A DNA stretch of 64,000 bases, from contig CAWCUG010000002.1 of NCBI GenBank assembly GCA_963798785.1, positions 2,210 through 66,209 on the forward strand, written 5' to 3'. The first letter of the stretch is position 1. Every line of letters starts with the position of its first letter. The notes beneath the pieces were generated by a model, which saw nothing but the letters and a program-made list of their open reading frames with translations, searched no databases and was not told the origin of the DNA. Shown here piece after piece: positions 1 to 64,000 of the stretch. The position numbers were made by a program, and so were the translations under genes. The stretch is from an uncultured Alphaproteobacteria bacterium (lineage in GTDB: Bacteria; Pseudomonadota; Alphaproteobacteria; Sphingomonadales; Sphingomonadaceae).

Positions 1-25
1 GGAAAAATGGAGCAATCTAGGGGGC

Positions 26-2455
26 ATGGCCACGGGGGCGAAATCCAGGGCGCGGTCCAAGGGGCAATCCGGCGCGCAATCCGGCACGAAGCCGGGCGCG
101 GCCGCTGCGGCGGCACCGGGGCCGTCCGCCGATCGTCTCGACGATGCGCTTCCGCCCGAATTCTTCAGCGGGCCCGGGCTTCTCGCGCTTGCCGACCTGG
201 TTCCGGCGATGCTCGCCTACGTCGACCGCGACTTCCGCTACCGCTTCCTCAACAAGAGCATGGCCGAATGGTTCGGCAAGCCGCGAAGCGAGATTCTCGG
301 CAAGACGATGCGCGAGATGCTGGGCGAAAAGGCCTGGGCCCATCGCGGCCCGCTTCTCCAGGCGGTGCTTGCCGGCGATCGCCATTTCTTCGTCGCCGAC
401 CATGACCATGAAACGCGCGGCCCGGTCGCCGTCCAGGTGCAGTACGTGCCGTGGCAAGGCGACGGCGGGCGGGTCGAGGGGGTCGTCGTGATCGTCGACG
501 ACGTCACCGAGCAGCGCACCGCCGAGCGGGCCCTTCGCGAAAGCGAGGAGCGCTTCCGCAGGATCGCCGATTCGGCTCCGGTGATGATGTGGGTGACCCG
601 GCTCGACCGCGTCCGCGATTTCGTCAACCAGGCCTATGTCGACTTCGTCGGCGGCACTCGCGAAGAGGTTCGCAATCTCGACTGGCGGACGCGGATCCAC
701 CCCGATGACGTCGAGCGGATCGTTTCCGAAAGCCTCGCCGGGGAAGCCACGCTCGAGCCGTTCGAGCTGGAGGGCCGCTACAAGCGCGCGGACGGCGAGT
801 GGCGGTGGCTCCGAAGCGTCTCGCAGCCGCGCTTCGGGCCGGACGGGGAGCTGGTCGGCTTCATCGGCGCCGCGACCGACATCACGCTCGCCAAGGAAGC
901 GGAGCTCTCGCTCAAGGCCCAGGTGGAGGAGCGCACCGCCGACCTCGTCGACAGCGAAGCCCGTTTCCGCGCCGTCTTCGACGCGGTGCTGGAGGTGCTG
1001 TGCCTGCTAACCACCGACGGCACCATAATAGAACTAAATTCCAAGCAGGCGCCGTGGCGGGCGACGGATGCACGGGGCGCTATCGGGCGCAAGATCTGGG
1101 ACTCGCCGACGCTGCAGGCTTATCCGCAGCACAAAGACCTGATCAGGCGAGCGGTCGAGGCCGCGGCCGGTGGCGAGACCTTCGGAGCGGAGGTGGCGAT
1201 GGAGCGGCCGGGCGTTCCGACCGCCTATCTGGACGTCACCATGCAGCCGGTGCGCGGGCCCGACGGAGAGATCATGTACCTGCTGTTCGAGGCGCGCGAT
1301 ATCACCGACCTCAAAGCGGCCCAGGAGCAGCTCCGGCAAAGCCAGAAAATGGAGGCGCTCGGCCAGCTCACCGGCGGCATCGCGCACGATTTCAACAACC
1401 TGCTGACCGTTGTAGTCGGCGGCCTCGACGTCGTTGCGAAGCGCGTCGAGGACGAAAAGCTCAAGCGCTACGCGGCCAATGCGTTGACCGCTGCCGAACG
1501 CGGCGCTCGGCTGACCGGGCAGCTGCTGGCCTTCAGCCGAGTGCAGAAGCTCGAGGTGCGACCGGTGGAAGTCGGCCCGCTCATTCGCAACATGCGTCCG
1601 CTGCTGCGCAACGTCTTGGGCCCGGGGATCACGAAGGAATTCGACCTCGACTCGGACGAGCTGCCAGTGATGGCCGACCCGACGCAGCTCGAGGTCGCCG
1701 TGCTCAACCTGGCGATCAACGCTCGCGACGCAATGCCAGATGGCGGAGTGCTGAAATTCGTGACTCGAGTGGTCCAGGTCCAGGAGGCCGAAAGCGAGCT
1801 GGAAGCGGGCGACTATGTCGAACTTTGCATCAGCGACACCGGCACCGGAATGCCCGAAGAGGTTGCTTCACGCGCGTTCGAGCCCTTCTTCACGACCAAG
1901 GAGATCGGGAAGGGAACCGGCCTTGGCCTGTCGATGGTCTACGGAATGGCTCGCCAGTCCGGTGGCACTGCGAAAATCGACACCTCGCCAGGCGAAGGCA
2001 CGGCAATCAAATTGTTCTTCAGGGCAGCGCAAGGCGGATCGGCAAGCGAGGCCGCCGACGACACTGAAGAGGCCGAGACGGTGGACGTGAAATCGGCATC
2101 GGTCCTGGTCATCGACGACGATCCGGACGTCCGCGGCTTCATCGCCGAAGCACTTGCCGACGAAGGCTTCACCGTGCGCCACTGCAGCGACGGCAAGACC
2201 GGCCTGGAGAAGTTCGCAAGCGAGGCTCCCGACCTCGTCGTCCTCGATTTCGTCATGCCGGCTATGTCCGGCGCCGACGTCGCCAGGCGAATGCTCGAGA
2301 ACCAGCCCGACCAGAAGATCCTCTTCGTCTCCGGCTATAGCGAAACCGAAGCGATCAAGGAGGTCGCGCCCAAATCGCTGCTGCTGTCCAAGCCCTTCCG
2401 CTCCGAGGCACTGTTGAAGGCAGTTCGAAACGCGCTTTCTTCCTTGCAGCCGTAG
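26..2455 (+). CDS. Cytoplasmic multi-PAS hybrid sensor histidine kinase/response regulator
   Basis: 809 aa ORF with three PAS/PAC-like segments, H-box [16 protein letters not shown]-box [11 protein letters not shown]-boxes DTGTG and GKGTGLGL, C-terminal receiver (VIDDD, VLDFVMP, SKPF). No TM helix seen. Confidence 0.92.
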
Positions 2456-2478
2456 CCGCGTTCGCGCGTTCAGTAGGC

Positions 2479-2808
2479 GTGTTGCAAATTTCGGCCTTGC
2501 TGCTGCTTGTCCTAGCCTGGCCCGCCTCCGAGCCCCGGGCGGCGCCGGCGGGCGACTATCGCCTGGTCAATCCCAAGGCCATCGACCTGTTTGAGCGAGA
2601 ACCGAAGCTGATGGAGTGGGCACTCGCCCGCTTCGATGCCGACGGCGATCGCCACCTGTCGATTTTCGAGGCCGACGAGGCGGCGCGGCAGTTCAAGCGG
2701 ATTGCCGACGGCGATGGCGACGGGCAAGTTACTCCGGCCGAGTATCGAGCCGCGCGCGCCTATGTCGTTGCCCGCTGGCCCGGCGCCAGCGGAATCGCCG
2801 CAAACTGA
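2479..2808 (+). CDS. Small secreted EF-hand calcium-binding protein
   Basis: Hydrophobic N-terminal signal; two EF-hand-like loops DADGDRHLSIFE and DGDGDGQVTPAE. Confidence 0.7.
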   Translation: MLQISALLLLVLAWPASEPRAAPAGDYRLVNPKAIDLFEREPKLMEWALARFDADGDRHLSIFEADEAARQFKRIADGDGDGQVTPAEYRAARAYVVARWPGASGIAAN

Positions 2809-2828
2809 TCCCGCGCCCTCCGCGGCCC

Positions 2829-5787
2829 CTAAAGAACGAAATCTCCGCTGGTCAGCGCATGGCTTCCGTCGAGGCGGATCAGGAAGTCGGCGACGCCGTC
2901 GCCGTCGGTGTCGCCGCTGACGTAGGTGTTGCCGCTGATCTCTTCGTAGCGAAGCTCGCCGGCGGTGTTGCTGAACGCGGCGGTGCCGATGAACGCGAAC
3001 GCCTGGTCGCCCGCCGTGGCGGTGTCGGCATCGGCGAAGTTCAGGCGGATGAGGTCGCCCTCGGCGTGGCTGAAGTCCTTGACCTGGTCGCAGGTGGACG
3101 CGGTCAGCCCGGCAAAGTCGCCGTCGCGGAACACGAAGCTGTCGGCCCCGGTGCCGCCGTAGAACACGTCATGGCCGGCGCCGCCCTCGAGCCAGTCGTT
3201 GCCGGCCATCCCGCGAAGCGTATCGCCGCCGTCCATTCCGTAGAGCTTGTTGGCGCCCGAGTTGCCGGTCAGCGTGTTGTCCGACCCATTGCCATAGCCC
3301 CACAGGTTGGCGCTTCCGGTCAGGGTCAGCTTCTCGATGTTGTCGGCAAGCACGTAATTGGAGCTGGCGAACACGCTGTCGGTGCCCTCGCCGGCGTTCT
3401 CGAACACGCGGTCGGCATAGCGGTCAACGTAGTAAACATCGTCGCCGGTGCCGCCCCACATGCGGTCGGTGCCGGCACCGCCATCGAGCACGTCGTTGCC
3501 GCCAAGCCCGAACAATTTGTTGTTGCCGCGAGTTGCCGGTCAGCGTGTTGTCGCCAGCATTGCCGTAGCCCCAGATGCCGCTGCTCCCGGTCAGCGTCAG
3601 CGTCTCGATATTGTCGCCGAGGCGATAGCTTGCGCTGGAGCGAACCTCGTCATTGCCTTCGCCGGCGTTCTCGATCGCGCGGTCGGCGTAAGCATCGACA
3701 TAATAGATGTCGTTGCCGGTCCCTCCGAACAGCCGGTCCGATCCGGCTCCGCCGTCGAGAACGTCATTGCCGCCAAGGCCGAACAGCTTGTTGATGCCGC
3801 TGTTGCCGGTGAGGATGTTGTCGCCGGCATTGCCGTAGCCGTAGAGGTTTGCGCTTCCGGTCAGGGTCAGCGCCTCGATATTGTCGCGAAGCACATAGTT
3901 CGCGGTCGAGAAGACGCTGTCGTTCCCCTCGCCGGCATTCTCGATCACCACGTCGTTATAACTGTCGACGAAGTAAGCGTCGTCGCCCGTGCCGCCGATC
4001 ATCCGGTCGTCGCCGGCGCCGCCATCGAGGATGTCACCACCGGCGCTTCCAAGCAGCTTGTCGTTTCCGCCAAGGCCGGAGAGCGTATCGCCGCCGCCGC
4101 CCCCCTGCAGCGTGTCGGCGCCACTGGTGCCTGTCAGGTTGCGTGCGGGCTCGGCGACGAACACCGGTTGGTAACCGCCGAAGTCGGCGGCAGTGAAGGT
4201 CGCGCCGTCGACGTTTTCGAACCTGATGACATCGACGAAAGCATCGCCGCCGCCGTCGAAATCGAACTGGAGAATTGCATCGCCGCCGCTTTGGAAAAGC
4301 CTGAAATAGCCCGCCTCGAAGGGGTTTATAGAGCTGTCCCAGCCGGGGAGGGTTTGCAGGATCGTGTCGAGGCTGACGTGATCGACGCCCGCCTGGTAGT
4401 CGGTGACCACGGCGGCGAGGCGATCGGCCGATCCGAAGTAGACCGGGTTGACGACGTCATAGCCTTGCCCGAGCGTCACTCGTACATCGCACGGGCCGCT
4501 GATCGTGACGGTGTCGTTGCCGGCCCCGAGGTCCGCCTGGTTACCGCTGGAATCGAGGTCGCCGAGAAAGATGATGTCGTCCCCGGCACCGCCACGGGCG
4601 CTGACGACCGCATCCGTGCCGTACGCGCCGTAAGAGTCGCCCAGGGCAATGATGGAGTTGTTGCCATCGCCCCCGTCGAGGATTGCGGAAACGCCGCCGC
4701 TGCTGAAATATTGCAGGGTGTCGTCGCCGGCTTCGCCGTAAAGTTCTTCGACGCCCGAGCCACCGACGAGTCTGTCGTTGTCATCGCCGCCGTAGAGGAT
4801 GTCGTTGCCGACCCCGCCGTCCAGGTAGTCGATTCCCGCGCCTCCGTAGAGGACGTCGTTGCCGGCCCTCCCGAGCAGGTGGTCGCTACCGTCGAAGCCG
4901 TAGATGGAGTCGTCGCCGACCCCGCCGACGAGACCGCCGGTCGTCAAATATTGCGGGTTCGGGACCAGCTGGTCGTCGCCCGAAGTGCCGTTGACGGTAA
5001 CGCCCGCCGGCTGGCTTCCGTCCGGGTTGAACCCGCCCAGGTCGGCCGCGGTCAAGGCGGAGACGGAGACGTTCTGGAAGCGGACCAGCTCCGACCAATA
5101 TGCCACTCCGTCGGGGCCGTCCTGGTCCCGCTGGAGGACCGCGTCGGCACCATCCTGGACCAGCCGGTAAAAGCCGACCGAGAACGGATTGGTGAAACCG
5201 TCCCACCCGGACAGCTGTTCCGGCGTGAAGGCGATGGTCAGCGAATCGACGCCCGGCTCATAGTCCGTCATGACCAGCGGCCCGCCGTAATTGAAATGTG
5301 CGGCACCATATTCCAGCCCGATGGAAACCTGGTCGGCGCCCTCGCCAAGGGTGAGCGTCGTCGGCTCGACGCTGGCGCCGGTCAGCACGATGCGGTCGTT
5401 GCCGGTGCCAAGGTCGACGATGTTCCCGTTGCCCTGCGTAATCAGCACGGTGTCGTCGCCGTCGCCGCCGAAGACATCGACTCCCCAGCCGAAGACTCCA
5501 ACTCCGAAGGGGAAGCCGACCTTGATGAGATCGTTGCCGGTGCCGCCATCGAGGACCACGCGCCCGCCCGCGTCGTAGATATTGACGGTCAGCGTGTCGT
5601 CGCCGGCCTCTCCGAACAGCTGGTTGAGGCCCGAGGTGTCGGTGAGAGCGTCGTTGCCGTCCCCGCCGTAAAGGATGTCATTTCCGGCACCGCCATCGAT
5701 GGTGTCGTTGCCACCTGCGCCATCGATCGTGTCGTTGCCATCGGAACCGTTGATTACGTCATCGCCGCTCGTACCGGTAATCGGCAT
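2829..5787 (-). CDS. Large RTX (hemolysin-type Ca-binding repeat) secreted protein, about 985 aa; one frameshift near 3530
   Basis: Many GGxGxDxLx nonapeptides; start MPITGTSGDD at 5787 after a GGGGG RBS; ORFs 3424..5814 and 2829..3515 join if one base is removed near 3528-3531 (repeat spacing is 271 bp instead of 270); serralysin-like C-terminal domain (DADTATAGDQAFAFIG...DFLIRLDG). Confidence 0.88.
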
Positions 5788-5906
5788 AGTGAAGGCCCCC
5801 TTCGATACGCGCACTCGAACCCACTAACGCAGATTTACAACATGCCCGTTGGAGCGAAGTTAATCGAGAATCTTTGCCCGTCAAACTTTTCTTCCCTGCG
5901 AAGGGG

Positions 5907-7442
5907 TTACGGGCCGTAGTCGCCGCCGGTGCGCGCTTTTTGTGCGTTTGCGCCTTCCTTCTTTTCGTAGCCAAGCGCGGTCGCCACTCCATTGTCCCAG
6001 CCGTAGACGTCGGGCGCGTAGTGGACGCGGCCGTCCTCGCCGAGGAAAGCGGTGTGGTAGAGAAGCCGGACGGGAATTTCGTTCGGCAGCTGCACCTGCG
6101 TTTCCTCGCCGGTATCCATCGCCTGGCTGAACTTCGAGTCTATGCCCTCCTGGTTGGCCAGGCTGTGCGCGAACTGGAGCGCCCCATGCACTCGAACGCA
6201 GCCGTGGCTGTCGTGGCGATTGTCCTGCTGGAACAGCGACTTGGCGGGGGTGTCGTGAAGATAGATCGCCTGGTCGTCCTTGAGCGCGAACTTGACCACT
6301 CCAAGAGCGCTTTGCGGCCCCGGCTCCTGCACCCAATGACCATTCTTTTTGGAGAAATTGTTTTCGTTCAGCCACGACTGGCTCTTGCTCGCCAGGTCGT
6401 CCTGCTTGGCAATCGAGTCGGGCACCACCCAGTTGGGGTTGGCAACTAGCGCATACATTTGCGTGCCCAGCTGCGGCGTTGCCCATCCGGGCTGGCCGAC
6501 GATGACCTTGCGCTGGTCGACTTTTTGCCCGTCGCGGAAATATTCGAGGAACGACGAAGCGGTGTTGACGTCGATGCGGGTCGCCGGCGGGTTGCGGTTG
6601 AGCCAGCGAAGCCGCTCCATCGCGACGGCAAGCTGGCGGGCGCGGTCCTTGGGGCCGGAGTTGAGCTGCTCGACGGTGTTGGGGCCGACGATTCCGTCAG
6701 CCTTGAGCCCGGCGTCCGACTGCCACTGCTTGAGCGCGTCCGACATCTCCTTGGTGAACACCGCCGCCTCGCCCGACTGGCTGTCTTGCTGCGACTTGTC
6801 GTCGGAGCTTTGGGAGTCCTGCGCTTGCTGCTGTTGCTGGCCAGTGGGCGCTGCGGCCTGCTGGAGGTAGCCCTGGGCGCGCAGGTTGCGAGCGATCGCG
6901 GGCACCCTGGGGTCGCGGTCGCCCGGATTGATGATCTTGCCGGTCGCCGGAATGCTTTCCCCCTTCAGGTCGGGCGTGCGCTGGACGAGCTGGACGAAGG
7001 CGTCGGAAAGCGCCTGATACTCCTTCGACTGCGGCGCCAGCGATGCCAGCCACTGGCGCAGCTGGTTCTGGCGAAGCGCCTGCTTGAGCCCCGCCGACAC
7101 GTCCGCCTTCGGGCGAGGGACGGTATAGACGTCGTAGATTTCGTTAGGATCGACCTTGCCGTTGGCAAGCGCCGAGGCATATTCCTGCGCAGCTTCAAGA
7201 AGCGCCTGCCGACGCTCCGGGCCCTGGGCGGGCATGTCGGCCTTCAGGAACAGGTCCCTGGTCAGCCCGTTCTTCGGCGCGTCCTTCAACGCCTCCATGA
7301 TCCGCGATTCGAGGTCCTGGTCGGAGACGTCGGTACCGGGGTCCACCTGCGACGAGCTGTCGGTCGACACGGACGTGGTGGAGTTGCCGCACGAGCCAAG
7401 GGCAAGCGCGGCGGCGGAAAGGAAAAGGACTGGAAGGCGCAA
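5907..7442 (-). CDS. L,D-transpeptidase (YcbB/LdtD-like) lipoprotein with peptidoglycan-binding domain
   Basis: Lipobox LALGSC after probable TTG start at 7442 (ORF track start 7457); PG-binding motif ALKQWQ...GLKADGIVGPNT; YkuD catalytic IYLHDTP...SHGCVRV. Confidence 0.88.
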   Translation of the reverse strand: MRLPVLFLSAAALALGSCGNSTTSVSTDSSSQVDPGTDVSDQDLESRIMEALKDAPKNGLTRDLFLKADMPAQGPERRQALLEAAQEYASALANGKVDPNEIYDVYTVPRPKADVSAGLKQALRQNQLRQWLASLAPQSKEYQALSDAFVQLVQRTPDLKGESIPATGKIINPGDRDPRVPAIARNLRAQGYLQQAAAPTGQQQQQAQDSQSSDDKSQQDSQSGEAAVFTKEMSDALKQWQSDAGLKADGIVGPNTVEQLNSGPKDRARQLAVAMERLRWLNRNPPATRIDVNTASSFLEYFRDGQKVDQRKVIVGQPGWATPQLGTQMYALVANPNWVVPDSIAKQDDLASKSQSWLNENNFSKKNGHWVQEPGPQSALGVVKFALKDDQAIYLHDTPAKSLFQQDNRHDSHGCVRVHGALQFAHSLANQEGIDSKFSQAMDTGEETQVQLPNEIPVRLLYHTAFLGEDGRVHYAPDVYGWDNGVATALGYEKKEGANAQKARTGGDYGP

Positions 7443-7451
7443 AATTCGATA

Positions 7452-7474
7452 CTCCAAACTACTGTCGTTTGGAG
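7452..7474 (-). promoter_or_regulatory. Perfect 8-bp inverted repeat covering the Shine-Dalgarno of the L,D-transpeptidase gene
   Basis: CTCCAAAC-N7-GTTTGGAG; on the minus-strand mRNA the GGAG lies in the 3' arm, 9 nt before TTG 7442. Confidence 0.4.
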
Positions 7475-7518
7475 AGAGAACATCTGGGATTGCGAGAATA
7501 TCCCTGGCGCCGGCCGGG

Positions 7519-9894
7519 TCAGCCCGCGGCGCGCTGCTTGTCGAGGCCGACGACCATCTCGTTGGCCTTGGCGTAGCTTAGCGGCTTGCCGAACAGATAG
7601 CCCTGGATGATGTCGCAGCCGAGCTCGCGCATCCGCTCGAAATCCTCGGGAGTCTCCACTCCCTCGGCGGTGATCGTCATCCGGAAGCTCTTGGCGAGCT
7701 GGACGATCGACTGGATGATGGCGACGTTTTCGGGGCGGGTGCCGGCTTCGCGGACGAAGCTGCCGTCGATCTTCAGCTTGTGGAAGATCGCCTTGTTCAA
7801 ATAGCCGATCGACGAATAGCCGGTGCCGAAGTCGTCCAGGGCAATGCCAAGGCCGAGCGCGCGGAGCCGCTTGAGGACGTCGAGCGTCGGGCCGTTGTCG
7901 CCGAGGAACACCCCTTCGGTGACCTCCAGCTCGATCTGGTTGCCCTGGACGCGGTGGCGGGCGAGCGCCTCGCTGACCACGTTGGGAAGGTTGGGAAGCA
8001 CGATCTGCTTGGGGCTGACGTTGAGGGCGACGGTGATGTGGTTTGGCCAGCTCGCCGCTGCCCGGCACGATTCCTCGATCACCCACTGGCCGATCGCAGG
8101 CATCAGCCCGATTTCCTCGGCCACGGAAATGAAATCGTTCGGCGGGACGAGGCCGCGCTTCGGGTGGTTCCAGCGGATCAGCGCCTCGAAACCGGTGAGC
8201 TTTTGCGTCTTCGCGGCGATCAGCGGCTGGAAGACGAGGTGGAACTGGTTGGCCTGCAGCGCCGAGCGAAGGTCGGTTTCGAGCCGGACCCGGTCTTCCT
8301 TTTCCGACTGCAGCTCCGACGAGAAATAGCGGGCGATTCCGCGGCCGGCGCCCTTGGCTTCGTAGAGCGCAAGGTCGGCCTTGAGGATGAGGTCGTCGAC
8401 AGTGGCTCCGTCGACCGGCCCGAACGAGCAGCCGATCGACACGCCGATGCGGATGCTGGTGCCGTCGACTTCGTAGGGCTCCTTGATCGAATCGATGATT
8501 CGCTGCGCCATCTGCTCGACCGACTTGCGGCTCTGGGAATTGGGGATGACGATCGCGAATTCGTCGCCGCCCATTCGCCCGACATGGCCCGTCGCGCCGA
8601 CCTCCGCGACTAGGCGCTTGGCCACTGCCCTGAGCACTGCATCGCCCTTGGGGTGGCCGAAGGTGTCGTTGACCGGCTTGAAGCCGTCGAGGTCGAGAAA
8701 CAGGATTGCGCAGGTCTCGTTGCTTGCCGCTGCTTCGCGAAGGGCTTCGCCGAGGAGCTGGCGGACGCGGCCGCGGTTGGGAAGCCCGGAGAGGACGTCC
8801 ATGTTGGCGAGGTGGGTCAGCCGCTCCTGCGTCTGCCGGATCTCGGTGACGTCGGAGCCGACTCCGCGGAAACCTTCGAAGCGGTCGGCGGTATCGATGA
8901 TCGGATCGCCGGCAATCGAAATCCAGCGCGGGCCGTGCGGAGTATCGAGCTGCATCTCGAGATTGGCGAACGGCTGCTTGGCGAGAAGCTTGCTTCCAAG
9001 CTCGGCGCTTCCGCCAAGGAGCGAGGGAAGCGAGTGGCCGAGGAGCTGGCTTGCCGGGCGGTTGAGCAGGGCGACCATCCGCGACGAAATGTAGGTCACG
9101 CGGTTTTCCGAATCGACCTGCCACAGCCAGCCGACGCCGCGCTGTTCATATTCCTGCAGGAGGAGGGCTGAGCTTTCGCTCTGCGAGCCCATGTCGGCGT
9201 TGGTCTTGAGCTGCGTGAACGCCCAGCGGGCGACCGCAAGCACGCCGAAAATCGCCACTCCGAGAGTGAACAGGATGGAGAGCATGGGCTCGAACGGGAT
9301 CTGGCTGCGGCCGATGACCAGCGCCACCGAAAGGCCGGCGGTGAAGGCGGCCATCCACGTCACCACGCACGGCAGGACGACGACGAGGCCCAGCGAGGCG
9401 ATGCCGAGGCCGGCGAACACCGAGGCCGTGACCAGCTGCGAGGCGGGATCTAGGGATGGAAAGGCGTAGAGCGGAAGCGACAGCCACAAGAGCGCGCGGA
9501 TGGCGATGTCGGCAACGAGGATACGATTGCCGAGAGGGCGGCCCGAGCGGCCGATGTGGGTGATCGCCTGGGTGCGCGCCAGCTGCATCGCGCCGAGGTT
9601 CACGATCGCCACCGCAGCGGCCCATCCGCCGACCAGCAGCGACGACACCTCGCTCCACAGGCATGCGGCGACGATCGCGGCGGCGGCGACATTGGCGGCG
9701 GCGAAGAAGGGCGCGAGGTCGGCGCGGGCGAGAAGCTGCGCATCGCGGAGCGGCGAGTTTTCGGCTTCCTTGCCGTTGGTAAAGGCCAAGGATTTCCCAC
9801 CCGGCAAACGCGCCGAGATCATTCGCTTGTACCGGTCAGGCGCTTCGTACATCCAGGTTCCGCTTTTCCGTCCAGTGCGGAGCGGTACGTCCAA
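7519..9894 (-). CDS. Membrane-bound PAS-GGDEF-EAL diguanylate cyclase/phosphodiesterase
   Basis: N-terminal TM helices, PAS-like WLWQVDSENRVTY, intact GGDEF (RMGGDEF), EAL (FEALIRW) and DDFGTGYSS motifs. Start codon uncertain. Confidence 0.92.
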   Translation of the reverse strand: MDVPLRTGRKSGTWMYEAPDRYKRMISARLPGGKSLAFTNGKEAENSPLRDAQLLARADLAPFFAAANVAAAAIVAACLWSEVSSLLVGGWAAAVAIVNLGAMQLARTQAITHIGRSGRPLGNRILVADIAIRALLWLSLPLYAFPSLDPASQLVTASVFAGLGIASLGLVVVLPCVVTWMAAFTAGLSVALVIGRSQIPFEPMLSILFTLGVAIFGVLAVARWAFTQLKTNADMGSQSESSALLLQEYEQRGVGWLWQVDSENRVTYISSRMVALLNRPASQLLGHSLPSLLGGSAELGSKLLAKQPFANLEMQLDTPHGPRWISIAGDPIIDTADRFEGFRGVGSDVTEIRQTQERLTHLANMDVLSGLPNRGRVRQLLGEALREAAASNETCAILFLDLDGFKPVNDTFGHPKGDAVLRAVAKRLVAEVGATGHVGRMGGDEFAIVIPNSQSRKSVEQMAQRIIDSIKEPYEVDGTSIRIGVSIGCSFGPVDGATVDDLILKADLALYEAKGAGRGIARYFSSELQSEKEDRVRLETDLRSALQANQFHLVFQPLIAAKTQKLTGFEALIRWNHPKRGLVPPNDFISVAEEIGLMPAIGQWVIEESCRAAASWPNHITVALNVSPKQIVLPNLPNVVSEALARHRVQGNQIELEVTEGVFLGDNGPTLDVLKRLRALGLGIALDDFGTGYSSIGYLNKAIFHKLKIDGSFVREAGTRPENVAIIQSIVQLAKSFRMTITAEGVETPEDFERMRELGCDIIQGYLFGKPLSYAKANEMVVGLDKQRAAG

Positions 9895-9898
9895 GACG

Positions 9899-9914
9899 GT
9901 TGAAACGCGGTTAA
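9899..9914 (-). promoter_or_regulatory. Candidate CtrA box upstream of GGDEF-EAL gene
   Basis: Minus strand TTAA-CCGCGTT-TCAAC versus consensus TTAA-N7-TTAAC (one mismatch). Confidence 0.45.
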
Positions 9915-9983
9915 GATTGCCCGGCGGGCGTTTGGCGAGGAGCTCGCTCGCAACAGCCGCGCAATCGCCTTATATCCGGCACG

Positions 9984-11186
9984 ATGGCGACCGACAGCGC
10001 GAACATTGCAGAGGGCCAGGCGGCACAGCGCCCCGCTGTCCAGCAGCGGCGGCAGAGGCGATCTGACCCGCCGCTGATCGAATCGCCGGCTCGCCCCATC
10101 CTCAAGGGAGTGGGGCTCGACGCGCCGTTTTTCGAGGACAAGAACCGTGCCTTCTGGTTCCTCCAGAGCCTCGGCTGGACCGGATATTTCCTGCTCCGGT
10201 CGCTGTCCGGGTTCGCCAATTCGATGGGGCCGATGTGGGTGGTCCACACGGCGCTACTCACCGCCACCGGCTATTCCCTTACATTGTTGATGGGAGCGCT
10301 GTTCCGGCGGCTCATCAAGATGCGGGTGGTGTGGACCGCCGTGCTTTCGCTCGCCGCGGTGATCGTCGCGTCGACGGCATTTTCGGTCATCGAGACGTGG
10401 AGCTACGCGACTTTCCTGAAGCCCGACGCGAGGCCGGTCGGGTTCGAATACCTGGGTGCGATCCTGCTCAACTTCGCGCTGTTGGCGGCATGGGCGGCGC
10501 TTTATTACGGGATCAATTATTACATCCTGCTGGAAGAGCAGATCACCCAGCGCGAGCGGCTTGAGGGGCAGGCGAGCTCGGCGCAGCTGGCAATGCTTCG
10601 CTACCAGCTCAACCCGCACTTCCTGTTCAACACGCTCAATTCGATCTCGACCCTGGTACTTCTCAAGCAAACCGAGCGCGCCAATGCGATGCTTGCCAGG
10701 CTGTCGTCCTTCCTTCGCTACACGCTGGCCAACGAATCGACCGCCAAGGTGACGCTCGCGCAGGAAGTCGAGACCCTCAAGCTGTATCTGGAGATCGAGA
10801 AGATGCGCTTCGAGGACCGGATGCGCCCGCATTTCCGGATCGACGGGGAAACCATCGGTGCAAAGCTCCCGTCGCTGCTTCTCCAGCCGCTGATCGAGAA
10901 TGCGATCAAATATGCGGTGACCCCAAGCGAGGATGGCGCCGACATCTGGATCACCGCAAGGCGCGAAGGAAGCGCCGTTCGGATCGAAGTTGCCGACAGC
11001 GGCAATGTCCAGGGCAGTTCCGATGCCTCGGTCAGCCCATCGACCGGAGTCGGCCTCGCCAACATCCGCGAACGGCTCGTCCAGGCCTATGGTAATACGC
11101 ACGGGTTCACGACGAGAACGAACGAACATGGAGGGTTCAGCGTTATCATCGAAATTCCCTACGAGAGCGGAGACGAAGACAGATGA
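9984..11186 (+). CDS. LytS/YehU-family sensor histidine kinase
   Basis: TM helices then LRYQLNPHFLFNTLNSI, LLQPLIENAIKY, TGVGLANIRERL. Confidence 0.92.
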   Translation: MATDSANIAEGQAAQRPAVQQRRQRRSDPPLIESPARPILKGVGLDAPFFEDKNRAFWFLQSLGWTGYFLLRSLSGFANSMGPMWVVHTALLTATGYSLTLLMGALFRRLIKMRVVWTAVLSLAAVIVASTAFSVIETWSYATFLKPDARPVGFEYLGAILLNFALLAAWAALYYGINYYILLEEQITQRERLEGQASSAQLAMLRYQLNPHFLFNTLNSISTLVLLKQTERANAMLARLSSFLRYTLANESTAKVTLAQEVETLKLYLEIEKMRFEDRMRPHFRIDGETIGAKLPSLLLQPLIENAIKYAVTPSEDGADIWITARREGSAVRIEVADSGNVQGSSDASVSPSTGVGLANIRERLVQAYGNTHGFTTRTNEHGGFSVIIEIPYESGDEDR

Positions 11187-11984
11187 CCATCCGGACCATC
11201 CTGGTCGACGACGAGCCGCTTGCCACGCAGGGGCTCCAGCTCCGGCTGGAAGCCCATGACGACGTCGAAATCGTGGCAACCGCATCGAACGGACGCGAGG
11301 CGATCCGGCAGATCAAGACCCACAAGCCCGACCTGGTTTTCCTCGACATCCAGATGCCCGGCTTCGACGGCTTTTCGGTCATCCAGGGGCTTCTCGACGT
11401 CGAGCCGCCGCTGTTCGTGTTCGTCACCGCCTTTAGCGACCACGCGGTCCGGGCGTTCGAGTCGCAGGCGGTCGATTACCTGGTCAAGCCGGTAGACGAG
11501 GACAGGCTCGCCGCGAACTCTAGACCGGGTCCGCCAGCGACTGTCGGAAAAGCGAAGCGTCGAGGAGGCCGAGCGGCTGAAGGAAGCGCTGGTCGAGCAT
11601 GCTCCCGAAGCGGCCGAGGAACTGGAAGGCAGCGGCGAGGGCCCGGCCGCCAACCGCTTCGAAAAGATGATCAACATCAAGGACCAGGGGCAGATCTTCC
11701 GGGTCGATGTCGACACGATCGAGCGGATCGACGCGGCCGGCGATTACATGTGCATCCAGACGGGCGACAATACGCTGATCCTGCGCGAGACGATGAAGGA
11801 CCTGGAGAAAAGGCTCGACCCGAGGCGGTTCCAGCGGGTGCACCGGTCGACAATCGTCAACCTCGACCTCGTCAAGCAGGTCAAGCCGCACACCAACGGC
11901 GAATGCTTCCTGGTGCTCGATTCGGGCGCCCAGGTGAAGGTCAGCCGAAGCTATCGCGACGTGGTTGCGAGGTTCGTCCACTAA
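11183..11984 (+). CDS. LytTR-family response regulator; frameshift at about 11516
   Basis: Receiver VDDEPLA...FLDIQMP...DYLVKP in ORF 11183; LytTR domain (AAGDYMCI...FQRVHRSTIVN...VSRSY) in ORF 11667..11984; removing one A from GCGAACT restores a continuous frame; ATGA overlap with the kinase. Confidence 0.9.
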
Positions 11985-12109
11985 GCAGAGGCGAACGGCA
12001 CCGCTTTGCGCGGCGCCTGGCCCTTGGCCGCCGCGGAGTCTCTCCTAGGCAGTTCGATGCAGGGGCGCGGTTGGCAATTTGTAAAGGCTTTGGCCCCAAT
12101 CCTTCCGCG

Positions 12110-12274
12110 ATGTTGCGTGTGCTTCCGTTGGTCGGGCTTCTGCTTGCGTCGTGCGGACCGGTTCGCTCCGAGCCTGACCGGTCGAGCGTCACGGTAACCC
12201 TTCCGCCGCCAAAGCCGGCTGCCGCCCCCGGGTTTAGCGACCAGGTGATCACGCCGGCCACCCGAGACGGCTGA
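12110..12274 (+). CDS. Small (54 aa) Pro-rich lipoprotein
   Basis: MLRVLPLVGLLLASCGPVRSEPDRSSVTVTLPPPKPAAAPG...; lipobox LLASC; forms the tail of the frameshifted ORF 11183..12274. Confidence 0.6.
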   Translation: MLRVLPLVGLLLASCGPVRSEPDRSSVTVTLPPPKPAAAPGFSDQVITPATRDG

Positions 12275-12312
12275 GATGGCGGCTTTGGCCGGCCGCTGCT
12301 AACCAGCGCCGC

Positions 12313-13065
12313 ATGGCGGGCAAGTTTGAAACTTTCGAGTCGCTTCACCGGCCGGGACAACCGGTCATCCTCTACAACATCTGGGATCCGGGAAGCGCGC
12401 AGGCGGTCGCCCGTGCCGGGGCAATGGCGATTGCGACGGGAAGCCACCCGGTCGGCGACGCCTCCGGCTTCGGCGACGGGCAGCAGGTGCCGCTCGACTT
12501 CGTTATCGACAATGCCAAGCGAGTCGTTGCCGCGGTCGACCTTCCTGTCACCGTCGATTTCGAAGGTGCCTATGCGGTCGAGGCCGAGGAAGCGGGCGCA
12601 AACGCCGCGCGGCTGAAATCGACCGGCGCGGTCGGCTGCAATTTCGAGGACCAGGTGATTGGCGGGGAAGGCCTCCATCCGCTCGACCGGCAGTGCCGCC
12701 GAATCCAGGCAATCCGCGATTGCGTCGGGCCGGAATTCTTCATCAACGCGCGTACCGACTTGTTCTTGAAGGCCGAGACGTTCGATGATGCCCTGGTCGG
12801 CGAGGCCATCGAGCGTGGCAAGGCTTTCGCCGATTCCGGCGCCAGCGGCTTTTTCGTGCCGCGGCTGTCGGACCCGCGCCAGGTCGAGCGGGTGGTGAGC
12901 GAGGTGCCGCTGCCGCTCAACCTCATCGCCTTCCCCGGCGCTCCCGCGAACCGCGACTGGGCCAATGCCGGAGTGGCGAGGATCAGCTACGGACCGTTCC
13001 CGCACCGGGCGCTTATGAAGACGCTGGAAGAGTGGGCGAGCGAGGCAATCAACTCGGTCCGATAA
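12313..13065 (+). CDS. Isocitrate lyase/PEP mutase family protein
   Basis: NIWDPGSA, LPVTVDFEGAY, GAVGCNFEDQ, FINARTD, GASGFFVP motifs. Confidence 0.88.
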   Translation: MAGKFETFESLHRPGQPVILYNIWDPGSAQAVARAGAMAIATGSHPVGDASGFGDGQQVPLDFVIDNAKRVVAAVDLPVTVDFEGAYAVEAEEAGANAARLKSTGAVGCNFEDQVIGGEGLHPLDRQCRRIQAIRDCVGPEFFINARTDLFLKAETFDDALVGEAIERGKAFADSGASGFFVPRLSDPRQVERVVSEVPLPLNLIAFPGAPANRDWANAGVARISYGPFPHRALMKTLEEWASEAINSVR

Positions 13066-13079
13066 CTGCCCGGCGTTGG

Positions 13080-13107
13080 CGTCATTCCCGCTTTCGCGGG
13101 ACTGACG
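13080..13107. repeat. REP-like palindrome / possible bidirectional terminator
   Basis: CGTCATTCCCGC-TTTC-GCGGGACTGACG, 12-bp stem with one mismatch, between convergent genes; resembles the GTCATTCCCGCGAAAGCGGGAATC-type repeats common in alphaproteobacteria. Confidence 0.6.
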
Positions 13108-13117
13108 ATCCGGTAAT

Positions 13118-14407
13118 TCACCCCGCGAAGGGGTCCCTTACCAGGATGGTGTCGTCGCGCTCTGGGGAGGTGCTGACCAGTGCCACCGGGCAGCGGATCA
13201 GTTCTTCGATGCGGCGGACATATTTGATCGCCCGGGCGGGAAGGTCGGCCCAGCTTCGCGCACCTTCGGTCGACGCCTGCCAGCCCTTTATTTCCTCGTA
13301 CACCGGCTCGACGCGCGCCTGGTCCGCGGGATGGGGTGGCAGGTAATCCAGCTTCTTCCCGTCGAGCTTGTAGCCGGTGCAGACCCTGACCGTTTCCAGC
13401 GTATCGAGCACGTCGAGCTTGGTCAGTGCAATTCCGGTGATTCCGCCGACTGCGACCGCCTGGCGGACGAGGACTGCGTCGAACCAGCCGCAGCGGCGCT
13501 GGCGTCCGGTGACGGTGCCGAATTCGCGGCCGCGGGTCCCAAGCTCCTGGCCCACCTCATTGTCCTGCTCGGTCGGGAACGGGCCGGAGCCGACACGCGT
13601 CGTGTAGGCCTTGGTGATCCCGAGGACGAACCCGGCAGCGTGGGGGCCGACCCCGCTTCCCGCAGCGGTGGTCCCGGCGACGGTGTTGGACGAGGTGACG
13701 AACGGATAGGTGCCGTGGTCGACGTCGAGGAGCACGCCCTGCGCGCCTTCGAACAGGATCCGCCGGCCGCGCGCCAATGCCCGGTCGAGGTCACGCCACA
13801 CCGGGCGGGCGAATGGCAGGACGAAGCCGGCGATTTCGGCGAGGTCGCCAAGCAGGCGGTCGCGATCGACCGGCGGTTCGCCAAAGCCGGCGCGAAGCGC
13901 GTCGTGATGCGCGCACAAGCGGTCGAGCACCGGCTCGAGGTGGTCGAGATGGGCAAGGTCGCACAGGCGGATCGCGCGGCGGCCGACCTTGTCTTCGTAG
14001 GCCGGGCCGATGCCGCGCCGGGTGGTGCCGATCTTGCCGGCGCCGCTGGCGTCTTCGCGAAGGGCGTCGAGGTCGCGGTGAATGGGAAGGATCAACGGGC
14101 AGGTTTCGGCCACCATCAGCAGGTCCGGCGTGACCTTCACGCCCTGCTCGCGGATGCGCTCGACCTCCGACTTGAGCGCCCACGGGTCGAGGACGACCCC
14201 ATTGCCGATCACCGACGGCGTGCCGGTGACGATCCCGCTCGGAAGAAGCGACAATTTGTAGGTGGTGCCGTCCACGACCAATGTGTGGCCGGCATTGTGC
14301 CCGCCCTGGAAGCGGACGACCATGTCTGCCTGGCTCGCCAGCCAGTCGACGATCTTGCCCTTGCCTTCGTCGCCCCACTGAGCGCCGATGACGGTCACGT
14401 TTGCCAA
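13118..14407 (-). CDS. purA: Adenylosuccinate synthetase
   Basis: [54 protein letters not shown]. Confidence 0.98.
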
Positions 14408-14497
14408 GGTCGAATCCCCGTTCTGAGCGGCCCTGGCGGCTCTAGGGGCGCAGCGGCGGTGCGTCCAGTTCGGCGGGACTCCGCAGCGGCCGCAATC

Positions 14498-15172
14498 CTA
14501 TTTCTTGCGGGCGCCGGCGATCTCCGCCTTGAGCCCGGCATAATCGAGCGCTCCATCGGCGAGCTTGTCGCCGATGACGAAGGCAGGCGTGCCGGAGATG
14601 CCACCCGCTTCCGACAGGCGGATATTCTGTTCGACCTGGGCATCGATCTGCGCCTTGTGCGCGGCGAGATCCTTCTGGAGCCGGGCCCAGTTCACGCCGG
14701 CGCTGGTTGCGGCCTCGCGGATGTTCGCCTCGGTAAGGCGGCCCTTGGTGTGCATCAGGGCGAGGTGAAAGGCCTCGTGCTTGCCCTGGAACTGCGACGC
14801 GATTGCGAGCCGCGCGGCGAGTTCGGACATGGGCCCGAAAAAGGGCGTGTCGCGGTAGATGACCCGCAGCTTCTTATCCTCCGAAAAGGCCTTGGCATAT
14901 TCGTCGGTGTGCTGGCGGCAGACCGGGCACTGATAGTCCATGAAATAGACGACGGTGACATCGTAGGCGCCGCCGTTTCGAACCGGCGCGACGCCGGGCT
15001 TGAAGAAGTCCGCCTTGGTGATTTCCGCGGCCATTGCCGTGCTGCCCGGAAGCGAAGCCGGAACGACAGCAGCGGCAAGCGAGAGGGCTAAAGCGGTCGT
15101 GGCGATGCGCCAGACGCGCGCGCCGGTTACGATCGAGACGATGGGGATTTTCCAAAAAGGGTTTCCACTCAT
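14498..15172 (-). CDS. DsbA-family thioredoxin-fold protein
   Basis: Signal/anchor, DYQCPVC active site, cis-Pro motif GTPAFVIG. Confidence 0.88.
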   Translation of the reverse strand: MSGNPFWKIPIVSIVTGARVWRIATTALALSLAAAVVPASLPGSTAMAAEITKADFFKPGVAPVRNGGAYDVTVVYFMDYQCPVCRQHTDEYAKAFSEDKKLRVIYRDTPFFGPMSELAARLAIASQFQGKHEAFHLALMHTKGRLTEANIREAATSAGVNWARLQKDLAAHKAQIDAQVEQNIRLSEAGGISGTPAFVIGDKLADGALDYAGLKAEIAGARKK

Positions 15173-15233
15173 CTATGGACTGGCTTGACGATGCGCAAAG
15201 CCGATCGTCGCGCGTCCGGCTCGGTGCGCCTCG

Positions 15234-16823
15234 TCAAAAGCTGAGCGGTACGACGTCGCGGACGCCCGGGAGGCGGTGAAGCTCGGCCGCGAGGTCGGAC
15301 GTGATCGGATCGTCGACAGCGACCAGGGCGACCGCTTCGCCGCCTTCCTCGCGGCGCCCGAGGTTGAAGGTGCCGATGTTGACCTTGTGCTCGCCGAGCA
15401 TGGTGCCGAGCGCTCCGATGAAGCCGGGCTCGTCGCTGTTGACGATATATATCATCTGGCCGGCAAGCTCGGCCTCGACCCGGATTCCGAAGATGTTCAC
15501 CAACCTCGGCGCGCGGTTGCCGAACAAGGTGCCTTCGACCCGCCTTGGACCGTGGTCGGTGCCGGCGGAGACGGCTACGAGCGTGTGATAATCGCCCTCG
15601 GACTCGGTCCGGATTTCGCGAACCGCGATGCCCCGCTCCTTGGCGAGATAGGGGGCGTTGACCATGTTCACGCTGTCCGACCAGCTGCTCATCACCCCGG
15701 CGAGCACGGCGCCGGTGATCGGCTTCATGTTGAGCTCGGCCGCAGCGCCTTCGACCTCGACGTCGATCGACCGGATTTCAGTCCCCGCGACCTGGCCCAA
15801 CAGCCGTCCGAGGGTTTGCGCGAGCGTCATGTAAGGCCGCAGCCGCGGCGCTTCCTCGGCCGACAGCGACGGGACGTTCACGGCGTTGGTGATGCCGCCG
15901 AGAAGCAGGTAATCGGCCATCTGCTCGGCGACCTGGATGGCGACATTGACCTGCGCCTCGGTGGTCGACGCGCCGAGGTGCGGGGTGCAGATGAGGCCGG
16001 GCGTGCCGAACAGCGGATTGTCCTTCGCCGGCTCCTGGCTGAAAACGTCGAGCGCGGCTCCGGCGACGTGGCCGGACTCCAGAGCGTCCTTGAGCGCAGC
16101 CTCGTCGATCAGGCCGCCGCGCGCGCAATTGACGATTCGGACGCCCGGCTTCGTTTTCGCCAGGGCGTCGCTGGAGAGGATTCCGCGGGTCTGGTCGGTC
16201 AGCGGCGTGTGCAGGGTGATGAAGTCGGCGCGGGCGAGAAGCTCGTCGAGATCGGCCTTTTCGACCCCGAGCTCGACCGCCCGCTCCGGCGACAGGAACG
16301 GGTCGTAGGCGACGACCTTCATCTTGAGGCCGAGCGCGCGGTCGGCGACGATCGAGCCGATATTGCCGCAGCCGACGAGGCCGAGAGTCTTGCCGGCAAG
16401 CTCGACGCCCATGAAGCGGCTCTTTTCCCACTTGCCCGACTGCGTCGACTGGTCGGCCTGGGGGATTTCGCGGGCCAGCGCGAACAGCATCGCGATGGCG
16501 TGCTCGGCGGTGGTGATCGAGTTTCCGAACGGCGTGTTCATGACGACGATCCCGCGCGCCGAGGCGGCGGGGACGTCGATCGTGTCGACCCCGATCCCGG
16601 CGCGGCCGATCACCTTCAGGCGCGGGACGGCGGCGTCCATGACGGCGGCGGTGACTCGCGTCGAGCTGCGCACGGCGAGGCCGTCATAGTCGCCGATGAT
16701 CGCCTTGAGGTCGTCGGGCGACAGGCCGGGCTTCTCGTCCACCTCGATCCCCCGGTCGCGGAAGATGGCGGCGGCCCTGGGGTCCATCTTGTCGGCGATG
16801 AGGACTTTGACTGTGTCGGTCAT
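15234..16823 (-). CDS. serA: D-3-phosphoglycerate dehydrogenase (with C-terminal ACT domain)
   Basis: Start [13 protein letters not shown] at 16823; [42 protein letters not shown]. Confidence 0.97.
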
Positions 16824-17953
16824 GCCGTCTTCTCCCAGGCCCAGTCGAGCCATGGCGTCAGCGCCTCGATATCGGCGGTTTCGACCGTTGCTCCGCACCA
16901 GATCCGAAGGCCCGGCGGGGCGTCGCGATAGGCGCCGATGTCGTAGGCGGCGCCCTCGCTGGCGAGCAGCTTGACGATGGCTTTCTGCCGCGCGGCGTTC
17001 GCCTGCTCGTTCGAGCGGTCGGCGAATTGCAGGCACACGGAGGTGTTGGAGCGGATCGCCGGGTCGGGGGCGAGATTCTCGATCCAGTCGGCGGACTGCA
17101 CCCAGTGCTCGAGTGCCGCCGCATTGGCGTCGGCGCGAGCGATCAGCGCTGGCAACCCGCCGGTGCTTTCGGCCCAATCGAGGCAGACGAGCCAGTCCTC
17201 GACGGCGAGCATCGAGGGGGTGTTGATCGTCTCGCCCTTGAAGATTCCCTCGATCAGCTTGCCGCCCTTTGTGAGCCGGAAGATTTTCGGAAGCGGGCGC
17301 GGTGCGGGCTGGCTTTCGAGCCGTTCGACGGCGCGGGGGCTGAGCACCAGCATGCCGTGTGCCGCTTCGCCGCCGAGCGCCTTTTGCCAGCTGAACGTGC
17401 CGACATCGATTTTCGGCCAGTCGATGTCCTGCGCGAAAGCGGCGGACGTTGCGTCGCAGATCGAAAGGCCGGTGCGGTCCGGCGCGATCCAGTCGCCGTT
17501 GGGAACGCGAACTCCGCTCGTGGTCCCGTTCCAGGTGAAGACGATGTCGCTTTCCGGGCCAATCCCTGAAAGGTCGGCGATTTCACCGTAGGGCGCGGTT
17601 CGGATGTCGGCATCGAGCTTGAGCTGCTTTGCGACGTCGGTGACCCAGCCCGCGCCGAAGCTTTCCCAGGCCAGCATGGTCACCGGGCGCGGCCCAAGCA
17701 GCGACCACATCGCCATCTCCATCGCGCCGGTGTCGGAGGCGGGGACGATCCCGAGGCGGTAATCGGCGGGAAGCTGGAGAAGCGCGTGCGTTCGCTCGAT
17801 CGCTTCGCCGAGCCTCGCCTTGCCGAGTGACGAGCGATGCGAGCGGCCGAGGACCGACGTGTCGATCTTGTCGAGCGACCAGCCGGGCGGCTTCGGGCAG
17901 GGACCTGAGGAAAAACTCGGGCGCGCGGGTTTGCGCGCAGGGGTATCGGTCAT
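16820..17953 (-). CDS. serC: Phosphoserine aminotransferase (alphaproteobacterial type)
   Basis: [57 protein letters not shown] overlap with serA. Confidence 0.96.
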
Positions 17954-17954
17954 T

Positions 17955-18010
17955 CGTAGACTCTCCTCGCAGAGAGCGCGCGCCGCGTTGGGACGGCGTG
18001 GCCCGAGAGC
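17955..18010 (-). ncRNA. Probable serC leader cis-regulatory RNA
   Basis: Minus strand: hairpin CGCCG-UCCCAACG-CGGCG followed by CUCUC-UGCGAG-GAGAG, which sequesters the SD; position directly upstream of serC-serA matches the known alphaproteobacterial serC element. Confidence 0.6.
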
Positions 18011-18319
18011 AGGTGTAAACATCGCCCGGGCCGACACAAGGCAAGTGCGAAAGATTCGCCCGACCGGCAGGCCGGATTCGGAAAGTTCCCGGTAGAGGGG
18101 CGCACGGTAACATCAACTCACCGCAACAGGCCGACGGTTCGTCCCGCGACCGCGCGATTTAGGTTGAATTTGTTAACCAATGAGGGTGAGTTTCGGCTCC
18201 GGCACGAGCGGGGGGTTTTTTCCGCATGTGCCACAGGGGCTGGGGAGCTCCTTTATCGACGGTTTCTTCAAGCGCCCGGCATCGGCTCGGGCGTGCCGTT
18301 GGGGATTTGGGAGCGGGAA

Positions 18320-19264
18320 ATGACGCAGTTGCTGGCACGTTCGCGGACTCTTTTCAGCGATCGCGAGTTTTTCATCCACGACGGAACGCAGCTCCGCCGC
18401 TTTCGCGTGTCGGCTCCCGTCCAGGCCTTTTTCTTTTTCGTTTCCCTGCTTCTCGTCGGCTGGTCCGGATTTTCAGCAGCGCAGATGATTGCCGGCCCGG
18501 CGGCCGAGAAGTCCGTCGTCACGCCCTATGCAACGCAGCTCAAGAAGCTGGCCGCGGAGACCGACCGGCGGGTGAAGCTCGTCGAGCAGCGCCAGTTCGC
18601 TCTCGCCGCCGCTCTCGAAGCGCAGGACGTCGATGCCGACACTCTCAAGCGGCTCGGCTTCTACCCGGCACCGGCCGGGACCGGCGCAGTCGGTGGGCCA
18701 TTCGATTCGGGCGCCGCAGACCCGACTTTCAAGCAGCTGTTCAGCAGCTGGAAGAAGCTCGACACGCTGGCCGACGGAGCGATCGCCATTCCCTCGGCAA
18801 AGCCGCTCAGCACCGCCGAATTCACCAGCGGTTTCGGATCGCGTAGCGACCCGTTCCGCCACGGCGCCGCATTCCACCCCGGAATCGACCTCGCAGCGCC
18901 TTACGGCACTCCGGTCCACGCGACCGCCGAAGGCACCGTCATCCGCGCCGGCTGGAACAGCGGCGGCTATGGCAACATGGTCGAAATCGACCACGGCCGC
19001 GGGATCATCACCCGCTATGGCCACATGTCGAAAGTCCTGGTCAGCGAAGGCGAGCATGTCACCCGCGGCGAGGAAATCGGCCGGGTCGGCTCAACCGGAC
19101 GCTCGACCGGCAACCACCTCCACTACGAGGTCCGGATCGACAACAGCCCGGTCAACCCGATCCCGTTCATGAAGTCGACCGACTACCTGCTCGCGATGAA
19201 GCGGGCCGGAAGCAACGCGTCGATGGACCAGGTTGCGCTGGGCGGACCGGCCGGCGGCAAATAA
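18320..19264 (+). CDS. M23 family metallopeptidase (LytM/NlpD-like)
   Basis: TM anchor and coiled coil, FTSGFG, HPGIDLAA, YGHMS, STGNHLHYEV. Confidence 0.92.
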   Translation: MTQLLARSRTLFSDREFFIHDGTQLRRFRVSAPVQAFFFFVSLLLVGWSGFSAAQMIAGPAAEKSVVTPYATQLKKLAAETDRRVKLVEQRQFALAAALEAQDVDADTLKRLGFYPAPAGTGAVGGPFDSGAADPTFKQLFSSWKKLDTLADGAIAIPSAKPLSTAEFTSGFGSRSDPFRHGAAFHPGIDLAAPYGTPVHATAEGTVIRAGWNSGGYGNMVEIDHGRGIITRYGHMSKVLVSEGEHVTRGEEIGRVGSTGRSTGNHLHYEVRIDNSPVNPIPFMKSTDYLLAMKRAGSNASMDQVALGGPAGGK

Positions 19265-19310
19265 TCGCCTCGAGGTTGCCGCCCCCCAGCCGGCACCCTA
19301 TTTTACCTGT

Positions 19311-19643
19311 GTGACCGAAGCCCAGATCAGCCTTAGCGAGAACGCGGCCAAGCGGGTCGCCGCCATTGCCGAGCGCAAGCACGCGCCGGCGATCCTGCGG
19401 CTTGCCGTCGACGGCGGCGGTTGCGCCGGCTTCACCTACAGCTTCGAGCTTGCCGAGGCTCCCGACGAGGCGGACTCGGTAGCCGAGACCGACGGCGTAA
19501 GGCTCGTCGTCGATCCCGCCAGCCTGGAGCTGGTTCGCGGGTCGTGTGTCGATTTCGTCGAGGACCTCGGCGGCGCGGCGTTCCGGGTGACCAATCCCAA
19601 CGCGCAGTCGGGATGCGGCTGCGGGTCGAGCTTTTCGGTCTAG
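19311..19643 (+). CDS. erpA: A-type Fe-S cluster carrier (ErpA/IscA/HesB)
   Basis: GTG start; GGGCAGFTY and CGCGSSF motifs. Confidence 0.88.
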   Translation: MTEAQISLSENAAKRVAAIAERKHAPAILRLAVDGGGCAGFTYSFELAEAPDEADSVAETDGVRLVVDPASLELVRGSCVDFVEDLGGAAFRVTNPNAQSGCGCGSSFSV

Positions 19644-19666
19644 AAAGCAGCGGCTAGGGCGGGGCC

Positions 19667-20449
19667 ATGAAAATCGCCTCCTACAATCTCAACGGAATTC
19701 GGGCGCGCATGCCCCGGCTTCTCGAATGGCTCGATCGCGAAAAGCCGGACATCGTCTGCCTTCAGGAATTGAAATGCGCCGACGAGTCGCTTCCGATCGC
19801 CGACATCGAAGGCGCGGGCTACGGCGCCGTATGGCACGGGCAGAAGGGCTTCAACGGGGTCGCGGTGCTTGCTCGCGGCGACTCTCCGAAGCTCCGGCGA
19901 ATGGGCCTTCCCGGCGACCCCGACGACACGCACAGCCGCTACATCGAGGCGGAGGTCGGCGACGTCATCCTTGCCTCCATCTACCTCCCCAACGGCAATC
20001 CGGTCGGCACCGAGAAGTTCGAGTACAAGATCCGCTGGTTCGAGCGGCTTGCCGAGCGCGCGGCCGAACTTCTCAAAGAAGAACGGCCGGTCGTGCTCGC
20101 GGGCGATTGGAACGTGGTTCCGGAGGACCGCGACGTCTTCTCCGTCCGCGCAACCCAGCATGATGCGGTGATGCAGCCCGAGGCGCGTGAGGTGTGGCGG
20201 CGGATGCTCAATGCGGGGTGGACGGACGCGCTTCGGTCGCTTCATCCCGACGAGCCCAAGCTCTACACTTTCTGGGACTACACCGCCGGCTGCTGGCAGC
20301 GCGATTTGGGCTTCCGGCTCGACCATCTCCTGTGCTCGCCGGAGGCGGCGGACCGGCTGCGCGGCGCGGGCGTCGACCGCTGGGCGCGCGGCGAGGAGAA
20401 AGCCTCCGACCACGCGCCGACGTGGGTGGTCCTAAGGGACGCGGCCTAG
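19667..20449 (+). CDS. xth: Exodeoxyribonuclease III
   Basis: SYNLNGIR, LQELK, YLPNG, GDWNV, RLDHLL, SDHAP. Confidence 0.95.
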   Translation: MKIASYNLNGIRARMPRLLEWLDREKPDIVCLQELKCADESLPIADIEGAGYGAVWHGQKGFNGVAVLARGDSPKLRRMGLPGDPDDTHSRYIEAEVGDVILASIYLPNGNPVGTEKFEYKIRWFERLAERAAELLKEERPVVLAGDWNVVPEDRDVFSVRATQHDAVMQPEAREVWRRMLNAGWTDALRSLHPDEPKLYTFWDYTAGCWQRDLGFRLDHLLCSPEAADRLRGAGVDRWARGEEKASDHAPTWVVLRDAA

Positions 20450-20718
20450 CTGCCTTTCTCCCGGTGCGGGCAGCCGGGCCAGCAACACGGGCGGCGTTTC
20501 CCTTGACTTAGGCTTTCGCAGCCCCAGTCGAGCCGCTTCAACCTCGTTTGCGCTTTCTTCGCCGACTCGATCCAGCAGATCCACTCGTTACGCGCCAGCG
20601 GCGTTATGTCCGCCCAGGTCGCAAGCGCCTTTGAATTACGTTTCAGCGCGTCTTCGAAGTCGGCGGGAAGACCGTGGACGACTCCGCCCGCAATTCGCGT
20701 CGATCCGGACGTGTTCAA
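20446..20718 (-). CDS. YdeI/OmpD-associated family protein
   Basis: LPADFEDAL...ITPLARNEWICWIESAKKAQTR...RRPCCWPGCPHR. Confidence 0.8.
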   Translation of the reverse strand: MNTSGSTRIAGGVVHGLPADFEDALKRNSKALATWADITPLARNEWICWIESAKKAQTRLKRLDWGCESLSQGKRRPCCWPGCPHREKGS

Positions 20719-21854
20719 AGCGATTTCTCGTAAACGCGGTAGCGGTGGTTGACGTAGGCGCCGGGTAGCTCGGCTATCGACAGCATCCCCTTATTGTCCT
20801 CCAGGATCCAGCCGAACTCGCCGGTCTCGATGCCGAACTTTCCGACGCAGTCGCGGCGGGTGTATTCGATCAGCATGAAGGCGAGCTGCGAGGCGAGGCG
20901 GCTCGAGTGGAGCTTGCTGGCGACGCCCATCAGCGGCACCCGAGCCCGCGACACGCGGGGCTTTCGAAGCCGCCAGAGAAGCTTCATCCAGCCGAACGGG
21001 AACAGCTCTCCGTCCAGGTCCCTGATGAGCTCGTTGATGTCGGGGAGGGTGATCATGAAGGCGACCGGCTCGCCGTCATATTCGGCAATCCGGACCAGCT
21101 CTTCATAGATGATCGGCTTCAGCTTCTTGCCGGCGTAGGCGATCTCGCTCTGGGTCAGCGGGACATAGCCCCAATTGCCCGACCAGGCGTCGTTGAGGAG
21201 GTTGAGAATGACCGCGGCTTCCTCGGCGAAGCGGCTTTTGTCGACCTGGCGAATGCGGATTTTCGAATTGCGCTCGCCCATGGCGATGAGGCGGTCGATC
21301 TTCGGGTCTTCCCACTGCGCGATGTCGACTTCGTAGGTCAGCAGGTCCTTGGCCTTTTCGTAGCCGGCGGCTTCGATCCAGGTCCGATATTCGGGCTTGT
21401 GGTGGCCCATCATCGCGGTCGGCGGCTGGTCGTGGCCTTCGATCTCCAGCCCCGGCTCGTCCCAGATCGACAGGCTGATCGGGCCGAGCGCGCTGCTCAT
21501 TCCCTGCTCGCGGAGCCACTGCTCGGCGGTGGCGATGAGAGCGGCGGCCGCTTCGCCGTCGAGCGCTTCGAGCATTCCCCACTGGCCGGTGCCATTGCCC
21601 ATATGCTGCTGGACGAGATCGTCGACCTGGGCGCTGATTCGGCCGACCGGCTTGCCGCCGCGCTCCGCAAGCCACAGCTTCGCCTTTGCGTGTTCGAACC
21701 ACGGGTTCTTGCCGGGCGTGATGAGGCCGTGGACCTCGTCCTTTAGCGGCGGGATCCACGCGGGGTCGTCCCGGTAGACGTCCCAGGCGAGGTTGACGAA
21801 GGCCTTGCGGTCGGCCCCGGTCTCGACCGGGCGGATGGTGAGTGGTGCGCTCAT
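20715..21854 (-). CDS. Tandem-GNAT acyltransferase, probable bacterial ceramide synthase (bCerS/YghO-like)
   Basis: YRDDPAWIPPL, KNPWFEH, VGRISA, MMGHHKPEY, GWILEDN motifs of the YghO-like family; located in the spt neighbourhood as in Caulobacter. Confidence 0.75.
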   Translation of the reverse strand: MSAPLTIRPVETGADRKAFVNLAWDVYRDDPAWIPPLKDEVHGLITPGKNPWFEHAKAKLWLAERGGKPVGRISAQVDDLVQQHMGNGTGQWGMLEALDGEAAAALIATAEQWLREQGMSSALGPISLSIWDEPGLEIEGHDQPPTAMMGHHKPEYRTWIEAAGYEKAKDLLTYEVDIAQWEDPKIDRLIAMGERNSKIRIRQVDKSRFAEEAAVILNLLNDAWSGNWGYVPLTQSEIAYAGKKLKPIIYEELVRIAEYDGEPVAFMITLPDINELIRDLDGELFPFGWMKLLWRLRKPRVSRARVPLMGVASKLHSSRLASQLAFMLIEYTRRDCVGKFGIETGEFGWILEDNKGMLSIAELPGAYVNHRYRVYEKSL

Positions 21855-21952
21855 TGCGTGTGGCTAGCGCGGCTCAGGTACGAGCGCCAGCCGAAGCCCA
21901 TTCATTGATGCGCCATGATCGCGCCACTATCTTTCTCCAGAGGCACGCACCC

Positions 21953-23047
21953 ATGAGCAAGACCGCAACCCTGCAGCGAAAATCGGCCGCGCCGACCTCG
22001 GCGCGCGAAGCCGTGCGCTCGGGCGACGACAAGGCGATGCTCAAGGCCGCAGCCGACCTGACCCGCGATCTCAACAAGGCGAGTGCGCGGATTTACTGGG
22101 CGGACCTCGCCGTGTCGGCACTCGCCGGCTACGCCGCGCTTGGCGCCGCGATGTTGCTCGTGTCGACTCCGCTTGCGCTTCTTGCCGGCTTCGTCGCGGT
22201 CCTCGCGCTCTATCGCGCCGGCAGCTTCATTCACGAGCTAACGCATCTGAAGCCGCGGGCGGTTCCCGGATTCCGGCTGGCGTGGAACCTTATCATCGGA
22301 ATTCCACTCCTGGTGCCGTCCTTCATGTACGAGGGAGTCCACAACCAGCATCATGCAAAGCGCTATTACGGGACGGCGAACGACCCCGAATATCTGCCGC
22401 TGGCGCTGATGAAACCGTGGACCTTGCCGGTGTTCGTCGTTGCCGCCCTGCTGGCGCCGGTAGGGCTGCTGATCCGATTCGCGGTGCTGGCGCCGCTGTC
22501 GCTGCTGTGGCCCAGGCTTCGCCGGACGGTGGTTGCGAAATATTCGGGGCTCCAGATCAACCCGGCATTCCGCAGGCCGTCGCCGACAGGCGCGTTCGCT
22601 CGCGACTGGAGGCTGCTGGAGGCGGCGTGCAGCGTCTGGGCGATCGCGCTGATCGTGCTGACCGCGACCGGGATGATCCCGCTTCGCGATTTCCTGGTAT
22701 TTCTTGGGGTCGCGTCGGGCGTGATGTTCCTCAACCAGGTGCGGACGCTGGTCGCGCATCTGTGGGAGAATGACGGCGAGGCGATGAGCGTGACCGCTCA
22801 ATATCTCGACAGCGTCAACGTCCCGCCGCCGGCGACGCTTCCGGTGTTCTGGGCGCCGGTAGGGCTTCGCTATCACGCGCTCCACCATTTGCTTCCGGGG
22901 CTCCCGTACCATGCACTTGGGACTGCGCACCGGCGGCTGTGCTCGGCGCTGGAAGCGGATTCGGTCTATCACGAGGCGAGCCACCGCGGGCTCTCGCGGC
23001 TGGTGGTGCGGCTGGCTTCGAGCAGCTGGCGCGGACGTTCGGCCTAG
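21953..23047 (+). CDS. Membrane di-iron fatty acid desaturase/hydroxylase family protein
   Basis: Three His boxes HELTH, HNQHH, HALHH and TM helices. Confidence 0.88.
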   Translation: MSKTATLQRKSAAPTSAREAVRSGDDKAMLKAAADLTRDLNKASARIYWADLAVSALAGYAALGAAMLLVSTPLALLAGFVAVLALYRAGSFIHELTHLKPRAVPGFRLAWNLIIGIPLLVPSFMYEGVHNQHHAKRYYGTANDPEYLPLALMKPWTLPVFVVAALLAPVGLLIRFAVLAPLSLLWPRLRRTVVAKYSGLQINPAFRRPSPTGAFARDWRLLEAACSVWAIALIVLTATGMIPLRDFLVFLGVASGVMFLNQVRTLVAHLWENDGEAMSVTAQYLDSVNVPPPATLPVFWAPVGLRYHALHHLLPGLPYHALGTAHRRLCSALEADSVYHEASHRGLSRLVVRLASSSWRGRSA

Positions 23048-23053
23048 GCTTTC

Positions 23054-24151
23054 CTATTCTTCGCTTCGGATGAGCACTGTCTCACCGACGAGAAGGAACA
23101 GCAGGAACGGGGCCCAGGCGGCGAGAAGCGGCGGGTAGGCGCCGACATTGCCCATCGCCAGGCTGAAATTGTCCGCGACGAAGTAAGCGAAGCCGAGCGC
23201 CATCCCGATCGTCGCCCGAAGCAGCACCTGGCCGGAGCGGGCGAGGCCGAAGGCGGCTACCGCTGCGAGAAGCGGCATCAGGATGATCGACAAAGGTCCC
23301 GAAATCTTGTGCCAAAGGCCGGCGCGAGCCGCGGCGGTCGTCTTTCCGGCAGCTTCCATCTCGCCGATCTTGCGGACCAGCGGCACGAAGCCGGTTTCGT
23401 CGGGATCGACGCTGGCGAGCGTCAGCTGCTGCGGCGTGATTCCGCCAAGGCCGCGGATTTCGGCCGCCTTGCGGACAAGGTTCATTCTAGAATCGTAGAC
23501 GCGCACGTCCTGGAGACGCCAGTCCGAGCCGTCGGGAATGGCGCGCGCGGCGTCGACGATGCGGGTGAGTGCGCCCTTGTCGCGCTCGTAGATCGTGACT
23601 CCCTCGGCGCGAAAGCTGGCGCCGCTTCCGGTGGCGAGGCGGACTCGGACGAGGTCGCCGCCGCGGCTCAGCCAGACGTTGGAGACGATCCCGCTTTGCG
23701 GGGGAATCGGCTTATAGTCGTTGTCGGTCCACGCGTTCACCACCCGGGCGGAGTGGACGACAACGGTCTCGTTGAACGCGAAGGCGAGAAGCGCGATTCC
23801 GAGGCTGGCGACGATGAGCGGGGCGAGCAGCTGGTGAGCGGAAATCCCGATCGCCTTCATCGCCACCACTTCGCTGTTCTGGTTGAGCGCGACAAAGACG
23901 ATGAGGGTGCCGAGAAGCACCGAGAATGGCAGGAAGCGCGAGGCCAATAGCGGCACTCTCAAGCCGACGTAGCGCCACAGCTCGGCATCGCCATTGCCCG
24001 GAACCGCGAGGATCTTGCCCGATTCGCCGAGCAGGTCGAGCGCCATCAGCACCAGGACAAGGCCGATGAGGACTGCAAGGCTTCGCGTCAGGTAGAGCCG
24101 CACGGTGTAAAGAGCGAGCTGCCTCGACGGGAAGAACTCCAGGTTGATCAT
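23054..24151 (-). CDS. lptG: LptG-family lipid export ABC permease
   Basis: MINLEFFPSRQ start at 24151; NQNSEVVAMKAIGIS; C-terminal LPPLLAAWAP-type helix; ATGA overlap with lptF. Confidence 0.88.
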   Translation of the reverse strand: MINLEFFPSRQLALYTVRLYLTRSLAVLIGLVLVLMALDLLGESGKILAVPGNGDAELWRYVGLRVPLLASRFLPFSVLLGTLIVFVALNQNSEVVAMKAIGISAHQLLAPLIVASLGIALLAFAFNETVVVHSARVVNAWTDNDYKPIPPQSGIVSNVWLSRGGDLVRVRLATGSGASFRAEGVTIYERDKGALTRIVDAARAIPDGSDWRLQDVRVYDSRMNLVRKAAEIRGLGGITPQQLTLASVDPDETGFVPLVRKIGEMEAAGKTTAAARAGLWHKISGPLSIILMPLLAAVAAFGLARSGQVLLRATIGMALGFAYFVADNFSLAMGNVGAYPPLLAAWAPFLLFLLVGETVLIRSEE

Positions 24152-25380
24152 GCCGGCCGCGCTTTCGGGAACAGCGAGCGGACCCAGCGAACCGTCTTTG
24201 CGGCCGCCCATTCGAGCGCGCCGATCGGCTGGCCGCCGGGCTTGTGGGCAATGACGTAATACATCCAGCCGATCAGGGCGGCGAGAAGCGCGAACGGCAC
24301 CCACATTGCGAGGATCGGATTGAGCCGGCCCTGGGCGCCGGCATAGAGGCCGTACTGGTTGACCTTGTGATAGGCGACGACGAGCACGATCCCGACGAAG
24401 ATTCCGAGCGCCGACGTGCTTCGCTTGGGCGGAACCGCAAGCGCCACCGCAAGCATCGGCAGCATCGCCATCATCAGGATTTCGACGACACGGTAGTTGA
24501 AGTTGGACTGGGCGCCGATCTGCTGCGCGTGATTGGTCGCGGCGCCGCCGTAGCCCAGCCGGAACAGTTCGCTGAAATAGAGCTCGTCGAAGTCGGTTCC
24601 ACGCTGGCGGAACTGGTCGATCGCGGGGACGGGGATCGGCAGGTCGTAGCTGTTGAAGGCAAGCGTTCTCGGTGCCGCGAACTTCGGTGACTGCTGGACC
24701 AGGCGGCCGTTATGGAGCCGGAACAGGATCACTCGCGAATTGTCGGTGGAGAGGAACCGGCCCGATTCCGCAGTCGCCGCGACGCTCCCGCCCGACGGGT
24801 CGTCGACCTGGACGAAAATGCCCTGGAGCCGGGTCCCATGTTCTTCGCTGCGGTCGATTCGGATGGTGAGCTTCTTGCCGAGCCGGTTGAACTCCCCGAC
24901 CTTGATCGAAGCGCCGAGCGCTCCCGACCTCAAATCGAAGCGGAGCCCTTCGTAGCGATAGTGGGCGTAGGGCTCGATATAGCCGACGATGAGGACGTTC
25001 AGCAGCATCAGGACGCCCGCGTACAGGTACGGGACCTTCAGCATTCGGCCAAAGCCAATGCCGATTCCGCGAAGCGCGTCGAGCTCCGACGACAGCGCCA
25101 GCTTCCGGAAAGCGAGCAATATCCCCATCAACAGCCCGATCGGGATTCCCAGCGAGAAATATTCCGGCAGGAGATTGGCCAGCATCCGCCAGACGACGCT
25201 GACCGGACCGCCGGTGTTGACGACGAAATCGAACAGCCGAAGCATCTTGTCGAGCACTAGCAACATCGCGGCAAGGATGAGCGTGCCGAGGAGCGGCACG
25301 GCAATGGACCGCGCCAGATAGCGATCGATCAGCGATATCTGGCGCAACTTCGTCGTCCCTACACCATCATTTGGCCGCAA
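24148..25380 (-). CDS. lptF: LptF-family lipid export ABC permease
   Basis: IDRYLARSI, LSSELDALRGIG, periplasmic beta-jellyroll region, six-TM layout. Confidence 0.88.
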   Translation of the reverse strand: MRPNDGVGTTKLRQISLIDRYLARSIAVPLLGTLILAAMLLVLDKMLRLFDFVVNTGGPVSVVWRMLANLLPEYFSLGIPIGLLMGILLAFRKLALSSELDALRGIGIGFGRMLKVPYLYAGVLMLLNVLIVGYIEPYAHYRYEGLRFDLRSGALGASIKVGEFNRLGKKLTIRIDRSEEHGTRLQGIFVQVDDPSGGSVAATAESGRFLSTDNSRVILFRLHNGRLVQQSPKFAAPRTLAFNSYDLPIPVPAIDQFRQRGTDFDELYFSELFRLGYGGAATNHAQQIGAQSNFNYRVVEILMMAMLPMLAVALAVPPKRSTSALGIFVGIVLVVAYHKVNQYGLYAGAQGRLNPILAMWVPFALLAALIGWMYYVIAHKPGGQPIGALEWAAAKTVRWVRSLFPKARPA

Positions 25381-25464
25381 AGCGGGCGGAAACGGGCAAG
25401 CGAGCCAATGGCGGAATCGCCGCCCTGGCGCAAAGCAAACTCATAACGGTCCGGTCGATACAGC

Positions 25465-26514
25465 ATGTCGGAAATGCAAGCGATGGCGAAAGACATGCCT
25501 GCTGCGCCTTCGCAGCGGGCGGCGCCTGACCGCCGGCTGGTCAGGAGCCGGCCCAGGGTTGCGCTTCTTTCCAATCCCAAGTCGACAGGCAATCTGGCGC
25601 AGCTTTCGAGGATTCGCGCTTATTGCGCCGAGCACCCGGACATTTTTCATTACGAAGTCGAGCATGTCGACCAGATCGGCGCTGCGCTCAAGTCCATCGC
25701 GCGGGTCCGGCCCAAGATGCTCGTCGTCAACGGCGGCGACGGCACCGTGCAGGCAACTCTCACCGAAATCCATAACGGCCGGCATTTCGGCGATAGCCCG
25801 CCGCCAATGGCGGTGATCCCGAGCGGCAAGACCAATCTCATTGCGCTGGACCTTGGAGTCCATGGCGATCCCATCGCCGCCCTCGAGCGGCTCGTCGGCC
25901 TCGCCCAGGGCAATCTCGACGAACATCTGGTTGCGCGCGAGCTCATCGCGCTGAGGCGAGGCGGGTCGGAGCGGCCGGTGATCGGCATGTTCCTTGGCGG
26001 CGCCGGCCTTGCCGACACGATGTTGTACTGCCGCAACAAGATCTACCCGCTCGGGCTTCCCAACGCGGTCAGCCACGCATTGACGGCACTCGCGCTGATC
26101 TTCCGGATGCTTTCGGGGATTCGCGCAAGCTTCCTTCCGCCCAAGGCAATGCCGCTCCAGGTGTCGACCGGATCGACACACTCGCTGACCGGGCGTTTCA
26201 CGCTGCTGGTCGTAACGACCCTCGAAAAGCTGCTCCTGTCGAGCGAAATCCAGAGCTCCGGCCGTGGACCGCTGAAGCTGCTCGCGATCGAGGAGAGGCC
26301 GGCGTCGTTGTTCCGGGCGATCGTGGCGAGCTTTGGCGGCAACCTCGGGCGGCAACCGCTTCGCGGAGTGCACCTCGAAGAAACCGACGAAATCCGGATC
26401 GAAGGCGAGCACAGCAACCTCATCCTCGACGGCGAGATGTTCCACGCCGAAATCGGTATGCCGATCCGGCTGAACCCGGCCCAGCCGCTGTCGTTCGTCC
26501 GCTTCGCGGCCTAG
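25465..26514 (+). CDS. Diacylglycerol/sphingosine kinase family protein, probable ceramide kinase (CpgB-like)
   Basis: NPKS, NGGDGTV, PSGKTNLIA, ILDGE motifs; sphingolipid-cluster context. Confidence 0.8.
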   Translation: MSEMQAMAKDMPAAPSQRAAPDRRLVRSRPRVALLSNPKSTGNLAQLSRIRAYCAEHPDIFHYEVEHVDQIGAALKSIARVRPKMLVVNGGDGTVQATLTEIHNGRHFGDSPPPMAVIPSGKTNLIALDLGVHGDPIAALERLVGLAQGNLDEHLVARELIALRRGGSERPVIGMFLGGAGLADTMLYCRNKIYPLGLPNAVSHALTALALIFRMLSGIRASFLPPKAMPLQVSTGSTHSLTGRFTLLVVTTLEKLLLSSEIQSSGRGPLKLLAIEERPASLFRAIVASFGGNLGRQPLRGVHLEETDEIRIEGEHSNLILDGEMFHAEIGMPIRLNPAQPLSFVRFAA

Positions 26515-26523
26515 GCTGCAATC

Positions 26524-27399
26524 ATGGCCGACACGCTTCGCGATCTCGTCGCAGAGGAATTGTGCTTGCCCGTCGACCCGCGGGTCACTGCGATGGCCGA
26601 GGCAATCGCGGCAAGGCACGCGGCGTCGCGAGCGGTGCTTTATTACGGATCGACGCTGAGGGAGCAGCGGGTCGAGGGGCTGATGCTCGATTTCTACCTG
26701 ATCGTCTCCGATTACCGCCAGGCCTATGACAAACGCTGGCTGGCGTTCGCCAACCGGCTGATCCCGCCCAATGTCTTCTATTTCGAGCACGAGGGGCTGG
26801 TCGCGAAATATGCGGTGCTCAGCGAAGCGGATTTCGAGCGCGAGTGCGGCCCTGAAGCGCGAAGCATTTCGGTGGTTGCCCGCTTTGCCCAACCCTCGAG
26901 GCTGGTGTGGAGCGCCGACGAAAATGCACGCGAGTCCGCGATTCGGGCGATCGGCAGGTGCGCGCCGACTCTGTTGGGGTGGACCGTCCCTCTCGCACCG
27001 GCCGGGACGCCAGTGCTCGACCTTTGGAAACGTGCGCTGCAGTTGACGTTCGCGGCCGAGCTTCGCGCCGAGCGCGGCGACAGGTCCGGGGCAATCGTCG
27101 CGGCCGCCGCCGAGCGCTACCGCCGCTTCGGGGAAGCGGCGCTTCCCTGGGCGGGGACGGCAGCGTCGGTACGAATGGGCCGCTGGTGGAAGCGGATGCA
27201 GCGCAAGGGCAAGCTGCTGTCCGTCCTGCGGCTCGCTAAGGCGAGCGCGACCTTTGCCGGGGGAGCCGATTACATCGCGTGGAAGATCAACCGCCACGCC
27301 GGGACCAGCATCGAACTCAAGCCATGGCAGCGGCGCTGGCCGCTGATTGCCGGGATCAGCTTGCTGCCGCGGCTTCTGAAGAGCGGTGCGATTCGCTAG
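26524..27399 (+). CDS. Tam41-like nucleotidyltransferase (putative CDP-lipid synthase, CpgC-like)
   Basis: YYGS...MLDFYLIV (nucleotidyltransferase GS/DxD-like), PPNVFY, AKYAV, ARFAQP resemble the Tam41 YGS/MIDF/KYG/GRLQKP pattern; follows the kinase by 9 bp. Confidence 0.6.
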   Translation: MADTLRDLVAEELCLPVDPRVTAMAEAIAARHAASRAVLYYGSTLREQRVEGLMLDFYLIVSDYRQAYDKRWLAFANRLIPPNVFYFEHEGLVAKYAVLSEADFERECGPEARSISVVARFAQPSRLVWSADENARESAIRAIGRCAPTLLGWTVPLAPAGTPVLDLWKRALQLTFAAELRAERGDRSGAIVAAAAERYRRFGEAALPWAGTAASVRMGRWWKRMQRKGKLLSVLRLAKASATFAGGADYIAWKINRHAGTSIELKPWQRRWPLIAGISLLPRLLKSGAIR

Positions 27400-29350
27400 G
27401 CGACAGCGCCGTCGCAACCGCTGACGCAAGCGCCCCGACGGTGAACGGCTTGCGAAGCAGTTCATGGCCGACGAGGCTGTCGCCTTCGCTTTCGCCCACA
27501 TAGCCGGTGACGAACAGCACCGCGAAGTCGGTTCGCTTCTGCTTGAGGATCTTGATCAGTTCGGGGCCGGTCATTTCGGGCATGATCACGTCGCTGATGA
27601 CGAGGTCGAAGGTCTGCTTGTCGAACAGCTCGATCGCCTGTTCGCCGCTTTCGCACGAGGCGGGATCGTAATCGAGGTCCTGCAGGGCCTCGACCGTCGA
27701 GGTTCGGACGCGCGGATCGTCCTCGACGACGAGGATTCGGGCTCCGGGGACTCGTTCGTCCTCGCTCATCCGGTTGGCCGAGTGGAGCCGCACCGGCGCT
27801 TCGGCGCCGCTTCGCGGCAGGTAGATGGAAACCGTGGTGCCCTTGCCGACCACGCTTTCGATTCCCGCTTCGCCTCCGGACTGGTGCGCGAAACCGAAGA
27901 TCTGGCTGAGGCCGAGCCCGGTTCCCTTGCCCACCGGCTTGGTGGTGAAGAAGGGCTCGAACGCACGGTCCATGACATCGGCAGGCATTCCGCAGCCGGT
28001 GTCGGTGACGGAGATTCGAACATATTCACCGGCACGAATATCGCCGACTTCGTTTGCCGAGAGCTTAACGTTGGCGGTGCTTATCTTGAGCCGTCCGGCG
28101 CCGTCCATCGCATCGCGGGCGTTCACCGCAAGATTGACGATCGCGTTCTCCAGCTGGTGCGAATCGACATAGACCGGCCAGGTGTCGGCGGCGAGATCGA
28201 TCTTGATCCGGATTCGTTCGCCAAGGGTGCGATCGAGAAGGTCGGACATGCCGCCGACCAGCTCCTTGGGCTCGACCCGTTCGGGAAGGAGCGGCTCGGA
28301 GCGGGCGAAGGACAACAGCCTGCGGGTCAGCGCCGCAGCTCGAGTGGCGCCTTCCATGGCGTTGTTGAGATGGGCAAAAACTTCGCGGCGAGGGCCGTTG
28401 AGCCGCCTCCGTGCAAGGTCGATGCCGCCGACCACGACGGCCAGCATGTTGTTGAAGTCGTGGGCGATTCCGCCGGTCAGCTGGCCGACGGCTTCCATCT
28501 TCTGGACCTGTCGCAATTGCGCTTCGGCGGCCTCGCGCTCAGCTGCTTCCGCCTTGAGCGCCTGGTTGGCCTCGAGAAGCTCTCGGGTGCGGTCGCGGAC
28601 GGCGGCTTCCAGCGATTCGGCGCGCTCGGCTTCGTTTTCCGCTTCGCGGCGGGCGAAGGCGAAATGGCGGAGCGCCTGGACCGCGACTACTCCCAGGAAA
28701 ATGGCGGCGAGGCCGACGATGACCCCGAGCCAGCTTAGATAGTCGGTGAAGCGGTCGGCGCGCGCCGAGAAAACCTTGGTCTGCTGCATTCGCTGCTGGA
28801 GAAGCGAGCGCTCGTTGTCAGCGATTTCCCGGAGCTTCAGGCGAAGCGCCGGCTCCAGCGGTGGGTCCGCATCAGGACCCACGGTCGAGTAATAATAGCT
28901 GATCCCGTAATCGCCCTTTTTCGCGGTGATCGCCCGCGCGACATTGTCGAACTTGGCGCCAAGCTCATTGTACAGGCGCTCGAGCTCGGCGACCCTCTGC
29001 TTCTGTTCGGGGCTGGTGCTGCCAAGGCGCTTGAGCTGTTCGATCTCACGGCCTGCGAGCCGCCAATAGCTGAGATAGATGTTGCCGCTGGTGTTGACCC
29101 GCTCGTCGAGCGCGAAGCGGCCGAGAGCCGCTTCCGACCGCGAAATGTTGGCGTCAATCGAGCGACTGAGCAGGGTGACCTCGTAGGCGTGCCGCTCAAG
29201 CTCCAGCGCCTTGTCGCGATCGCCGTTGGATATTGCGACGAGGACGACGAGGCCGAGCAGGAGGAGAACGGCGACCAATGCGCCCGCCGCCGCGCCGCCG
29301 CGCCTCCAGTCGAAGCGGATCGGGTTTCCGGTATCGCCGCTTGCCGTCAT
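27356..29350 (-). CDS. Membrane hybrid histidine kinase (CHASE3-like periplasmic sensor, HisKA, HATPase, REC)
   Basis: Two TM helices flanking a helical sensor, [33 protein letters not shown], receiver VEDD/ISDVIMP/RKPF. Confidence 0.92.
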
Positions 29351-29397
29351 GGCTCCAGTCTAGACATGTCTTCCACCCGACGAAAGTCAGCTGCCAC

Positions 29398-30597
29398 TTA
29401 GATGCAGCCGGTCGCCCGTCCTGCCGACCGGAACATCGCAAGAATCTCGTCCACCTGCCCAGCGGAATGCTCGGCGCAAAGGGAACAGCGCAGCAGGGTC
29501 TTGCCCGCCGGGGTTGCCGGCGGCCGTGCCAGATTGACGTAGAGGCCTTCGTTCAGAAGCGCCTCCCACATCGCCGCCCCGGTCTCGAGGTCCGGCATGA
29601 TGACCGCGATGATCGCCGACTGCGGCTCCTCGGTCCCGAGAGTGAAGCCGAGTGCCTTTAAACCCCCGTGGAGCCGCTTGGAATTTTCCCACAGGTGGGC
29701 GCGCTTGTCGGCTCCTTGCATCAACTTGTTGATCGAGGTGGCAGCGGTCGCGACGACGGAGGGCGGAAGCGAGGCCGTAAAGACATAGGGCCGGCAGACC
29801 AGCCGGAGGATCTCGAATTTCGGATGGTTGGAGACGCAAAAGCCGCCGACCGTCCCCACCGACTTGGAAAAGGTGCCGATGATGAAGTCGACGTCGTCGA
29901 TGACGCCCTGCGCCTCGGCGACGCCGCGGCCGTTTTCGCCGATGAAGCCCATCGAATGCGCTTCGTCGACCAGCACCATTGCGCCGTTCGCCTTGCAAAT
30001 CGCGACCATCTCCTTGAGCGGAGCGACGTCGCCGAGCATCGAATAGACACCTTCGAGGACGACCAGCTTGCCGGCGTCTTCGGGGATGCGTTTCAGCCGC
30101 TTTTCAAGCGCCTCGACATCATTGTGGCGGAAGGCGACGATCTGCGCATTGCCCAGCGCGCATCCGTCATAGATGGAGGCGTGGCTGTCGACGTCGATGA
30201 CGACATAATCGTCCTTGCCGGCAAGCGTCGAAATGACGCCGAGATTGGCCTGATAACCGGTCGAGAAGACCATCGCGTGGTCCATCGCGTAAAAGTCCCT
30301 GAGCGCCTGCTCGACCGCGCGATGGCCGACATAGGTGCCGTTGAGGACCCGGCTTCCCGTCGTTCCCGACCCGAACTCTTCGAGCGCCTTCTTCCCGGCG
30401 GCGATGACGTCGGGGTCGAACGTCATTCCCATGTAATTGTAGGTGCCGAGCAGGATCGTCCGCTTGCCGTTGCAGATGGCGACGGTCGGGCTTTCCACTT
30501 TCTCCATCACCAGGTTGAACGGGTCGGTCATCCCCTTTTCCAGGAGCGTCTCGCGCTGCTGGATGACGGGATCGAACTTGGAAAAGAGGTCGCTCAC
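29398..30597 (-). CDS. spt: Serine palmitoyltransferase (alpha-oxoamine synthase)
   Basis: GTYNYMG, GSGTTGSRVLNGT, DVDSHASIYDG, DEAHS, GTFSKS, RPPATP; GTG start overlapping the ACP stop codon. Confidence 0.9.
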   Translation of the reverse strand: MSDLFSKFDPVIQQRETLLEKGMTDPFNLVMEKVESPTVAICNGKRTILLGTYNYMGMTFDPDVIAAGKKALEEFGSGTTGSRVLNGTYVGHRAVEQALRDFYAMDHAMVFSTGYQANLGVISTLAGKDDYVVIDVDSHASIYDGCALGNAQIVAFRHNDVEALEKRLKRIPEDAGKLVVLEGVYSMLGDVAPLKEMVAICKANGAMVLVDEAHSMGFIGENGRGVAEAQGVIDDVDFIIGTFSKSVGTVGGFCVSNHPKFEILRLVCRPYVFTASLPPSVVATAATSINKLMQGADKRAHLWENSKRLHGGLKALGFTLGTEEPQSAIIAVIMPDLETGAAMWEALLNEGLYVNLARPPATPAGKTLLRCSLCAEHSAGQVDEILAMFRSAGRATGCI

Positions 30598-30842
30598 TTC
30601 TTCGCGCAAAGCTCGCGAACGGACTCGCTTAGCTGGCCGACAGTCTCGATCTCCGCCTGCATGTTCATGGTGATCATGATGTCGAACTCGTCCTCGATGC
30701 TGGCAACGAAGTCGAGGACGGTGAGGCTGTCCCATTCCAGGTCCTGCTGGAACCTCGTCTCGGGAGTGACTGGAATGCCCTTCGTATTGAAGGTGTCCAC
30801 CTGCTCCTTGACGCGCGTGTAGATGTCGTCGGTATCGGTCAT
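30594..30842 (-). CDS. Acyl carrier protein (sphingolipid-associated)
   Basis: 82 aa acidic protein with DLEWDSL phosphopantetheine motif, coupled to spt. Confidence 0.92.
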   Translation of the reverse strand: MTDTDDIYTRVKEQVDTFNTKGIPVTPETRFQQDLEWDSLTVLDFVASIEDEFDIMITMNMQAEIETVGQLSESVRELCAKK

Positions 30843-30914
30843 GTCTCGGCCCCTATTCGCGAGGGCACCCTTTCGCAATCTATTAGGGCGCGAATGCGGC
30901 GGCTTGTGGTCCGC

Positions 30915-32869
<1,955 letters not shown>

Positions 32870-32907
32870 TTACCGGCCCGAGCGCGTCGCCGCCAGCCGT
32901 CGCTTGC

Positions 32908-33153
32908 TCAGGCCTCGTCCGAGCGTGTGCCTTCCTGGCGGGTGGCAAGCCAGATTCCCAGCAGCACGCCGGCCGCGCCGGCCGCTCTGGTGAGGCCCGG
33001 GCGCCGGGCAAAGGGGCCGACCGCCTTCCTCCACCACGACGGGCCGTCGCGCCACAGGGCGACATGCTCGCGCGGGCGAAGAAGCGCCATCATTCCATCG
33101 CCGATCGCGGCGAGTGCAACCGCTTCGGTAATTCGCCTGCCGATGATGCTCAT
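32908..33153 (-). CDS. Small (81 aa) membrane protein of unknown function
   Basis: MSIIGRRITEAVALAAIGDGMMALLRP...GVLLGIWLA; GGAGG RBS; EcfG-type promoter upstream. Confidence 0.65.
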   Translation of the reverse strand: MSIIGRRITEAVALAAIGDGMMALLRPREHVALWRDGPSWWRKAVGPFARRPGLTRAAGAAGVLLGIWLATRQEGTRSDEA

Positions 33154-33174
33154 GAGAAACCTCCTGCCATTCGC

Positions 33175-33200
33175 AACAGCGCGAGCCGGCCAAGGGTTCC
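33175..33200 (-). promoter_or_regulatory. EcfG (general stress sigma) promoter
   Basis: Minus strand GGAAC-N17-TGTT about 20 nt upstream of ATG 33153. Confidence 0.6.
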
Positions 33201-33379
33201 GATTGCAGGAGACTGCCCTCGCTGGCGCCGGGACGCCAGCGAGGGAGTCCACGCACGGACCTGGGCCGAGCGTGAAAGGCTTGGGCGCGATTGGAAGCGA
33301 CTCGCTTCAACCGCACCGGTCATCGAATCAGCTACAGCAGTCCTTCATCGACAACAATCGTTAACCGTCGCCGCGCGGC

Positions 33380-35933
33380 CTAGAAGACCTTGCGGATTTC
33401 GAACTCGATGGTGCGGCCTAGCGGGTCGCGGTACGCCGGCTGGTACTGGAGCGGAGTTGCTCCCGATGAATTGCGCACGCGCTGCCGGTCGTTGGTCACG
33501 TTCACCACGTCCAAGGACAGGCGCAACCCCCTTGCCCAGGGCGAATGCGGAAGAACCCGCTTCACGTCGGCGAAAGCGCGGAGATTGAGCAGGAGCACCG
33601 GCGAGAAGTCGAGGACGTCGGTCGCTCCTCCGATTCGGCTCTCGAGGCTGCTCGGCCCGCGCCACGTTACCCCGAGCCGTGCGCCCAGGCCACCGGAGGT
33701 GACTGCCGCGGTCCCGTCGAGCTGATGGCGAAGGCGGCCACCGCCGATCCCGATCGCGCCGCCGCCCAGCAGGTCGACCGGATCGAGCCCCTGGCGAATG
33801 ACGATCTTTTCGGAAAACACGACGGTGTGGTTGGCGGTGAGCTGCAGGTATGTCGTCGGTGATGCCGCGCGCGCGGGCGCACCGGCCGCCGTCGCGGAGG
33901 AACGAGTACCGCCGCCGAGCCTGGCATTCATGCTGAGGCCCCAGCGAAGCCGCTTTTCGCGATCCGAATCGAAGTTCACCGGCCGCAGGTCGACTGTGGT
34001 CAGGGTCCCGTCCGAATCGCGGATGAACCTGTCGGGGAAAGCCAGCATGATCGCGGCGCTGGAATCGGGAAGCGAGGAGACGAAGTTGCGGGTGTCGGTG
34101 TCTGCATAGTCCGCGTTCAATTCGAGGTTCAGCCGCTTGACGAGCCCGGAACAGGGCAGTGACCCTGCGGATCATCGTCCGTTGCGGCAGCAGGGCCGAA
34201 TTGCCGCCGCTGATCTGCGAAACGTCGACCGTCTCGCCGGTCAGCGGATCGAACACCCGCACCTGCGAGGAAATGGTCGTCGGGTTGGCAAGCACCTGCA
34301 TCGACGGCGCCGTCTCGTTCTGTTCGATGCTTCCGCGGAAGCGAAGGGCCGGCACCGGCGCCCAGGCAAGCGCCAGCGCATAATGGTCGAGATCGCCGGC
34401 ATCGGAGAAATGGACGTGGCCGAACTCTGCAGTCCCGGTCCAGTCGCCGATCTGCGGAGCGACATTGTTGGCGCGGCTGGTCAGCGGAATGTCGAGCGAG
34501 CCGCGGATCGACTGCTCGTTGCGGCGGAAGGTGCCGGTCCCGAATCCGGTGGAAAAGGTCGTTTCCGAATGCAGCCGGTTGAAGGCAATGCGCCCCTCCA
34601 CGGTGGCCACGGCCGGGCCCGCCGGGAGGGTGAATGCCGGCCCGGTCAGGGACAGCTGGAGCAGGTCCGAAGCGGCGCGGGCCGAGGTTCTGTCGTTGCG
34701 CAGCGGGATGAGGTCCGACAGGTCGGTCGTGAACGGATCGAGCGAGTCGCCGAGCGGTATGGCGCCGAACGCCGCCTGCCGGTCCGACCGCGAGCGATCG
34801 AGCGATTCGCTGTGCTTCGCGTTGAGGTTCCCGGTCCACTTCCCGAAATCGGCGAGGAAGGTGACGCTGCCTTCGCCGCTGTTGCGCCGCGAGCGATAGT
34901 GCAGCGGGTCGGCACCATAGAAGGCAAGGGCGACGTCCCTCGAGAATGGTGAGGCCGGATTGGTCGCTGGAAGTATGAAGAGCGAGCTGGGCAGGCCGCG
35001 CAGGGAACGGCTGCTGTTGCGGCCCAGGCGAACGCTTGTCGTGAATTTAAGCCAAGGCGCCAGGCGGCTGCTGAAAGTGCCGTTGAGCTCGTAATTGCGG
35101 GTATTCGGACGAAGGGTCCGGAAGCGGCCGATGTCGGTCAGGTTGGCGCTGTTCGCGTTCGCCGCGAAATCGGCGAGTGTCGGCGCGGAGCCGGTTATTG
35201 CGGCGACAGTGACGATTTGCCCCGCAGCGGCGCTGAGCAATGGGTCGATTTCGCCGCTGCTGTCCGGATAGCCGACGACGTTGCCCGACTGGGCGAAGGG
35301 GTGAAACGGATCGGGCTGGACGATTGCGCGGTCGCTTTCGAGGAGCGAGCTTTCGTCCCTGACCCTGAGGGCGAGGTTGGCACGGGTGTCGCCGCGGATC
35401 CGGGTCAATATGGCTTCGCCGCGAATCGCGTTCCAGTCCCCTTCGGTCGCAACCTTCGGAGCAGCGGTGAGGGTCGCCGTCTTGACCTCGCGCTTGAGCG
35501 TCAGGCTGATCACGCGTTGCGACGAGGTGCCGCCAACCCGGACGGCCGAGCCGCGCGGCAGAACCTGCGCGTTGCGAAGCGCTTCGATCGGGAAGGCGCC
35601 GATCTCGTCGAGATCGTTGACGCGTTCGCCATTGACGAGGATGACCGGCTGTTCGTCGTCTCCGCCGAGCTCCGCCTGGAGTTCGGCAAGCAGTTCATCG
35701 ACCGTACTGACGGCGTAGCTGTCGATAGCATCCTGATCGAGATTGCGTTCCGGAGTGATGTTCGGGAACAGCGGGACGCCGGTGACGATTACGTCTTGCG
35801 AATGCTCGTCGGGTGCTGGCTGCGCACCGGCTTCGAAGTCGCTGGCGGCCAGCGGTGCGGACGTGCCGCACAACAGGATTGCAATCGCCAGGCGGCTGAC
35901 GCGTCTTCGGCCATTCGCATTCGTTTGATTCAC
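33380..35933 (-). CDS. TonB-dependent receptor; frameshift at about 34146
   Basis: Signal peptide, TonB-box-like DVIVTG, plug ILVNG...EALRNAQVLPRG, C-terminal RDPLGRTIEFEIRKVF in ORF 33380..34120; removing one G in CCGGGCTC restores ...LFRLVKRLNLELNAD. Confidence 0.85.
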
Positions 35934-36050
35934 TTGCCGTCCTTCCCAGAAAAGGCCGCACTTCCAGTTCTAGCGGCCGTCCTCCGCGCTACCCCGCCTG
36001 ACGCAAGCGCCAGGCAGGGAGTTCACGCGCGGTTCTGGGCCGCTAGTGAA

Positions 36051-36983
36051 TCAGGACGCCGGGAGAGAGTTCGTCGGCGGCGAATCGAAGGTCGTGCCGG
36101 CCAGAGTCGGCGCAGCGTTGAACGTCGTCGTGCTGCAGCCGCCGCCCGTGTAGCCGTTCTTCGCGGTCCACGAGCCGCCCTTCTTGCCCGGCGAAATGCA
36201 GGCAAGAGCGCGAATTCCGTTCGGCGTGTAGGTGCCGGTCTCGGTGTAATTCACACCGTCGACTTGGCCGCCGAGCGACTGGTTGCTGGCAGTCGTCGAA
36301 TAGCCTTCGTCGACGTCGTCGCCGGCTTGCGAGTTGTCCGAATAGTCCTCGGCGTTCGTCCACTCGCTGGTGGTCACGTCATGGCCACCGCAATTTTCGT
36401 TGGTCCCGTTGGGGCCGCCATTGCCGTTGCCGCAGCCGTTGTTGCCGTCGCCATTTCCGCCGGTCTGCAGGTTGTTGCCGTTGTTGTTGCCGTTATTGCC
36501 GTTGCCCTGACCTTCGCCGCCACCGCCGACGTGAACCGTCGTGGTCACATAATTTTCGACGTGGCACGACCAGTGGTAGGTCACGGTGTGCGTGAAGTCG
36601 GCTTCGCTGTCGTACAGCGTGTTGTCCCAGATCTTCTGGCTGAACACTGCCTGGCCCCACATGTTGGGGCTGCCGCCGGTGCGGGACAGCGGATTGGCGG
36701 CGCCGACGAAGCCGGCGTAGGAGAAGGTGCCTCCGGTGTCGGGGCGGAAGTTGACGTCGCGCTCGCTGCCCTCGACCAGCGTCGTCGGGCCATCCTCGCT
36801 GTAAACGTTGGTGACGGTCGCGCGCCACTTGCTCGGATCTTCCTGGTTGTTGACGTAGAGGTCGTCGCAGACCAGCTGCATTTCGACCGTGGTCGGGTTG
36901 GCGGCCTGGGCCGGAGCGGCGAAGCCGACAGGTGCAATCGATGTGCCGACCATCGCGGTCGCAGCCAAAAGTGCGCGTTTCAT
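36051..36983 (-). CDS. Secreted hypothetical protein with Gly/Asn-rich insert and six Cys
   Basis: Sec signal ending APAQA, strongly GC3-biased codons, GAGG-like RBS; no family recognised. Confidence 0.8.
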   Translation of the reverse strand: MKRALLAATAMVGTSIAPVGFAAPAQAANPTTVEMQLVCDDLYVNNQEDPSKWRATVTNVYSEDGPTTLVEGSERDVNFRPDTGGTFSYAGFVGAANPLSRTGGSPNMWGQAVFSQKIWDNTLYDSEADFTHTVTYHWSCHVENYVTTTVHVGGGGEGQGNGNNGNNNGNNLQTGGNGDGNNGCGNGNGGPNGTNENCGGHDVTTSEWTNAEDYSDNSQAGDDVDEGYSTTASNQSLGGQVDGVNYTETGTYTPNGIRALACISPGKKGGSWTAKNGYTGGGCSTTTFNAAPTLAGTTFDSPPTNSLPAS

Positions 36984-37197
36984 TTGATGAGTCCCTCGTT
37001 TCCCGGTTGAGCAATGCCGCCGGGACGCCCAGAACGACTCGTTGGCGAATTTGCGTTTACCGGTCGCCGGTTAATCCCAGTAGTTACCGTCAGTTAACGC
37101 TAACTAAGGATAGGGTCTTCAGCGTCCCAAAAGGGGGCGCCGGCATTTGGGGGCCTGCGGGTTGAGGTAATCGTGTTCGTTTGAATGCGGCAGCGCG

Positions 37198-37811
37198 TCA
37201 GTTGCCGACCCACTCGGCGGCCCGGATCGCGAGCTCGGTACGATTGGCGACCCCGGTCTTTTCGAAGACGCTGTGCAGATAGACCTTCACCGTCCCCTCG
37301 GTAATTCCGAGCTTTTCGGCGATGTCGCGGTTGCGCATGCCCTGGCGGACCAGCTTCACCAGCTCGGCCTCGCGCGGCGACAGGAGCGAGCGATCGCGGG
37401 CGCTGTTCGCCCGGGTCGCCTCGGCATTGAGATGCGGATCGATCCATTCGTCGCCGGCGCGCACGGAATCGAGGCAATCGATGAGAAGCGCCGGATCCGA
37501 CGTCTTGAGAAGCACTCCGTCGACGCTGAGCTTGAGAGCTTCGGCGAAACCTGCTTCGTCGATGGACGCGGTGAGGAGGATTACCCGCCGGTGATCTTCG
37601 GCCGTGCGCACCTGGCGAAGCACGTCGAGCCCGCTTCCCCCGGCATCTGGATGTCGAGGACGACCAGCTCCGGGTCGTGATCGGCAATCGCCTGGAGCGC
37701 TTCCGAGCCGCTCCCGGCCTTGGCGACAAGTTCATAGTCGCTGCCGCGAAGCATGGCTTCGACAGCGGCCTGAATCATCGGGTGATCGTCGGCAAGAACA
37801 ATTCTGGTCAC
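37198..37811 (-). CDS. NarL/LuxR-family response regulator; frameshift in G-run at about 37637-37641
   Basis: LADDHPM, VLDIQMPG, LLKTS; HTH LSPREAE...GMRNRDIAEKLGITEGTVKVY; five G where six are needed. Confidence 0.9.
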
Positions 37812-39431
37812 GGCCGCACCTCCGGCTTGAGTGGCAGTGTAATGGAAACATTGGTGCCGCTCTCGCGGCTGGCGAGCATTAGGGTCCCGTTCGCATCCTC
37901 GACTCGTTCGCGAAGCGACCACGGCTGGCCCTTCTTCAGCCGATCGCTGCCGCTTCCATCATTGCTGATGTCGAGCCGCAACTGCGCGTTCTCGGCGGTC
38001 AGCTGGACGTCGACCAGCTTGGCGCCGCCGTGGCGGACGGCATTGGCGACGGCCTCGCGAACCAGCTGGTGGGTGTCGAGGTGAAGCCGGATGGGCGCTG
38101 CGACATCGGCGACTTCTGCGGCAAAGGTGCAGCGGATGTCCCACTGGCGCGCCAGGTGGTCGCACAACGTCTTCAGGTCAGCGGCGAGGGCTGGAAGCGA
38201 GACGCTGTTTTTCCGAAGTGCACCGATTGCCGATCGCAGCTCCTGCTGTTCCTGCAGCATCAATTGTTTGAGGTCCTCGAGCTCCCTCTCGGGCCTCTCG
38301 CCGACGCGGAGCGAGCGCTTGACCGCCTCGATCCTGAACGTCGCCCCGGCAAGGAACTGGACGATGCTGTCGTGAAGGTCGCGGGCGAGCGCAAGCCGGG
38401 CGCGTGCGCCGGCACTTTCCTCGACCGCGGTCAGCAGCGCGTGACGCTGGATGTCGGCCGCGAGCGCGCTTCCGAGCCAGTCGCCGAATTCGACGTGGTC
38501 GGTGCACAGGCCCTTCACTCCACCGAGCAGGAGTAGCGCCTCGCCGGCGTCGGTCCGCACCGGTACCGCAAGTCCGCTCGCGATTCCGAACTGCTCCCCG
38601 AGCGCCCGCCTGACGAGCATCGTGGCGTGGCCGAATTGCATCCTTCGGTTAAGTCCGCGGCTGAATGCCCGGTCACGGGGAAAATCGAAGAGGAAGGAAG
38701 CGGGCGCAACGTCGACCTTCGTCGCGATGTTGGTGGTCGAAATCGCCCCGCCGTCCAGGACGATTGCCGTCGTGTGATGGGACAATGCGGCCCGCCAGAG
38801 CAGGACGCATGTGGTGGCGCCGGTCAGCCGGGCGGCCCGTTCGAGCGCCTGCTCCAGCGGCGAATCCTGCGGCGACGGGTCGCCAATCTTCTCGTCCTTC
38901 GGCGATCCCGGCGACGAAAAGCCGTGATTGATCCCGAACCAGATCAGGATGGCGGAGAGAATGACCAGGTTGCCGCTTCTGATGATGAAACGCTGCAGGT
39001 CGAAGTCGCCACCCGGGCGATCCCCGGCGAACAGGCCCGCGGTGAAGTAGAGGAGGATGACGGCCGCTGCCGTGACAGCCGTCTCGCGCCAACCCCAGCG
39101 GATCGCCGCCGACAGGACCAGGAAGACGAAGAAGACGAAGAAGGGGCTGGTGTAACCGTCGGTGGCGAAGACCAGCAGCGTGAAGACGGCGATATCGACG
39201 ACGTGGGCGACGCCGGCGAGCTTCGCGTCGAGCCACCAATTGTTCCAGGTGAGCGCCATCACTCCGACCGCAAGCGCGACATACATCAGCGAGCATCGCG
39301 TAGGTCGCAATTGCGCCCTGGGCCGGCTGGCTCGGATCGATCCAGATGGCGAACAGGAAGACTGCCGCGAGCACGGCTCGAGCGAGAGCGATAACCCGGC
39401 CGGACCGATGCTTGAGCAGACCGTCGAACAT
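37808..39431 (-). CDS. NarX/UhpB-type (HisKA_3) membrane sensor kinase; frameshift at about 39290
   Basis: N-terminal TM helices split between ORFs 38673..39431 and 37808..39310; ARDLHDSIVQ, EAVANAVRHG; GTGA coupling to the regulator. Confidence 0.87.
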
Positions 39432-39519
39432 CGAACCCCCGCCGCCCAGCGCAGCTATTAACTTTAAGTATAGCAGTTCGAAGCCGCGTGGAAGCGTCGT
39501 TGAACGCGCCGGTCGCCCC

Positions 39520-40074
39520 TTATGCGGCTAGCACCTGTGAGTGCGGCTGCGGCTGGTGCGAGCGCTGCAGGACCAGGCGATGGAGACGTGCCGGAACCTG
39601 CTCTGCGCGAGCGCAGCTCAACCGCGGGGCGACGAGGCCGGTCGGCTCGAAACCGAGCTTCTCGAGAACGCGCGCCGAGGCGGGATTGTCGAGGAAGTGC
39701 GACGCTTCCAGCGCCCGGAGGCCGAGCGCCCGGGCGATTTCGACGAGTGCCGCGCCGGCTTCGGTCGCAAACCCCTGGCCCCAGTGCGGCCGGGCGATCC
39801 AGTAGCCGAGCTCGACCGCGCCCGAACTGCGGCGGGCAAGCCCGCAGGAGCCGACGAGGCGAGGAGCGGCAGGCGTCCGCTCGGCAATGACGAAGGACGG
39901 GAGAATGGGGTCGCGAGGGGCAGCCAGGAAGGCCTCGGCATCGCGAAGCGCATAGGGCCACGGAGCGTTCGCCAGGTTGCGAACGATATGTTCGTCGGCA
40001 ATCGCCGCCGCCAAAGCCGGTGCGTCTTCGGGAAATCCGGGCCGCAGGAGCAGCCGATCGGTCCGCGCAAACAT
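39520..40074 (-). CDS. GNAT N-acetyltransferase (RimJ/RimL family)
   Basis: [41 protein letters not shown]. Confidence 0.92.
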
Positions 40075-40130
40075 CTCATCCTCCTCCCGCGCGCCCCTAG
40101 GAGGCGCGCGTTACAATTTCGGGAGAAGGC

Positions 40131-40167
40131 AAAGAAAAAGGGGATGCCCCTTCCGAGGCGCCCCCTT
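40131..40167 (-). terminator. Rho-independent terminator of rplU-rpmA
   Basis: Minus strand GGGGGCGCCUC-GGAA-GGGGCAUCCCC followed by UUUUUCUUU. Confidence 0.7.
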
Positions 40168-40245
40168 CTCCCTTGTTGGTCTTGATCTTTTAGAAGGATC
40201 TCGTCCGGGCCGCCCCTTGTGGGAACGGTCCCTTTCTGACCGTTC

Positions 40246-40512
40246 CTATTTCGATTCCGCTGCCGGCATGACGTGCACGTATTTGCGGCCGAGCTTGCCA
40301 TCTCGGAAGGCAACGGTGCCGTCGGTAAGCGCAAAGAGGGTATGGTCCTTGCCGATTCCGACATTGTCGCCCGGATGCCACTTGGTTCCGCGCTGGCGCA
40401 CGATAATGTTGCCGGCGCGAGCCGACTGGCTGCCGAACAACTTCACGCCGAGGCGCTTGCTTTCACTGTCGCGGCCGTTGCGGGACGAGCCGCCTGCTTT
40501 CTTATGTGCCAT
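40246..40512 (-). CDS. rpmA: 50S ribosomal protein L27
   Basis: [22 protein letters not shown]...RQRGTK...DHTLFAL. Confidence 0.99.
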
Positions 40513-40518
40513 GTCGAA

Positions 40519-41076
40519 CTACTTCTTCGCTGGTTTCTTGGCCGCGCCCTTAGCAGGTGCAGCATTTTTTGTCGACGCTTTCGAAGCGGGCTTTTCAGCC
40601 TTTGCCGGCGACGCCTTCTTCTCCGCCTTGGCCGGCGTGGCCTTGGCTTCGGTCTTGGCTTTCGCCTTGGCCGGAGTTGCGGTCTTGGCCTTGGCCTCGA
40701 CGCTCTCGCCGGCCGCAGCGGTCTGCGCGCCTTGCGCCTTGGCCGGAGCGGCCTTCTTCTCCGCCGGCTTTGCCTTGTGATCGCCGATGGCGACGATCCG
40801 CAGGATCGTGTGCTGCTGGCGGTGGCCCTGCTTGCGCCGGTAATTATGCCGGCGGCGCTTCTTGAAGACGGTGACCTTGTCGCCCTTTGCCTGGGCAATG
40901 ATTTCGGCCGCGACCTTGAGGCCGTCGGTCTTCTTCAGTTCCGACCCTTCGCCTGCGAGCAGGACGTCGCCAAGGGTGACGGTGTCACCGGCGTCTCCGT
41001 CCAGCTTTTCGACGACGATCTTGTCTCCGGGGGCGACGCGGTACTGCTTGCCGCCCGTGCGCACGACTGCGAACAT
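40519..41076 (-). CDS. rplU: 50S ribosomal protein L21 with Ala/Lys-rich C-terminal extension
   Basis: [14 protein letters not shown]...[17 protein letters not shown] plus a PAKA-rich tail of about 80 aa. Confidence 0.98.
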
Positions 41077-41133
41077 TGGCTTCTCTTCTGTGCTTGTGGC
41101 GCGCGCCAGGCTTGCCCTCGCGCGAAAGCGAGC

Positions 41134-41162
41134 CGCCTATGGCAGCGGCCCCTTCGTGTCAA
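41134..41162 (-). promoter_or_regulatory. Sigma70 promoter of rplU-rpmA
   Basis: Minus strand TTGACA-N17-TAGGCG, about 60 nt upstream of rplU. Confidence 0.55.
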
Positions 41163-41218
41163 CTGCGCCCTGGACGCTGCGAGGTATCGCGCTGCGCCGG
41201 CAGGTCGGGCGCTTGTCC

Positions 41219-41593
41219 CTAGTGCCGGTGTTCGGGCCGAAGCTGGTAGCGAACGCCATCGAAGCGGTCGAACATCGTTCCGATCGCAGGGTGGTCGACC
41301 GGCTCGTCGCTTTCGTCGTGGACCAGGTTCTGCTGGCTGACATAAGCGACGTAGGTCGACTCCGCGTTTTCGGCGAGCAAGTGGTAGAATGGCTGGTCCT
41401 TTGGCGGACGCATCATTTCAGGGATCGAATCATACCATTCGTTGCTGTTGGCGAATTGAGGATCGACGTCGAACACGACGCCCCGGAAATCGAGCAGCCG
41501 GTGACGAACGACGTCGCCGATGCCGAAGCGGGCGCGCGGAATCGAAGATTCGCGGCTGGAGGTCACTTCGGGTGAACGTTCTGCTTGCGGCAT
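41219..41593 (-). CDS. hspQ: Heat shock protein HspQ
   Basis: RFGIGDVVRHR...RGVVFDVDP...DQPFYHLLAE...YVSQQNL; ATG at 41593 (ORF track start 41602). Confidence 0.92.
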   Translation of the reverse strand: MPQAERSPEVTSSRESSIPRARFGIGDVVRHRLLDFRGVVFDVDPQFANSNEWYDSIPEMMRPPKDQPFYHLLAENAESTYVAYVSQQNLVHDESDEPVDHPAIGTMFDRFDGVRYQLRPEHRH

Positions 41594-41601
41594 AAGCTCC
41601 A

Positions 41602-41629
41602 ATCTAGGCGTCTCGACACTCTAGGCAAG
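41602..41629 (-). promoter_or_regulatory. Candidate RpoH (sigma32) promoter of hspQ
   Basis: Minus strand CTTG-N17-CCTAGAT versus alphaproteobacterial consensus CTTG-N17-CCTATAT. Confidence 0.45.
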
Positions 41630-41698
41630 GCTCGGGTGCGTTGCTACATGCCCGCCGCGACCGCGGCCGGGCTTTCCGGCATAGCCTTCACGAAAGAC

Positions 41699-41788
<90 letters not shown>

Positions 41789-41837
41789 TCTTCCAAGGAC
41801 GACTTGCACCGCCACCGCGGCGGCGGCGGGCGACCGC

Positions 41838-42852
41838 TCAGCGGGAGGGGCCGCCCCAAATCGATTCGGGCACGAATATGCGGCCGTCCGAGTAGATGGT
41901 CTTTGCCTGCGGGTCGGCGGCAAGACCGTAGGGGCCATCGAGGTCGACATAGTCGCACAGCTGGCCGAGGACGAAGCCGGGCGCCATCGCCAGGGTCGAT
42001 CCGCCCATGTTCCCGACCATCAGCTTCTTGCCCATCCGCCGGGCGGCGGCCGCCATCGCCAGCGCTTCGGTAAGGCCGCCGCACTTGTCGAGCTTGATGT
42101 TGATGACGTCGAAAAGGGCGCCTTTTTCGTGGAGCTCGGCGAGGTCGAGGATGCTTTCGTCGGCGGCGACCGGAGCGCCGGCCGTCCAGCCTTGCAGAAC
42201 CGCTTCGTTACCGCGCGCAACCGGCTGCTCGACCAGCGCGACGGAATGTTCGGCGACCATCCGGGCGAGCGAATCGAGCCCGGCCTCGCAATAGCCCTGG
42301 TTGGCATCGACCCCCAGCCAGACGTCGGGGCGGACGGCGCGAACCGCGGCGAGGCGCTCTTCATCGGCATCGGCGACACCGTCGAGCTTGAGCTTGATCG
42401 CCCTTGCCGACTCCGAGCTTTGCCACTCGCGCCCTGATATCGGCGGGATCGGACGCGGGGATCGTGAAGACCGTCACCAGCGGCTTTGGGGTGGGCACTC
42501 CGGCAAGCGCCCACACCGGGACTTGCGAGCGCCGGGCCTCGAGCTCCCAAAACGCGCAGTCGAGCGCGTTTCGGGCTCCGCACGGGGCGAGGAGCAACTG
42601 CAGCTGCTCGCGGTCGAGCCCGGTTTCGACCTGCTCGCGAACTTCTTCGATGGCCGCGACCATCCGGTCCTGATCGTCGCCCATGTAATAGACGCCGGCA
42701 GCCTCGCCGCGGCCGCTCACCCCCGATTCGGTGATCGTTGCGATCACCGAGGGCATCGATTCGAAGACGTAGCCGGAGATTCGGAGCGGCGATCCGAAGC
42801 GCATTTCAGCCCGTTCGACGTTCAGTTCGCGCTCTGCGGTTTGCGTTGCCAT
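41838..42852 (-). CDS. Dipeptide epimerase (L-Ala-D/L-Glu epimerase, enolase superfamily); frameshift at about 42413
   Basis: GRGEAAG, GARNALDCAFWEL, then after a 1-nt correction IKLKL, DANQG, EQP, ADES, NIKLDKCGG, DLDGP. Confidence 0.9.
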
Positions 42853-42879
42853 GACCGATGCATAGCAATGACAAACAAA

Positions 42880-42896
42880 GTTTCAAATACAGAAAC
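42880..42896. promoter_or_regulatory. Palindromic operator upstream of the epimerase
   Basis: GTTTC-AAATACA-GAAAC (perfect 5-N7-5 inverted repeat). Confidence 0.55.
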
Positions 42897-42898
42897 AG

Positions 42899-43594
42899 TC
42901 AGCCGACGCGCTGCGGACCCTCTTCGGTCAGGCGCCAGCTCTTGCCTGCGGCGCCGGCGAGCTGCTGGATTCCGGGCCCGGCGCAGACGGCCAGGACCCG
43001 GCACGGCTCGGAACTGACCCGGACGTAACCGTGGGCCATTCCGCTGTCGAAATAGACCGAGTCGCCGGACCCGAGCCGGAGGGGGGCGTAGAGGTCGGAG
43101 TGGAGCTCCATCGCTCCGTCCAGCACGTAGAGATATTCCTCGCCCGCATGGCGAACCAGGCCGCCCAGTTCCTCGACGCTTCGCGCCTGCACGTCGATGA
43201 TGATCGGAATCATCATTTTCCCTAGGAGATCAGCCGCCGGATAGTGATGGACGTGGCGTTCCGAATCGGCGTCCATCTCCTCGCCAGAATGGGTGACGCT
43301 GCGGCGCCCGACGGCAACCGGCGACTGCGGATGGACGGTGTCGGCGATTATGTCCTTGAGGTCCATGTTGAGCGCCTGGGCAAGCCGGATGAGCTTGTCG
43401 TAGGTGAGCGACATCTTGCCGTTTTCGAGCTTCGACAGGGTCGAGTAGGGAAGCCCCGCCCGGGCTGACAGAGCCCGCAGGCTCAACCCCTGGGCAAGCC
43501 TTGCCTGGCGCAATGCACGGCTTGGTGCGGGAAGCTCGTCGGGATCGCCCGAACTGCCCGATCTCTCGCCCTTGCCCGTTCTCGATCCGACCAT
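42899..43594 (-). CDS. XRE-family HTH-cupin transcriptional regulator
   Basis: RALRQARLAQGLSLRALSARAGLPYSTLSKLENGKMSLT, cupin HAGEEYLYVLDG...YFDSGMAHGY; real start ATG 43594 within the long ORF 42899..45172. Confidence 0.92.
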   Translation of the reverse strand: MVGSRTGKGERSGSSGDPDELPAPSRALRQARLAQGLSLRALSARAGLPYSTLSKLENGKMSLTYDKLIRLAQALNMDLKDIIADTVHPQSPVAVGRRSVTHSGEEMDADSERHVHHYPAADLLGKMMIPIIIDVQARSVEELGGLVRHAGEEYLYVLDGAMELHSDLYAPLRLGSGDSVYFDSGMAHGYVRVSSEPCRVLAVCAGPGIQQLAGAAGKSWRLTEEGPQRVG

Positions 43595-43616
43595 ATGACC
43601 CCGATTCAGAAAAGCA

Positions 43617-43633
43617 GTTGCTATTTCGGAAAC
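43617..43633. promoter_or_regulatory. Second operator copy in the divergent regulator/receptor promoter
   Basis: GTTGC-TATTTCG-GAAAC, one mismatch to the site at 42880. Confidence 0.5.
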
Positions 43634-43675
43634 GCTTGGCATGATGCCACCAAATCGCCGGGGAGGGCTAGAGTG

Positions 43676-45904
43676 ATGATGAAAAGATCCATCGCGACGT
43701 TGCTGGCGGGCAGTTGCCTCGTCTCGCTTGGGACCGGGGCCAATGCCGCCGAAGCCGCACCGCCGGCGCCTCCAACCGCGACGCCGGCCCCATCCAGCCT
43801 CGAAGCGAAAGGGCAGTCCACGGACGTTATCGTCACCGCGCAGAAGCGGTCGGAGCGTGTCCTCAACGTTCCCCAGTCGGTGTCGGTGATCTCCGGCGAC
43901 ACACTCGAGGAGCAGCACGCGCAGCGCCTCTCCGATTACCTGACCAAGGTGCCGAGCGCCAATATCGTCGAGAGCCAGGCCGGATCGGCGCGCATCGTCC
44001 TTCGCGGAATCAACACCGGCGGAGTCGGGCCGACCGTCGCGACCTATATCGACGAGGCTCCGTTCGGCTCCGCCACCAGCCTTGCCAACGGTGCAGTGCT
44101 CGTCCCCGATCTCGACCCGTTCGACCTCAACAGAGTCGAAGTCCTCCGCGGGCCGCAGGGCACGCTCTACGGCGCCAATTCGCTTGGCGGCCTCGTCAAG
44201 TTCGTCACCGTCGCTCCCGAACCGGGGGTGATGAGCGGTGCTGCGGAAATCGGCGGCGAAGACGTTGCCCACGGCGACTTCGGCTGGTGGGCGAGGGGCG
44301 CCGGCAACGTTTCGCTTGGACCGACTGCGGCAATCCGGGCCAGCGGCTTCTATCGCAAAGACCCAGGTTACATCGACGACCCGCATCTGGGCAAAGATGC
44401 CAACGACGGACAGACCTATGGCGGCCGGGTCTCGCTGCTGGTCAAGCCAAGCGCGGCGCTTCGGATACGCGCTTCCGTGCTTGCCCAGAACATCCGAAGC
44501 AACGGCACAAATACCGTCGATCTCGATCCAGTGACGCTCAGGCCGAGCCAGGGACGGCTCAGCCACCTGCGCTTGATCGACGAGCCGAACAACGTCGATT
44601 ACCGGCTGTACAACGGCACGATCGATTATGACTTCGGGCCGGTCGAGCTCATTTCCGCCACCAGCTACGGAACGCTCGACCAGTCGGGGGCCTTCGACGC
44701 CAGCGGCGTCTACGGGCCGATCCTGACGTTCGTTCTCGGCACGCCTCTTGGCGCGGGCGTCGATCAGGGGATGACCCAGCGGCGATTCACGCAGGAAGTC
44801 CGGCTTGCATCCAGCGGGCCGACGGCATTCGAGTGGACGGTCGGCGGCTATTACACGCACGAGAAAAACCGGCTCAGCCAGAACCTGTTCGGGATCATCG
44901 ATCCCACCGGCGATCCGGCGGCCGGGCTGGACGGCCTCGTCATCGTCGACCTGCCGTCGACCTATCGCGAGACGGCGGGCTTCGCCAACGCGACGTGGCA
45001 CATATCGCCGAAGTTCGACCTTACCGGGGGCGGCCGATACAGCCACAACCGCCAGGCGGTCGTGCAGAATACGGACGGACTGCTCGCGGGAGGCGCAAGC
45101 AGCTTCGACGGGACCTCGTCGGACACGGTCTTCACTTATTCGGTGGCACCGTCCTTCGCGCCCAATCCGCACACCCGGATCTATGCGCGAATCGCCAAAG
45201 GCTACCGCCCCGGCGGCCCGAACGCGGTTTCACCGCTCGCTCCGGCCGGCGTTCCAAGGCAGTTCGGGCCCGACACCACGACGAACTACGAGATCGGGTT
45301 GAAGTCGGAAACCGCCGACCACCGGCTGGCGTTGGAGCTGACTGCGTTCCTCATCGACTGGACCGACGTCCAGCTCCTCGCCCAGATCGCCAACTTCGGA
45401 GTGAACACCAACGGCGGAAGCGCTCGAAGCAAGGGCTTCGAGTTCAATGTCTCGGCCCGACCCGTTCCCGAGCTCTCGCTTTTCGCCAGCGGCGCCTATG
45501 TCGATGCCTATCTGACCGAAAATGCTCCAGCGGCAGTCGGCGGGATGAGGGGAGATCCGCTTCCCTACAACCCGAAATTCTCGGGCACGATCGGCGCCGA
45601 GTACGAACATCCGGTTTCGGCGACCGCAACCGGCCATGCCGGAATCAGCTGGCACTATACGGGTCCGCGCCATTCGGATTTCGAAGCAACGGTCGGGCAG
45701 CAATCGCTCAAGGCCTTCAGCCAGATCGATGCGAATGCCGGAGTGGACCTGGGGCAGTTCACGGTCGATGCTTTCGTCCACAACTTGACGGATTCGCGCG
45801 GCATCGTGAACCTTGGCACATTCGGTTCGGCGCCGAACGGCGATTTCGCGGCGTCGGTCATCCGGCCGCGAACGATCGGTATGTCGCTTCGCGTACGCTA
45901 CTGA
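43676..45904 (+). CDS. TonB-dependent receptor
   Basis: Signal peptide, DVIVTAQKR, LRGI, YIDE, RVEVLRGPQGTLYG, terminal RPRTIGMSLRVRY. Confidence 0.95.
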   Translation: MMKRSIATLLAGSCLVSLGTGANAAEAAPPAPPTATPAPSSLEAKGQSTDVIVTAQKRSERVLNVPQSVSVISGDTLEEQHAQRLSDYLTKVPSANIVESQAGSARIVLRGINTGGVGPTVATYIDEAPFGSATSLANGAVLVPDLDPFDLNRVEVLRGPQGTLYGANSLGGLVKFVTVAPEPGVMSGAAEIGGEDVAHGDFGWWARGAGNVSLGPTAAIRASGFYRKDPGYIDDPHLGKDANDGQTYGGRVSLLVKPSAALRIRASVLAQNIRSNGTNTVDLDPVTLRPSQGRLSHLRLIDEPNNVDYRLYNGTIDYDFGPVELISATSYGTLDQSGAFDASGVYGPILTFVLGTPLGAGVDQGMTQRRFTQEVRLASSGPTAFEWTVGGYYTHEKNRLSQNLFGIIDPTGDPAAGLDGLVIVDLPSTYRETAGFANATWHISPKFDLTGGGRYSHNRQAVVQNTDGLLAGGASSFDGTSSDTVFTYSVAPSFAPNPHTRIYARIAKGYRPGGPNAVSPLAPAGVPRQFGPDTTTNYEIGLKSETADHRLALELTAFLIDWTDVQLLAQIANFGVNTNGGSARSKGFEFNVSARPVPELSLFASGAYVDAYLTENAPAAVGGMRGDPLPYNPKFSGTIGAEYEHPVSATATGHAGISWHYTGPRHSDFEATVGQQSLKAFSQIDANAGVDLGQFTVDAFVHNLTDSRGIVNLGTFGSAPNGDFAASVIRPRTIGMSLRVRY

Positions 45905-45914
45905 GGGGGACTGA

Positions 45915-47906
45915 GTGATGAAATGGATGAAGTGGGCGCTGGCCGTCCTTGCGGCCGCGGCCATTCCGGCTGCTGCACAGTCGCCCGCGCAGCTGCACCC
46001 GACCCACCCCGCGCCGGTTAGCGCGGCGGCGAGTGCCCCTTCCGCCGAGCCGCAGGCTTCGATGCCCGCCGAGCTCACCAAGTCCGACCTCGACACCTGG
46101 CTCAACGGCTACATGCCCTACGCGCTCAAGGCGGGCGGAATCCCCGGTGCAGTGGTTGTCGTGGTCAAGGACGGCCAGGTCCTCACGCAGCGCGGCTTCG
46201 GCTATTCCGACGTGACGGCGCACAAGCCCGTCGACCCCGAAAACACCCTGTTCCGCCCCGGCTCGGTGTCGAAGCTGTTCACCTGGACCGCGGTCATGCA
46301 GCTCGTCCAGGCCGGCAAGATCGACCTCGACGCCGACGTGAACACCTATCTCGATTTCAAGATTCCGCACTACAACGGGAAGCCGGTCACGGTCCGCGAC
46401 CTGATGACTCATCGCCCCGGCTTCGGCGAGACGGTCAAGGGGCTGATCGTGTTCGGCAAGAAGACGCCGGAGCCGCTCGGCAAGATCCTCAAGACGTCGA
46501 TTCCCGAGCAGATCTACGCGCCGGGCGAGATGTCGGCCTATTCGAATTACGGCGCGTCGCTTGCCGGTTACATTGTCCAGCGAGTTTCGGGCGAGCCGTT
46601 CGAGCAATATATCGCGCGCCATATCTTCGCTCCGCTTGGCATGGCTCACTCGAGCTTCCAGCAGCCGCTTCCCGGCAACCTCGATCCGCTGATGTCGAAC
46701 GCCTACGAGCCGGGATCGATCAAGCCCGAGCCGTTCGAGGTCATCGGAATGTCGCCGGCCGGCGCACTGTCGTCATCGGGCGCGGACATGGCCAAGTTCA
46801 TGATCGCCCACCTCAACAACGGCGGACCGCTGCTTGCTCCGGCGACCGCCAAGCTGATGCACTCGACCGCCTACAAGCCCTATTCGGCGCTTCCGGGGAT
46901 GGCGCTCGGTTTCTACCACGAGGACCGCAACGGGCTGGATATCGTCGGCCACGGAGGGGACACCGTCTACTTCCACTCCGACCTTCACCTGTTCCTCGAC
47001 AAGAACGTCGGCCTGTACATCTCGATGAACAGCGTCGGCAAAGGCGCCGGCGCCCATGCGGTCCGCGGCAACCTGCTCGAGGCGTTCGCCGACCGCTATT
47101 TCCCCGAGCCCGAAGGGACGATCCCGACCACCGACACCGCAAAGGCGCACGGCCAGGCGATGTCGGGTCATTACGTCAGCAGCCGGGCCAGCGGCTTCAA
47201 CTTCCTTCGCCTGGCGGCGCTGATTGGTGAAACGACTGCAAGCGTAGACGATGACGGTTACCTGGTCGTCTCGTCGATCACCGATGCCGCTGGAACGCCG
47301 CGCAAGTGGCGCGAAATTTCCCCCTGGGTGTGGAAAGAGCTCAACGGCGAAGATCGCCTCCAGGCGATCCCGGACGCCAACGGCGGGATCAAGATGTTCT
47401 CGATCTCGCCTTACGCGCCGATTATCGAGTTTCTTCCGGCGCCGACGTCGCTGAACGCCGGATGGATTCTCCCGGTCGCCGGGATAGCGCTTCTGATCCT
47501 CGCCATCGCCGCGCTCGGCTGGCCGGTCGGAGCCTTTGCCAGGTGGCGCTATTCGGCGAAGCAGCAGCTGGCCGGGCGCGACCTGCTTCTCTACCGGGCG
47601 ACCCGCGCGGCCGCGTGGCTGTACATCGTCGTGCTCGTCGGCTGGTTCATCATCTTCAGCATGCTCGAGAGCGACCTGTCAGCGTTCGACGGCAGCCTCG
47701 ACATCTGGATGCGCCTGCTCCAGCTCCTGCTGGTACTGGCACTCGTCGGGACCCTCGCGGCGGCGTGGAACGCGTGGAAGGTGGCGGCGGCCCCCGGGCG
47801 GCACATCCTGAGAACCGTCTGGGCCGTGCTGATCGCGCTCTCCGCGCTGTTCCTGGCGTGGCTCGCGATCAACGTCGGCCTGCTTACGCCGACGCTGAAC
47901 TACTGA
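45915..47906 (+). CDS. Beta-lactamase-family serine hydrolase (D-peptidase-like) with C-terminal TM helices
   Basis: Signal peptide; SxxK (GSVSK), YSN and HGG motifs; three to four C-terminal hydrophobic helices. Confidence 0.9.
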   Translation: MMKWMKWALAVLAAAAIPAAAQSPAQLHPTHPAPVSAAASAPSAEPQASMPAELTKSDLDTWLNGYMPYALKAGGIPGAVVVVVKDGQVLTQRGFGYSDVTAHKPVDPENTLFRPGSVSKLFTWTAVMQLVQAGKIDLDADVNTYLDFKIPHYNGKPVTVRDLMTHRPGFGETVKGLIVFGKKTPEPLGKILKTSIPEQIYAPGEMSAYSNYGASLAGYIVQRVSGEPFEQYIARHIFAPLGMAHSSFQQPLPGNLDPLMSNAYEPGSIKPEPFEVIGMSPAGALSSSGADMAKFMIAHLNNGGPLLAPATAKLMHSTAYKPYSALPGMALGFYHEDRNGLDIVGHGGDTVYFHSDLHLFLDKNVGLYISMNSVGKGAGAHAVRGNLLEAFADRYFPEPEGTIPTTDTAKAHGQAMSGHYVSSRASGFNFLRLAALIGETTASVDDDGYLVVSSITDAAGTPRKWREISPWVWKELNGEDRLQAIPDANGGIKMFSISPYAPIIEFLPAPTSLNAGWILPVAGIALLILAIAALGWPVGAFARWRYSAKQQLAGRDLLLYRATRAAAWLYIVVLVGWFIIFSMLESDLSAFDGSLDIWMRLLQLLLVLALVGTLAAAWNAWKVAAAPGRHILRTVWAVLIALSALFLAWLAINVGLLTPTLNY

Positions 47907-47911
47907 CCGGG

Positions 47912-49264
47912 GTGAGCCGGGCCGGCGACACCGAGGCGGAGGCCGCGCCGGCCCGCACCCTGTTCGGCCATCCGCCGGGCCTGACGGTCCTGTTCACCAC
48001 GCAGATGTGGGCCGAATTCTCCTTCTTCGGCCTGCAGGCGCTGCTGGTCTATTACATGACCAAGCACCTTGGGTTCTCGCAATCCAAGTCGTCGCTCATC
48101 TACGGCGCCTACGGAGCTGCGGCATTCTTCAGCCCCTTTTTCGGCGGGTTGATTGCCGACCGCTGGCTGGGCCGGACCGCAAGCGTCGTCATCGGCGGCG
48201 TGATGATGATGTGCGGCCATTTCTCGATGGCTTTCGAATCGCTGCTGTTCCCGGCGCTCGCCCTCGTTGCGCTCGGCAACGGGCTGTTCATCCCGCCGCT
48301 CGCGACCCAGGTGGGGAGCCTCTACGCCGATGACGATCCTCGCAAGTCCTACGCCTACAGCGCCTATTACATGGGCATAAACCTGGGCGGGCTGCTGGCG
48401 CCGCTGGTGTGCGGAACGCTTGGCGAGCTTTACGGCTGGCACTGGGGCTTCGGCGCCGCCGGGGTTGGCATGGGGCTTGGGCTCATCGTCTACGTCAGTT
48501 TCCTAAAGCAGCTTCCGCCCGAGCCGCGGTCGCAAAGGCGCGACCAGGGACATTCCATCGGTGGAATGCCGATCGACCGGGCCAAGCTTCGGACGCTGTT
48601 CCTGATCGTGGCAATGGTCGTGCTGTTCCGCGTCGGCTACGAACAGAGCGGCAATGTGATTGCCCTGTGGGTTGCCGACCGCACCGACCGCTCGGCGATG
48701 GTGCTCGGGTCCAGCGCGCTCATCCCGGCGACCTGGTTCCAGTCGATCAACCCGCTGCTGATCATCGTCCTGACGCCGCTGTTGATCCGGTTCTGGAAGG
48801 CACGCCGGAGCCGCGAAACCGTCGCCCATTTGCTGCGCCGGATGAGCTTCGGCTGCGTTCTTGCCGGGCTGGCGATGCTGGTGATGGTCGTGGCCGCGTC
48901 CTACAGCGGCCCCGATGGCGATCGCGTCACCTTCTGGTGGACGGTCGGCTATTTCGTCCTTCTCACGCTTGGCGAGCTGTTCGTGATCCCGGTCGGCCTG
49001 ACGCTGGTCGAGACACTGTCGCCGGCCGCATTCGCAGCCACTGCAATGGGCGCCTGGTACATCGCCAAGTTCCTCGGAAGCCTACTTGCCGGAGTGATGG
49101 GCGCCTACTGGCTGAAGATCCCGCCGAGCGACTTCTTCGCGCTGGGAATGGTTTCGCCGCTGATCGCCAGCCTGTGCCTCTACCTGCTTGCGCGCGCGCA
49201 GCCCGCCAGCTCACCCGAGGAGCACTCGCCGGGCCTGGTCACTGCGCGCGACGGCGGCGGCTAA
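47912..49264 (+). CDS. POT/PTR-family proton-dependent oligopeptide transporter
   Basis: LFGHPPGL, MWAEFSFFG (ExxERF-like), ADRWLG, GNGLF, YYMGINLG, FQSINP, GELFVIPVG; GTG start. Confidence 0.93.
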   Translation: MSRAGDTEAEAAPARTLFGHPPGLTVLFTTQMWAEFSFFGLQALLVYYMTKHLGFSQSKSSLIYGAYGAAAFFSPFFGGLIADRWLGRTASVVIGGVMMMCGHFSMAFESLLFPALALVALGNGLFIPPLATQVGSLYADDDPRKSYAYSAYYMGINLGGLLAPLVCGTLGELYGWHWGFGAAGVGMGLGLIVYVSFLKQLPPEPRSQRRDQGHSIGGMPIDRAKLRTLFLIVAMVVLFRVGYEQSGNVIALWVADRTDRSAMVLGSSALIPATWFQSINPLLIIVLTPLLIRFWKARRSRETVAHLLRRMSFGCVLAGLAMLVMVVAASYSGPDGDRVTFWWTVGYFVLLTLGELFVIPVGLTLVETLSPAAFAATAMGAWYIAKFLGSLLAGVMGAYWLKIPPSDFFALGMVSPLIASLCLYLLARAQPASSPEEHSPGLVTARDGGG

Positions 49265-50472
49265 AGCCGTGGCTTCCACAAAACCGGCGCGTAGGCGACG
49301 AGGAACAAGAGTAACGCTCCGCCCCAGGCGATGCCCGCGAGATCCAGGCCGAGGCGGTAGTCCAGAAGCTGCAACGACGCCGACACGCGAACGATCGCAC
49401 CGGTCGTGACCAGCGCGTAGACCGCAACCGTGAGACTGCTTGCCCGCAGTTCGCGCGCGGTGTGGCCGAGGCTCGCCCGCGTCATCACCGCCAAAATCAT
49501 CGTTGTCATCGCCCCGGCGGTGATGGCGTGTATCGCAGCGCTCCTCGGCAGCACGCCTGCGACCGCGAGCCCCAGGAGGACAAGTCCGATGGGGACCCAC
49601 GCATAACCGACGTGGAGGATCGCAACGAGCGGATCGCGCAACGTCCGGTAACCCCGCCAGCGGAATAGCCGAAGCCCCTGCAGAAGCCCCGCTATTGCAA
49701 GGACCGCCCCGATTGCAGTCCCTTCGGGACCGCTGATCCAGGCGAGGAGGGCCAGCGCGGTGGCCGCGATTACGAACAGGTCGAACCGGCCCGGCTGAGT
49801 AGGCAGGACGCCGCCGATTCGCTGCTTGGTCATCCAGTTACGAGTGAAGGAAGGAATGATCCTGCCGCCAATTACCGAAATCAGAACCAGCACGATGGCG
49901 GTGGCGAGTTGCCAGCCGAGGTCCGGGACGGGAATGGTCCCGGCGATGCACAGGTAATCGAGTGCGTCGGCCAACCCGAACATCAGCACAAGCCCGACGA
50001 CTGGCAGGTTGCGATTGTTCGCCTGAAGCACTTCGCGAGCAGCGAGAAGGGCAAGCGCCAAGAAGAAGCCTACGTCGAGAACGGCTGCTGTAGGTACGCT
50101 CACCACCGACGAAAAGAGGAGCGCCAGCCGCGCGGAAACCCAGACCCCGAACAGTCCGGCAAGCGGCAGGCCCGCGATCGGCAGCCTCCCCGTCCAATTG
50201 GGGATTGCGGTAAGGAGGAACCCGGCGACCACCGCACCGACGAAGCCGAACAGCATTTCGTGTCGGTGCCAGGCCAGCGGATCGACCGCGGCGGGAAGAG
50301 TCAGAACGCCTGCCAGCGCCAGCAGCCACAATGTCAGCGCGATTACCGCCCAAGCGGGTCCGCCGAAGAAGAATGGCCGGAAACCGCCCCGGAAGAACGG
50401 ATGCGACGAGGCCTCGCGGCGTCGCCGCAGGGCAAGCATTTCCTCGCCGCGAGTTTTGCCGTCAGTTGCCAA
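49261..50472 (-). CDS. nnrS: NnrS family protein (NO-response membrane protein)
   Basis: GFRPFF, WHRHEMLFGF, GFLLTAIPNWTG, GGRIIPSFT, LHVGY, VMTRASLGHT; start uncertain (50439, 50472 or 50490). Confidence 0.92.
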   Translation of the reverse strand: MATDGKTRGEEMLALRRRREASSHPFFRGGFRPFFFGGPAWAVIALTLWLLALAGVLTLPAAVDPLAWHRHEMLFGFVGAVVAGFLLTAIPNWTGRLPIAGLPLAGLFGVWVSARLALLFSSVVSVPTAAVLDVGFFLALALLAAREVLQANNRNLPVVGLVLMFGLADALDYLCIAGTIPVPDLGWQLATAIVLVLISVIGGRIIPSFTRNWMTKQRIGGVLPTQPGRFDLFVIAATALALLAWISGPEGTAIGAVLAIAGLLQGLRLFRWRGYRTLRDPLVAILHVGYAWVPIGLVLLGLAVAGVLPRSAAIHAITAGAMTTMILAVMTRASLGHTARELRASSLTVAVYALVTTGAIVRVSASLQLLDYRLGLDLAGIAWGGALLLFLVAYAPVLWKPRL

Positions 50473-50602
50473 GGCGTTGCTCGTCCCCAAGGTTGCGGAT
50501 GGTTCGCAATAGTGGCGACCGCCAAGGTGCCCAATAGGGGCTTCCCCTTAGAAGTTGCGCGCTTGCAGACGCCTCCCGGTCAGCCTCAGGCGAGGCCGAA
50601 CG

Positions 50603-53038
50603 CTATCTCGCGCGCATGCTCTCGCTGTAGCTTGCAAGGGCCGCATCGCTCGCCCGCGCTCGGCGGAGCTTGATGATGAAGTCCCAGCCCATCAGCAGTC
50701 CGCCAATGGAGAAGACGATGTCGCCGGGCATCCGCATCCACTGCCAGAAGAGATATTGGTCGTAGAATGCCTGGCTTCGTGCCCATGCGAACCCGTGCTC
50801 GTACACAGCGTCCAGCTGCGGCCAGCCGATCGGGAAGAAATGAAGGAATATCCACATCGCCAGCCCGATATTGTAGCACCAGAAGGCAATCCGGCCGGGC
50901 CGTTCGTCGAAGACCGCACCGGGCCCGGCGCGATAGCGTAGGCAGAAATAGATGAGGCCGAGCGCGAGCAGCCCGAACGCGCCGAAGAGCGATGTATGGG
51001 CGTGATTGAGGGTCAGGAACGTCCCGTGTTCATAATAATTGACCAGCGGAGCGTTCAGGGTGCCGCCGCCGAAGACGCCCGCGCCGACGAAATTCCAGAA
51101 GGCGGAGCCGAGGATATAGAGGTAGGCGAGGCCGTAATCGAAAGTCGCCGCGCCCTTGATCAGCCGGTGCTGGCTGATTGCCTCGAGAATCAGAAGCACG
51201 AGCGGCAGGACCTCGATGAACGAGAACATGCTGCCAAGCGGTACCCACATGCTCGGGCCGCCGCCCCAGTAGAGATGGTGGCCGGTGCCAAGGACGCCGC
51301 CGAGGAAGATCAGGATCAGTTCGAGATAGACTGATCGCTCCGCGAGCTTGCGAGATACCAGCCCGAGCGACATCAAAAGGTAAGCGCTCATCGCAACGGC
51401 GAAAAACTCGAACGATTGCTCGACCCACAGGTGGACGACCCACCAGCGCCAGAAGTCGCTTATCGTGAACGACTTCTCAATCCCGGTGAGGGGAATCATC
51501 CCGAATATGTAGAGGACCGCGACGTTGATCGTCGCTGCCCAGATCAGGTGCTCGAGGCGGATTCGGCCGCTCCAGAATTGCCGCGTCGCCTCTACGAGAG
51601 TGTCGCGGCTGGGCCAAAGCGCGCGAAACATCAGCCCGCTCCAGCTGAGCAGGGCCACGAAGAAGAGGATTTGCCAGAAGCGGCCGAGCTGGATGTACGA
51701 CAATCCCTGGTTGCCGAACCAGAACCAGCCTTTGTCGATCACGCCCTGGATTCCGAGATAGTTGCCGAGAAGCGCGGCGGCGACGACGAACAAGGAGACC
51801 CAGAACAACAGGTCGACGAGGAAGCCCTGGCCTTTTGCCTCTCGGCCGCCGGCAATTGCGGGCGCTATGAACAACCCGCTGGCGATCCAGCCGAGCCCGA
51901 TCCAGATGATGGGCGCCTGCAGGTGAAAGCTGCGCAGGAAATTGAACGGGAGGATGTAGTTCAGCTGTATCCCGTAGAAGTATTCCCGTTCGTAATAGGA
52001 ATGCGCCATGATCGCGCCAGCGCCCTGCGACGCGAGAAAAACCAGAGCGACGACGATGAAATATTTGCCGGTCTTTACCTGGCTTGGAGTTAGCGCCCGA
52101 TAGGTCGCGAGCCCGTGCTCCATTGGTTCGTCATCCGGGTGGTCGAGATAGGCGCGGTACAGCCACAGCACGAAACCCATCGCGAAGAAGGTGAAGCAGA
52201 AGCTGATCCACGTCCAATGGAAGGTGTTCGTCGTCGGCGTGTTGCCGACCGAGGGCTCGAACGGCCAGTTTTCCGTCCACGAGGTGTTCGGGTGGTCCGG
52301 CCGCCGGGCAACGGTAGTGATTGCGGAATAAATGATGAAGTCGGCGGTCTTGGTACGAAGGTCCGCATCGAGGCTCTTCGCCGGAACCCAGCCTGCGGAG
52401 AGGTTGGGCGTGTTTAGCTTGGTGGTCAGTTCTGCTTGCGCGCCACGTATCGCCTGCGCGACTGCATCCGAGACTGTGACCCTTGGCTGCGTGAGGTCGA
52501 TCGACTGAAGCTGCTTCTGCATCGCCGCCGTCGTGGCGGCATCGGCGATTGCCTCGGCCGCGGAATCGGGGGCGGGCGTGGTTTGTTCGGGCGGCGTTCC
52601 GGCAGGTCCGGTGGTTGCAAGCGACTTGTTCGCGGGCGCCTTGGTGCCGGGAGGAGTGGAGGTATCGTTGGCGAGGCTCTGCTTGGTCAGGACCCCGAGG
52701 CGAACGAGCGTCGAAGCGGTGTAGTCCTCGCCGAAATAGGAGCCCATTCCGTAGATGCTGCCGTAGTCCATCAGGTCGGCTTTCTGGAAGCCGCCTTTGC
52801 CGGCGACGATGTCCTCGCCGCTCATCAGCACGGTGCCGCTCGGGTCGACGATGGCTTGGGGAACCGGCGGGGCCCGGTCGTAGGTGAGGACGGTTGCCCA
52901 ACCAAGCAGTGCGAAACAGACAATCGCGACGAACAGCAAAAGCCATTTGAGAATGTCGCTCACGCGATCGGTGGAAACTACCCGCTCCTGGTCCACTTTG
53001 CCCCCCTTCAAAACTGCCCCGTTGGAAGGTGAACCCAA
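50603..53038 (-). CDS. norB: Quinol-dependent nitric oxide reductase (qNor)
   Basis: GSIYGMGSYFG, RSFHLQ, WFGNQG.SYIQLG, WWVVHLWVE, GTGHH, IEVLPL, NHAH, WMRMPGD; long N-terminal periplasmic domain. Start codon uncertain. Confidence 0.9.
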   Translation of the reverse strand: MGSPSNGAVLKGGKVDQERVVSTDRVSDILKWLLLFVAIVCFALLGWATVLTYDRAPPVPQAIVDPSGTVLMSGEDIVAGKGGFQKADLMDYGSIYGMGSYFGEDYTASTLVRLGVLTKQSLANDTSTPPGTKAPANKSLATTGPAGTPPEQTTPAPDSAAEAIADAATTAAMQKQLQSIDLTQPRVTVSDAVAQAIRGAQAELTTKLNTPNLSAGWVPAKSLDADLRTKTADFIIYSAITTVARRPDHPNTSWTENWPFEPSVGNTPTTNTFHWTWISFCFTFFAMGFVLWLYRAYLDHPDDEPMEHGLATYRALTPSQVKTGKYFIVVALVFLASQGAGAIMAHSYYEREYFYGIQLNYILPFNFLRSFHLQAPIIWIGLGWIASGLFIAPAIAGGREAKGQGFLVDLLFWVSLFVVAAALLGNYLGIQGVIDKGWFWFGNQGLSYIQLGRFWQILFFVALLSWSGLMFRALWPSRDTLVEATRQFWSGRIRLEHLIWAATINVAVLYIFGMIPLTGIEKSFTISDFWRWWVVHLWVEQSFEFFAVAMSAYLLMSLGLVSRKLAERSVYLELILIFLGGVLGTGHHLYWGGGPSMWVPLGSMFSFIEVLPLVLLILEAISQHRLIKGAATFDYGLAYLYILGSAFWNFVGAGVFGGGTLNAPLVNYYEHGTFLTLNHAHTSLFGAFGLLALGLIYFCLRYRAGPGAVFDERPGRIAFWCYNIGLAMWIFLHFFPIGWPQLDAVYEHGFAWARSQAFYDQYLFWQWMRMPGDIVFSIGGLLMGWDFIIKLRRARASDAALASYSESMRAR

Positions 53039-53086
53039 GGCAATCGCCGGGTCAACCCCGAAGCCGCGACCTGACGACGAGTTGCC

Positions 53087-53108
53087 GTATCCAAATCAAC
53101 ATGGATAC
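53087..53108. promoter_or_regulatory. Perfect 7-N8-7 inverted repeat between divergent norB and TonB receptor
   Basis: GTATCCA-AATCAACA-TGGATAC; spacer contains an FNR-type half-site (ATCAA). Confidence 0.4.
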
Positions 53109-53138
53109 AGCTGGCGCTGCTGTCGTTACCTGCCCGTA

Positions 53139-55136
53139 ATGCCTGCAGTTCTTCCGCCGCCCGACCCGCCGCAAATCGTCGTCACCGGCAAGGCGCTGCC
53201 CGACCCGGCGGCGACCCGCGCCTATGACGTGGAAACCCTCGGCCGGGAGCAGCTGGTCGATGCTCCAGCGCACCAGCTCGACTCCATCCTTGCGCAGGTA
53301 CCGGGCCTGCAGCTGTTCCGCCGTTCGGATTCGACCAGCGGCCATCCGACCAGCCAGGGCGTGACGTTGCGGGCGCTCGGCGGCAACGCTTCCAGCCGCG
53401 CGCTCCTGGTGCTCGACGGCGTGCCGCAGTCGGATCCGTTCGGAGGTTGGGTGAATTGGCCCGCCTACGATCCCGCCGGGCTGGCGGAAGTGCGGGTCGT
53501 TCGCGGCGGCGGAAGCGTCGCCTATGGCGCCGGCGCGCTCGCCGGGGTCATCGAGATGAGCAGCTTTGCCGACCCCGGCATCAACGGCTCGCTGGAGGCG
53601 GGAAGCCGGGAATCGCTCCACGGCTATGGCTACGCGGGCGAGCAAATCGCCAGCGGGCTGCTGACCATCGACGCCCAGGCGGCGCGAAGCAGCGGCTTCG
53701 TTCCGCTGACGCGATCGACTCGCGGGCCGGTCGACCGTCCCTCGCCGTACCGGGAGGGAAGCCTGCGGGCGCGCTGGGTGATGCCGGTGGGCAGCGATGT
53801 CGAGCTACAGGCGAGCGGGCTCGGCTTCGTCGATTCCCGCAACCGCGGCGTCCCATTCACCGGCAATCGCACTCGCGGGGCCGACGCCTCGCTGCGCCTC
53901 GTCGGCAACGGCCGCTGGCAATGGTCAGCGACGGGATACGGGCAATGGCGCAATTTCAGGAGCAGCTTCGCAAGCGTCGACGACCAGCGCACTAACGCCG
54001 AGCGGGTCGCGTTGCAGGATTCGGTGCCCTCAACCGGTTTCGGCGGCAGCGTCGAAGTGCGCCCGCCGGTCGGTGGCGGGGTCGAGCTTCGCCTCGGCGG
54101 CGATGCGCGCTTCACCAGCGGCCATTCGCACGAACTCTATTTCTTCCAGGACGGCGAGCCGACCCGGCGGCGCCTGTCGGGGGGAAACAGCAGCACCGCG
54201 GGCGTTTTCGCCGAGGCGGCCTGGACTCGCGGCCCGCTGGTGCTGAGCGCCGGCGGCAGGCTCGACCACTGGAGCGTTTCGGACGGGCGGCTGGTCGAAT
54301 CGGAAATCTCGAGCGGAGCCTCGCTTCGTGACGATTCCTTTCCTGACCGGGACGGCTGGCGCCCGACCGCCCGGGCAGGGGCTGTCCTCGAGGTTGCAAG
54401 CGGCGTCAGCCTGCGTTCGGCCGCTTATCTCGGCTGGCGGCTGCCGACGCTGAACGAGCTGTTCCGCCCCTACCGGGCAGGACCGGATGCGACCGCCGCC
54501 AACGCCTTCCTCGACCCCGAGCGGCTGTCCGGGATCGAGGGCGGGATCCGCTATCGAAGCGGTGGGTTCGCCCTGGACTTCACCGCCTTCGCCAACCGCC
54601 TGTCCGACGCTATCGCCAATGTCACCCTCGCGCACGGCCCGGGGCTGTTCCCGGGCGTTGGCTTCGTCGCCGGCGATTATCGCCAGCGGCAGAACATCGG
54701 CGCCGTGAAGGTGCGCGGGATAGAAGCTTCGGCGGAGGGGCGCCGGGGACCGTGGCTGCTTCGGGCGGGCGCCAGCTACAGCCACGCGCGAGTGGAGGCG
54801 GGCGGCGCGGCCGCGGCCCTGGACGGCCTTCGGCCCGCGCAGACCCCGGCGCTGGTGATCACCGGCGAGGTCGGCTGGCAGCGAGGAGGACGAACGCTAT
54901 CGCTTTTGGTCCGTCATTCCGGAGCGCAGTTCGAAGACGATCTCAACCGCCGGAGACTACCGCCGGCAACAACTCTCGACGTCTTTGCCGGCTGGCCGCT
55001 GACCGAACGGCTGCAGCTGATCGGGCGGATTCAAAACGCGTTCGACGAGACGGTGATTGCCGGCGCCGACACCGACGCCACGCTGGAACGGGCAACTCCG
55101 CGGACGCTGTGGATTGGTGTCAGGCTCGGCCTGTGA
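53139..55136 (+). CDS. TonB-dependent receptor
   Basis: PQIVVTG, LRALGGNASSRALLVLDGVP, VRGGGSVAYG, PTLNELFRP, terminal PRTLWIGVRLGL; 5' end unclear. Confidence 0.9.
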   Translation: MPAVLPPPDPPQIVVTGKALPDPAATRAYDVETLGREQLVDAPAHQLDSILAQVPGLQLFRRSDSTSGHPTSQGVTLRALGGNASSRALLVLDGVPQSDPFGGWVNWPAYDPAGLAEVRVVRGGGSVAYGAGALAGVIEMSSFADPGINGSLEAGSRESLHGYGYAGEQIASGLLTIDAQAARSSGFVPLTRSTRGPVDRPSPYREGSLRARWVMPVGSDVELQASGLGFVDSRNRGVPFTGNRTRGADASLRLVGNGRWQWSATGYGQWRNFRSSFASVDDQRTNAERVALQDSVPSTGFGGSVEVRPPVGGGVELRLGGDARFTSGHSHELYFFQDGEPTRRRLSGGNSSTAGVFAEAAWTRGPLVLSAGGRLDHWSVSDGRLVESEISSGASLRDDSFPDRDGWRPTARAGAVLEVASGVSLRSAAYLGWRLPTLNELFRPYRAGPDATAANAFLDPERLSGIEGGIRYRSGGFALDFTAFANRLSDAIANVTLAHGPGLFPGVGFVAGDYRQRQNIGAVKVRGIEASAEGRRGPWLLRAGASYSHARVEAGGAAAALDGLRPAQTPALVITGEVGWQRGGRTLSLLVRHSGAQFEDDLNRRRLPPATTLDVFAGWPLTERLQLIGRIQNAFDETVIAGADTDATLERATPRTLWIGVRLGL

Positions 55137-55169
55137 TCCAGCTTTCCTCATAACCTCAATCAACAGTGT

Positions 55170-55193
55170 GAACTGCACTCGGAACGCCACGTT
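55170..55193 (+). promoter_or_regulatory. Candidate EcfG promoter
   Basis: GAAC-N17-GTT (TGAAC-N16-CGTT) about 55 nt upstream of the KGG gene. Confidence 0.5.
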
Positions 55194-55246
55194 CTCCTTG
55201 CGCCGCCATTGTTGTTCACGGCGGATCGAGAACGGAGGGAGTAGAA

Positions 55247-55399
55247 ATGGCAACAACCGAAACCGGCAGGGCAAAGCGCGGCTTTGCTGCGATGAGCCCG
55301 GAAAAGCAGCGCGAGATCGCTGCCAAGGGCGGACGCGCCAGCCATGGCGGCGGTCGTCGGCCGAATAGTGCGAGAGCGACGGCCCGAACAGGTCGGTAA
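55247..55399 (+). CDS. KGG-motif stress-induced small protein (50 aa; GsiB/YciG/Con-10-like)
   Basis: Read directly: MATTETGRAKRGFAAMSPEKQREIAAKGGRASHGGGRR...; GGAGGGAG RBS; below the ORF track length cutoff. Confidence 0.88.
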   Translation: MATTETGRAKRGFAAMSPEKQREIAAKGGRASHGGGRRPNSARATARTGR

Positions 55400-55448
55400 C
55401 CACACGTAACGAAGCAACTGCCGCCCGCAACCCGCGTTGACGGGCGGC

Positions 55449-56198
55449 ATGTACCGTTCCAGCCTCAACACCCGCGACAAGAGCGGAGCGATCGCCGCCG
55501 TGGTGGCGATTCACGTCGCGCTGCTGTTCGCGCTGCTCCACCTGTCGGGGAAAATGGACCTGGCGAAGCCGGAGAGCGTGCTTCGCGTGTTCGACGTCAC
55601 CCAGTCGGTGCCGCCGCCAGAGCAGCCGCTCGAGCAGCCGAGGCCGGAGCAAAAGCCCAAGCCGAAGGAAAGCAGCGGCGTTGCCAGTCCGAAGAATATT
55701 CGAAGCACTGCAACCGAAGTCGCCGCGCCGCGGCCGGAAATCTCGCTTCCGGTTCCGGTGCCGATGGAAACTTCGACCACAGCCAACGAGGGGACCCAGG
55801 CGACGCAGGGCGCTGCCGACGTCGCCGGGCCGGGCACCGGTGCGGGCGGCACCGGCACTGGCACGGGCAGCGGCGGCTCCGGAGCCGGGACCGGCAGTGG
55901 CGGGGGCGGCGGCTATGTCGTTCCCCCGCGCCTTCTCACGCCGGTCCTTCGCGGCCGCGACTTTCCGCAGCAGCTTCTTCGCCGCTGGCCGCGGGGCGCT
56001 CAGCTATTCCTGCGCATCCGCGTCAGCCCCGCCGGCTCCGTCAGCGACTGCATCGTCGACCGCGGAACCGGCGTCGAGGCGATCGATTCCGCCGTTTGTG
56101 CACTGGTGAAGCAGCGATTCCGCTATAGCCCGGCGCGCAATCGATCGGGCGAAGCGGTTGCCGGATGGGCCGGATATCGGCAAGTGCCTCCGCGTTAG
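55449..56198 (+). CDS. Energy transducer TonB family protein
   Basis: Single TM with His (AIHVALL), Pro-rich and Gly-rich linkers, TonB C-terminal domain (RFRYSPARN). Confidence 0.85.
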   Translation: MYRSSLNTRDKSGAIAAVVAIHVALLFALLHLSGKMDLAKPESVLRVFDVTQSVPPPEQPLEQPRPEQKPKPKESSGVASPKNIRSTATEVAAPRPEISLPVPVPMETSTTANEGTQATQGAADVAGPGTGAGGTGTGTGSGGSGAGTGSGGGGGYVVPPRLLTPVLRGRDFPQQLLRRWPRGAQLFLRIRVSPAGSVSDCIVDRGTGVEAIDSAVCALVKQRFRYSPARNRSGEAVAGWAGYRQVPPR

Positions 56199-56215
56199 TG
56201 AACCGGGAGCAGCAA

Positions 56216-56902
56216 ATGATCGAAGCCGAATGGTGGGACTATGAAACGCCCGAGGAGATGGCGGACGCGGTTGCCGGCGATATCGGCTTCATCATCGACA
56301 GCGCACTCGATGCCCGCGGCTCGGCGCTGGTCGCACTTGCCGCCGACGAAACTGCGCAGGCGATATTTCCCGCTGTCGCCGATGCCGACCGGCAATGGCG
56401 GCAGGTGATGGTGATCCCCACCGACGACCTGATCGTCGCGGTCGACGACGAGCGAAGCCATGCCCGCGCGCTTGCCCAGGCGTTCCTTCCCAAGGGCGCC
56501 CGGGTCGTTCCGATCGTCACTCCGCTCGACGATTACCGGCTCGCCGGCAATTCCGCCGATGCGCGGCTCCAGGACCTGCCGTGGCCGCCCGACCTCGTCT
56601 GGCTGAGCGTCGGCGACGACGGAAGCGCCGCCGGGAATCGCTGCGGGCCCGACCTCCAGGACGCGCTCGATGCGCCCAAGGCCCGGCGCGCGGTCGGGGT
56701 GAAGCCCGACGAAGGCGAGCCGCGGGTGACACTGACCCGCTCGTCGATCCTGTCGGCGCGGACCTCCTCATCACGCTGCGAGGGTGAAGAGAACAAGGAC
56801 ATGGTCGAGCAGGCGATCGCCGACGGCCACAGCTCGAAGCTGCCGATCGGCCGGGTGCTCGCCGAAGCCGAGCAGCCGATCGACATCCACTGGTGCCCGT
56901 AA
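56216..56902 (+). CDS. 6-phosphogluconolactonase-like protein with degenerate active site
   Basis: Overall pattern matches sphingomonad Pgl (MIEAEWWDY...DARLQDLPWPPDLVWL...RVTLT...IDIHWCP), but the GGxTP, D(D/E)R and DGHTAS motifs are altered. Confidence 0.78.
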   Translation: MIEAEWWDYETPEEMADAVAGDIGFIIDSALDARGSALVALAADETAQAIFPAVADADRQWRQVMVIPTDDLIVAVDDERSHARALAQAFLPKGARVVPIVTPLDDYRLAGNSADARLQDLPWPPDLVWLSVGDDGSAAGNRCGPDLQDALDAPKARRAVGVKPDEGEPRVTLTRSSILSARTSSSRCEGEENKDMVEQAIADGHSSKLPIGRVLAEAEQPIDIHWCP

Positions 56903-56903
56903 G

Positions 56904-58568
56904 CTATATCTCGTCGAGCTTCCGGCCCTCGCGTTTCGGGAAGGAACAGCAGCGAGACGACCACCGAAATGCCGGTGAAGACGGTCGCGTACCAAAGCCC
57001 CGAATAGATATCGCCGGTCGCCGCGACGATGGCGACGCTGACGGCGGGAAGGAAGCCGCCGACCCAGCCGATCCCGAAATGATAGGGGAAGGACATCGCC
57101 GTGTAGCGAACGCGGGTCGGGAACATCTCGACCAGCGCCGCGGCCTGCGGCCCGTAGAGCGCGGTGGCGCCGACGACGAACAGCAGCAGGATGGCGATCA
57201 GCACCGGCAAGTTCATCTGCGCCGGGTCGGCGCTGGCCGGATAGCCGCCCGCCTGAAGCGCCGCGCCAATGCTCTCGCCGCTGGACGTCTTGAGCTCCTT
57301 GAGGCTGGCGCCGGAAAGCCCCTGGCCGCCGCTAACCGGAACCGCGTGCGCCGCCGACCAGCACCCGAGTCTGCGCGTCCGGCGACGTGCGGGTGCTGTA
57401 GGAAATGCCGCGGCTGATGAGCGCGCTCTTGGCGATGTCGCAGGCGCTGGTGAACTTGGCGGTTCCGACCGGGTCGAATTGCGCCGAGCAGCTCGCCGGG
57501 TCGGTCTCGACCACGACCGGCGTCGTCTGCTGCGCGTGCACGAGCGCCGGGTTCACCGCCTTGGCGATCCAGTGCGAGCCGGGGAAATAGAGGATGCAGC
57601 GCAAGCGCCATCCCGCCGACGATGATCGGCTTTCGCCCGATGCGGTCCGACCACCAGCCGAAGAAGACGTAGAGCGGCGCACTGACGACCGTCATCAGGA
57701 CGAGCAGCAGGTCCTTCATCGACGCCGGCATGCCGAGCGACTTTTCGAGGAAGACCTGCATGTAGAAGAAGGTGAAGTACCAGACCGCGCCTTGGGCGAG
57801 CATGATCCCGAAAAAGGCGATGAGCACGCGCTTGAGGTTTTCGCCTTCGGCAAAAGCCTCGCGGAGCGGCGCCTTGGTGACGTTTCCTTCCGCGACCAGC
57901 CTGGAAAATTCCGGGCTCTCGGTAAGCTTGAGCCGCATCCACAGCGACACCCCCAGAAGCAGGACGGAAACGAGGAAGGGAATTCGCCAGCCCCAGTCGC
58001 CGAACGCGGCTTCGCCCATCCAGGTGCGCGAGACGAAGATGATCAGCATCGCCGCGAGCAGGCCGAACGAAGCCGTCGACTGGATCCACCCGGTCGCGGT
58101 GCCGCGGTTGTCGTCGGCGGAATGCTCGGCGACATAAATTGCCGCTCCGCCATATTCGCCGCCAAGCGCGATTCCCTGGAGGATCCGAAGGAGGATGAGG
58201 AGCGCCGGGGCAAGCACTCCCACCTGGCCGTAGGTCGGCAGCAGCCCGATGAGGAAGGTCGCTCCGCCCATCAGGCTGACGGTGACCAGGAACGCGCCCT
58301 TGCGGCCCATGCGGTCGCCGACGATCCCGAAGATGAGCGCTCCGAGCGGGCGGAAGGCAAAGCCTGCAGCGAACAGGCCGAGCGCCGCGATCAGCGCAGG
58401 GGTCGGGTCAAGCGCGGAAAAGAACACCTTGCCAATGACTGGCGCCAGCGAACCGAAGATGAAGAAGTCGTACCATTCGAACGCCGTGCCGGTCGACGAG
58501 GCGATGACCACCCGCGTCATCGACCATCGCTCGTGGTGCCGGGCTTCCGCTGCTGTCGCCATCATCAT
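56904..58568 (-). CDS. MHS-family MFS transporter (acetate/short-chain acid permease-like); frameshifts at about 57598, 57348 and 56927
   Basis: SSTGTAFEWYDF, FAFRPLGA, GDRMGRK, GGEYGGA, SDRIGRK, EMFPTRVRYTAMS, LPET; three frames join into one 12-TM protein ending RGRKLDEI*. Confidence 0.85.
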
Positions 58569-58628
58569 TCCCCCTGCCGTTGAAGCAGGGATAGCGGGCG
58601 GATTCCCCTCCCCGCAAGGGAGTTGGAG

Positions 58629-60548
58629 CTACTGCCGGCCGGCAAGGAGCGCGTCGACGACCGACGGGTCGGCAAGCGTCGACGTGTCGCCGAAGCCGTC
58701 TTCGGCGCCTTCCGCGATCTTGCGGAGGATTCGGCGCATGATCTTGCCGGAGCGGGTCTTGGGAAGGGCGGGGGTGAAGTGGATTTTCTCCGGCGCGGCC
58801 AAAGCGCCGATGTCCTTGCGGACTTCCTGCTTCAGTCCCGATCGCAGTTCGTCACTGCCTTGCTCGCCGCTGTTGAGCGTAACGAAGGCGTAGATCGCCT
58901 GGCCCTTGATGTCGTGCGGGTAAGCAACGACCGCGGCTTCCGCGACTTTCGGATGGGCGACCAGCGAGCTTTCGACTTCCGCAGTGCCGATTCGGTGCCC
59001 GGAGACGTTGATCACGTCGTCGACGCGGCCGGTGATCCAGTAATAGCCGTCGTCGTCGCGGCGGCAGCCGTCGCCGGTGAAATAAAGGCCGGGATATGTG
59101 CTGAAATAGGTCTGGAAGAAGCGCTGGTGATCGCCCCAGACGGTCCGCATCTGGCCGGGCCAGGAGGTGGCGAGGCACAAATTGCCACTGGCCGCACCGT
59201 CCAGCACCTTGTGGTTTGGGTCGAGTAGCAGCGGTTCGATTCCGGGCAGCGGATGACTTGCCGATCCCGGCTTCATCGGAGTCGCACCGGGGAATGGCGA
59301 GATGAGGATTCCGCCGGTTTCGGTCTGCCACCAGGTGTCGACGACCGGGCAGCGCTCGTCGCCGACGACGCGCCAGTACCATTCCCAGGCTTCCGGGTTG
59401 ATCGGCTCGCCAACGGTTCCCAGCAGGCGAAGCGACTTGCGGCTGTGCGCCTTCACCGGCGCCTCGCCTTCGCGCATCAGCGCGCGGATCGCGGTCGGCG
59501 CGGTGTAGAAGATGGTGACGCCAAGCCGGTCGACGGTTTCCCAGAAGCGGCCGAAGTCGGGGTAGTTCGGCACGCCGTCGAACATGACGCTGGTCGCGCC
59601 GCAAGCGAGCGGGCCGTAAACGACGTAGCTATGGCCGGTGATCCAGCCGATATCGGCGGTGCACCAGAAGATGTCGTCGCGGCGGTAATCGAAAATCCAC
59701 TCGAACGTCGTTGCGGCCCAGACGGCATAGCCGCCGGTGGTGTGGACGACGCCCTTGGGCTTTCCGGTCGAGCCGGAGGTGTAGAGGATGAACAGCGGGT
59801 CCTCGGCGTCCATCGGTTCGGGGTCGCAGTCGGTGGCGAGGGTGTCGCGCACCTTCGAATAGGAGATGTCGCGGCCGTCCTTCATCTCAACGTCGGCACC
59901 GGTGCGGGTGACGACGATGACGGTGGCGACGTCGCGCTGCTTTAGCGCCTCGTCGACATTGGCCTTGAGAGGGATGTGCTTGCCGCCGCGAACCCCTTCG
60001 TCGGCGGTGATGACGCAGCAGGCGTCGCAATCGACGATCCGGCCGTGCAGGCTCTCGGGCGAGAAACCGCCGAACACGACCGAGTGGATTGCGCCGATAC
60101 GGGCGCAGGCGAGCATCGCCGCCGCCGCTTCCGGGATCATCGGCATGTAGATCATCACGCGGTCGCCGCGCCCGATCCCGCGCGACTTCATCAGGTTCGC
60201 GAAGCGGCAGGTCTCTTCGTAGAGCTCGCGGTAGGACACCCGGCGCCCCTCGCCCGGCTCGTCGGCTTCGAAGATGACGGCAGTCCGGTCGCCATCCACT
60301 TCGAGGTGGCGGTCGAGGCAATTGACGGACAGGTTGAGCTTGCCGTCGGCGTACCAGTCGATGTGGAAATCGCGCTCGTCGAACGACCAGTCCCCAGCTC
60401 GGTTCGGCGATTTGATCCAGTCGAGCCGCTTCGCCTGTTCGAGCCAGAAGGAGTCGGGGTCGCGCTTTACGTGTTCGCGAAGGCAGTCCAGCTCGGCTGG
60501 GCCGATCTTGGCGTTGAAGCCTTCGGGAACGGGGTGGACGGTCGCCAT
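58629..60548 (-). CDS. acs: Acetyl-CoA synthetase
   Basis: [49 protein letters not shown]. Confidence 0.97.
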
Positions 60549-60552
60549 TCGC

Positions 60553-61601
60553 CTATGCGGCCTTGTCCATGTCGATGACGAAGCGATAGCGCACGTCGCC
60601 CTTCTTCATCCGCTCCCACGCGCTGTTGATTTCGCCCGGAGCGATATGTTCGACCTCCGGGTGGATGTCGTGCTCGGCACAGAAATCGAGCATTTCCTGA
60701 GTCTCCGCCAATCCACCGATCAACGAGCCGGCAACGACGCGGTTGCGCATGACCAGCGCCCCGCCGTGAAGGCCTTCGAGCATGTCGATCGCTCCGACGA
60801 TGACCATCACTCCGTTCGGCTTGAGCAGGTTGAGGTAGGGCGAAATGTCGTGAGCGACGGGAATCGTGTTGAGGATGAAGTCGAAGCGCTCGGCGGCCTT
60901 GCCCATCGCTTCTTGGTCGCTCGACAACGAGGACATCGTGGGCGCCGAGCTCGCGCGCGTCCTTGCCCTTTTCGGGTGAGGTGGTGAGCATTGTGACGTT
61001 GGCGCCCATCGCCGCGGCAATCTTGACGCCCATGTGGCCAAGGCCGCCGAGGCCGGCGATTCCCACGTTCTGGCCGGGGCCGACGTTGAAACGGCGAAGC
61101 GGCGAGTAGGTCGTGATCCCCGCGCACAGCAAAGGCGCCGCGCGCGACAGGTCCAGCTCGTCCGGGACTCGGCAGACGAATTCCTCGCGAACCACGACAC
61201 GATCGCTGTAGCCGCCCTGCGTGACGGTGCCGTCCTGCCGGTCCGTGCCGCTGTAGGTCATCACCATGTGCGGGCAGAAGTTCTCATGGCCCGACTTGCA
61301 ATGCTCGCACTCGAGATCGCTGTCGACGAGGCAGCCGACGGCGGCCTTGTCGCCCGGCTTGAACTTGGAGACGGCCGGAGCCGACGGCGGTCACCGTTCC
61401 GACGATTTCGTGGCCGGGGACCATCGGGTACTGGCTCATTCCCCAGTCGTTGTGCGCCATGTGCAGGTCGGAATGGCAGATTCCGCAATGGCTGATCTCG
61501 ATTGCGACATCCTCGGGCCGAAGGTCGCGGCGCTCGATCTCCATCGGGCCGACCTCGGATTGAGCGCTGGTCACGCCATAGGCTTGTGTCGTCGTGGTCA
61601 T
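60553..61601 (-). CDS. Zn-dependent NAD(P)H alcohol dehydrogenase (cinnamyl-ADH/YahK type); frameshifts at about 61373 and 60925
   Basis: [44 protein letters not shown] spread over three frames. Confidence 0.9.
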
Positions 61602-61639
61602 GGTCGTCCCTTCGTTGCGGTTTCGCGCCCGACCCGTCG

Positions 61640-62491
61640 TCAGGCGTCGTTTGCCGCGTCCCTGGCGCGTTCGAGAACGCGCTTTGCCTGCTGAAGATGG
61701 GGCCGGTCGGCCATTCGCCCGTCCACGGAGACGGTACCGGCCTCGGGATCGGCGTCGAAGGCGGCGATCACGGCTTGCGCGTGCTTCAGCTCCTCTTTCG
61801 TCGGAGTGAAGGCGGCGTTGATGATCGGCACCTGGTCGGGGTGGATGGCGAGCTTTCCGGTGAAGCCTTCGCGGCTTGCTGCCTCGGCTTCGCTCTTCAG
61901 GCCCTTGGAATCGCGGAAATCGGCGAACACCCCGTCCACCGGCTGCACCCCGGCAGCGACCGCGCCGGCAAGGCACAGCGAACGGGCAAGGCGGTAGGTG
62001 AAAGCAAGGTCACCCGACGAATCGTACTTGGAAGACGCGCCCAGGGCGGCGGAAAGGTCCTCGGCGCCCCAGCTCATCGCCACCAGCGGCGACTTCGGGT
62101 CGCGATAGGACAGCAGGTTGAACAGGCTCGCCGCGGTCTCGGTGACGATTGCGTGGATCGGAATGGTGCCGGTGCGATGCGCAAGCTGGACGATATCGGC
62201 GCCGCTTTCGGCCTTTGGAAGCACGATTCCGGTCACGTCCGAGCGGAAGATCAGGTCGAGGTCTTCCTTGTGGAACTCGCTCCCGAGCGGGTTGATTCGG
62301 ACCCACCATTCGGGGCCGCCGGTGCGCTTGGCGAGCCCCTTGAGGATGTTCCGGGCGTCGCCCTTGCGAGCGGGGACGACGCTGTCTTCAAGGTCGAAAA
62401 TGACCGCGTCGGCCTGCGTCTCGATCGCCTTGGCGACCTTTTTTTCGCTGTCCGCCGGGACGAACAGCCACGATCGCGGCTCAACCTTCAT
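61640..62491 (-). CDS. CitE/HpcH-family acyl-CoA lyase or thioesterase
   Basis: RSWLFVPAD, DLEDSV, RINP, LPKAE, GAEDL, GFTGKLAIHPDQ, GRMADRPH. Confidence 0.9.
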   Translation of the reverse strand: MKVEPRSWLFVPADSEKKVAKAIETQADAVIFDLEDSVVPARKGDARNILKGLAKRTGGPEWWVRINPLGSEFHKEDLDLIFRSDVTGIVLPKAESGADIVQLAHRTGTIPIHAIVTETAASLFNLLSYRDPKSPLVAMSWGAEDLSAALGASSKYDSSGDLAFTYRLARSLCLAGAVAAGVQPVDGVFADFRDSKGLKSEAEAASREGFTGKLAIHPDQVPIINAAFTPTKEELKHAQAVIAAFDADPEAGTVSVDGRMADRPHLQQAKRVLERARDAANDA

Positions 62492-62940
62492 TCCGGCTTC
62501 TTGAGCAGCAGCGCGGTCCGCGTGCATTCGCACACCAGATCGTCGCGCTGGTTGAAGCTCTTGTGCGCCCAGGTGACGATCCCGGCATTGGGCCGCGACT
62601 TCGATTCGCGCACCGCAATGCACTCGGTCTCGCTTCGAAGCGTGTCGCCGATAAATACCGGGTTGGGGAATTTGAGGCCATCGTAGCCAAGATTGGCGAC
62701 AAGAGTCCCGAGCGTGGTGTCGCCGACCCCGACCCCGATCATCAGTCCGAAGGTGAACACCGAGTTGACCAGCGGCATGCCGAATTCCGACTGCGAGGCA
62801 GCGTCGTGGTCGAGGTGCATCGGCTGCGGATTGTGGGTGAGCGTCGAAATCAGGACGTTGTCGGTTTCGGTCACGGTCCGGCGAATCGAATGTTCGATAC
62901 GATCGCCGACCTTCCACTCATCGAAATACCGCCCGGCCAT
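62488..62940 (-). CDS. MaoC-family dehydratase
   Basis: RRTVTETDN, HNPQPMHLD, FPNPVFIGDTL; ATGA-coupled to the lyase. Confidence 0.9.
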   Translation of the reverse strand: MAGRYFDEWKVGDRIEHSIRRTVTETDNVLISTLTHNPQPMHLDHDAASQSEFGMPLVNSVFTFGLMIGVGVGDTTLGTLVANLGYDGLKFPNPVFIGDTLRSETECIAVRESKSRPNAGIVTWAHKSFNQRDDLVCECTRTALLLKKPE

Positions 62941-62950
62941 GATCGACTGC

Positions 62951-63541
62951 TTAGGACAGCCGTCGGGCAAATGCCAAGCCGATGACTGCGGCCGCCGACT
63001 GCCAGTCGAGAATGGCCTTGTTTGGGGCAAGGAGCATCCACACGTTCAAGGTGAGGTTGTCGCGGATGGCCAGCAGCGGCACCAGCTCAAGCGCAAGCAC
63101 CAGGAGCAGGCTCGCCCACAGCGGAAGCTTTCGCGCCACGGCGAATCCGACGGCCATCATCCCGATGTCGCTGAGCGAATTCACTACCGAATCGCCGGTG
63201 TAGCCGAGCGATACCGTCGCCTTGCGGTACTGCTCGATGACCGCGGGCGTGTTCTCGACGACTTCCCAGCCCGCTTCGATCACCAGTGCTGCAAGGAAGC
63301 GCCACTCGACAGGGGTTCGCCTGGCGACCAGCCACAAGAGGCCATAAAAAAGAAGGCCGTGGACGACATGGCTGGGGCTGTACCAGTCGGCCAGCATCTG
63401 GCTCTGCGCCGGCCCGACGGAGCCCCAAAGGTTGAGCTCCCCGCACGTGCAAATCGCCGGCCGGCCCATGGCAAGCAGGACAATTGCCGCCAAGGTGACG
63501 ACAAGAACCGCCGCAACCGCGGCCCGGGATCGGCGTTTCAT
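62951..63541 (-). CDS. DUF2585 (UPF0314) family membrane protein
   Basis: MGRPAICTCG, SQMLADWYSPSHVVHG, WEVVENT, YTGDSVVNSLSD, IRDNLTLN. Confidence 0.88.
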   Translation of the reverse strand: MKRRSRAAVAAVLVVTLAAIVLLAMGRPAICTCGELNLWGSVGPAQSQMLADWYSPSHVVHGLLFYGLLWLVARRTPVEWRFLAALVIEAGWEVVENTPAVIEQYRKATVSLGYTGDSVVNSLSDIGMMAVGFAVARKLPLWASLLLVLALELVPLLAIRDNLTLNVWMLLAPNKAILDWQSAAAVIGLAFARRLS

Positions 63542-63603
63542 CGCCAATGCGTAGCAGAGACGCCGCGCTTGCAAAGCTTGGGTGTTGGGAGGATCAGTCG
63601 GCA

Positions 63604-64000
63604 ATGCTGCGCGTGTACGGTCCCGGCTGCGAAGGTGAAGTCGTCGATGCGGAGCGGGAGAAAATCCCGTCCGATGCGACGTGGATCGACCTCGAGGAAC
63701 CGACTCACGAAGAGGAGGCGCTGGTCGAGAATTGCCTCGGGCTGGCCGTGCCGACACCCGAGGAAATGGCGGAAATCGAGCCGTCGAGCCGCCTCTATTC
63801 AAGGAACGGCGCAATCTATTTGACGATCAGCGTCCTCTACGGCGTCGAGGACGGTGCCCCGGGCAGCGCCCCGATCGGGTTCGTCCTCACCGATGACCGC
63901 CTGGTGACCGTCCGCTATGCGATGCCCAAATCGATCCGCGCCTTTTCGGAAAACGTCCGCCACGACCCCGAACTGGCAGCGGATTCGCTAAGCGCCTTGT
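63604..64000 (+). CDS. corA: CorA-family Mg/Co transporter (N-terminal part, truncated by window end)
   Basis: WIDLEEPT, PTPEEMAEIEPSSRLY, LVTVRY; open to position 64000. Confidence 0.85.
   Translation, partial: MLRVYGPGCEGEVVDAEREKIPSDATWIDLEEPTHEEEALVENCLGLAVPTPEEMAEIEPSSRLYSRNGAIYLTISVLYGVEDGAPGSAPIGFVLTDDRLVTVRYAMPKSIRAFSENVRHDPELAADSLSAL

Follow-up and report, generated by a model that had tools for sequence, protein, structure and literature searches.

Two adjacent transcription units lying between GNAT and obg in the 64-kb window (the whole stretch of sphingomonad DNA analysed here) appear to act together as a regulator-controlled import operon, in which an exported protein, SEC, would be the accessory partner of a transporter, OMP; I put the odds of this reading at roughly even. 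The first unit, hk-rr, encodes a membrane-embedded six-helix HisKA_3 kinase (HK) and a NarL/GerE-class regulator (RR). The second, sec-omp, encodes a two-domain beta protein that is Sec-exported and disulfide-containing and, after it, a TonB-dependent transporter that is highly divergent. The phosphorylated regulator would bind TAAC/GTTA repeats and switch on sec-omp, and a structured spacer between the two genes would yield more SEC than transporter. SEC, outside the cytoplasm (in the periplasm or at the cell surface), would then capture or present a ligand that the barrel imports with energy from TonB, by a logic analogous to that of hemophore-type or HmuY-type partner/receptor pairs.

Gene content of the locus

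All features described here lie on the reverse strand, with GNAT (40074-39520) as the upstream and obg (32860-31817) as the downstream neighbour of the unit. The original prediction of four co-oriented genes running from GNAT to obg holds in content, order and coordinates (window ORFs and Pfam), as does its recognition of the first two as a HisKA_3 sensor and a NarL-class regulator, since the corresponding Pfam domains are found in both. It also proposed a small stress gene. This exists as an ORF (32908..33153, with its real start at 33153 and 81 codons) that encodes an 81-aa putative membrane protein, but neither its stress identity nor its membership in the module survives. Its sole family match in a Pfam/NCBIfam search is a sub-threshold DoxX_2, with no stress-protein signature, and comparison of loci did not recover it at the other module-bearing loci. 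The ORF is 72% identical in amino acids to an 81-aa ORF in the empty GNAT-obg site of one relative (L044), so it falls outside the module and is, on this comparison, part of the ancestral GNAT-obg spacer. An Rfam scan of 32700-41300 returned nothing at E<=0.1, a promoter and terminator scan gave no sigma-70-like promoter and a terminator count not above chance, and none of the RNA runs searched for the SEC gene contained it.

Frameshifts in the assembly

The HK, RR and OMP genes each carry one 1-nt frameshift in the assembly (near 39289, 37630 and 34145, respectively), which the original prediction did not include. In HK the switch of frame is visible both in the GC3 plot and in comparison with homologues, and in RR homologue comparison places it within the MPG..SGLDVL segment. 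In an independent soil-metagenome contig (1 mismatch in 151 nt) base 39289 is missing and the kinase reads in frame; among the three sites, the kinase site is the only one with such a check against independent sequence. At the RR site, the contig of a relative, with 3 mismatches in 39 nt, carries one more base, at 37635, which would put the gene back in frame and is suggestive only as support for an intact gene; the reads covering this site were otherwise just 35-nt conserved REC fragments from other organisms, and no run was found with reads over the transporter site. Two genes elsewhere in the window, for an MFS transporter and a Zn-dehydrogenase, likewise run through three frames each, with two lesions per gene. 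Since such lesions also affect unrelated genes of the window, and the kinase lesion is missing from the near-identical soil contig, errors in the assembly are the most likely cause of all three frameshifts, and the HK, RR and OMP genes are therefore probably intact in the organism.

If the frameshifts were real, the signalling and transport genes would be pseudogenes heading for the losses seen in relatives. Such decay would account for lesions in three of the four module genes and accords with the finding that relatives have lost all or part of the unit here. However, the same type of lesion, twice per gene, in unrelated genes points to an indel-prone assembly, the soil contig lacks the kinase lesion, and homologue comparison of HK, RR and OMP reveals, besides one indel per gene, no stops, deletions or relaxed conservation. 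I consider a decaying relic decidedly unlikely. The frequency of single-base frameshifts in this assembly bears on every other finding from the window.

The two-component system and the control region

HK (37808..39431) contains HisKA_3 (PF07730, 1.9e-9) and HATPase_c (PF02518, 8.9e-7) domains, with an H-box-like ...ARDLHDSIVQF... in its translation. Transmembrane prediction, run on its orthologues, gives six helices with short loops and no periplasmic domain. This N-terminal membrane block weakly matches 6TM_PilS (PF25323), and an uncharacterised cytoplasmic middle region lies between it and HisKA_3/HATPase_c. RR (37198..37811), a response regulator of the NarL/FixJ class with REC and GerE domains, matches positions 1-57 of the Response_reg profile in one frame and positions 56-109 plus GerE (7e-16) in the next, and its phospho-acceptor region, ...VVLDIQMPG..., is conserved with orthologues. 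The GTG start of RR overlaps the stop of HK as GTGA, an arrangement by which hk-rr is, as read from the sequence, translationally coupled.

The pair has the same catalytic and DNA-binding domain families as the NarX-NarL/UhpB-UhpA class, and its best NCBIfam matches are NarL, NarQ, MctS/R and UhpB/A. The input differs, however, in that HK has a six-helix PilS-like membrane block (a weak match) rather than a periplasmic four-helix sensor. Named equivalogs (NarXL, UhpBA, MctSR etc.) do not fit, because all NCBIfam scores of the orthologues fall far below cut-off (NarL, at 119 bits against 250, and NarQ, at 68 against 553, come closest).

Downstream of RR is the control region of the sec-omp operon (36984..37197), an AT-rich stretch in which TAAC/GTTA half-sites form an array. 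The AT-rich promoter previously noted ahead of SEC corresponds to 37040-37130, which is 51% GC against ~65% around it. An inverted repeat, GGTAAC-N7-ATTAAC, lies at 37088-37070 and a palindromic core, CGAGTCG, at 37041-37035. The pattern GRTAAC-N7-RTTAWY occurs a single time in the 64-kb window (0 expected) and at an equal distance upstream of SEC in 8 distinct related loci. The exact TAAC-N4-GTTA has 10 sites in 467 kb of loci, 8 of them <=260 nt upstream of SEC, and CGA[GC]TCG is found at -100..-30 of SEC in 22 of 29 loci, a 77-fold enrichment. Both the TAAC/GTTA repeats and CGA(G/C)TCG also occur upstream of SEC at loci without an adjacent regulator, which leaves room for a cognate regulator distinct from RR and encoded elsewhere.

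Conservation and co-occurrence of the genes

Thirty-six SEC loci were recovered from 185,579 species genomes, all across Sphingomonadales, and 29 of these are informative for adjacency to HK-RR. The sec and omp genes adjoin each other in essentially all loci, and in every one with sufficient sequence, mostly co-oriented, with a convergent arrangement in five Sphingomonas/Novosphingobium loci; judging by this gene order, the pair is the conserved core of the unit. HK-RR adjoins SEC-OMP in 9 of the 29 informative loci, in two unrelated chromosomal contexts, and roughly two in three SEC-OMP loci lack a neighbouring two-component system. The GNAT-obg context with both pairs is represented by the window, L001, L007, L009 and L043, and the order GNAT-HK-RR-SEC-OMP-obg is found in S. 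sabuli, S. sinipercae and several Sphingomicrobium MAGs; a kinase-side search added L048 and L049. In the second context, which is found in Tsuneonella, Erythrobacter and two MAGs, HK-RR lies upstream of SEC-OMP in L032 and L033 and inverted downstream in L021 and L042. The full-length alignments of HK have 32-38% identity. One relative, L050, keeps HK-RR and has lost SEC-OMP, so the two-component system may have other targets. Thus, the idea of the four genes as one unit stands as a recurring neighbourhood in two contexts but not as an obligate linkage, given the many SEC-OMP loci that stand alone and HK-RR alone in L050.

An aminotransferase recurs near SEC-OMP in Erythrobacter-type loci, but it is just ~30% identical to the window's Spt and is thus another member of the alpha-oxoamine-synthase family. 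I therefore rejected a link to sphingolipid synthesis.

A conceivable though doubtful alternative is that the two pairs are neighbours without a regulatory link, SEC-OMP being under an alternative sigma factor or another regulator, one that recognises the conserved TAAC/GTTA and CGAGTCG elements, while HK-RR merely shares the slot and controls other genes. This would explain why SEC-OMP loci lacking an adjacent HK-RR carry the same upstream elements and why L050 retains HK-RR by itself, and it is consistent with the larger size of the HK family (1447 matches at E<=1e-40 against 54 for SEC in an equivalent word-based search). However, full-length HK-RR orthologues lie next to SEC-OMP in the second, unrelated context as well, where they take two orientations, a pairing that inherited synteny alone hardly explains, and genomes with unlinked SEC-OMP could carry the two-component system elsewhere. 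Control of sec-omp by the neighbouring hk-rr is the reading I prefer.

The exported protein and its transporter

SEC (36051..36983) is an intact protein of 310 aa with a Sec signal peptide and a Gly/Asn-rich tract, as the original prediction of a Gly/Asn-rich secreted protein would have it, and the signal peptide is present in every family member (alignment A1). Two beta-rich domains (~residues 30-155 and 198-296) are joined by a disordered G/N-rich linker in the AF2 model (mean pLDDT 78.7; 191 residues at 90 or above). Conserved features of the alignment include cysteines and the motifs RTGGSxNMWG and CISPGKKGGxWTxKNGYTG, and the C-terminus is a conserved disordered S-[LV]-P tail whose proline is invariant. 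The family amounts to 192 clusters among 1.84 billion representatives. SEC has no match in Pfam or NCBIfam, its family profile finds no PDB sequence at E<=10, and a Foldseek search of the model against PDB and BFVD gave no match (best E 3.8, with a probability of 0.07, and 0.68). The top structural hits were long beta-hairpins of pore-forming proteins, which I rejected as noise (E>3).

Between L043 and L009, identity is 80% for HK, 90% for RR, 66% for OMP and 88% for Obg, and 27% for SEC. Divergence so much faster than that of its neighbours would fit an exposed role for SEC, facing a ligand or an antagonist. The signal peptide of SEC is of type I and no route across the outer membrane is known for the protein, so it may be periplasmic. 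The SEC/OMP spacer (35934..36050) contains a GC-rich 12-bp hairpin without a U-tract and folds with an MFE of -63.3 kcal/mol (z = -4.46 relative to shuffled sequences); it may serve as an attenuator or stabiliser, fixing the ratio of SEC to OMP.

OMP (33380..35933) is a divergent TonB-dependent transporter of ~850 aa, ordered as signal peptide, TonB-box-like DVIVTG, plug, barrel and C-terminal ...RKVF. Compared with an intact orthologue, one half of the window gene product is 56% identical over residues 3-605 and the other 69% over residues 606-857. The AF2 model of the L009 orthologue (pLDDT 83.9) matches PfeA, PirA, FepA, Cir and BtuB (Foldseek E 1e-25 to 1e-18, probability 1.0), and chains of the HasR-HasA complex are also among the structural matches of the barrel (rank 41). 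On this predicted fold the family is a plug-containing TonB-dependent transporter, in agreement with the atypical TonB receptor first proposed. Pfam is blind to the window protein, neither half having a match at E<=0.01. Among the orthologues, L007 matches PF00593 (5.6e-11), L005 matches Plug (PF07715) at 2.7e-4, below cut-off, and the others match nothing; the family profile finds no PDB sequence at E<=1. The TonB-box-like ...QDVIVTG... follows the signal peptide in the window protein, and I-x-V-x-G is conserved just before the plug with I57 nearly invariant (alignment A2). In the orthologue model the motif sits before the plug in a low-confidence N-terminal segment. For comparison, the TonB boxes of BtuB and FepA are DTLVVTA and DTIVVTA.

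OMP shares its overall fold with PfeA, FepA, Cir and BtuB (TM-score on target 0.56-0.71) but is just 10-14% identical to them. Unlike these canonical siderophore and cobalamin transporters, it belongs to a family most of whose members are missed by the Pfam Plug and barrel models, and it has no N-terminal signalling extension; it is also ~150 residues longer than siderophore receptors. A chaperone-usher or LptD/E-like reading was rejected because the fold matches are TonB-dependent transporters and OMP has its own plug and TonB box.

Import or export

Import is favoured by the nature of the barrel, that of a TonB-dependent transporter with a plug and a TonB-box-like motif. HmuY-HmuR of Porphyromonas and HasA-HasR of Serratia resemble SEC-OMP in that a small extracytoplasmic protein is encoded beside a TonB-dependent transporter, presumably co-expressed with it, and in that this transporter combines plug, barrel and TonB box. 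However, PDB searches found no sequence or fold similarity between SEC and HmuY, HasA, HphA or other solved partner proteins, and the invariant residues of SEC include no conserved His/Tyr/Met heme ligands. Its type-I signal peptide also means that SEC, unlike HmuY and HasA, is neither a lipoprotein nor a type-I-secretion substrate. Whereas pairs of the HmuY/HasA type are controlled by Fur or an ECF sigma factor, the candidate control here is a NarL-class two-component system. No ligand-binding site can be recognised in SEC, and neither PDB nor BFVD gave a structural relative, so its putative role as a ligand-capture partner is drawn from analogy only.

The original prediction had also suggested an export unit, for which I found no positive evidence. 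Here the barrel would move periplasmic SEC across the outer membrane, as Oar does for PopC, and the two-component system would induce both. The Oar-PopC type is the sole known route on which such a reading could draw, and partner proteins adjacent to importing TonB-dependent transporters are far commoner than exported ones. In Myxococcus xanthus, Oar, a TonB-dependent transporter with a functional TonB box, is reported to be required for the secretion of PopC, which first accumulates in the periplasm (PMC6434023). SEC-OMP would be similar in that a TonB-dependent transporter handles a protein with a periplasmic stage, secretion of SEC being putative. However, SEC has no relation to PopC and is no protease, and strict adjacency like that of sec-omp is not known for Oar/PopC. 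Export would suit a protein with a signal peptide and no other obvious secretion route, encoded next to the barrel in essentially all loci, and with a conserved disordered tail whose invariant proline could be a recognition signal; the precedent for protein secretion that depends on a TonB-dependent transporter and on TonB lends it some plausibility. Yet that precedent is a single experimental one, the evidence here fits import equally, and the extracellular location of SEC is itself putative. Export is unlikely; if SEC does pass out through the barrel, just one earlier example of protein secretion mediated by a TonB-dependent transporter would precede it.

TonB-dependent transporters are the main route by which sphingomonads take up scarce or bulky nutrients, and most of them have no known substrate. 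The analysis defines a conserved transporter subfamily that standard domain models miss, and an obligatory partner protein whose predicted fold is confident and unmatched and which diverges much faster than its neighbours. It also supplies a candidate dedicated two-component regulator with conserved operator-like DNA elements, and a concrete regulon candidate in the cultivable S. sabuli, S. sinipercae, Tsuneonella rigui and Erythrobacter alti. More tentatively, and with considerable doubt, SEC might represent a new class of fast-evolving extracytoplasmic co-receptors with an unseen two-domain beta fold, each dedicated to a Sphingomonadales-restricted, Pfam-invisible transporter subfamily, the pair being activated by a kinase embedded in the membrane that would respond to an envelope or membrane signal. 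If true, this would be a new system of protein-assisted uptake (or of protein export mediated by TonB-dependent transporters) specific to bacteria with sphingolipid outer membranes.

History of the GNAT-obg site

The expectation that GNAT normally lies close to obg stands for one close relative, L044, in which the two are adjacent, but not for others, which carry different cargo there; across relatives the interval behaves as a variable slot, with five or more states. Nor did the module split this neighbourhood as a recent insertion. The unit is ancient at the site and probably ancestral there, with whole or partial loss in some relatives, and in the Sphingomicrobium-like clade it is chromosomal and vertically inherited. 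The absence of an integrase and of terminal repeats, remarked on in the original prediction, was upheld in the window, where there is no tRNA or compositional anomaly either. No integrase or transposase was found among the ORFs, flanking repeats are not beyond noise, and GC content is 0.62-0.69 throughout, with GC and skew like those of the flanks. That the slot differs in content between close relatives might suggest a genomic island recently inserted between GNAT and obg, but the matching composition and the missing integrase, tRNA and repeats make this very improbable. Furthermore, the unit occupies the same site in lineages whose housekeeping proteins are just ~65-88% identical, module-bearing taxa span the local tree, and in L050 an internal deletion seems to have removed part of the unit, with promoter remnants and the terminal hairpin still in place.

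This hairpin, a perfect GC-rich structure 3' of OMP (33211..33249, CCCUCGCUGGCG-UCCCGG-CGCCAGCGAGGG; fold z = -4.48), is conserved by blastn in L043, L009, L007, L001 and L044 and is also found in the RR-obg gap of L050. On this conservation it is the right-hand boundary of the module, and relatives without SEC-OMP or without the whole module have it too.

Gene order and frameshifts in the assembly

On the minus strand of the window, a yccV-like gene (41602-41219), rplU (41076-40519), rpmA (40512-40246) and a RimJ/RimL-type GNAT gene (40074-39520) are followed by genes for a HisKA_3 histidine kinase (HK, 39431-37808), a REC+GerE response regulator (RR, 37811-37198), a 310-aa protein with a signal peptide and a Gly/Asn-rich tract (SEC, 36983-36051) and an outer-membrane protein of ~850 aa (OMP, 35933-33380). 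A small ORF (33153-32908) and obg (32860-31817) come next; beyond obg, on the same strand, are genes for a reductase of the epimerase type, for an acyl carrier protein and for a class I/II aminotransferase. A GTGA overlap joins the HK stop to the RR start, and the 214 nt that precede SEC are rich in AT, with 51% GC at 37040-37130 versus ~65% around it. This order, the overlap and the AT-rich region, examined through ORFs, domains and ortholog comparison, bear out the gene list and coordinates of the original prediction. What that prediction overlooked is that three of the four module genes are broken in the assembly by one 1-nt frameshift apiece: HK near 39289 (...ATYAML / ..YVALAVGV...), RR near 37630 (...DIQMPG / ..SGLDVLRQ...) and OMP near 34145 (...VTALFRA / ..LVKRLNLELNADY...).

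The GC3 frame plot, Pfam domains split over frames and comparison with intact orthologs agree on these calls. Frameshifting also occurs outside the module, in an MFS/sugar transporter gene (56563-58544) and a zinc-type alcohol dehydrogenase gene (60559-61559), each spread over three frames with Pfam domains running across. Independent sequence gave usable coverage at one of the three module sites, that of HK, where a 162-nt soil-metagenome contig equals 39138-39288 with one mismatch and then lacks base 39289, restoring the frame. The three frameshifts are thus very probably indel errors of the assembly, and with that reading I treat the module genes as presumably functional in the organism. 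Single-base indels seem to be frequent in this assembly, which bears on all ORF-based findings from the window.

Distribution of the SEC-OMP and HK-RR pairs

The conserved core of the module is the SEC-OMP pair. An OMP ortholog directly adjoins SEC in all recovered loci with enough sequence; the two genes are co-oriented in most of these and convergent in five Sphingomonas/Novosphingobium loci. Of the SEC-centred loci, 29 are non-redundant and have flanks that can be used, and HK-RR adjoins the pair in nine of these. Five of the nine, namely the window, L001 from S. sabuli, and the loci L007, L009 and L043, have the genes between rplU-rpmA-GNAT and obg. The other four come from genomes of Erythrobacteraceae type and show a second context, unrelated to the first: HK-RR is upstream of SEC-OMP and co-oriented in Tsuneonella rigui L032 and L033, and lies inverted on the downstream side in Erythrobacter alti L021 and L042. 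The kinases of this second context align over their whole length, membrane block included, at 32-38% identity. A kinase-side search added two GNAT-obg examples (S. sinipercae L048 and L049) and one locus, L050, with the order GNAT-HK-RR-obg and no SEC-OMP. Conversely, SEC-OMP lies near astA/astB with no two-component system in L002, L003, L006, L010 and L013. Because adjacency recurs in two contexts and the pairs are also found apart, the four genes recur together beyond what inherited synteny alone explains, yet are separable. The predicted co-occurrence therefore holds as a recurring neighbourhood in two contexts, but not as an obligate unit, given the astA/astB loci and L050.

In Novosphingobium-type loci (L005:6166-7731, L017, L028, L030) the gene ahead of SEC-OMP codes not for a two-component system but for a protein of 521 aa, whose N-terminal part is DUF2853 and whose C-terminal part is an OmpA-like peptidoglycan-binding domain. 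L012 and L013 are two SEC loci on different contigs of one Sphingomicrobium MAG (SMAG_U13612), one of which is an astAB-context locus; paralogous SEC-OMP copies can therefore coexist in one genome.

History of the GNAT-obg interval

The GNAT-obg interval has at least five states among close relatives: GNAT, small ORF and obg (L044); GNAT, HK, RR and obg (L050); the full GNAT-HK-RR-SEC-OMP-obg order (the window, L007, L009, L043); a metal-dependent hydrolase and TetR regulator followed by HK-RR-SEC-OMP (L001, L048, L049); and hydrolase, TetR, Nramp and iron permease (L045-L047). In the loci of the last two states (L045:9543-12905, L001:6050-7531, and also L046, L047, L048 and L049) the hydrolase is on the opposite strand, and what comes after hydrolase/TetR is either Nramp with an iron-permease-family gene or the HK-RR-SEC-OMP unit.

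The original prediction regarded the module as accessory and as splitting the GNAT-obg neighbourhood. In a tree built from the concatenated housekeeping proteins of the flanks, taxa that carry the module do not form a group apart from those that lack it, and the window falls beside the empty-site locus L044; losses or gains of the module must therefore number two or more. The composition of the module is similar to that of its flanks, and a search of ORFs and boundary repeats in the window found, like the original prediction, neither mobility genes nor repeats at its ends. It follows that the unit has long been at this site, with losses in some lineages, and is no recent insertion. The RR-obg gap of L050 retains GTTAAC...CCGAGTCGC and then directly the hairpin that is 3' of OMP in the window, and looks like a SEC-OMP deletion. 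The small ORF (81 codons) directly upstream of obg, earlier called a small stress gene, bears no mark of one; searches assigned it to no family, its product is a putative two-helix membrane protein, and, being 72% identical to the ORF at the empty site of L044, it belongs to the ancestral spacer.

The outer-membrane and exported proteins

Neither half of the window OMP, nor most orthologs, matched Pfam or NCBIfam, and the family profile found nothing among PDB sequences. An AlphaFold2 model of the intact L009 ortholog (29-sequence alignment, pLDDT 83.9, pTM 0.78) nevertheless matches PfeA, PirA, FepA, Cir, ChuA and BtuB with E values of 1e-25 to 1e-18 and probability 1.0, although identity to these is only 10-14%. 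A TonB-box-like D-V-I-V-T-G after the signal peptide (I-x-V-x-G family-wide) and the C-terminal ...RKVF fit a TonB-dependent transporter (TBDT). Together with the fold match, they uphold the earlier description of an atypical TonB receptor. In Pfam, one ortholog reaches PF00593 at 5.6e-11 and another Plug at 2.7e-4, the latter below cut-off.

SEC has no match in Pfam, NCBIfam or PDB sequences. Its family is small and almost entirely limited to Sphingomonadales: a word-based search gave 54 matches, 1.84 billion representatives contained 192 clusters at 50% identity, and 185,579 species genomes yielded 36 loci. The family alignment conserves the signal peptide, R-T-G-G-S-x-N-M-W-G, further cysteines, a C-terminal Cys-loop (C-I-S-P-G-K-K-G-G-x-W-T-x-K-N-G-Y-T-G-x-x-C) and a short S-[LV]-P tail, while the linker ranges from absent to >100 residues. 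The AlphaFold2 model has two confident beta-rich domains (191 residues with pLDDT >= 90), with the G/N tract and both termini disordered. Foldseek retrieved no counterpart of this predicted fold, the best E values being 3.8 in PDB and 0.68 in BFVD, so that the modelled fold is unmatched within these libraries. SEC diverges far faster than its neighbours: between L043 and L009, identity is 80% for HK, 90% for RR, 66% for OMP and 88% for Obg, but only 27% for SEC. The SEC position of L049 (9477-10061) encodes a protein of 194 aa that escapes the family HMM. Its signal peptide is still of MKRALLA type, and it has a C-x-x-P...KG...W...C loop much like that of the family; it is either an extremely diverged partner protein or its replacement.

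Putative cis elements and a model

An inverted repeat, GGTAAC-N7-ATTAAC, at 37088-37070 fits GRTAAC-N7-RTTAWY, a pattern that occurs once in the 64-kb window (0 expected). In eight distinct related loci, some of them astAB-context loci without a neighbouring regulator, it precedes SEC by ~75-130 nt. A palindrome related to it, TAAC-N4-GTTA, is present 10 times in 467 kb of loci; eight copies, from several genera, stand no more than 260 nt upstream of SEC. In 22 of the 29 loci a CGA(G/C)TCG palindromic core (37041-37035 in the window) is found 30-100 nt before SEC, a 77-fold enrichment. These sequences resemble operator sites of a dimeric helix-turn-helix protein, accompanied by a promoter-proximal element; the GerE-type regulator is the natural candidate, and I infer its binding.

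The SEC-OMP spacer contains a strong GC-rich stem-loop (fold z = -4.5). Between OMP and obg, a perfect GC-rich hairpin at 33249-33211, CCCTCGCTGGCG-TCCCGG-CGCCAGCGAGGG, is kept almost base-for-base in L050 (9237-9465), L044, L043, L009 and L007, whether the module is present or absent. It has no match in an Rfam scan of 32700-41300; it may act as a terminator or regulatory RNA, or be an element of REP type. A related copy also lies 3' of the SEC gene in L007.

HK has six predicted membrane helices, short loops between them, no periplasmic domain and a weak PF25323 match; sensing therefore probably takes place within or at the membrane, or else in the cytoplasm. HK would phosphorylate the NarL-class regulator, which, on the TAAC/GTTA repeats, would activate sec-omp, while the spacer hairpin would tilt expression in favour of SEC. 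Sec-exported and disulfide-stabilised, SEC would act as accessory partner of the TonB-energised transporter in ligand uptake. I give this reading as a whole, a TBDT and its extracytoplasmic accessory protein, both controlled by a two-component system, about an even chance (roughly 0.5); uptake as the direction of transport is more tentative. Alternatively, SEC itself may be moved outward through the barrel, as the original prediction allowed in proposing a signalling or export unit. For such TBDT-dependent protein export there is a single experimental precedent, Oar/PopC (PMC6434023).

For the partner-plus-transporter operon, the closest analogies are HmuY-HmuR and HasA-HasR in partner/receptor logic and NarXL/UhpBA in signalling domains. 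Its four proteins belong to no named NCBIfam equivalog, and SEC failed all tests of similarity to known partner proteins (PDB sequence, Foldseek against PDB). The metal-related cargo of the GNAT-obg interval in relatives is a weak hint at what the transporter may handle.
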